Positions 1 to 32,000 of a DNA stretch of 32,000 nucleotides are shown here, in pieces; positions within the stretch are counted from its first letter, which is position 1; each line of letters begins with the position of its first letter. The stretch is from Geotalea daltonii FRC-32 (GTDB taxonomy: Bacteria > Desulfobacterota > Desulfuromonadia > Geobacterales > Geobacteraceae): NCBI RefSeq assembly GCF_000022265.1, contig NC_011979.1, positions 3,120,001 through 3,152,000 on the forward strand, read 5' to 3'. The position numbers and the translations under genes were made by a program. The notes below the pieces were generated by a model. That model was given only the letters and a program-made list of their open reading frames with translations, did not search any database and was not told the origin of the DNA.

Positions 1-201
1 TGGCAGCTCACCCTCTTCTGATGGTCCTACCAGCACATATACGCCCGTTTCCTGAAATTCATCTCTTTTCTTGATGTCGGGGAGTAATGAGCGTGGAAAA
101 ACAACGCCTCGCCCAGTCCAGTTTGACTTGTCAACAATGCGAAGCCCGTCAGGTTGGCCATAAGGCAGGAATATCTTGATCGAAAATGGTCTTTCTGGCA
201 T
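1..201 (-). CDS. GIY-YIG nuclease family protein (DUF4357-type, R-M/defence-associated); N-terminal 67 codons only, continues past the window edge
   Basis: Not in the ORF track because it runs off the edge. Minus-strand ATG at 201..199 is preceded by GGAGG (210..206, 4-nt spacer). Translation: [67 protein letters not shown]. The pattern I-x-I-F-L-x-x-G-x-P-D-G-x-R-I, then NWTG, then PR, then GVY-x-L-x-G matches from memory the N-terminus of GIY-YIG/DUF4357 proteins common in type I R-M loci. Confidence 0.55.
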
Positions 202-210
202 TTCGCCTCC

Positions 211-840
211 TTAGATCATCAACATTTCAAATGGTGCAGTTTTTATAACTTTAGTCTGATATGCAATATGGTCCTTACTAGCAGCAAAATACACCAGGGA
301 GGTTTTTGTTGCATCTTCCCTCAGAATCACCCGAACTCCCAGATCTGGCTTCGATGGCACCAGTGCTATACCCCCTAGCCCGGCGCTTTTTGCGCCTATC
401 ATCAAGCCAGGATCAATCACCATACCATGTAAGGTTTCACCAGTAGCCAGAACCCAGTTCAGCCAGTCCATCTCACTTGAACTCATGGGTCCAATGCTTG
501 CTTTTGCTTCTTCTTCAACTACCTTATCACCCTTTATAACCTGAGCAAGGGCGACCATAAGAGCATTAGTACGGACCCTCTCGTCCCGTTCTTCGCTCGA
601 CTCCTGATATGGCTTTTTCAATGTAACGCGGATGCCACTGTCCCAGGCAAGCCAGAGGATTAGACCTTTTAGCCGGGCCAATTCATCAGCGTCAGCCAAA
701 TCTTCAGATGGGTAGATAATAGAATTTGGTGCCTCGAAAAGATTCCTCGCGATACCCGAGGCAGTCTTCGCTCCACTTGTTGCGATGGTGGCAGCAACAG
801 TTCCATTCGGACTTACTGCATCAAAAGTCAAAATAGCCAC
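211..840 (-). CDS. Hypothetical protein (frame B, 3' portion of a frameshift-split gene)
   Basis: 209-codon ORF with protein-like composition. I recognise no family. Its GTG start has no SD. The stop TAA (213..211) lies 9 nt before the next gene's ATG. See feature 821..949. Confidence 0.6.
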   Translation of the reverse strand: MAILTFDAVSPNGTVAATIATSGAKTASGIARNLFEAPNSIIYPSEDLADADELARLKGLILWLAWDSGIRVTLKKPYQESSEERDERVRTNALMVALAQVIKGDKVVEEEAKASIGPMSSSEMDWLNWVLATGETLHGMVIDPGLMIGAKSAGLGGIALVPSKPDLGVRVILREDATKTSLVYFAASKDHIAYQTKVIKTAPFEMLMI

Positions 841-949
841 CGGACGTCAAAAGAATCCTTTCTCGATAAAACGGCATGCCGAACTGCTTCTGCATCCATT
901 CACGACGGACCCAATCTTCGACTTCTAATTGCACCCTTGTGTCAGCCAC
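821..949 (-). CDS. 5' portion (frame A, 42 codons) of the same gene as 211..840, separated from it by one extra T in a T4 run (823..826)
   Basis: GTG at 949..947 sits 6 nt downstream of a perfect GGAGG (960..956). Translation: VADTRVQLEVEDWVRREWMQKQFGMPFYRERILLTSGGYFDF, then TGA at 823..821. Removing one T from GAC-TTT-TGA-T joins it in frame to ...DAVSPNGTVAATI... of the 209-aa ORF. Confidence 0.4.
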   Translation of the reverse strand: MADTRVQLEVEDWVRREWMQKQFGMPFYRERILLTSGGYFDF

Positions 950-965
950 TCACAACCTCCACATT

Positions 966-2027
966 TTATGTCGTAAGCTCCGTCAGCAATGCTTCAAGCT
1001 TTGCTGGCTCCTGCATGATGGTTAATGTCAGATTTCTGATAATATTATTTGCTTCAGGGGGATTTTCGTCAGCAATTTTTAGCTGCAGCTCCTGCAGCTC
1101 AGAACCAATATCAACAGTTGTTGCTTGAATTGAGCCTCTACGTATCTGTCCTCGAAGACTGTTTTTATAAGAACGTGTTTGCATTTTGAATTCAGATGTC
1201 CAGCGACTGGAAAGGTTGATCAACCGATCGAGCCTCTTAACTCGTTCAGTGTGCTCAACTGCCGTTGGCATTATCTTAATCTGCGTCATCTGGTGACGTG
1301 GCTCAAAACATCCATGGGCTGAACGGAACACCGGGTGAAACCATTCATCAAACGCATTCCCTGCATTATCCCAAACGGGTTTTTCTCCTTTATTTGCTCG
1401 TTTATTACAATCATGGCAAATGGGGATAAGATTGTGTGATGCTGTAGATAGCCCCGGGAAGTGTTTCTTCGCAATCCAGTGGTCTACTTCTGGAGATACG
1501 AATGGACCATCGCACAATATGCATGATCTTTCACCATGTTCAGCTTTAAATGCATCAGCAAACGATTGCCTGTTAACACCTCCTGCTGCAACAGGATCTC
1601 CATTTTGATCAAAAGGTACGCCCTCCCCTAGCCCTTTATTGTAAAACTCTATCAAAAGCTCTTTAACTGCGTTCCAACCATCATCACTACAAACCGGTTT
1701 AATTGGCCAAGCTGGAGGAGGATTCTGAAACTGATTTGCCGTATTGTTACTCGCATCCAACCAACAAACTAAGCTGTTTTTTTCCGTCACCGACAGAGCC
1801 GCGATTGTTATTGCTCTGGAAAGCAAAGTCTTTTCTTTATGTTCTTTATTAAGAAATGCGACCAACCAATCACCAACAATAGGGCTTGCATGCAAGGCAC
1901 GCAAATTAGCTGCAGTGACATCCGCTGCAACACGAGTTGCCTCGCACAACCAAAGGATGAGACTTGTTTGAAGAGAATGACAAGCGTCAAGTGCTGGCTG
2001 GCAAACGAGAGTAATCGTTCTAAGCAT
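966..2027 (-). CDS. HNH endonuclease, Septu PtuB-like (TIGR02646-like HNH core with extra N- and C-terminal regions)
   Basis: HNH motif: CILCDGPFVSPEVDHWIAKKHFPGLSTASHNLIPICHDCNKRANKGEK (CxxC...DH...N...CxxCNxxK). The start ATG overlaps the upstream ATPase stop by 8 nt (ATGCTTAG, 2020..2027). An SD-like GAGAGGA lies upstream. Confidence 0.75.
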   Translation of the reverse strand: MLRTITLVCQPALDACHSLQTSLILWLCEATRVAADVTAANLRALHASPIVGDWLVAFLNKEHKEKTLLSRAITIAALSVTEKNSLVCWLDASNNTANQFQNPPPAWPIKPVCSDDGWNAVKELLIEFYNKGLGEGVPFDQNGDPVAAGGVNRQSFADAFKAEHGERSCILCDGPFVSPEVDHWIAKKHFPGLSTASHNLIPICHDCNKRANKGEKPVWDNAGNAFDEWFHPVFRSAHGCFEPRHQMTQIKIMPTAVEHTERVKRLDRLINLSSRWTSEFKMQTRSYKNSLRGQIRRGSIQATTVDIGSELQELQLKIADENPPEANNIIRNLTLTIMQEPAKLEALLTELTT

Positions 2028-3744
2028 TGCGTTTCCTCTCGTTCAGCAGTGTCCTCAATTCAGTACGGTAAAAGCCAGGGCCAACTTTCGAAATAAAGGT
2101 TTCAAGCTCTTCGGTCGTCATTGCTGCCCATTCCTTATTGTCCAACCATTCTTGAGCGCGTTTTCCCACACTATCAGGTGAATCAAATATCCGCATCATA
2201 ACTTCACCTGGATCGGCACCAAAAGTGGGTGAACTAAGAGTAATACGCTGCACATTGTAATCCTGCTTTTCAAGTAAAATGATTTCTTCACTAAACACGT
2301 CGGTCAAAACAATTGCAGAATGAGTGGAAATCAGCACATCATTGGCGGTATTGCCTATGGCTTCGTCGATTATGTCAACGATTTCACGCTTCCACTTGTC
2401 ATTAAAATGCGTTTCCGGCTCGTCAAGCAACAATAGAGCATCCTGTTGCCCATCCAGTAGATGAAACAGCGCCATGCGTCCCAGCACCATCTGCTCGCCA
2501 TCCGAGAGTTCTTCGTAGCGCAGCACGCCTATGTCCTGTCCATCATTATCGGTGCCTGGTTCCGGCACAGGCCGGATTCGAAGGCGCAAGAGTACATCGT
2601 CGAACAAGCCAGACTGATTCAGCTCCAGCAGGCGAGTGAATAACTCGAAAGGCGTAACATCTGCACCGCCAAGCAGGGCCAACAGCGCTTCCCCTTGGGT
2701 CGCGCAGGTGACAAGGGCATCGGTCGCAACGCGTGTGGCCAGCTCCTGCGCACTGAAGGTGCCTTTCAGGTCAAATAACAGAGTACGACGGGTTTCTATA
2801 GGATGAGGTTCCGCAATAACCTCCCCGGCGCACAGCCACCAGTCATGGGCCGTCTCGCACAATTTTCGATCCCAGCTGTTTGCTTGTAAATGGCTGCGAA
2901 ACCCCACCGAGACCAGATGGTGCCAACTTCCTCGTTCCAGCAAGTTTTGTAACGCTGCATCTTGTTGGGCGCTCCCTTTAAGTGCGTGAGGCAATGCCAC
3001 CGCCAGAAGTGCACACTTGAGCAACGTGGCATCAAGCAGAATTGGACGGCGAAAGGAATCAACCTCTCTGGCAGCCGTTTCCCTATCAGATCGCTCTATG
3101 CCGCCCGTCTCCTTCCGAGCTGCTTCTATCGCTAACTCTTGAGCTTTTGTCCAGCCAGCAGGCCGTTCATCAGCAAGGCTCTCTTCCATGTCCTCCAGCA
3201 AGCCTTGCGCATCCTGGTTACGGTTCCATACGGAAAGCCAAGGACGCAACTCTCCCGTGGTATAAGCTAATACAGCCGAGGGAAGTGCTATGAGCGGCGG
3301 CGTAGTATTACGCAAAGGCCAATGTCCTGGCTTAATTAAAGCGGAAAAACCCGGAACACTAGGCATTCCTTCAAGCTCTAAATGCTCAACGCATGTTTCA
3401 AATACTTCTTGACCGTTCTGATCATCGAAGACGAAAGATTCGTGGAGCCATAGGCTCGCCTTGCTTCTAGTACCGGGGCAGTGTAACAAAAGGGTGCGGT
3501 GGGTTTTTGAACCCCGTATCCCCAGCTCATATATCAAGCTGACTGGGAAAGGCGGCACTCGTAGATCGGACAGCGCCAAAAACACCTCGGCAACAGCGCG
3601 AAGCAGGTTAGATTTTCCGCTACCATTGAGACCTACCACAAAACGAATAGCACAATTACGCCCGAGAGGTGAGCCGCTGGCAAAGCAGACGTTTATGTCC
3701 GAGATTGGCGGATAATTTTGGAGATGCAGATAGCGTAGGCGCAT
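2020..3744 (-). CDS. ABC/SMC-type AAA ATPase (AAA_21/23-like), Septu PtuA-like, restriction-system-associated
   Basis: Motifs: Walker A GLNGSGKSNLL; ABC signature LSDGEQ; Walker B ALLLLDEPETH; H-loop LISTHS. About 330 aa are inserted between Walker A and the signature. The ATG (3744..3742) shares 1 nt with the hsdS stop TAA (3746..3744). Confidence 0.8.
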   Translation of the reverse strand: MRLRYLHLQNYPPISDINVCFASGSPLGRNCAIRFVVGLNGSGKSNLLRAVAEVFLALSDLRVPPFPVSLIYELGIRGSKTHRTLLLHCPGTRSKASLWLHESFVFDDQNGQEVFETCVEHLELEGMPSVPGFSALIKPGHWPLRNTTPPLIALPSAVLAYTTGELRPWLSVWNRNQDAQGLLEDMEESLADERPAGWTKAQELAIEAARKETGGIERSDRETAAREVDSFRRPILLDATLLKCALLAVALPHALKGSAQQDAALQNLLERGSWHHLVSVGFRSHLQANSWDRKLCETAHDWWLCAGEVIAEPHPIETRRTLLFDLKGTFSAQELATRVATDALVTCATQGEALLALLGGADVTPFELFTRLLELNQSGLFDDVLLRLRIRPVPEPGTDNDGQDIGVLRYEELSDGEQMVLGRMALFHLLDGQQDALLLLDEPETHFNDKWKREIVDIIDEAIGNTANDVLISTHSAIVLTDVFSEEIILLEKQDYNVQRITLSSPTFGADPGEVMMRIFDSPDSVGKRAQEWLDNKEWAAMTTEELETFISKVGPGFYRTELRTLLNERKRNA

Positions 3745-5678
3745 TACACCTCCTCCAATTGTACTTGATCTACACTCACACCTAGACGTTCGGCAATGTC
3801 GTAAACCAGATCATCCAGGTTGCTGTAGTGCTTACCTCGGTCAACTACTAAATGAGTGCAGTCTTTGTCATTATCATCACGAAGTTCCGTCACCTGGAAC
3901 ATTCCACCGGCACCGGCATGCTCTGAGGTTTCGTAATCTACCCCAACTGTGAAATAGTACGAGGTCATACCTGATGATAATGCCTTACGTAAGGTAGCGA
4001 CATCGGCCAGACGTGTGTACTCCGCTTCACGCAGCGGGCGGAATGCTTTGAGGTATTCGCGCTCCCCGGATTCAAGATTTTGCTTAGGCAGAGTAACTTT
4101 GGCAATTAGGCCCAGAGCGGATAGCTGACTCAAAGTACGGCGGATACGATTATTTAAGGCGGGTCCAAAATTTTGCAGGCGCTCCATCACTTCATCGTCA
4201 TCGCAAAAATGAGTGAACTCGTCAGGGTCCTCGACCAGAAGTGGCAGTTGATCGTTTTGCTCATAATAAGCTTTAAAGGTGGACAAAACCTGGCGCTGGA
4301 ACTCGCTCAATTCGCCCAATAGCCAATGGCGGGCTGAGCGTTCTGAATCCACGTCTGGAGGTAGGCTAGGCTTAGGTTCAGCGGCGGGGCTGCGGGTTTT
4401 TGCACCGCGAGCGTTTAGCAACTGATCGCGACATATTGTGGCTGTGGTAATCTCTGAGGCATGCATCCCCCGCCACTGAGCTGTCAATTCACCCGAAAAT
4501 GCTTCTCCCACCACAGCGCGTATAACTTCATCGATCTTGCTTGCAGATTTCACAATTTCGCTTGTCCAGGCGCGAACTTGCTTGATTTGAACTGCGAACG
4601 CTTCTTGGATTTCCAGGGGAGGAACCGGAATTTTTATGGATTGGATGTTCGGAGCATTTATGTTTGGCTGTGCTACACTGCGAACAGCCTTCTTCAGCAT
4701 CTGCTGAACGTACGGTGTTGCGAAAAGCGCGCGAACATACTCAGGCTGGACTGAATCAGCTAATCCGAACTCGATCAGATAAGCTCCCGCCACACACCGC
4801 CCCTCCTGTCCATCAAACAGTGCAAACGGCCCAATAGTACCACTCCGACTGACGACCAATGTTCCGGGCTTTAATGCGTGCTCTTGGATTTGTCCTTCCG
4901 TAAGAGCTAATTTTGGTGCTTCCCACCACCGGATTGTTCCATCATTGTTCATATCCGTCGTCCGAAGGATATGTATGCCCGAGTCACTATACTGCTGGTC
5001 CGGAAAACGTGGACCGTATTTGCTATAAGTGGTGTGCTTACCAAACGGTTCCATAGGCCAGGCGGAAGAAGCCCCAGCGATACCAAAGTGCTGCTCAAAA
5101 AGTGCCTTGGCAAGCTCAGCTGAAAGTTTAAGTACCTGTTCCTTCTGACTTCTTAAATCCTGTGCCTGCCGCAGCACATCAATAATGCGGTGCTGTTCGG
5201 GGAGAGTGGGGAGAGATAGTTTGAACGAAGCAATCGCCTTGCTCTCTATTCCAGCCTGACTGACCCACCGCTTGGCCCGAGTCTTGGAGTAACCTATCGC
5301 CCATAGTTGGTGTAGATAAAAGGCTAAATACTCAGGCGTTACCAATTCGGGATGCGGGCGAAGACGCGTCATATGATTGGAAAAGACGTATTCGCCTTCC
5401 TGATTAAACACTGCAGTCTTGCCTACCCACTCTTCACTGTTGGTGTTGTTGAAGACGACATCGCCCATCATCAACTTGTATCGTGCTGTCTCCTTGGCAC
5501 TGGCCGATATGTGCTTGATGCCTTCGAGCGTTATTTTTCCGTCTGGAGTGACATTGTGAGTGCGAATCTGCGGGGTTGTGCCGTCATCTTCTTCGCCAGG
5601 TTTTTGCGCAAATCCTGGCTGCAGATCAAGTAAGACATTTCCAACTGTCGCAACTCTCCAGCTTTCCGGCAACCTCAT
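3744..5678 (-). CDS. hsdS: Type I restriction-modification specificity subunit HsdS with a 234-aa C-terminal extension
   Basis: Two target-recognition domains are separated by conserved helices (LPTLPEQHRIIDVL..., PVPPLEIQEAFAVQIKQV...GELTAQWR). The ORF then continues in frame for residues 411-644. The start overlaps the hsdM stop (ATGA, 5675..5678). Confidence 0.9.
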   Translation of the reverse strand: MRLPESWRVATVGNVLLDLQPGFAQKPGEEDDGTTPQIRTHNVTPDGKITLEGIKHISASAKETARYKLMMGDVVFNNTNSEEWVGKTAVFNQEGEYVFSNHMTRLRPHPELVTPEYLAFYLHQLWAIGYSKTRAKRWVSQAGIESKAIASFKLSLPTLPEQHRIIDVLRQAQDLRSQKEQVLKLSAELAKALFEQHFGIAGASSAWPMEPFGKHTTYSKYGPRFPDQQYSDSGIHILRTTDMNNDGTIRWWEAPKLALTEGQIQEHALKPGTLVVSRSGTIGPFALFDGQEGRCVAGAYLIEFGLADSVQPEYVRALFATPYVQQMLKKAVRSVAQPNINAPNIQSIKIPVPPLEIQEAFAVQIKQVRAWTSEIVKSASKIDEVIRAVVGEAFSGELTAQWRGMHASEITTATICRDQLLNARGAKTRSPAAEPKPSLPPDVDSERSARHWLLGELSEFQRQVLSTFKAYYEQNDQLPLLVEDPDEFTHFCDDDEVMERLQNFGPALNNRIRRTLSQLSALGLIAKVTLPKQNLESGEREYLKAFRPLREAEYTRLADVATLRKALSSGMTSYYFTVGVDYETSEHAGAGGMFQVTELRDDNDKDCTHLVVDRGKHYSNLDDLVYDIAERLGVSVDQVQLEEV

Positions 5679-8131
5679 TCCCGCCCCTCCACCATCGCCA
5701 GAAGCTTGTCCAGCCCGCTAATGATCCGCTGCTCGTTGGTCTTCAGCTCACCAATTAACTGCACAACACTCTTGTCGCTTTTGAGTTGCGTAAAATCAAA
5801 CGGTTTGTACTGCCCGGCGGATAGGTTCCATTCGCGGGCTTCGATGCAGTCGGGATCGAGCAGGTCGTCTTTGAGTGCGCCTTTGTCATCGTAGAGTCCC
5901 GCTGCCAGCATCGCCTCGACGTAGGCGGGCCGCACCACGCCGTCGGCGGCGTGGGAGCCAGTCAGTTGGCCGTCTTCGGATTTCCATTCTTCATTTTGTG
6001 CCCAGGCACGCACCGGCACTACCCAGTGCTTGGTAGCTTTCAACACGCGGGTCTGGTCAACCGCCGGGCTGCGTAGCATGACATCGAAGCCGTCTAGTTT
6101 GGCGACTTCACGGGCGATGGCGGCCATTTCAGCAGCCAGATCAGCTATGGGCTCCTGCTCGGGCAGCGAGGCCATGGTTTCCGGATTAAGCGACTCATCA
6201 AAGGTCAGGGCGGTGCTCAGCGCTTCTTTGACCAGTTCCTTCCACATTGGCAAGGCCGGCCCGTCTTCCGGCTCAAAAAACCTGTGCATATCGCGTGCAG
6301 CGCGGTTGAAGTCCTGTTGCGGTACCCGTATGGCTTTCAGCCATTCGGTCTGTGCCTTCTCGGTGGTGATCGCCTTCTTGGCTGCCTTGGCTTTGGCCCA
6401 CTTCCGGCAGAGCGGTTGCAGAATCGGCGTGAAGAACCGGCAGGCTAACCCGGCCAGTGCTTGAAGTGCTGCTTCCCGTATCTGCTCTTCGGCATCCCGA
6501 GGAATGGCCGGTAGCTCGGGAAACAGCTCATGAATCCCCCAGACCTGTCCATCCCACATACTGGTATCAGGCAACTCGGCGAATGCTTCACCTGCCGGGG
6601 TGAGTTTGTCGGCTGTGTCGCGCAGCAGTGCCAGACGCCAGCGTTCAGGGTGAAAGCTGGGCTGCAGCAGGGTCTTTTCATAACGCTGCGCACCTTCCCG
6701 GCCATGACTCAGCCAGGCTTTGAATTTCTCCAGCGCATCCCACAGGTCATTACGTTGCCCCGGCTGCTCGTTTCGTTTTGCATTCAGTGAATAGCCATCT
6801 TCTTCCACTTCATAGAACCAGACGTATTCGGTTCGTGGTGCTGTTGTACCGGTGAAAGTTTGCTTGTCGTCGCGTCGGGTCTCTTTACGGAAGATAAGGA
6901 TGGAGGTCTTGACACCGGTATAGGGCTGGAACACACCACCCGGTAGCGAGATGACCCCTTCAACCACATGCTCAGTCAATAGCTCACGGCGCAGTCGCAC
7001 ATGGGCATCGGTGTTGCCGAACAACACCCCCTCGGGAATAATGACGGCACAGCGCCCGCCAACCTGCAGCAGATCGAGCATCAGCCAGAGGAAAAGCAGT
7101 TCACTCTTGTTGGTGATAGCGTCTTCCTTCTTCTTGCCCCTCTCTGCGGCACGAGGGAATATTTTGCTGTCCTTCTCCAGATCGTTGCTGTCCACCGTGC
7201 CAGTGAAGGGAGGATTGGCAAGGACAAAGTCATACGTTTCGGACTCCATCAACCTGGCAAGTTCAGGCTTGCCATCTCGTTTACTCAGGGAGTCACCTTG
7301 CAGAAGATGTGGGTCTGTCAAGTCGTGAAGTATCAGATTCATCCAACCGATGCGAGCCATGGTACGGTCATTATCAAGACCTACGAAGTTGGCACCGTGA
7401 TGAATTGCAGCATATTGCTCTGATGTTGCAGCAGCCCCGTCAGTGCGGTGGGGTGTACCGTCCCACTCCAACACAAGATTCTCCTGCGCCGAGTACTTGC
7501 GCATCAGATACTGCTGGGTACTGAAGAGAAAACCGCCGGTTCCAGCAGCTGGGTCAATCACGCGCTGGCTTGGTTCAGGATCAAGCAGCTCCACCATGAA
7601 TCGGATCAGATGACGCGGAGTACGAAACTGGCCATTCTTACCCGCCGTGGCAACTTCACTGAGCAGATACTCGAACGTGTCACCCATGATGTCCTGGGCA
7701 GCGGAGCCTTCACCCGCACGAGCGAAGAGCTGATCGACAGCGTCGATAGCATCGGATAGTACCTTGCCTTTGCTGGGGTCGAGCTGAAAATAAGCGTCTG
7801 CCATGCGGTTGTTTAGGCTGGCCAGTTCGCTCGGCTCATCGGATTCTGGTTTAAAATGTTTGTCCAGCTCTCGTAACCAAGGGAATACCACATTGATGAG
7901 ATGGCTCGGATTGGTTTTCTCCTGGCGGATGTAGCCCCATTTGCACGTCTCATTGTCTGCGTAGATGGAGGGCAGACCACGCTGCTGACGCTTGAGGTCA
8001 ATATCTTCGAGCCGCTTGAGAAACAACAGGTAGGTAATCTGCTCGACTGCGACTAAAGGGTTGGTGAGCCCGGCGGCCCAGAAACGATTCCAGAGTTCAT
8101 CAACTTTTTTCTTGATGTACGGAGCGATCAT
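5675..8131 (-). CDS. hsdM: Type I restriction-modification DNA methyltransferase subunit HsdM (N6-adenine), unusually long at 818 aa
   Basis: The N-terminus is HsdM_N-like (KKVDELWNRFWAAGL...YLLFLKRL). The AdoMet motif is VIDPAAGTGGFL and the catalytic motif is LANPPF. A C-terminal EWNLSAGQYKP motif is typical of the HsdM C-terminus. About 280 extra residues lie between the catalytic domain and that motif. Confidence 0.93.
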   Translation of the reverse strand: MIAPYIKKKVDELWNRFWAAGLTNPLVAVEQITYLLFLKRLEDIDLKRQQRGLPSIYADNETCKWGYIRQEKTNPSHLINVVFPWLRELDKHFKPESDEPSELASLNNRMADAYFQLDPSKGKVLSDAIDAVDQLFARAGEGSAAQDIMGDTFEYLLSEVATAGKNGQFRTPRHLIRFMVELLDPEPSQRVIDPAAGTGGFLFSTQQYLMRKYSAQENLVLEWDGTPHRTDGAAATSEQYAAIHHGANFVGLDNDRTMARIGWMNLILHDLTDPHLLQGDSLSKRDGKPELARLMESETYDFVLANPPFTGTVDSNDLEKDSKIFPRAAERGKKKEDAITNKSELLFLWLMLDLLQVGGRCAVIIPEGVLFGNTDAHVRLRRELLTEHVVEGVISLPGGVFQPYTGVKTSILIFRKETRRDDKQTFTGTTAPRTEYVWFYEVEEDGYSLNAKRNEQPGQRNDLWDALEKFKAWLSHGREGAQRYEKTLLQPSFHPERWRLALLRDTADKLTPAGEAFAELPDTSMWDGQVWGIHELFPELPAIPRDAEEQIREAALQALAGLACRFFTPILQPLCRKWAKAKAAKKAITTEKAQTEWLKAIRVPQQDFNRAARDMHRFFEPEDGPALPMWKELVKEALSTALTFDESLNPETMASLPEQEPIADLAAEMAAIAREVAKLDGFDVMLRSPAVDQTRVLKATKHWVVPVRAWAQNEEWKSEDGQLTGSHAADGVVRPAYVEAMLAAGLYDDKGALKDDLLDPDCIEAREWNLSAGQYKPFDFTQLKSDKSVVQLIGELKTNEQRIISGLDKLLAMVEGRE

Positions 8132-8149
8132 TCAGTTTGTCCTTTTGAG

Positions 8150-10876
8150 TTAAGCAACCTCATCCAATAGTTGATGGGTAAGGTCGATAAGTTCTTCGAT
8201 GTCTTGCGAGGGAAATAGTGATTCAACGCGGCCAACGCGCGAAAGCGGCGGCTCACTGAGCGCTGCTCTTGTGATACGGCCATGGCGGAGTACCGCTGCT
8301 TTGACGGCCCGTAGAAAGTTCAGTTGGTTAGCCCGCAGATAGCCATGCTCGGCAATAAATGCTTCAAATGCAGCATTAATGCGTTCTTCGCGGTTCGGCA
8401 GATGGGCGCCTTCACAAAGAATGTGACGGAGACAATCTGTAAGGGAGGCGGTAGGGGTTTCGAATGCTTTACGAAGAGTCTCTTCTGTTACAAACAAGTC
8501 TGCTTGGTTCAGCGTTTGGCTAATACCCTCCAGTTCCTCATCTGACAGGAATTCGCCCTGTTTGAGTTTAGCTAGCTCTGGAAGCTGCTCGGCAAGACGA
8601 TGTACCAGCGCCTCGACCTGTTCACGATAACTTTCGGCAAAGGCCCCTTCTCCAGTAGGTCCGTAAATAATCCAGCTGCGCTGTGTAATGCTATCAGGCA
8701 AGTTGATTTCTATGGTCTGCCCCGGTGTGGAAGTTCGGTAGCGCATTAATGGAGCGAATGTTGTTTGTAATGAAATTAGACGGGGCATGTCCAAGTGCTG
8801 CCAGAAACCTATTGAACAGACCCAGGCACGCTGCTCAGCAACACGCTGTACGTCGGGGATGTTATCGGCCAGACTGGTAATAGTTTCTTGAATGCGTTCT
8901 CTGATTTTCGCTTGCTCCCCGTCGTCTCCTTTAAGCCAGGCAACGGTTAGGCGTTCGCACCAAACGCAAAATTGAAGCTCATCTAAACCCGCTAAGGGTG
9001 CAAGACGCATCAATGGAGCAATTGATTTAGAGAAATGATCCAACATGCTTTGACTCGGCGCAGGCCATTGCTGCGCCAGTGCATCAAGCTCGTCCCAATG
9101 CGGGCGGACATTTATGCTTTGCCTGGGCAAGGATTGCAGCATGGTGAGCAACTCGTCGATAGCAGGTTGGGTGTCTTGTTGCTGGGCGTGTAGTAGTTGC
9201 CATTTTTCGAGCCGCAATCGAAACAGACGAACGGGCAACGGTTCGCTGGGGTGGTCAATCTCACCATCAGGTTTGAGTTTGAAGTAGGCGAAGTTTTTCC
9301 AGTGGTCTATGATTAGGAAGTCCTTCTTGATTTCCCCCGTTGCCTTGTCGGCATGTAGTCGCGTGCCGCGCCCGATCATTTGCCAGAACTTGACCTTGCT
9401 GAATACCGGCTTGGCAAAAACCAGATTCTGGATTGCAGGAATATCGACACCGGTATCAAGCATGTCGACTGAGATTGCGACTCGCGGCATACTTTTGAAT
9501 TTGAAATCATCTAGCGTTGCATCTGCCCGTTCCATGTGGCTGTCGATCATTTCAGCCATCCCTTGGCGTTGCAGCTCGGGATAGAGGCGGTTGAAACTTT
9601 CATAGAGGCGCTTTGCATGGGCGTGGCTGACTGCAAAGATGATTGACTTGTGGGGTAAACCACGTATGTCTTTACGGCTCTTATCCATGAACTCTCGCAC
9701 CATGGCGTCGTTGGTGGCTTGGTTAATGATGCTTTTTTCGATGTCACTTCCCTCGAAGTTTAGCTCGTCCAGCTCCACCCCTTGATCACGGGCCATTTGC
9801 TTCAGAGGCTCCGGCAGAGTATCACCCTGAATACCTCTAAGCTGAAAGTTGGTTTGCGCATCCAGCACACGATAGTTCACCAGGTTATTATCGGCGATGG
9901 CCTGTTCGTAGCTGTAGTAATAGCTAGGTGTACCGTCGCCACAATCGAACAACGCGAAGGTGTTGTGATCAATATAGTCGGTAGGAGTCGCAGTAAGGCC
10001 AAGCTGGATTGCATCGAAATGGTCAAATATAGCCTTATAGCGCTGATAGATGGAGCGGTGACTTTCATCGGCAATTATCAAGTCATAGTACCCTACGGAT
10101 AGGCGTGAATAGACCTGCATCATGCTGGGATAAGTGGCAAATTGGATGCGCGCACCAGAAGTCTCTCCACCTTCGATTCGAGCAAGACTCTCGTTCGGCA
10201 GATGGGATTTGAACTCTGCCATCGCCTGACGAACCAACTCTCTGCGGTCAGCAAGAAATAGAACACGTTGCACACGCTTTGCACGCAGTAATGTGTCCAC
10301 CAGTGCAATAGTAGTCCTGGTCTTACCAGTTCCGGTTGCCATCACCAACAGAAACTTGCGCTTGGCAGCATCCACACCTTCTGTTACACGGCGGATAGCT
10401 TCGTTCTGATAGTCGCGGCCGGCAATAGTCGGACTGATCGTTATGTCATGAAGCGGCTGTGCGTATTTACGCTGATGTTGGAGGCGTTCAAGGTCATCAC
10501 GGGTATAGAAACCGGCAATCTTTCTGGGAGGGTATCGATCACGATCCCAGAAATGAATTTCTTTGCCATTGGTTAGGAATATGAATGGGTCATGGCTAAA
10601 TTGGCTTTTGATTTGGTCGGCGTAATCAGCGGCCTGCCTCTTGCCGGCAAGTGCATCACGGCCAGTCCGTTTCGCTTCGACAATCGCTATTGGCTTACCG
10701 TCCCTGCCAAGCAAAGCATAGTCAGCAAAGCCGTGCTGTCCATGCCATTTCGGGTCATCCTCAGCGACACGAATTAAAAATTCTTCCACCACAGCACGCG
10801 ACTTAACACCCCAGCCAGCTCTGGCAAGCTGCTGGTCAATCATCTCTTGGCGGGTTTGGGATTCATTACGTGTCAT
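8150..10876 (-). CDS. hsdR: Type I restriction enzyme R subunit HsdR (EcoEI/type IB-like C-terminus)
   Basis: The N-terminus is SQTRQEMIDQQLARAGW, followed by a PD-(D/E)xK-like FADYALL...IAIVEAKR. Helicase motifs are MATGTGKTRT and IIADESHRS (DEAH). The C-terminal NQLNFLRAVKAAVLRHG resembles the EcoEI R C-terminal domain. It lies 18 nt upstream of hsdM. Confidence 0.93.
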   Translation of the reverse strand: MTRNESQTRQEMIDQQLARAGWGVKSRAVVEEFLIRVAEDDPKWHGQHGFADYALLGRDGKPIAIVEAKRTGRDALAGKRQAADYADQIKSQFSHDPFIFLTNGKEIHFWDRDRYPPRKIAGFYTRDDLERLQHQRKYAQPLHDITISPTIAGRDYQNEAIRRVTEGVDAAKRKFLLVMATGTGKTRTTIALVDTLLRAKRVQRVLFLADRRELVRQAMAEFKSHLPNESLARIEGGETSGARIQFATYPSMMQVYSRLSVGYYDLIIADESHRSIYQRYKAIFDHFDAIQLGLTATPTDYIDHNTFALFDCGDGTPSYYYSYEQAIADNNLVNYRVLDAQTNFQLRGIQGDTLPEPLKQMARDQGVELDELNFEGSDIEKSIINQATNDAMVREFMDKSRKDIRGLPHKSIIFAVSHAHAKRLYESFNRLYPELQRQGMAEMIDSHMERADATLDDFKFKSMPRVAISVDMLDTGVDIPAIQNLVFAKPVFSKVKFWQMIGRGTRLHADKATGEIKKDFLIIDHWKNFAYFKLKPDGEIDHPSEPLPVRLFRLRLEKWQLLHAQQQDTQPAIDELLTMLQSLPRQSINVRPHWDELDALAQQWPAPSQSMLDHFSKSIAPLMRLAPLAGLDELQFCVWCERLTVAWLKGDDGEQAKIRERIQETITSLADNIPDVQRVAEQRAWVCSIGFWQHLDMPRLISLQTTFAPLMRYRTSTPGQTIEINLPDSITQRSWIIYGPTGEGAFAESYREQVEALVHRLAEQLPELAKLKQGEFLSDEELEGISQTLNQADLFVTEETLRKAFETPTASLTDCLRHILCEGAHLPNREERINAAFEAFIAEHGYLRANQLNFLRAVKAAVLRHGRITRAALSEPPLSRVGRVESLFPSQDIEELIDLTHQLLDEVA

Positions 10877-10918
10877 AAGCCATCCCTGCCTAGCATAAAA
10901 CTCAATCTATTAACACTT

Positions 10919-11440
10919 TCATTCAACATCTATTGCCACTATGTGACGACATCCTGGATACATTGAACACGCCCAGAATAACTTCCCCGCGTGCGCCCCA
11001 TTCTTTGCCTGCCGCTTAACCATAATAGCTTCACATTTCGGACACACAGGCACAGCAACTTCAGCTTGTACAGAGGCTCGTTCAGTGACTGCTATAGGCA
11101 CAGGTTGCACAGGAGCAAGCTCGACTTTAGCCTGGCCAGGCGCAGTTGACTGAGGCGTAAGTTTAAACACCTCCGCTAGCTTTGCCCGAACCTCCTGCAC
11201 CACATATCCCTTCTTTGCCGGGAAATGAACAACTGGAATCTTCGCACCGGCCAAGGCTTGATCAAGGAAGGCATCCCGCCCTGCCCTATCCTCACGCCCA
11301 TGGGACTGGTCATCCAGTTCCACCACCCCAATTACAGCAAGATCTGCAGCCGAACAAATGACAAAGTCCACATGCTTCTGATTGATCTTGTTCATCGCTG
11401 TAGTGGCCTTGCTCTTTGACAGCCCCTTAGCAGGCTTCAC
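10919..11440 (-). CDS. DUF2726 (nuclease-related) protein with a C-terminal topoisomerase-type C4 zinc ribbon; true 5' end lies upstream (frame open to 11635) but has no canonical start
   Basis: DUF2726-like core: VDFVICSAADLAVIGVVELDDQSHGREDRAGRDAFLDQALAGAKIPVVHF. Zn ribbon: CPKCEAIMVKR...FWACSMYPGCRH. The same frame upstream reads ...VFLVIIGVLAALKAKKPSSTERLAFAAKEPLLTPAERSFFGVLEQALDGTYRVFVKVRLGDLV, a TM anchor plus the start of the domain. There is no ATG/GTG/TTG between the stop at 11638..11636 and the GTG at 11440. Confidence 0.7.
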   Translation of the reverse strand: MKPAKGLSKSKATTAMNKINQKHVDFVICSAADLAVIGVVELDDQSHGREDRAGRDAFLDQALAGAKIPVVHFPAKKGYVVQEVRAKLAEVFKLTPQSTAPGQAKVELAPVQPVPIAVTERASVQAEVAVPVCPKCEAIMVKRQAKNGAHAGKLFWACSMYPGCRHIVAIDVE

Positions 11441-11696
11441 CAGATCACCCAGTCGGACCTTTACAAAAACCCGGTACGTTCCATCAAGGGCCTGCTCCAG
11501 TACGCCGAAAAAGGAACGTTCAGCGGGCGTTAATAGCGGCTCTTTTGCAGCAAAAGCAAGCCTCTCAGTACTTGAAGGCTTTTTCGCCTTCAGAGCAGCA
11601 AGGACTCCAATAATAACAAGGAAAACGGATTCGTGTCAGGCTTGCAAGATTGCAAGTTGGAAGAGTGCATGGCCCTCGGGGTTGGCCGGGGTTTCG

Positions 11697-12527
11697 CTAT
11701 CTTGACCAATCGATCAGGCGCTCTCCCGTCTTTACCCATGCATCCCCCGGCATCAATGGTGCTAACGACTCCAACACGTACTGCGCCGCAGCCCGGTGGT
11801 TCCAATTTGTCCCGGTCGTCAGCAATGGAGCCATGTCATCGAGAAAGCGCCGATCACTCAGCTTCTCGAACAGGTTCATCTCAAACTCGGCCCGTGATAC
11901 CGGATGCCCTTCGTGCTCCAGATACTTTACGAAGCATGACACCACGGCCTCTGGGCTGACGTTAAGGGCTGATGCAGCATGCCAGAGGTCGAACAAGTCT
12001 CGACCTTTCTTCCGCTGATAAAGCGCACGAAGCTTGGTTCCAAGCAGTTCATCAATCCCATAGGTAGAGATTGAAGCAGTGCCGCTGTGCCAGCGGGAGA
12101 CCATCTGGAACTGAAGTTTCTGGTAGCCTAAGAAGGTGAAGTGCTCACGGGAGTTGATCTCCACCTTCAGTCTTAGCGGCAAGCCTTCCTCAGAATCCAC
12201 CCGCCAAATCAACGTCACCCGGCCTTCAGACTGCTTCCGCTTCGGAACTCCCAGCCATATATTCAACTTTTCCTGCACCGCATCCATGATAGGCCCGATT
12301 GGACCGGCCTTAATCTGCACCAGATCAATATCCTCAGAATACCGTGCTGGCGGCAGGTGCAATTTAAATAGTGCGGTGCCGCCACGGAAGGCCAGATTTT
12401 CAGCGAGAAGCGGATGGCTGTACAGCTCAACAAGAGCCCGAGAGATTATCAAATCCTGCTCGACCTGGGAAAGCTGCGGCCATGGAGCATGGGTCCGCCA
12501 TGCGGTGATGTAGTCGAGAGGGATCAT
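11697..12527 (-). CDS. abiEii: AbiEii/AbiGii family nucleotidyltransferase toxin (type IV TA / abortive infection)
   Basis: The N-terminus is IISRALVELYSHPLLAENLAFRGGTALFKLHLPPARYSEDIDLV, typical of DUF1814/AbiEii. The start overlaps the upstream gene's stop (ATGA, 12524..12527). Confidence 0.85.
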   Translation of the reverse strand: MIPLDYITAWRTHAPWPQLSQVEQDLIISRALVELYSHPLLAENLAFRGGTALFKLHLPPARYSEDIDLVQIKAGPIGPIMDAVQEKLNIWLGVPKRKQSEGRVTLIWRVDSEEGLPLRLKVEINSREHFTFLGYQKLQFQMVSRWHSGTASISTYGIDELLGTKLRALYQRKKGRDLFDLWHAASALNVSPEAVVSCFVKYLEHEGHPVSRAEFEMNLFEKLSDRRFLDDMAPLLTTGTNWNHRAAAQYVLESLAPLMPGDAWVKTGERLIDWSR

Positions 12528-13306
12528 AGTTCCGGCTCTACCTTTTCATTCGGTAACAACCGCCAACGGGACTCTTGCCGTATATTTTTTGAAGGTTGCG
12601 ACGGAGAGAGCGGCACCGGCACCGCATCCTTTTGAGTTATATATTCTGCCAGGCCTTTAGCCAGCTCGCGCTCGCCCACCAATTCCAACAGGTAGCCCAG
12701 ACGTTGAGACCACGATATGGGAGAAAGATCAGCAATGGAGACAAGTTTTGCAGGGTCCATTTTCTCGGCCAGTTCGGACAGGACCGTAGCAACATTGTCC
12801 AATCCCCCCGCATGGTGCGGGTATCCGGCAAGATCAAAAGCGGTAACTTCCGGAGTGGAAACCCTTAGATACCCTCGGGGGGTTTTGAAATCCTGGGTAG
12901 GCATGCCAGCGACATTTTTCCGTCCGATAAAATCGACCCGAACGCCGCCGCAGGTAATTCCCGTCCTGGTGCGCGGCACTATAACTTGAAAGGATTGAGG
13001 GCGATGATGGGCAGCACCGTGATGTTCGGCAGCGGTGAGAAGTCCGGCATAATACAGCTCACCAAGATGAGACATCAGTGCCGGGATGAATTGGTTGGCG
13101 GGAAGACAGCCAAGTTTTCGATGTTCCGGGGTAACGATCACGTAGAACCCTCGAAACGGCATGGCTATTTCTCCCTTATGCCGTGCGCGGCGTAAGGCAG
13201 CACGGGTCGCGATGACGTTAGAGCCTAAAAATTGAGAGGCTTCCACGCCACTGAAGCAGTATATTCCCTGTGCGAGCAAGTGGTCAAGATACTGAGCAAT
13301 AGCCAT
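12524..13306 (-). CDS. abiEi: AbiEi family antitoxin/transcriptional regulator (type IV TA)
   Basis: It sits immediately upstream of abiEii and overlaps it. It has an N-terminal wHTH-like region and the size and layout of AbiEi. The ORF track starts at TTG 13324, but the ATG at 13306 (MAIAQYLDHLL...) is more plausible. Confidence 0.8.
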   Translation of the reverse strand: MAIAQYLDHLLAQGIYCFSGVEASQFLGSNVIATRAALRRARHKGEIAMPFRGFYVIVTPEHRKLGCLPANQFIPALMSHLGELYYAGLLTAAEHHGAAHHRPQSFQVIVPRTRTGITCGGVRVDFIGRKNVAGMPTQDFKTPRGYLRVSTPEVTAFDLAGYPHHAGGLDNVATVLSELAEKMDPAKLVSIADLSPISWSQRLGYLLELVGERELAKGLAEYITQKDAVPVPLSPSQPSKNIRQESRWRLLPNEKVEPEL

Positions 13307-13333
13307 GATGCTTAAATACAGCAAACAAACAAG

Positions 13334-13383
13334 AAAAGCAACGAAATTTGTTGCTTTTCAAAATTGAGTAATTGGCGCTCAAT
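13334..13383. promoter_or_regulatory. Two inverted repeats in the abiEi upstream region (candidate AbiEi operator / 5' hairpin)
   Basis: AAAAGCAAC-GAAATTT-GTTGCTTTT (13334..13358) has a 9-bp perfect stem. ATTGAG-N9-CTCAAT lies at 13363..13383. They sit 28-77 bp upstream of the abiEi ATG. Confidence 0.25.
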
Positions 13384-13494
13384 GCCTCCCCACTAGAATT
13401 ATTCGAAGGCCCACGCCGTGTACCAACTGGTGGCTTGAGTTATGGTTTCATCTTCAACCGACGCTTGGCTATCTTTCCCTGGCTATATTTGAAC

Positions 13495-13573
13495 GTCAAT
13501 ACTATCAACAACAAGAGGCTGCATGAGTCAATTGGTGTCCACTATTGACGACCGACTCACCCCGGATGTCAAT
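13495..13573. repeat. Four copies of GTCAAT(A) / ATTGAC in 79 bp between abiEi and the ssrA terminator
   Basis: GTCAATAC at 13495, GTCAATTG at 13527, inverted (C)TATTGAC at 13543..13549, GTCAATAT at 13568. Copies 2 and 3 form GTCAAT-N11-ATTGAC. Confidence 0.5.
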
Positions 13574-13608
13574 ATACTTTTCAGGACGATAATGGACGAT
13601 AGATGAAC

Positions 13609-13637
13609 AAAAAGCCCTGATTTCTCAGGGCTTTTTT
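13609..13637 (-). terminator. Rho-independent (bidirectional) terminator downstream of ssrA
   Basis: Stem GCCCTGA/TCAGGGC (13614..13620 and 13625..13631) with a 4-nt loop, flanked by an A5 run on one side and a T6 run on the other. A second small hairpin TCCGGT-CCTT-ACCGGA (13645..13660) lies just 3' of the tmRNA CCA. Confidence 0.7.
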
Positions 13638-13668
13638 GTACTGCTCCGGTCCTTACCGGACCTTTAAT

Positions 13669-14021
13669 TGGTGGAGGTGGCGGGAATCGAACCCGCGTCC
13701 GAAGATCGTACACGAAAGGCGTCTACATGCTTATACCAGTTTTTGTTTTAGCCCCCGAGAACTCCACTGGCCGGGATTTGTCAGGTTCGATCCTGCTTTA
13801 ATTTCGCTTCGGGACCACAGGCACTTCCCTCGGCTATCCCACTGAAATGACGATCTATCCTGCCCCATGGGAGAGGGAAGGTAGATCGTTAGCAGGTTAT
13901 TAAGCTGCTAAAGCGTAATCGTAATTATCGGCGCTTAATGCGTCCCGGATTGTTTTACGAGCCACCCGGACCTCGGCATGCAACCTTTGCTTATTACCCC
14001 CGTCGAAACCTTTACACCCCC
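13669..14021 (-). ncRNA. ssrA: tmRNA (SsrA), 353 nt, standard one-piece
   Basis: 5' end is GGGGGUGUAAAGGUUUCGACGGGGG. 3' end is ...GGACGCGGGUUCGAUUCCCGCCACCUCCACCA. The acceptor stem has the G3:U pair. The predicted tag reading frame GCC GAU AAU UAC GAU UAC GCU UUA GCA GCU UAA UAA (13932..13900) encodes ADNYDYALAA. It is adjacent to smpB. Confidence 0.95.
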
Positions 14022-14032
14022 TTGAAAAAGTT

Positions 14033-14100
14033 CTAGGTTCGAAGTTCTATGTTCTGGGTTAAGGCTGAAAACCTCGAACTTCGAACCTCGAACTTCGAAC
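14033..14100. repeat. TTCGAA-rich tandem plus inverted repeat between the smpB stop and the ssrA 5' end
   Basis: A 14-nt unit CCTCGAACTTCGAA is repeated perfectly in tandem (14072..14085 and 14086..14099). GGTTCGAAGTTC (14036..14047) is the perfect reverse complement of GAACTTCGAACC (14076..14087). In the minus-strand RNA a T5 run follows the 3' arm. Confidence 0.6.
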
Positions 14101-14103
14101 GGG

Positions 14104-14559
14104 TTATCTGTTCCGTTCTTTAAGCGCTACTGCCACATCGCGGCGCATATCTTTTTTCTTCATGTCCTCTCGTTTGTCATAGAGCTTCTTGCCTTTGGCC
14201 ATACCCAGCTCTACCTTTACCAGGCCGGTTTTGAAGTACAGCCGAAGAGGGACCACCGAATAGCCCTGTTCCCTGATCTTGCCGAAAAGCTTGCCTATTT
14301 CCTTTTTGTGGAGAAGCAGCTTGCGCATCCGGTCCGGATCATGATTTTCCCGGTTGCCGAAATCGTATGGAGAGATATGCAGGTTATGCAGAAATGCTTC
14401 GCCATTCTTGATCAGGGCAAAGGAATCATTGAGGTTGGCTTTGCCATTTCGCAGGGATTTAACTTCGGTTCCCTTGAGTACCATGCCAGCCTCGAATTTT
14501 TCCTCGATGAAATAATCGTGATAGGCTTTTTTATTGTTACAGATCAACTTTTCAGACAT
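14104..14559 (-). CDS. smpB: SsrA-binding protein SmpB
   Basis: Full-length match to the SmpB pattern ([28 protein letters not shown]...LLLHKKEI...VPLRLYF), with a basic C-terminal tail. It is next to ssrA. Confidence 0.97.
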
Positions 14560-14609
14560 GAAGCTATGGTAGCAAATCCAGCAAATAGTGCAAGGAAAAA
14601 GGACAGAAT

Positions 14610-15122
14610 TTATCTTCTTTGGGTTTTAACCACCGTCAGCCATTCAGAGAGCTCGCGCATCCGTTTCCCATTGATACCTGGCACCAGCAGCAGGTCTTCA
14701 ACTGAAGTAAACGGCCTGTTCTTGCGGAAATTTATGATTGAACGCGCTTCCCCGGCGGACATGCCGGGAAGTCCAAGCAGAACCGGTTTGGTAATAGTGT
14801 TGAGATCAATGCGGACCTGCAGGTTGTTCTCTCCCGTCAGTGTCAGATGGCCTTTTATTGTTTCAAAAACCCGCGGTTTAATACCTTTTACTGAGGTGAT
14901 GTCCTTAATGGCTGAAAAACGGCCCAGTTGTTCTCTTTCCTTGATTATGTGAAAACCTATAACGTTACCTATGCCCGGCAGTCTTGCAAAATCCGCTGCG
15001 GACGCCGTATTGATGTTAAGCTTTCCTTGGTAGGTGCGCAAGACTTTGGCCGATGCAACATGAGTAAATGACAAAACAACAAGGACAATAAGGGCTGACA
15101 TCAGGCTGCGATAACATGACAT
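14610..15122 (-). CDS. ComEA-like helix-hairpin-helix DNA-binding protein (two HhH modules, signal peptide)
   Basis: Two HhH modules: [26 protein letters not shown] and [26 protein letters not shown]. The ATG at 15122 ([25 protein letters not shown]) has GAGAGG 7 nt upstream. I prefer it over the track's TTG at 15137. Confidence 0.7.
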
Positions 15123-15133
15123 AACATTGCCTC

Positions 15134-16369
15134 TCAATTTACGTGGTTGCCGGAGATATAGATTTGATCTATACGGGCTTCCTCAATGATCAGGCGGTGC
15201 AGATCCTTTTCCGCCATTGAATCCTCAACTTCCAGCACAAGGAAATCGGCCCGTTTGCCCACTTCGAGGGAACCGAATTCCTCGTCGATCCCCAGGACTT
15301 TGGCTCCGCCAAGTGTTGCCATAGCCAAAAGTTCATCATGCCGAAAAACACCGGGGAACTCATTGAGAATAAAACGCATCTCATCCCAAAGCGAAAGGGA
15401 ATCATTGCTGGCAAGGGAGTCGGTGCCGATCGCCATGGGTATGTCCAGCTTCTTGAACAGATGTAGCGGCGCTTTACCCACGGTAAGCCTGTCATTGCTG
15501 CGCGGACAGATAACAACATTTACTCCTCGTTTTTTCAGTATCTCTCCATCGGCAGGCGTGATGTGCACACAGTGGACGGCAATGGTGGATTGATCCAGAA
15601 CGCCAATGGAATCGAGGTATGCCGTAGACGTAGTCCTTTGAGGCTTCGGCAGGTAAGCTTCCCAATGTATATGGGGATAGAGCAATTCGGCAATCCTGCC
15701 TGTCGAATCATGCATGAATGAGGCTTCTTCGGATGACTCGGACAGGTGCGTCATTATTGGTAAGGACAAGCTGGTTGCAAGTTCCTTGATTTCCCTGAAA
15801 AAAGAAGGTGACAGGGTGTGTGGTGCGTGAGGCGATATGCCGAAACGGGTGTGACCTGATCGGATGACAACTTTCAACTTTTCCTTCAGCTCAGCACATA
15901 GAGCAGGTTCCTGGCCGATAGCCTCAAGAAAGACAATATTTTTAGTCGGTGTTTCGTCATATATTGGCAAAAGTCGCCGATCAGTGAGAATATCGGCTGA
16001 TGCAACGGTACCCGATTCCAGAGATTTGCGCAGTCCTTCCTTCAGGGATAGTTCAAGTTCTTCAGGCTGAAGACCGCGCTTGATCTTTATTACCTGAATG
16101 ACCCAGTCCACATAAGTACGCGGCGAATAGTCCAGATCCTTGCGCAGTTTCCATGAAGGGAAATGGGTCAGCTCCAGATGGGTATGGGCATTCACCAAAC
16201 CTGGCATGATGACACCCTTGGGAAAATCGGTGACTGGAGCGTCATAATCAAATCGCAGACGCTCGACCGGCCCCACATCCCTGATTCGGCCATTTTCCAC
16301 CAGGATGCCCCCGTGTGCAATGGGAGAGGAAGATATGGGCATTACGGTTGAAGCGGCGAAGATTCTCAT
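15134..16369 (-). CDS. Amidohydrolase family protein (metal-dependent deaminase/chlorohydrolase-like)
   Basis: N-terminal beta-sandwich region (HGGILVENGRIRDVG), the metal-binding GLVNAHTHLELT motif, and the later HCVH and GTDS motifs typical of amidohydrolase_1. Confidence 0.75.
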   Translation of the reverse strand: MRIFAASTVMPISSSPIAHGGILVENGRIRDVGPVERLRFDYDAPVTDFPKGVIMPGLVNAHTHLELTHFPSWKLRKDLDYSPRTYVDWVIQVIKIKRGLQPEELELSLKEGLRKSLESGTVASADILTDRRLLPIYDETPTKNIVFLEAIGQEPALCAELKEKLKVVIRSGHTRFGISPHAPHTLSPSFFREIKELATSLSLPIMTHLSESSEEASFMHDSTGRIAELLYPHIHWEAYLPKPQRTTSTAYLDSIGVLDQSTIAVHCVHITPADGEILKKRGVNVVICPRSNDRLTVGKAPLHLFKKLDIPMAIGTDSLASNDSLSLWDEMRFILNEFPGVFRHDELLAMATLGGAKVLGIDEEFGSLEVGKRADFLVLEVEDSMAEKDLHRLIIEEARIDQIYISGNHVN

Positions 16370-16415
16370 GGCATCCTCTGAAAGGCAAAATTTATTGCTG
16401 CCTTTCTGCTCATTG

Positions 16416-17264
16416 TTATTCCTCCCCTAAAACCCTATTGTCAATGAGCCGTGTCTTTCCAATTTTAACAGCCAATGCTACCACTGTCTGTTCATCTGCC
16501 GTATCCACTGCCGCCAGGTTCAAACCATGGCGAAATTCCACATAATCAATTGCCGCACATCTCTCCTTGCTGATCATATCGAGAACAAGGTTTTTGAGAG
16601 CTGCCACTGATCGTTCTCCTTTGCAGAAGGCAGTTCTTACCGCGTTCAGGGAATTGGACAAACAGAGGGCGCTTACACGTTCCGCCGGCGACAGGTAAGA
16701 GTTGCGGGAACTCATTGCCAGACCATCCGCTTCACGGACGATGGGCATGCCAATCACCTCAACAGGCATATTAAGGTCGGCGACCATCTGCCTGATCACT
16801 GCCAATTGCTGATAGTCCTTCTGACCAAACAACGCAACATGCGGTGATACGATGTTAAAAAACTTGGCCACCACAGTAGTCACGCCGCGGAAGTGACCGG
16901 GCCGGTTTGCTCCGCACAGTGGCAGTGTCAACTCTTCCACGTTTACATAGGTCTGGTAATCGGCGGGATACATATCCGCAGCCCTGGGAGCAAAGATCAA
17001 ATCCACTCCGGCTGCTTCTGCAATCCGCATGTCGTTTTCCATATCCCGTGGATAGCTGTCAAAATCCTCTCCCACGCCGAATTGGGTGGGATTAACAAAG
17101 ATGCTGGCCACCAGCAAATCGGCACGTTTTTGCCCTTCCACCATAAGAGAAGCATGTCCCTGATGAAGGTAGCCCATGGTGGGTACCAGGGCAATCCGCT
17201 TGCCGTTCGCCCTGGCAGCCTGTGCAATACTCTGCATTTCATCTATGCATTGAATGAGTTCCAT
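16416..17264 (-). CDS. panC: Pantoate--beta-alanine ligase
   Basis: [15 protein letters not shown] (HIGH-type motif), FVNPTQF and MSSRN motifs. The start overlaps the panB stop. Confidence 0.95.
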
Positions 17265-18079
17265 CAGTTGAATGAGTTTCCTTCCGTCGGGAATGCGCCC
17301 TCTTTTACCTCCTGGATATAGCTCGATATGGCTTGAGCTATGACAGGCTTCAGGTCGGCGTAGCGCTTGACGAATTTCGGGGCATACTTTTCACAAAGAC
17401 CGAGGATATCGTGTATTACCAATACCTGGCCGTCACAGGACGGTCCGGCACCAATTCCTATCGTGGGAATGCCCGATTCGCTGGTAATTCTGGCAGCCAG
17501 CGCCGCCGGAATACCTTCCAGGACAACGGCAAAGGCGCCGGCTGACTCTACAGCGCGGGCATCGGCAAGGAGTTTTTCCGCCTGTTCATTGTTTCTTCCC
17601 TGAACGCGGTAGCCTCCCATACGGTGCAGAGACTGGGGAGTAAGTCCAATGTGCGCCACTACCGGGATATCCATGGAGGTGATGGCTTCGATTACCGGGG
17701 CCACATTCACCCCTCCCTCGATCTTTACCGCGGCTGCCCCTCCCTCTTTTATCAGACGACCAGCGTTCAGTCTGGCTGATACCATATCGGTCTGGTAGGA
17801 AAGAAACGGCATATCCGCCACCACCAGCGCCTTCGGCTGAGCTCTTACCACTGCCCGGGTGTGGTAGATCATATCTTCCATAGTCACGGGAAGAGTATTG
17901 TCATAACCTGCATAGACGACACCAACAGAGTCACCGATAAGGATCATATCGATGCCGCAGTCATCCATTATTCTTGCGGTTGGATAATCGTAGCAGGTGA
18001 GCATAGATATCTTCTCGCCCTCTGCTTTCATTTTCTGGATATCCAGTATGGTCGTGGCTTTCTTCAAAGGTTCCTCCAA
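17264..18079 (-). CDS. panB: 3-methyl-2-oxobutanoate hydroxymethyltransferase
   Basis: [40 protein letters not shown] and VKIEGG motifs. The likely true start is the TTG at 18067 ([14 protein letters not shown]...), 5 nt after GGAGG, rather than the track's TTG at 18079. Confidence 0.95.
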
Positions 18080-18080
18080 T

Positions 18081-18111
18081 AATAAAAGCGCCCACTGGCT
18101 AAGGGGGCGCT
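18081..18111 (-). terminator. Intrinsic-terminator-like hairpin ending a few nt upstream of the panB SD (MCP terminator and/or panBC attenuator)
   Basis: Minus strand: AGCGCCC-CCUUAGCCAGU-GGGCGCU followed by UUUAUUAUU, then immediately GGAGG of panB. It lies 215 nt downstream of the MCP stop. Confidence 0.5.
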
Positions 18112-18325
18112 GGTATGAATCTACAAGAGAAAGTTATCTCTTTTCAGCTATTGCCTCCCGTCCCGGTTCTGTTGAATCCTGGCGGTATGTTCGTTGTCAG
18201 AGGAGATTTGTCGGATCCGCACAAATGTTACGGCCCATCTCACTGTAATTGTCAATATTAGTACCAGAATACCGAATTAAAGTCTACCATTTTTTAACAG
18301 TGTTTGAAAATGCGGTTTTCCCGGC

Positions 18326-20305
18326 TCAACTGGCTATGGACTTGATTACTTCCAACTCGCTCACTACTGCACGGCTGTCTTCCTGCCTCTTTTCCAGGTC
18401 GTCGAAGACGCCAACTATCAGTCCTCCCACGGCATCCACCGATGTTTTGATTTCGCTTCCTTCAGAAGCCTGTTTTACCGTTGCTGTAACCATCTCTTCT
18501 GTCATTTCCTTAATGGATTCGATGGCCTTGCCGATATTTCTTGTTGCCTTCGCCTGCTCCTTGGAGGCATTGAATATCTGGGAGGTCATGGTGCTCACAT
18601 CTTCAATGGAGCGGGTAACCAGCTGTACGCTCTGTGCCTGCTCTTCGGTAGCAATCTTGATCTGCTCGGTCATCTCCATGGCACGTTTGGAACTGTCCTC
18701 AATCATGCCCAACGCAGCACCTGTTTCTTTCCCCAGCTTGACCCCTTTCTGTACCAGCTCCTTGGTCATGGTCACATTGCCGGCCGCAATGCGCGATTCT
18801 TGCATGATCTCTTCGATAATAGAGGTAATTTCTCCAGTGGATTGACCGGTCTGCAGCGAAAGGTTTCTTATTTCATCGGCTACTACGCCGAAACTTTTGC
18901 CGTAATCTCCAGCCTGGGCAGCAATAATCGAGGCATTCAACGCCAAAAGATTCGTCCGTTTCGTTATTTCATTGATGACACTTACTATGTTGTCGATCCG
19001 GCTGCTGTTCTCACTCAGGCGTTTAATCCCCTCGTAGGACAGATCTACAGCCTTTTGTATCTCAGCCAGAGAGGTGATTGTTTCGGAAACGACAACTCTT
19101 ATCTTGTCGCTATGAGCCTTGACCTGGCTTGAGACATTGTGGGAAACAACGGTATTGGATTCCACCTGCTTGATCGTTCTGGAAATTTCCTCCATTGCCG
19201 AAACGGATTTGTCCACACTTTCAGCGAGAAAATCCAGGTTTTTCGTAATCTGTTCAGTGGCAACCGATATTTCTGTTACAGCGGCGCTTGTTTCGTCCAC
19301 GGAAGCCAATACGCTTTCAGACGCAGATGAAATGTGGGTGGCGCTATCGGCAATTGTCCCAGCAGAAGCCTTGAGACGATTTACATTACGGGAACAGGTA
19401 TCCCGATTATTGAGAAGCTCGGAGAAAGTCTTACCCAGTTGCAGCGTCAGGGTATCGATGGCCTGCAGGAGGTTTATCCGGGTGATGGCGGAGGCAGCCT
19501 GATCGGCAAAAAGTTTGATTGTGTCGGAATCCGTATCATTCAAGGTCCGTTGGCTGAACCTGTTATCAATGCCGAAAACGCCCCAGGATTCGCCTTTGAC
19601 AACAATGGGACAGAGAACGAAGCTACGCGACCGAAGGGGATGAATGGTATCGTAAGGGGATTTGAGATGAAAATCGGATGGATACTTGGTAATATCATCG
19701 ACCAAATAAAGTTTCTTTTCGGAAAAACATTTGAATATGACACCACTCCTGCCATCAAGAGGCAAGGAAACATTTGTGCGGTCGAAATTATCGGAACCAG
19801 TTGCCGCAGCAAAACGGAGTTCCTTTCTCTCCTCATCGACCATAAGAAGATTGACACGATCATAACCCAGAATGTCGTGTAATCCTTCGGCGCACAGAGA
19901 AAGAACTTCCTGAATGTTTATGGTTTTCTGAATCCGGCTGCTAATGTGGTGAAAATTTTTGATGTTGTTGTCAAGGACTTTGTAGCGGTTCTCGAAAATT
20001 TCCTTTTGAGAAGCCACCTCCTTATGCAGGGCATCCAGTTCCACCGCCCTTTCATGGAGTTCATCACCGGCCTTGCCTATGAAAAATCCTACCACTGCCA
20101 GAACCAGCGCCGTGCCGATCCCCATATACAGATAAAGAGCAAAATGGTAATTGCTTTTTACAACATCGGTGACGATCTGGGAAAGAAGAGAAACCTCTTT
20201 GTCACGCAGAAAAATAAGGCGGATGGCAGTCCAACCTATTGGTGCACCGACACCGAGAATAAACCCTAAAAAGGCGTATAGCCTGCTTCGCTTGATTTTG
20301 TCCAT
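18326..20305 (-). CDS. Methyl-accepting chemotaxis protein with 2 TM segments and a cytoplasmic GAF domain
   Basis: MCP signalling-domain core [32 protein letters not shown]-terminal hydrophobic segments. GAF-like region ([22 protein letters not shown]...). The ATG at 20305 (MDKIKRS...) is preferred over the track's TTG at 20347. Confidence 0.9.
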
Positions 20306-20400
20306 TAAAGCTGCACCCTCCAAAACAATGCCATCGCCAGGGTTCAAAGAATTCCACAGCAGTTTAGGGTACTTGATCGGCTATTGTCAATTGTTAATCA

Positions 20401-21486
20401 TCACCTGCCAAGCATTATCCCCAAATTTACGGCAGATTTCACCATTTCACCATCGGGATCCACAACTTTAAGCTGTTTGATCGCCTTTTCAATGGCTACA
20501 TTGCCAATATCCCTTCCTTTGAGACATACCATCGTGCCGAACTCATTCCGGTCAACAAGTTCCACAGCCTTGACTCCGAAACGGCTTCCCAGACACCTGT
20601 CAAAGGTGGATGGTGATCCGCCGCGCTGCAGGTGACCGAGCACCATAACCCGTACATCCATGTCCAGGTTCGCGGCTAGCTCGTTCGCCACGAATTCTCC
20701 GACGCCGCCCAAACGCTCAATGGCATGAGTAGCATCGGCGCTGTTTTTTACAACTCTCATGCCCCCCGCAGGAAAGGCCCCTTCAGCTGCCACAATAATA
20801 CTGAAACGGCTGCCGTTGTTACGCCTTTTTTCTATGGCCAGGCAGATTTTCCGGATGTCGAAAGGGATTTCAGGTATGAGGATGACATCTGCACCTCCGG
20901 CTATACCTGATTCCAAAGCTATCCAGCCGGCATATCTTCCCATGACCTCCATTATCATCACCCGGTGATGGCTCTCTGCAGTGGAATGCAGTTTGTCCAG
21001 TGCATCGGTTGCCGTTTCAAGGGCAGTATTGTAACCGAAGGTCACATCCGTTTCCATCAGGTCGTTATCGATGGTTTTCGGTACACCGACAATGGGCACA
21101 CCCTTGTTCATCAAATCCATTGCGATCTTAAAGGAGCCTTCACCGCCGATAACGACCAGAGCCCCTATGCCAAGAGATTTTATTCGTTCAACAACTTCAT
21201 TGGAAGAATCAACATATTCGATCTTGCCCCCCTTTTCAACCGGACGGGCGAAGGGGTTACCCCTGTTGGAAGTTCCGAGAATGGTCCCTCCACGGGGGAG
21301 GATACCGCGCACATCATCGATGGATAACTGACGACATCTGCCGGTCAGCAATCCGTCGAAACCGTCCTCAATACCGACTACTTCCCAGCCGTGTTGAATG
21401 ATGGCTGCTTTAACGACGCCTCTGATGACTGCATTAAGCCCTGGACAGTCTCCACCGCCGGTAAGTACGCCAATCCGTTTTTTCAT
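20401..21486 (-). CDS. pfkA: 6-phosphofructokinase (ATP-dependent PfkA family)
   Basis: MKKRIGVLTGGGDCPGLNAVIRGVV, GGEGS, PKTIDNDL and MGR motifs. The ATG at 21486 is preceded by AGGAGGAGC. The 26-codon extension in the track would overlap the upstream gene, so I reject it. Confidence 0.9.
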   Translation of the reverse strand: MKKRIGVLTGGGDCPGLNAVIRGVVKAAIIQHGWEVVGIEDGFDGLLTGRCRQLSIDDVRGILPRGGTILGTSNRGNPFARPVEKGGKIEYVDSSNEVVERIKSLGIGALVVIGGEGSFKIAMDLMNKGVPIVGVPKTIDNDLMETDVTFGYNTALETATDALDKLHSTAESHHRVMIMEVMGRYAGWIALESGIAGGADVILIPEIPFDIRKICLAIEKRRNNGSRFSIIVAAEGAFPAGGMRVVKNSADATHAIERLGGVGEFVANELAANLDMDVRVMVLGHLQRGGSPSTFDRCLGSRFGVKAVELVDRNEFGTMVCLKGRDIGNVAIEKAIKQLKVVDPDGEMVKSAVNLGIMLGR

Positions 21487-21511
21487 GGATGCTCCTCCTG
21501 AATAGAATGCA

Positions 21512-22468
21512 TTAAATGGAAGCCATTGCCATTGCTGCGGCGCCGAGAATGCCGGCATCATCACCCAGCTCGCTTTTGATCACTTTGAGTCTCCGTGCCG
21601 GAATGGGAAAAGCTCTGGCAACAATCTCCCTGCGCATGGGTTGGGCAATGAGGTCAAAGCTTGCCGCCACCCCACCACCGAGAATGATGCCGTCCAAGTT
21701 CAAAAGATTTGCCACCAAAGCCGAGGCAATACCAAGATAACGACCTGCCTGCTCGAATATTGACCGGGCCAGTGAATCTCCTTTAGCGGCCGCCTCGGCG
21801 ATGATGGCGCTGGTAATCTCCGCGGGGGGGATGTGCGCGAGACAGCTGCTGCCCCCCCGATGCAATGCATCCATAGTGGCTGATACTATGGCGCTTGCCG
21901 ATGAATACTGTTCCAGGCAGCCGTGGTTGCCACACCTGCACAGCCTGCCTTCAGGTTCAACTGTTGCATGACCAAATTCAGCAGCCACGCCGTCAACTCC
22001 CGTCCACAGTCCATCATTCAGCACAAGGCCACTACCGACGCCTGTGCCAAGGGTAAGCATGAGGAATGATGCCATACCTTTGCCGGCGCCGAAACACTTC
22101 TCACCCCATGCCCAGGCATTGGCGTCGTTGACAACGATCGTTGGCAGCCCAGTGGCTTGGCAAATCAGCTGGCGGAGGTTGAGTCCCTCCAGGGGCTGCA
22201 GGTTAACCGAGGAGTACACCAGCCCCTCATTGGAAATCAAGCCTGGGACTCCGACTCCGATGCCAACAACCTGCCAGCCTTCAGCCGTGCCTTTTTTTTT
22301 CAGATAATCAAGGCTTGAGTAAAGGCGGGCAAGAAAGTCGTCCCGTCCCCTGTTTATTTCCGTCGATTGCCGCTCTTTGAATAAAAGCCTCCCTGCTTGA
22401 TCAACCAGGCAAAATCTTAGATTTGTCCCACCCACATCAATGGCAATGCAAATCTTTTCTTTTGTCAT
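21512..22468 (-). CDS. ROK family glucokinase
   Basis: IAIDVGGTNLRF (ATP-binding), the ROK signature region, and the zinc motif GHATVEPEGRLCRCGNHGCLEQY. Confidence 0.85.
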   Translation of the reverse strand: MTKEKICIAIDVGGTNLRFCLVDQAGRLLFKERQSTEINRGRDDFLARLYSSLDYLKKKGTAEGWQVVGIGVGVPGLISNEGLVYSSVNLQPLEGLNLRQLICQATGLPTIVVNDANAWAWGEKCFGAGKGMASFLMLTLGTGVGSGLVLNDGLWTGVDGVAAEFGHATVEPEGRLCRCGNHGCLEQYSSASAIVSATMDALHRGGSSCLAHIPPAEITSAIIAEAAAKGDSLARSIFEQAGRYLGIASALVANLLNLDGIILGGGVAASFDLIAQPMRREIVARAFPIPARRLKVIKSELGDDAGILGAAAMAMASI

Positions 22469-22962
22469 AATTCGACCTTTCCGGCCGCAGTAAATCCTGC
22501 CAGCAGCCTGTCATAGGTGGTCAGGAGGTTTTCTGGCATTACCCGCAAATCAGATATCACCGTCATGAAATTGGTGTCACCGTTCCACCTGGGGACCAGG
22601 TGAATGTGAAGATGATCGTCAATCCCGGCGCCGGCTGCGTGCCCCAGGTTGAGCCCCACGTTGTAGCCTTGGGGAGATGCCTCTTTTTCCACAACGTTGC
22701 GAGACAGTTGCAACACCTTGAACAGGTCAAGCATCTCCTCGTCACTCAGTGAATTCATATCGGCCGTATGTCGCAACGGGGCAACCATGAGATGACCATT
22801 TGTATATGGGTACCTGTTCAGCATCACCAGTGACAGTTTGGTTCGGTAGAGTATGAGCCTGTCGCGGTCAATGGCTTCGTCAGGTCCAATGCACAACACG
22901 CACCCCTCAGACTTTGAATTTTCAATGTATTCCATGCGCCATGGAGCCCAAAGCCGTTCCAT
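22465..22962 (-). CDS. HIT family protein (nucleotide hydrolase/transferase)
   Basis: Histidine-triad motif DDHLHIHLVPRW. N-terminal WAPWRMEYI, typical of the Ap4A-phosphorylase-like HIT subgroup. Confidence 0.85.
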   Translation of the reverse strand: MERLWAPWRMEYIENSKSEGCVLCIGPDEAIDRDRLILYRTKLSLVMLNRYPYTNGHLMVAPLRHTADMNSLSDEEMLDLFKVLQLSRNVVEKEASPQGYNVGLNLGHAAGAGIDDHLHIHLVPRWNGDTNFMTVISDLRVMPENLLTTYDRLLAGFTAAGKVEL

Positions 22963-23080
22963 ATGTCACCGTCCTTGAATGTAATCATTTGAATTATTAC
23001 TAAATACCTTGATTTTACAATCTTTGCCATTACTATTTCGTTCCAATAAAATCATTTTATATTTTACCTATATTAAATTC

Positions 23081-23110
23081 TTGACAACTAATAACCAAAG
23101 TGCTTAATGT
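23081..23110 (+). promoter_or_regulatory. Candidate sigma70 promoter for maeB
   Basis: TTGACA (23081..23086), an 18-nt spacer, then TAATGT (23105..23110), within an AT-rich divergent intergenic region. AAAGGAGGG precedes the ATG at 23214. Confidence 0.3.
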
Positions 23111-23213
23111 AGGCATCTGCTGGCCACACAACGTTTTTCTAAAACTATGTTAGAATTTTAGAGAAGACAAATTTTAAATTAAAGTAAAAGGATAGCCACC
23201 AAAGGAGGGCCGT

Positions 23214-25466
23214 ATGACAAAAAAAATGGATGCATTAGAGTATCATTCCACCGGTCGCAAAGGGAAAATAGAAGTCATTTCTTCAAAACCCTGTCTCACG
23301 TCACGTGATCTTTCTCTGGCCTACTCACCGGGGGTCGCTGAACCCTGTCTTGAAATAGAAAAGAACCCGGAAGACGCCTTCAAATACACTGCCAAGGGCA
23401 ATCTGGTCGCCGTAATCTCAAATGGAACCGCCGTCCTTGGCCTCGGCAACATTGGCGCACTTGCCGGCAAGCCGGTTATGGAAGGGAAAGGTGTTCTTTT
23501 CAAGCGTTTCGCCGACATAGATGTTTTCGACCTGGAGATCAATTCGGAAAACCCCGAAGAAGTGATTAAGGTCTGTCAACTTCTGGAACCGACCTTCGGC
23601 GGCATAAATCTGGAGGATATAAAGGCACCGGAATGTTTTTATATCGAAGAAGAGCTGAAAAAAACGATGAACATACCGGTTTTCCACGATGATCAGCATG
23701 GCACAGCGATCATTTCATCGGCGGCACTGATCAACGCTCTTACATTAGTGAACAAAAAGATCGAGGATATAAAAATTGTCGTCAATGGCGCCGGTGCTTC
23801 CGCCAACGCCTGTGCAAACCTGGCCATTTCCCTTGGAGTCAGGCGGGAAAACCTGATCATGTGCGACACAAAAGGTGTTATTTATAAAGGTCGTACCGAA
23901 GGGATGAACAAGTATAAGGAAAGATTTGCCGTCGATACATCTCTTCGCACTCTTGAAGAGGCGGCCAGTGGTGCCGACGTCCTCTTCGGTCTCTCGTCCA
24001 AAGGGGCATTTACCCCCGAAATGGTACGCAAAATGGCCACTAATCCTATCATTTTCGCCATGGCCAATCCCGACCCGGAAATAACCCCCGAAGAAGCTCA
24101 TGCCGTGCGCGGCGACATCATCATCGCCACCGGCCGATCCGACTATCCCAACCAAGTAAATAACGTTCTCGGCTTCCCTTTCATCTTTCGTGGCGCCCTT
24201 GATGTGAGGGCCACCACCATCAATGAAGAAATGAAAAAAGCTGCCGTTGCGGCTCTCGCCGATCTGGCAAGAGAGGAGTGCCCGGATTCTGTCTGCCGAG
24301 CTTATGGCAATGTCAAGTTTGCCTTTGGTCGTGACTATATCATTCCCAAGCCATTCGACCCAAGAGCACTGCTACGAGTCGCCCCGGCCGTTGCAAAAGC
24401 GGCCATGGATTCAGGCGTTGCCAGGCAGCCCATACCTGATATGGATAAATATGTCGAACATCTGGAATCCCTGCAAGGAAAAGCCAAGGAAACACTGCGC
24501 ATGATCATCAACAAGGCGAAGTGCGATCCAAAACGTATCGCCTTCCCTGAAGGTGACAACGAAAAAATACTCAGGGCGGCGCAGCTTGTGGTGGAGGAGG
24601 GTATTGCCTCACCTCTTTTGATAGGCAACCGTTCGAAGATTCTGCAAAAAATGGAAGAGATGAACATAGATTCAAATGGCCTTACTATCATCGATCCCGA
24701 TGAATATGAGAAGACAGAAAGCTATGCCCAGGAACTTTACCGGCTGCGTCAGCGTAAAGGTTTGACCCTTTCGGAAGCACGCCGCATCATGAGAAGAAAG
24801 TCCCGCACCCACTTCGGCTGTATGATGGTAAGGATGGGTGATGCCGACACACTTCTTTCCGGAATCGATACCCATTATCCGGAAACAATCAGGCCTGCCC
24901 TTGAAGTCATCGGTAAGCAGCCCGGGCTTAGCAGCGTCCACGGCCTCTACATGATGGTATTCAAGAAAGGCATATTCTTCATGTCCGACACCACCGTAGA
25001 AATTGATCCAAATGCGGAAGAATTGGCTGAAACCGCCATCCTGGCAGCAGATAAAGTGCGCATGTTGGACATTGAGCCTAAACTGGCCATGCTCTCCTTT
25101 TCCAACTTCGGCTCGGTTCAGCATCCCGATGCCCTTAAGGTAAAAAAGGCAGTGGAGATCGTCAAAGAGAAGGTCCCCGGCCTTGAAATCGAAGGTGAAA
25201 TGCAGGCCGATACTGCTGTAGTTCCCGAACTGCTTGAAAACTACCAGTTCAGCGCCCTCAAGGGTCCGGCAAATGTTCTCATATTCCCCGACCTGAACTC
25301 CGGGAATATCTGTTATAAACTCCTTCATCGACTGGGGGGAGCTGAAGCAATCGGTCCCATACTCATGGGTATGGACAAGCCGGTACACGTATTGCAGCGG
25401 GGCGATGATGTAACCGATATTCTCAACATGGCAGCCATCGCCGTGGTTGACGCCCAGAATTCATAA
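23214..25466 (+). CDS. maeB: NADP-dependent malic enzyme (malic enzyme domain plus C-terminal phosphotransacetylase-like domain)
   Basis: [36 protein letters not shown] and a 750-aa two-domain architecture characteristic of MaeB. Confidence 0.95.
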
Positions 25467-25494
25467 CAGAAGCTACATCAACCTCTGCAAAAAA

Positions 25495-25521
25495 GGCCGC
25501 CCCCGATGGTGGCCTTTTTTT
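25495..25521 (+). terminator. Rho-independent terminator of maeB
   Basis: GGCCGCC-CCCGAT-GGTGGCC (7-bp stem with one G:U pair) followed by T7. Confidence 0.75.
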
Positions 25522-25529
25522 CTTTGCAG

Positions 25530-25559
25530 TTGTCAATTTTGTCTCGAATCTGCTATATT
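25530..25559 (+). promoter_or_regulatory. Candidate sigma70 promoter for the TonB-like gene
   Basis: TTGTCA (25530..25535), an 18-nt spacer, then TATATT (25554..25559). Confidence 0.3.
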
Positions 25560-25598
25560 TCCCAAGTTTTTTAGCAATAACCATGGAGGTCAAAACTA

Positions 25599-26312
25599 AT
25601 GGCTCAGGCACTGGAGGTAATGCCTTCATCCCTTCAGCCCCGCGGGCATCAAGCTTTCCGCCTGACGGTTGTCCTGTCTATTCTCTTGCACCTGACAGTT
25701 TTTGCAGGCTTGACAGGCAGCAAAAACGGCAGGGTCGGGAAAAAAAACATCGCTTTCATGGATATGACCATGTCTTATCCTGCAGCCAGACCTGAAACAT
25801 CCGCTTCTGTTTTCAGAAATCCACACTCTGCCATTCCCCAACAAATACCCGCGAGAGCGATTTCTGACCCGTCTGAGCTGAGCAACATGCAGGAAAAAAT
25901 AGAGAAGAACCTGCAAGCATCCGGCAGCGCCAGTGCCATACAACAGGTTTCAGTCGGGCTGGGGGCAACGCGGGGTTATTTCCGCAGCCTCGGTGATGGA
26001 GAAACCCTCCGAGAGGACATACAGGCATACTACTTTGAGTTACTGCAGAACATCAACGAGAAGTGGTGGCTTGATAAAGACATAGACAGGATGGGAATCA
26101 AGGAGGTGGTGATGAATATCGTCATCGCCAGAGATGGGACTATCGTTGCAAAAGAGCTTGTGCACAGTTCGGGTAATACAGGTTATGACAAGGCAGTACT
26201 GAAGGCTCTGGACGGTGCCGGATCTCTTCCCCCCCTGCCAGAGACCTACAATGGCGATTTTTTTCTCGCCCCCATCCGTCTGGTTGCCCCCTTGAATTTA
26301 TTGGCTTCCTGA
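25599..26312 (+). CDS. TonB C-terminal domain-containing protein (energy-transducer TonB-like)
   Basis: N-terminal TM anchor FRLTVVLSILLHLTVFAGL. C-terminal VVMNIVIARDGTIVAKELVHSSGNTGYDKAVLKALDGAGSLPPLP matches the TonB_C pattern. Confidence 0.6.
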   Translation: MAQALEVMPSSLQPRGHQAFRLTVVLSILLHLTVFAGLTGSKNGRVGKKNIAFMDMTMSYPAARPETSASVFRNPHSAIPQQIPARAISDPSELSNMQEKIEKNLQASGSASAIQQVSVGLGATRGYFRSLGDGETLREDIQAYYFELLQNINEKWWLDKDIDRMGIKEVVMNIVIARDGTIVAKELVHSSGNTGYDKAVLKALDGAGSLPPLPETYNGDFFLAPIRLVAPLNLLAS

Positions 26313-28703
26313 TTCCGAAGTTTCCACCAACTCTTCAAGTTCTTCATAGTCAAGCTCCATCAGCTCAAGGGAATCCGGTTCTCCCTCCAATGAAGCTATC
26401 TTCGAAGCCACTCCGGGAAAATCCGGATTAACTTTTTTCACTTCTTTGTAAATATCAAGAGCTTCACTGGGCCGACCAGATGTTTCACAAAGCAAAGCCA
26501 GCTCATACTTAAGTCCAAGCATATCTTCGTCAGTTGCCTCTTCCAGTGACATCGCCTCAAGCAGCATCTTTTCAGCCTGTTCAAAATCATTTTTCTCCCG
26601 ATAGCAGGCAGCCTGGAGGGAAGCGCAGTCCAACTTTCTTTTGGGGCTGGCAGAAGCACGCCTGAACTCCCCAATGGCATCATCATAAAGCCCCATTTCC
26701 TTATATGCAATGCCAAGATCGAAATGGGTTTCAGCATCGCCCTGGTTGGTCTGGTCATCCCTTTCAGTCAGCATCCCGTCCCAGGAATATTTTGCAGCTT
26801 TGACGCTGACAGCCGGTTCTTCCGCCAGAGTGAGAGACTCCTCGAATTCGTCGAAAAGCTGATCGATTCCTTTGCAAATGTCGATGTCAAATTTGTCTTG
26901 TTCGCCATCTGGCAGCTCATCCTCAATATCCAGCAAAGAAAGCTCGGGTAGATCTTCGGCTTCTTCCGGCAGCAGAACAAGATGCTCGTGCTCCGCGAGA
27001 TCGGTCGAGTCCAGCTCAAGCAGGTTTCCAGCCTCAGACACACTATGCAGTTCTTCAGGTTCCGCAAGCTCCTCTGCAAGCTCCAGTGACAGGGATTCAG
27101 CATCATCGACAACTTCGCAGATTTCTGCTGCAAGCTCCATTTCCGGCTCATCAAGGACCACATCCACTGCGGAAAATTCTTCTTCAGCAAGGTTCAGTGT
27201 TTCCGCTTCAGTTTTCCCATCGAACGGAACTTCTTCAGACAACAAGACATCTTCGTCAATTGCCAGCACATCTTGATCAGAGTGATCAATCTCTTCTGCC
27301 GCAGGCGTTAAATCTTCTTCTCCGGGCAATACTTCTTCCCCAGCTGAAAGTATATCGTCCTCAGATGGCAGGGCATCCTCTTCCAGAGCTGCCAACTCGG
27401 CAGCAACATCTTCCCCGTCATCTATGGAAAGATAGATATCCTCTTCCCAATCTCCCCCGCATTCAATTTCAGAAGCTTCAGCAGTTTCGACAAAATCGGA
27501 AAATTCTGCCGGTCCAGCGGGCATGCTTTCAATCCCCGGATTTTCCAAGCACCCGATTGCAGATTCGGCTGCCTCTTCTTCCAGGGAAAAAGTTTCCTCA
27601 GGCTTAGGTTCAACCCGTTGAATGCTATTTTCCAGCAAGGTCAGCTTTTCCGCCTCGCCACTTTGTTGGTAGAGTTCCTTTAGTCCTGTAACGATCCTTT
27701 CATCGTCTGACCATTCCCGAAGAGCCGTGTACAGGGCTTCCAGTGTGCCGAAAGCAGACTGCGCCAGAAAGAAGCCAGAGTGTTTGCCTAACAGTTCTAC
27801 CCCTTCCGCATATTTTTGTTCCGCCATGGCAGAACGGATAATTCCTTCACGGGCAAATAACTCGTCGGGAAAGAGGCGTATTATCAGGTCATAGGTGAGC
27901 CTCAGTTTTTCATGGTCTTCCTTGATCTGGTAAGCCTGGGTGAGCAGTTTCCACAGGGGGAGGTTCGTGCTGTCCTGCTTTATCAATCCGCTTAATTTGC
28001 CAATGGCATTATCCACATCTGATTTCACCAGTACGGCAAGGTCTTCGACTGAAAGCTTCGCACGATCAGGGAAAAGATTGGCAATTCTTGCTTCCATCTT
28101 CTCGGCAGCAGATTGATTGCCGGTGGTCTTCAGCAGGTTTGTCAGTCTCGTATATGCATCAAAGGCAGCGTCCGGCTCTCTCCTGGCAAAGAGAAGCTCA
28201 GCGTGTTTTTGGCAGGTGGCAAGATTTTCAGGATCCAGCTCCAGCATTTTTTCGACTGTCTTGACGGCATCGGCCAGTTGGGAGTTCTTCTCGAAGAAAT
28301 TGACGGCGGTCCTGTATTCGTCGAGGGCATTACCGGTCAGTCCCTGTTTGCCGTTAAGTGCAGCCAGGATGACGGTTATCTTGATATTATCGGGAGTAAG
28401 CTTCTGTATCTGCTTGTAGACGGCTATTGCCTTGAGATAATAGCCATTGTCATCGTAGAATTTGCCTATAACCTCATATTCCGTTACGGCCTCATCATTG
28501 CGCCCGGAACGAACCAGAAGCTCTGCAAGCCGCTGCCTGTGGCGGGTATCCTTGGGATCTAGTGCTACAACCTGTTGATAGTCCTTGATCGCTCGATCAA
28601 GCTGTCCCTTAAGGATAAATTTCTGTGCACTTTCCAGAAGTTTTTCTCTATTTGAAGCCAAAGAAGCACCTTCACCGTTAAAGTAGATATTACCGGTAGT
28701 CAA
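26298..28703 (-). CDS. Tetratricopeptide-repeat protein with a central hyper-acidic low-complexity region of about 270 aa
   Basis: TPR-like helices are present at both ends (AIKDYQQVVALDPKD..., HFDLGIAYKEMGLYDDAIGEFRRA...). The middle is D/E/L-rich. The only available start is TTG at 28703, so the start is uncertain. Confidence 0.75.
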   Translation of the reverse strand: MTTGNIYFNGEGASLASNREKLLESAQKFILKGQLDRAIKDYQQVVALDPKDTRHRQRLAELLVRSGRNDEAVTEYEVIGKFYDDNGYYLKAIAVYKQIQKLTPDNIKITVILAALNGKQGLTGNALDEYRTAVNFFEKNSQLADAVKTVEKMLELDPENLATCQKHAELLFARREPDAAFDAYTRLTNLLKTTGNQSAAEKMEARIANLFPDRAKLSVEDLAVLVKSDVDNAIGKLSGLIKQDSTNLPLWKLLTQAYQIKEDHEKLRLTYDLIIRLFPDELFAREGIIRSAMAEQKYAEGVELLGKHSGFFLAQSAFGTLEALYTALREWSDDERIVTGLKELYQQSGEAEKLTLLENSIQRVEPKPEETFSLEEEAAESAIGCLENPGIESMPAGPAEFSDFVETAEASEIECGGDWEEDIYLSIDDGEDVAAELAALEEDALPSEDDILSAGEEVLPGEEDLTPAAEEIDHSDQDVLAIDEDVLLSEEVPFDGKTEAETLNLAEEEFSAVDVVLDEPEMELAAEICEVVDDAESLSLELAEELAEPEELHSVSEAGNLLELDSTDLAEHEHLVLLPEEAEDLPELSLLDIEDELPDGEQDKFDIDICKGIDQLFDEFEESLTLAEEPAVSVKAAKYSWDGMLTERDDQTNQGDAETHFDLGIAYKEMGLYDDAIGEFRRASASPKRKLDCASLQAACYREKNDFEQAEKMLLEAMSLEEATDEDMLGLKYELALLCETSGRPSEALDIYKEVKKVNPDFPGVASKIASLEGEPDSLELMELDYEELEELVETSESGSQ

Positions 28704-28759
28704 ATTAGTTCAAACCCTGCGGCATGTCAAGGCTTATGAAGCCTAAACCTTTGGAATAC

Positions 28760-30667
28760 TTATCCTTGGCGGTCCTTTTCGAGCAGAGAGAGAATATGCT
28801 CCAGCTGCTTGATTTGTTGAACCGTCAATGGCTGTTCATGGTATACAGCTTCCCCGTAAATTGAAGCAAAATGCTGCACCAACCGGTCTCCGGTCTCTTC
28901 AGCCAACTCATATAAACCAACGGTACCTGGTTCTTTGGTGAGCGGATATTGCTTGCCGACAATCCTGAGAAAGTCGGAAAGGAGCCTTTCTTCCCTGGTT
29001 TTGACTCGCTTTGTGCTAATCAATCGGGCAAAGACAACAGCTGCCACAACTACCAGCAAAACAACAAAAATTTTCAAGTCAGCTATCTTCAGTTGTTTCA
29101 GGTTGCGACTGGCTGCACCAGCCAATGAAATCTGGCTCTCAAGATCGTAGGTAATGACTGCCCTGTTCCAGTAGTAACCAAAAAGGTCCAGGTAGGCTTG
29201 CAATTTTCGCATCATACCCTGGCTGCCCGCATCACTGCTGCGTACGGTATTCACCGCCCAGCGGGTCGGATCGACCGTTACCCATCCCTCCCCTGCCAGG
29301 TATACCTCCAGCCAGACATGGGCCATGTCTTCAGTTACCGTGTAATAGCGGCCAATGGGGTTATACTCGCCACCAAGATACCCTCCCACCAGGCGTGTTG
29401 GCACTTTTGCCAGCCTCAGCAAAGTTGCTGCAGAAACTGCAAAAAGCTCGCAATTTCCACTGCGTTTGTCAAAGAGAAAGGTGTCGATTGAAGATGAACC
29501 GGTCGGTAAATCGCTGGTGAGATAAATGAAGCTTTTTTTCCTGTAAAAGTCTTCCAAGCGGGAAAGTAACTGACGATGGTCCCGGTCTTGTCGCCTCAAG
29601 TCACGTGCCAGGTTCTTCATACGCGGAGATATGCCTGTCGGAAGCTTGAGGTAGAATTTTTGGTGTACCCCCCCGACAACACCGATCCTGTCGCCCATGA
29701 TGGATTCGACACTATAGCTGATGCGCCTTTGCGACTGATAGGGTTTGTAGAAAACCAGATCTCCGGACGCGATGGTCCTGGTTCCTGACAGCTGCCGGGG
29801 GATGTTTAACGTGATCAGGTACCTGTTTTGGGAAGGTTCAGGATAAATGGTCTGCCGTATAGTTGGTCCAGCTTTAATTCTGGAAACTTCACCGGCCGGA
29901 GGTTCAGTTCTGCTCCAGGTATTACCTGCGACCTGATTCAGGACGATGCCGCGCCAGTACAGCTGACTCTGTTCTACTCGGCTGCTTTCGGCCCGGAAGG
30001 CTACTATTTTGGCTGCGGCAGTGGAAGCAGTACCAGGTTCTATTTTATCACTGAAACCGGTGACCTTGGCAGATGGCTTCTGAACCAAATGCCACAGCGG
30101 ATACTGTGTCCTAGGGAGTATAAGAAAGAAAAAAGCCGTCAGAGGGATGATAGCCAAAGACATTAGCAGGGAAGAGGTCAATATCTTTTTCATCCCCGGG
30201 CAGCTGATATTCATTTGGGGGTCCTTCCCGTGAAAAGTCAACAGCACCATGGAAACCGTGATCAGCACCAACTGAACGAGCAGGTAAACAAGGAAAACAG
30301 CATCCAGACTATAGAGCGAAGAAGCGGCAAGTGCTATCAGGGCAAGCACGAAAACCTGCAGATGATTTCTTCCACTCTTCTCACTGATGAGCCTTACCCC
30401 GAGCAGTAGAATGATGGCATTCGCCGCTGGGGAAAGCACGTTGTCTCTACTGAACTGCACCATATAGAATGCAAAAAAAAGGATAGAAACCAGGGTGGTA
30501 ATAGATGCTGCCGGATATCGGTTCCGGTAATCGGCAAGGATCCCTGCAGCAAAGGCAGCCAAAAAGAGAAATCTGGGGGCTGGCTCAATGTACGGGAAAA
30601 GAGGTATGAACCCGAGCAGGGCTATGCAGAAGGTAAGAAAAAGAAGGGGGATCCTAATTCTGATCAT
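28760..30667 (-). CDS. Transglutaminase-like membrane protein (TgpA family: DUF3488 plus transglutaminase core)
   Basis: Multiple N-terminal TM segments. Transglutaminase catalytic region GNCELFAVSAATLLRLAKVPTRLVGGY...HVWLEVY...GWVTVDPT (Cys-His-Asp). Confidence 0.8.
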   Translation of the reverse strand: MIRIRIPLLFLTFCIALLGFIPLFPYIEPAPRFLFLAAFAAGILADYRNRYPAASITTLVSILFFAFYMVQFSRDNVLSPAANAIILLLGVRLISEKSGRNHLQVFVLALIALAASSLYSLDAVFLVYLLVQLVLITVSMVLLTFHGKDPQMNISCPGMKKILTSSLLMSLAIIPLTAFFFLILPRTQYPLWHLVQKPSAKVTGFSDKIEPGTASTAAAKIVAFRAESSRVEQSQLYWRGIVLNQVAGNTWSRTEPPAGEVSRIKAGPTIRQTIYPEPSQNRYLITLNIPRQLSGTRTIASGDLVFYKPYQSQRRISYSVESIMGDRIGVVGGVHQKFYLKLPTGISPRMKNLARDLRRQDRDHRQLLSRLEDFYRKKSFIYLTSDLPTGSSSIDTFLFDKRSGNCELFAVSAATLLRLAKVPTRLVGGYLGGEYNPIGRYYTVTEDMAHVWLEVYLAGEGWVTVDPTRWAVNTVRSSDAGSQGMMRKLQAYLDLFGYYWNRAVITYDLESQISLAGAASRNLKQLKIADLKIFVVLLVVVAAVVFARLISTKRVKTREERLLSDFLRIVGKQYPLTKEPGTVGLYELAEETGDRLVQHFASIYGEAVYHEQPLTVQQIKQLEHILSLLEKDRQG

Positions 30668-31484
30668 AGAGCGCCAACTCCGTCAGCAAGCGGAGCCTGT
30701 GTGATTTTGAGGCCTTCGGCTTTATTATCCTGTCACTGATCCTGAGGCCGACAGGGCGGTTGTCACGGATAAGACGGTTAATGAGAAATACTGCAGAGGA
30801 AAGGCGCGCCTCCAGGGTCGAACCTGGTAACAGGCGAGGGTCGAGGATCACAGGCTCTCCCCCCCCAGCGCTCATCTCTTTGACCTTTAACAGCGGGTGC
30901 TTTGCCGAGAGGCGCCAATGGATCATTTTAAGTGGATCGCCACCGGCATAATCCTTGATCCTGTTCACCTCTCCCTCCATCCCTCTGCTCAGCGGCAAAG
31001 GATCGGTGTTCGGTTGACCTTGTTCGGCTGCAGTTGCAAAAGAGGCATGGATGGGGGCTGGAAACACTATGAATTCATCTTCGAGGCGTAGACGGTTGCA
31101 TCGGACGAAGAAATTGACCGGAAAAGGGGAAAATACCAGCGCCTCTCCCATGGGTTGTAGCCCCCTATGGGTGAATTTGACGACGACGGAATCTGTTTCG
31201 GTGGAAGAGCTGCTTATGTAGTTGAAATCCGTAGACTTGCCACAGACCATGATCTGCAGGAGGAATGATGGCATGAGCCGTTTTGTGTTGGTAAGCTTAA
31301 TCACCGCAAGAGTTTCAGCACCGGCGTAAATCTCCTCGGGAAGAACTAACTGCAGTTTCAGGCCCCTTATATTGGCCCAACCGGCAACACCGGATACTGC
31401 CATGAATCCGAGCATTGCGGATACTATAAGGAAAAGAAGATTATTGCCGGTATTCACCGCGGCAAAACCGAGAAACAGCGTCAA
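30654..31484 (-). CDS. DUF58 domain-containing protein (MoxR-associated, vWA-like)
   Basis: The DYAGGDPLKMIHWRLSAK motif and N-terminal TM hairpin are typical of DUF58, as is its position between MoxR and TgpA. The track's TTG start lacks an SD. A strong AAGGGAGG (31508..31501) lies upstream with only non-canonical in-frame codons after it (ATT at 31496), so the start is uncertain. Confidence 0.8.
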   Translation of the reverse strand: MTLFLGFAAVNTGNNLLFLIVSAMLGFMAVSGVAGWANIRGLKLQLVLPEEIYAGAETLAVIKLTNTKRLMPSFLLQIMVCGKSTDFNYISSSSTETDSVVVKFTHRGLQPMGEALVFSPFPVNFFVRCNRLRLEDEFIVFPAPIHASFATAAEQGQPNTDPLPLSRGMEGEVNRIKDYAGGDPLKMIHWRLSAKHPLLKVKEMSAGGGEPVILDPRLLPGSTLEARLSSAVFLINRLIRDNRPVGLRISDRIIKPKASKSHRLRLLTELALYDQN

Positions 31485-31516
31485 TGCTATATAAATGCCA
31501 CCTCCCTTTGTTATCC

Positions 31517-32000
31517 TTAAGACAGCGGCACGGGTATCTTTTTTACGATTGACCGTAACAACTCCTCCTTGTCGAGGCTTTGGCTTTCTTCTTTCGTAAT
31601 GAGCCGATGGGAACCGACGGCGACGATTATCTCCCTCACATCCTCCGGGATGATGAAATCCCGTCCCTCCAGGTAGGCCACCGACCTGGCTGCGTCGGCC
31701 AGATTGATCCCTCCCCTGGTGGATATACCCGACAGTACCAGGGGATGGTCGCGAGTCGCGGCAATTATGGCAAAAATATAGCCAACAATATTATCGGCCA
31801 AATGGATTCGTCCCCTGATTTCTCCCTGGGCGGCAATAATATCCTCTTGAGTAAGCATTGCCTGGATAGTACGGATCTCATCGCGAAGGCTACCATACCT
31901 GATAATTGATTTTTCCATGTCCTCCGGTGGATAGCCGATGCCGGTCCTGATTATGAACCTGTCCAGTTGGGATTCCGGAAGCGGATAAGTTCCCACCTGT
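31517..32000 (-). CDS. MoxR family AAA+ ATPase, C-terminal part (N-terminus outside the window)
   Basis: PLPESQLDRFIIRTGIGYPP (AAA_3 sensor region) and a C-terminal lid domain. It is upstream of the DUF58/TgpA genes, as in canonical MoxR operons. Confidence 0.85.
   Translation of the reverse strand, partial: QVGTYPLPESQLDRFIIRTGIGYPPEDMEKSIIRYGSLRDEIRTIQAMLTQEDIIAAQGEIRGRIHLADNIVGYIFAIIAATRDHPLVLSGISTRGGINLADAARSVAYLEGRDFIIPEDVREIIVAVGSHRLITKEESQSLDKEELLRSIVKKIPVPLS

Follow-up and report, generated by a model that had tools for sequence, protein, structure and literature searches.

A type IB-like restriction-modification operon with a translationally coupled ATPase/HNH gene pair: a very probable single defence cassette widespread in bacteria

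Results

The window analysed, a 32,000-nucleotide stretch of the Geotalea daltonii FRC-32 genome, was confirmed by an open reading frame check to contain five consecutive minus-strand genes: hsdR (8150-10876; 908 aa), hsdM (5675-8131; 818 aa), hsdS (3744-5678; 644 aa), the ABC ATPase gene Geob_2866 (2020-3744; 574 aa) and the gene for an HNH protein that is PtuB-like by position and core motif (966-2027; 353 aa). Pfam domain calls on the five proteins returned ResIII/EcoEI_R_C, HsdM_N/N6_Mtase, two Methylase_S stretches, AAA_21/AAA_15 and HNH, respectively, and direct reading of the sequence matched, base for base, the gene order and tight junctions claimed in an initial sequence-only reading of the locus.

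The junctions, all on the minus strand, comprised an 18-nt spacer between hsdR and hsdM (8132-8149) holding an AAGGA ribosome-binding site, an ATGA overlap between hsdM and hsdS (5675-5678), a TAATG overlap in which the hsdS stop and the ATPase start share one base (3742-3746), and an 8-nt overlap, ATGCTTAG, between the ATPase and HNH genes (2020-2027). Shine-Dalgarno-like purine runs, GGAGGAGGTGTAATG for example, preceded each downstream start within the upstream gene. Promoter and terminator scans returned 9 promoter matches (9.2±3.3 in shuffled sequence) and 16 terminator matches (12.3±3.9 in shuffled sequence), counts not above those from shuffled sequence and with no match of either kind at any junction, in agreement with the claimed absence of terminators between the genes. 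Among related loci, the hsdS stop lay within ±10 nt of the ATPase start in 68/72, the junction being -1 nt in 36, -4 nt in 11 and 0 nt in 9 (56/72 loci), and the ATPase/HNH overlap was -8 nt in most loci for which both gene ends could be placed. Because this geometry recurs across dozens of independent loci, the arrangement is beyond chance. The type IB-like restriction-modification (R-M) genes and the ATPase/HNH genes are translationally coupled.

The hsdR product was a type IB-like restriction subunit consisting of a PD-ExK nuclease (D52, E67, K69), an SF2 helicase and an EcoEI_R_C domain (Pfam ResIII 1e-36, EcoEI_R_C 2e-25; PADLOC REase_I 1e-145), the nuclease and Walker A residues of which were kept in 46-47 of 47 homologues. 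HsdM was an N6-adenine methyltransferase with NPPF at residues 306-309, and its NPPF and SAM motifs were kept in 52-56 of 56 homologues. By sequence, the type IB-like R-M enzyme was thus shown to be enzymatically complete, with HsdR nuclease/helicase, HsdM methylase and an HsdS with two target-recognition domains, and since the catalytic residues are all conserved, those of the HsdR nuclease included, the HNH nuclease is an addition rather than a replacement.

HsdM also exceeded ordinary type I M subunits by ~330 aa in length (about 790-866 aa across the family), the Pfam HsdM_N and N6_Mtase matches spanning residues 6-473 only. The family-specific C-terminal region (residues 476-818; 5678..6706, minus strand) was modelled by AlphaFold2 (pLDDT 80.3) as a long bundle of helices together with beta-hairpins, inserted ahead of the canonical 'NLSAGQY' motif and terminal helix; it returned no fold match in the PDB, was seen on M subunits only, and showed only weak co-variation with the ATPase (partial r ≈ 0.3).

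In HsdS, residues 1-400 made up two target-recognition domains and were followed by a C-terminal tail of 244 aa, the two Pfam Methylase_S stretches and the PADLOC Specificity_I match (2e-64) both ending near residue 398. Within the tail, a winged-helix domain at residues ~445-550 (4029..4346, minus strand; motifs LSEFQRQV and RRTLSQLSALGLIAKV; AlphaFold2 pLDDT 84.5) was matched by Foldseek to Orc1/Cdc6, TFIIE and PadR winged helices with a probability of ~1.0 and modest E-values of 3e-3 and weaker. The AlphaFold2 model showed a small, optional alpha/beta domain at the very C-terminal end (residues ~575-643; 3750..3956, minus strand), present in 'long-tail' and missing from 'short-tail' HsdS (38 and 34 of 72 loci, respectively). 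The tail occurred only as a C-terminal fusion to HsdS of 500-700 aa (75 clusters at E ≤ 1e-30).

Comparison of distance matrices gave r = 0.91 for the HsdS tail and the ATPase, and a partial r of 0.82 when HsdR and the HsdM core were controlled for, these being pairwise-distance correlations and hence phylogenetically non-independent; the equally adjacent HNH protein, by way of contrast, gave a partial r of only 0.23. The co-variation could partly mirror genetic linkage, since adjacent sequences would share recombination blocks. It is proposed that the winged-helix tail serves as a docking or adaptor module for the ATPase. Most winged helices are DNA-binding, however, and for that reason the tail might touch DNA instead. 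In a six-gene variant, a separate MTase-like protein X was encoded immediately 5' of the ATPase gene, and its C-terminus is possibly homologous to the HsdS winged helix, the hhalign match (E = 5e-5, probability 68%) being suggestive.

The ATPase gene product, 100% identical to Geob_2866, was an ABC-type, PtuA/OLD-like protein in which all four motifs reported beforehand (GLNGSGKS, LSDGEQ, LLLLDEPE and STHS) were found; the corresponding residues (Walker A G38-S45, signature S414-E417, Walker B D441-E442, H-loop H475) were invariant in 55/55 homologues. Profile matches were to Pfam AAA_21 (3e-15) and, as the best PADLOC model, PtuA1 (2e-29, partial coverage), and the nearest PDB structures were PtuA chains (E = 6e-5, C-terminal 160 residues only). 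The resemblance to solved PtuA structures lies in the signature-to-C-terminal region, which in the Septu ATPase binds PtuB (PMC12065111).

The HNH protein matched Pfam HNH (3e-6) and PADLOC PDC-M01B (9e-13) and PtuB (2e-5). Its catalytic core (residues 165-215; 1383..1535, minus strand) read C169-x2-C172...D182-H183...N199...C204-x2-C207-N208, so that the CxxC...DH...N...CxxCN pattern described earlier was present, while the 'CxxCNxxK' ending given for it was slightly off, the actual sequence being CHDCNKRANK. Among 63 homologues, C169, H183 and N208 were kept in 63, N199 in 62, C172 in 61 and D182 in 60; C204 and C207, outside these counts, were seen in the window sequence. The ATPase, HNH protein and HsdS tail were the fast-evolving parts, mean pairwise distances on the effector side being 0.38-0.49 against 0.18-0.19 for the R/M core (~2x faster), as expected of parts that would face phage triggers or inhibitors.

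Neighbourhoods were counted for ATPase homologues at 30-77% identity, 48 species-level loci having a full-length ATPase and at least 7.5 kb upstream. Upstream of the ATPase, the HsdM core was present in 47/48, the HsdM extension in 44/48, the HsdS core in 43/48 and HsdR in 40/48 loci, and an HNH gene lay downstream in 59/59 loci with enough flank. In the reverse test on metagenomes, loci with the HsdM extension had the ATPase downstream in 42/43 cases and the HNH gene in 43/43. The neighbourhood was conserved in both directions, the ATPase gene standing nearly always directly 3' of an over-long hsdS (504-746 aa across all family members) and 5' of an HNH gene. The loci covered at least eight phyla, with representatives in Proteobacteria, Acidobacteria, Deinococcales, Cyanobacteria, Chloroflexi, Verrucomicrobia, Planctomycetes and Firmicutes. 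With neighbourhoods so conserved, and with the extra HsdS and HsdM domains that had been flagged separately found to belong to one package with the ATPase/HNH pair, the earlier suggestion that the genes make up a single composite system, and not two adjacent ones, was upheld.

Four-gene M-S-ATPase-HNH forms made up 6/48 loci (L036, L037, L041, L045, L054 and L060); these had no hsdR in the ~21 kb inspected, so the gene could sit elsewhere in the genome. Such cassettes indicate that the ATPase/HNH pair would be obligately partnered by the M·S core, not by HsdR. No stand-alone pair of the Geob_2866 family was found among the 48 full-upstream loci, except for a remnant, L005, in which the ATPase and HNH genes were kept with only an HsdS-tail fragment.

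Discussion

The designation 'Septu-like' proved apt for architecture only, a PtuA-like ABC ATPase with an overlapping HNH gene, and not for membership, because scores fell below curated thresholds: the ATPase reached 33 bits against a PtuA cutoff of 500, and the HNH protein gave no match to TIGR02646 and 22 bits with PADLOC PtuB, below the PDC-M01B models. In Septu (PtuA + PtuB), an ABC ATPase gene likewise overlaps an HNH gene with a core of the same CxxC...DH...N...CxxC type, but the cassette pair, the L005 remnant aside, was not found stand-alone among sampled loci. In retron type I-A/Septu type II (Ec78/Eco7), the pair is likewise appended to a larger nucleic-acid-recognising machine, there a reverse transcriptase plus msDNA, here a type I M·S core bearing fused putative adaptor domains.

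The PrrC/EcoprrI (type IC) system also encodes an ATPase-regulated nuclease within a type I R-M operon, PrrC being latent, held physically by EcoprrI, and activated or released when a phage inhibits restriction (PMC12707154). PrrC is, however, a single polypeptide encoded between hsd genes, an ABC-like NTPase fused to an RNase, whereas the cassette has two proteins, an HNH nuclease, a position at the 3' operon end and proposed docking domains fused to HsdS/HsdM; the two ATPases have no sequence relationship past the ABC fold. RloA/RloB of Campylobacter type I loci, PARIS (AriA/AriB) and the BREX OLD-ABC dyads similarly link an OLD/PtuA-clade ATPase plus nuclease to methylation-based defence, and the BREX dyads, an HNH-linked variant included, have been proposed as back-up effectors (PMC12839542). 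These, in contrast, usually have a Toprim nuclease and are facultative neighbours without domains fused to R-M subunits; the PADLOC AriA model scored below the PtuA models on the ATPase.

MADS (mad1-8, P. aeruginosa) likewise has an HsdM-like methylase (MAD2), an HsdS-like protein (MAD5) and an AAA/ABC ATPase (MAD3), but all three models scored weakly (132 vs 720, 17.5 vs 420 and 48 vs 400 for the curated cutoffs); MAD6-8, treated as mandatory components in MADS detection (10.1101/2023.03.30.534895), have no counterpart in the cassette, which has a classical HsdR. The best NCBIfam match for the ATPase was TIGR04435, 'restriction system-associated AAA family ATPase' (4e-32), scoring 111.6 bits where the cutoff is 300 and covering the C-terminal ~150 residues only; the six-gene-variant ATPase behaved similarly (115 bits), and with sub-cutoff, partial matches both fall outside that family. 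As its name makes clear, curators were already aware of a related ATPase next to restriction systems; a literature search found no publication for TIGR04435.

That a stand-alone Septu-like pair simply rides along in the 3' part of the type I operon, gaining co-transfer and co-expression but being neither physically nor regulatorily connected to the R-M enzyme, might be argued from the clustering of defence genes in islands and the common embedding of such genes in type I loci (PMC11411939; PMC12065111), from the deviant composition of the HNH gene (GC3 0.36 vs 0.50-0.63 for the rest of the operon) and from the L005 remnant. This reading is nevertheless highly improbable, and largely refuted already by the neighbourhood statistics: across eight phyla or more, the two parts are near-obligate partners whichever one the search starts from, L005 is the sole exception among the 48 full-context loci, the extra HsdS and HsdM domains are found only alongside the pair, the HsdS tail co-varies with the ATPase, and the overlapping junctions are conserved. 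It is also improbable that the pair is a housekeeping or regulatory accessory controlling the R-M enzyme through restriction alleviation, the clearing of stalled translocating complexes or the processing of HsdR-made DNA ends. DNA ends and stalled complexes are indeed substrates of SMC/Rad50/RecF-type ABC ATPases, the ATPase has weak matches to Rad50 and RecF models, and the pair would be tethered to the core enzyme; the top matches, however, were the defence ATPases PtuA, AriA, HEC-01A and MAD3 rather than repair proteins, the rapid evolution of ATPase, HNH protein and HsdS tail is atypical of housekeeping parts, and the hsdR-less forms speak against a role linked to HsdR translocation.

A serious rival, though on balance unlikely, is that M2S1 recruits the ATPase-HNH pair to unmethylated targets for direct cutting of invading DNA, beside HsdR or, in hsdR-less forms, instead of it; the cassette would then amount to an R-M system able to use either of two nuclease subunits. 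Such recruitment would suit adaptor domains carried by HsdM and HsdS, which recognise the sequence and its methylation, restriction enzymes commonly cleave DNA with an HNH domain (PMC12707154), and in the hsdR-less cassettes there would be less for a guard to protect, so that a direct restriction role fits these better, unless hsdR lies beyond the ~21 kb inspected. Against it, a second DNA nuclease looks redundant given an HsdR PD-ExK nuclease that is intact and strongly conserved in 40/48 loci, and characterised PtuAB modules are sequestered toxins for which tRNA-Tyr cleavage rather than site-directed DNA cutting is reported (PMC13096335, PMC12673091).

The mechanism tentatively favoured, and quite possibly correct, is that of a guard or back-up, in which a block of restriction would release the ATPase-HNH effector, as happens with PrrC. 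The logic is favoured because of its precedents, namely PrrC with EcoprrI, the BREX dyads and the co-opting of PtuAB by retrons, which sequester it. The ATPase and HNH protein would form a Septu-type complex docked on the M2S1 core via the HsdS winged-helix tail and perhaps also the HsdM insertion, and the R-M core would act as platform and sensor holding the effector latent. Blocked restriction or a perturbed M·S complex, caused for example by DNA-mimic anti-restriction proteins, would then switch the state of the ATPase and free or activate the HNH nuclease, which would serve as a back-up effector of the abortive type and whose substrate could be DNA or tRNA. A literature search found no paper describing the five-gene arrangement, and the five genes very probably form a single integrated defence cassette that is widespread in bacteria and apparently undescribed.

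Organisation of the Operon and Its Type I Core

Re-reading of the nucleotide sequence returned the five minus-strand open reading frames claimed in the sequence-only reading at exactly the coordinates it had assigned: hsdR (8150–10876), hsdM (5675–8131), hsdS (3744–5678), the ATPase gene (2020–3744; 574 residues, 100% identity to Geob_2866 of Geotalea (Geobacter) daltonii FRC-32) and the HNH gene (966–2027). All four of the claimed tight junctions were likewise confirmed base by base. Read directly on the minus strand, an 18-nt spacer (8132–8149) lies between hsdR and hsdM, hsdM and hsdS share an ATGA overlap (5675–5678), hsdS and the ATPase gene meet in TAATG (3742–3746), and the ATPase and HNH genes overlap by the 8-nt ATGCTTAG (2020–2027). 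A purine-rich ribosome-binding site, located within the preceding gene, was read 5' of every start. A scan for internal promoters and terminators gave consensus matches no commoner than in shuffled sequence and none at any junction. GC3 varied from gene to gene (hsdM 0.63, hsdR 0.52, hsdS 0.50, ATPase 0.50, HNH 0.36), and such a mosaic inside one operon points to modules that differ in origin or age, as would fit modular assembly.

HsdR combines the PD-(D/E)xK nuclease and SF2 helicase motifs that define a type I restriction subunit, the domain scan having identified ResIII (1e-36), HSDR_N, Helicase_C and EcoEI_R_C. The presence of EcoEI_R_C indicates an IB-like enzyme, and a score of 276 bits, under the cutoff of 550 for the EcoAI (type IB) HsdR equivalog NF046051, assigns it to a distinct subfamily. 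HsdM possesses the SAM-binding and NPPF motifs of an N6-adenine methyltransferase, although HsdM_N (5e-14) and N6_Mtase (3e-51) together cover only residues 6–473 of its 818, while the two target-recognition domains of HsdS were evident as two stretches of Methylase_S ending near residue 398 of 644, with PADLOC Specificity_I matching residues 141–398 at 2e-64. Catalytic residues were conserved family-wide: HsdR D52, E67, K69 and the Walker A GTGKT in 46–47 of 47 homologues; HsdM NPPF (residues 306–309) in 52–56 of 56, with D193/G197 conserved across the family; ATPase K44, S414, G416, E417, D441, E442 and H475 in 55 of 55; and HNH C169, H183 and N208 in 63 of 63 (N199 in 62, C172 in 61, D182 in 60). 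The HNH protein thus comes on top of a complete type I enzyme rather than standing in for a degenerate HsdR.

Conservation of the Gene Neighbourhood

The family of the ATPase is large, its members showing 63–77% identity across Pseudomonas, Achromobacter, Nitrosomonas, Thiobacillus and Acidobacteria. A total of 80 loci was drawn from a one-genome-per-species collection with a 17-member ATPase alignment (A1), and the proteins of the window were mapped on them by tblastn. Where the ATPase was matched over its full length and the upstream sequence reached 7.5 kb or more (48 loci), the HsdM core was present in 47, the HsdM extension was detectable in 44, the HsdS core was present in 43 and HsdR in 40; where at least 1.5 kb was available downstream, the HNH gene lay directly 3' of the ATPase gene without exception (59/59). 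The parts of the cassette were all colinear and on the same strand in these loci, which extend through Proteobacteria, Acidobacteria, Deinococcales, Cyanobacteria (Nostoc), Chloroflexi (Ktedonobacter), Verrucomicrobia, Planctomycetes and Firmicutes (Syntrophomonas). The junctions recurred as well: of 72 loci, 56 had an hsdS stop-to-ATPase start distance of -1, -4 or 0 nt and 68 had one within ±10 nt, and the 8-nt ATPase/HNH overlap was found again across phyla. HsdS was over-long in every family member (504–746 aa), as was HsdM in most (790–866 aa).

When the test was reversed, with the HsdM extension (A3) deployed as the probe in metagenome contigs with at least 4.6 kb of flank, 42 of 43 loci had the ATPase gene downstream, and all 43 had the HNH gene. 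The sequence-only reading had staked its case on adjacency to hsdS being retained among homologues, and conservation of the neighbourhood in both the forward and reverse tests clearly bears it out. A sixth gene was also sought: tblastn of the flanking ORF 211–840 and of the DUF2726, AbiEii and AbiEi proteins against the 80 loci gave no match. With no flanking gene of the window conserved alongside the cassette, the mobile unit is exactly five genes.

Relationship of the ATPase and HNH Proteins to Known Families

The domain scan assigned the ATPase to AAA_21/AAA_15, and detected only HNH in its partner. As in Septu, the ATPase gene directly precedes the HNH gene in one operon, so that the label 'Septu-like' attached by the sequence-only reading held for the architecture, an ATPase followed by an overlapping HNH gene, but not for the PtuA and PtuB/TIGR02646 models, the thresholds of which were missed. 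PtuA models were the best PADLOC matches of the ATPase, ahead of AriA, HEC-01A, MAD3 and PDC-M01A, with PtuA1 (PDLC00293) scoring 2e-29 over a best stretch that covered only profile positions 252–403 of 527; the NCBIfam PtuA model NF041760 gave 33 bits against a cutoff of 500. The nearest solved structures were PtuA chains (Septu, retron I-A; E = 6e-5), the similarity being confined to the C-terminal 160 residues of the ATPase, from the signature to the C-terminus. For the HNH protein, the best PADLOC models were PDC-M01B (9e-13, 46.6 bits), PtuB reached 22 bits (2e-5), TIGR02646 yielded no match at E ≤ 0.01, and the PDB held no sequence relative. Taken with the partial similarity to PtuA, the failure of the curated models identifies the pair as Septu-like in design yet a distinct family. 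Septu is, moreover, a self-contained two-gene system, whereas here the HsdM core lay upstream in 47 of the 48 loci.

Other assignments were considered and rejected. The score against TIGR04435, 'restriction system-associated AAA family ATPase', was 111.6 bits against a cutoff of 300. MADS unites a methylase, an S-like subunit and an ATPase, and its detection model sets MAD6-8 as mandatory (10.1101/2023.03.30.534895). MAD2, MAD3 and MAD5 scored 132, 17.5 and 48 bits against cutoffs of 720, 420 and 400, respectively, and MAD6-8 were absent from the cassette, the sole mad8 match being HsdR at E = 0.006. In PrrC of EcoprrI, the NTPase is fused to an RNase in a single polypeptide, whereas the present ATPase and HNH nuclease are separate proteins. 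In PARIS/RloAB the partner is a Toprim protein (AriB/RloB), unlike the HNH-only partner here, and AriA models scored under those of PtuA.

Additional Domains of HsdS and HsdM

Every relative found of the HsdS tail (residues 401–644) or of the C-terminal extension of HsdM (residues 476–818) was part of a protein annotated as a type I S or M subunit. When 1.84 billion representative proteins were searched exhaustively with a profile of the HsdS tail, 940 clusters scored E ≤ 1e-10, of which 75 reached E ≤ 1e-30, and among the best 150 matches the tail always began at about residue 310–340 of a 500–700-aa protein or fragment. The AlphaFold2 model of the tail (pLDDT 84.5) comprised a helix, a disordered linker, a winged-helix domain (~445–550) and a small alpha/beta domain, the last being missing from 'short-tail' HsdS members; long versus short tails showed no correlation with ATPase or HNH length. 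Foldseek matched the winged helix to those of Orc1/Cdc6, TFIIE and PadR (probability ~1.0, E 3e-3 and weaker). The HsdM region, placed as an insertion ahead of the canonical NLSAGQY motif and terminal helix, was modelled as a long helical bundle plus beta-hairpins (AlphaFold2 pLDDT 80.3), a fold for which the PDB gave no match better than E ≈ 2.

Co-variation was assessed from pairwise distance matrices for the 23 loci having all parts. HsdR and the HsdM core were slow-evolving (mean distance 0.18–0.19), while the HsdM extension, HsdS tail, ATPase and HNH protein were about twice as divergent (0.38–0.49). Distances for the HsdS tail and the ATPase were correlated at r = 0.91, with a partial r of 0.82 once HsdR and the HsdM core were controlled for, a pattern that would be expected of a direct ATPase partner, subject to the caveats that adjacent segments are linked and that pairwise distances are not independent of one another; the HNH protein, equally adjacent, gave a partial r of 0.23 and the HsdM extension ~0.3. 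Together, the conserved and co-translated cassette, the family-specific domains of HsdS and HsdM, present only where the ATPase/HNH pair is, and the HsdS-tail/ATPase co-variation support the original proposal of a composite system rather than two neighbours.

Variant Architectures

Loci are designated by L numbers, and the most distant of them (L067–L080) had an hsdM and hsdS of ordinary length (485 and 371 aa), followed by genes for a separate protein of ~630 aa (protein X), a 440-aa ATPase and a 297-aa HNH protein, the latter weakly TIGR02646-like, with all junctions overlapping. The resultant six-gene order, hsdR, hsdM, hsdS, X, ATPase, HNH, is exemplified by L070:1438–11480, and the hsdR of this variant carries an N-terminal DUF4145. 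At L070, the six genes are followed by a TcmP-like gene.

Protein X has the methyltransferase-like motifs DPCVGSG and FDPPL, and profile-profile comparison aligned the last ~85 residues of the protein with the winged helix of HsdS (hhalign E = 5e-5, probability 68%), the two having 'LSEFQ...Y' and 'TL..L..LGLI' in common. If that homology is real, it suggests that the winged helix is a module encoded just upstream of the ATPase in both architectures, joined to HsdS in the one and to an MTase-like protein in the other, a position that would suit an ATPase adaptor. The wider idea that X is a stand-alone counterpart of both tails was discarded, pairwise BLAST being not significant and the profile similarity extending to the HsdS winged helix only; homology between X and the HsdM extension was rejected likewise, the match being limited to the generic methylase core (probability 2%).

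An M-S-ATPase-HNH arrangement with no hsdR in ~21 kb was recorded at six loci (Pseudomonas L036, L037 and L045; Nostoc L041; L054; L060), of which the Pseudomonas and Nostoc examples had a shorter HsdM of 569–627 aa. These four-gene forms identify the M·S core as the constant partner of the ATPase/HNH pair. The sole stand-alone pair among the 48 loci was an apparent remnant in an Acidobacteriaceae MAG (L005:9294–12887), in which a 236-aa HsdS-tail ORF precedes the ATPase and HNH genes and the hsdM and hsdS core are absent upstream.

Genomic Context and Distribution

In the Geotalea window, the tmRNA gene (13669–14021, minus strand; tag peptide ADNYDYALAA) adjoins smpB (14104–14559, minus strand). 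Defence-type genes (AbiEi/AbiEii, DUF2726 and the five-gene cassette) lie to the left of this pair and housekeeping genes throughout (panBC, pfk, glk, malic enzyme) to the right of smpB, a division that places the cassette within a genomic island whose insertion site is ssrA; the window shows no integrase. Upstream of the cassette, the same island holds a complete AbiEi antitoxin/AbiEii nucleotidyltransferase toxin pair (11697–13324, minus strand), the overlapping genes of a type IV toxin–antitoxin system of the abortive infection kind. The DUF2726 protein gene (10919–11440, minus strand), which encodes a topoisomerase-type C4 zinc ribbon, has its stop 42 nt upstream of the hsdR start, and was not conserved at other cassette loci. 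Since the best sigma-70-like site of the region (11639–11610; 10/12 matches, extended -10 TG) lies upstream of this gene, it may be co-transcribed with the cassette in this genome. Beyond the opposite end, a GTG at 949 with a GGAGG ribosome-binding site, 17 nt past the HNH stop, opens a 42-codon frame that looks as if it runs on, via a frameshift at ~840, into ORF 211–840, as would a frameshifted gene or a sequencing error. The composite (211–949, minus strand) had no Pfam match, and no homologue by the cassette in other loci. A partial ORF (1–201, minus strand) starting 9 nt past the previous stop leaves the left edge of the window, and also lacks a Pfam match.

Hosts of the cassette include Pseudomonas aeruginosa, Achromobacter, Citrobacter and Serratia, and a protein-level search of PLSDB located one plasmid copy, in Pantoea. 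Neither PLSDB nor the complete E. coli genomes contained a near-identical copy of the Geotalea operon DNA. The Citrobacter copy, used as query in near and distant searches, likewise had no match in E. coli, and no cassette was found in a protein-level search of a phage collection. In P. aeruginosa, independent gene calls returned a 907/820/622/600/~367-aa cassette by pheT-ihfA-merR on at least 24 contigs. Adjoining the cassette in three of the P. aeruginosa loci (L161–L163, 13581–19803) are genes for an IS3-type transposase and a SymE-like toxin and a giant gene for a 2098-aa protein-kinase/DUF4011/AAA_11-AAA_12 helicase, which together make up a defence hotspot next to pheT-ihfA-merR.

Full-text literature searches returned no description of the cassette or of Geob_2865-2869, a passing mention in Krishnan et al. 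2020 (NAR 48:10045) being possible. The cassette is widespread and apparently undescribed, a type I R-M system into which a Septu-type effector seems to be hard-wired. The Pantoea plasmid record labels its products generically ('AAA family ATPase', 'hypothetical protein'), and given such annotation, defence-system finders probably split or miss the cassette.

Functional Interpretation

The wiring of restriction to a second line of defence has been studied mainly via PrrC with EcoprrI and via loose genomic co-occurrence. In this family, the extra domains that HsdS and HsdM carry as fusions appear to hard-code that wiring, and we infer that the ATPase and HNH proteins form a PtuAB-like complex docked on M2S1 via the winged-helix tail. 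The reading favoured, albeit tentatively, is that of a guard or back-up trigger: the R-M core would hold the ATPase/HNH effector latent until restriction is perturbed, as by DNA-mimic anti-restriction proteins, whereupon the effector would be freed. That model draws on the intact HsdR nuclease, on the fast-evolving effector side, and on the precedents of PrrC and retron-Septu. PrrC is activated upon inhibition of EcoprrI, and accessory toxin-like genes occur in some R-M systems (PMC12707154); retrons sequester PtuAB, which cleaves tRNA-Tyr, according to three reports (PMC12673091, PMC12475279, PMC13096335); and OLD-ABC+HNH dyads have been proposed as BREX back-up effectors (PMC12839542).

The main rival, for which the hsdR-less four-gene forms provide the best support, is that the ATPase-HNH pair acts as another nuclease arm, which M·S would target; we regard this as possible though rather unlikely. 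On a related and similarly doubtful proposal, M2S1 would serve as a programmable platform, reading both sequence and methylation state and driving two arms, HsdR and a Septu-type ATPase/HNH plugged in by the winged helix. Were this so, the ATPase-HNH pair would be the sole restriction subunit of the four-gene forms, and the cassette would represent a new R-M class in which Septu modules were targetable by DNA sequence and methylation, beyond a role as abortive toxins. A housekeeping role for the R-M enzyme is improbable in view of the defence-type homologies and the evolutionary rates, and independent hitch-hiking of the ATPase and HNH genes, the least credible explanation, is essentially excluded by the neighbourhood statistics.

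With stand-alone Septu and retrons, the cassette makes three independent contexts in which an ATPase-nuclease of the PtuAB type has been co-opted, thereby supporting the view of Septu as a portable effector cartridge. Compact, strictly conserved and equipped with fused wiring domains, it also renders the coupling of R-M to an effector open to direct experiment.
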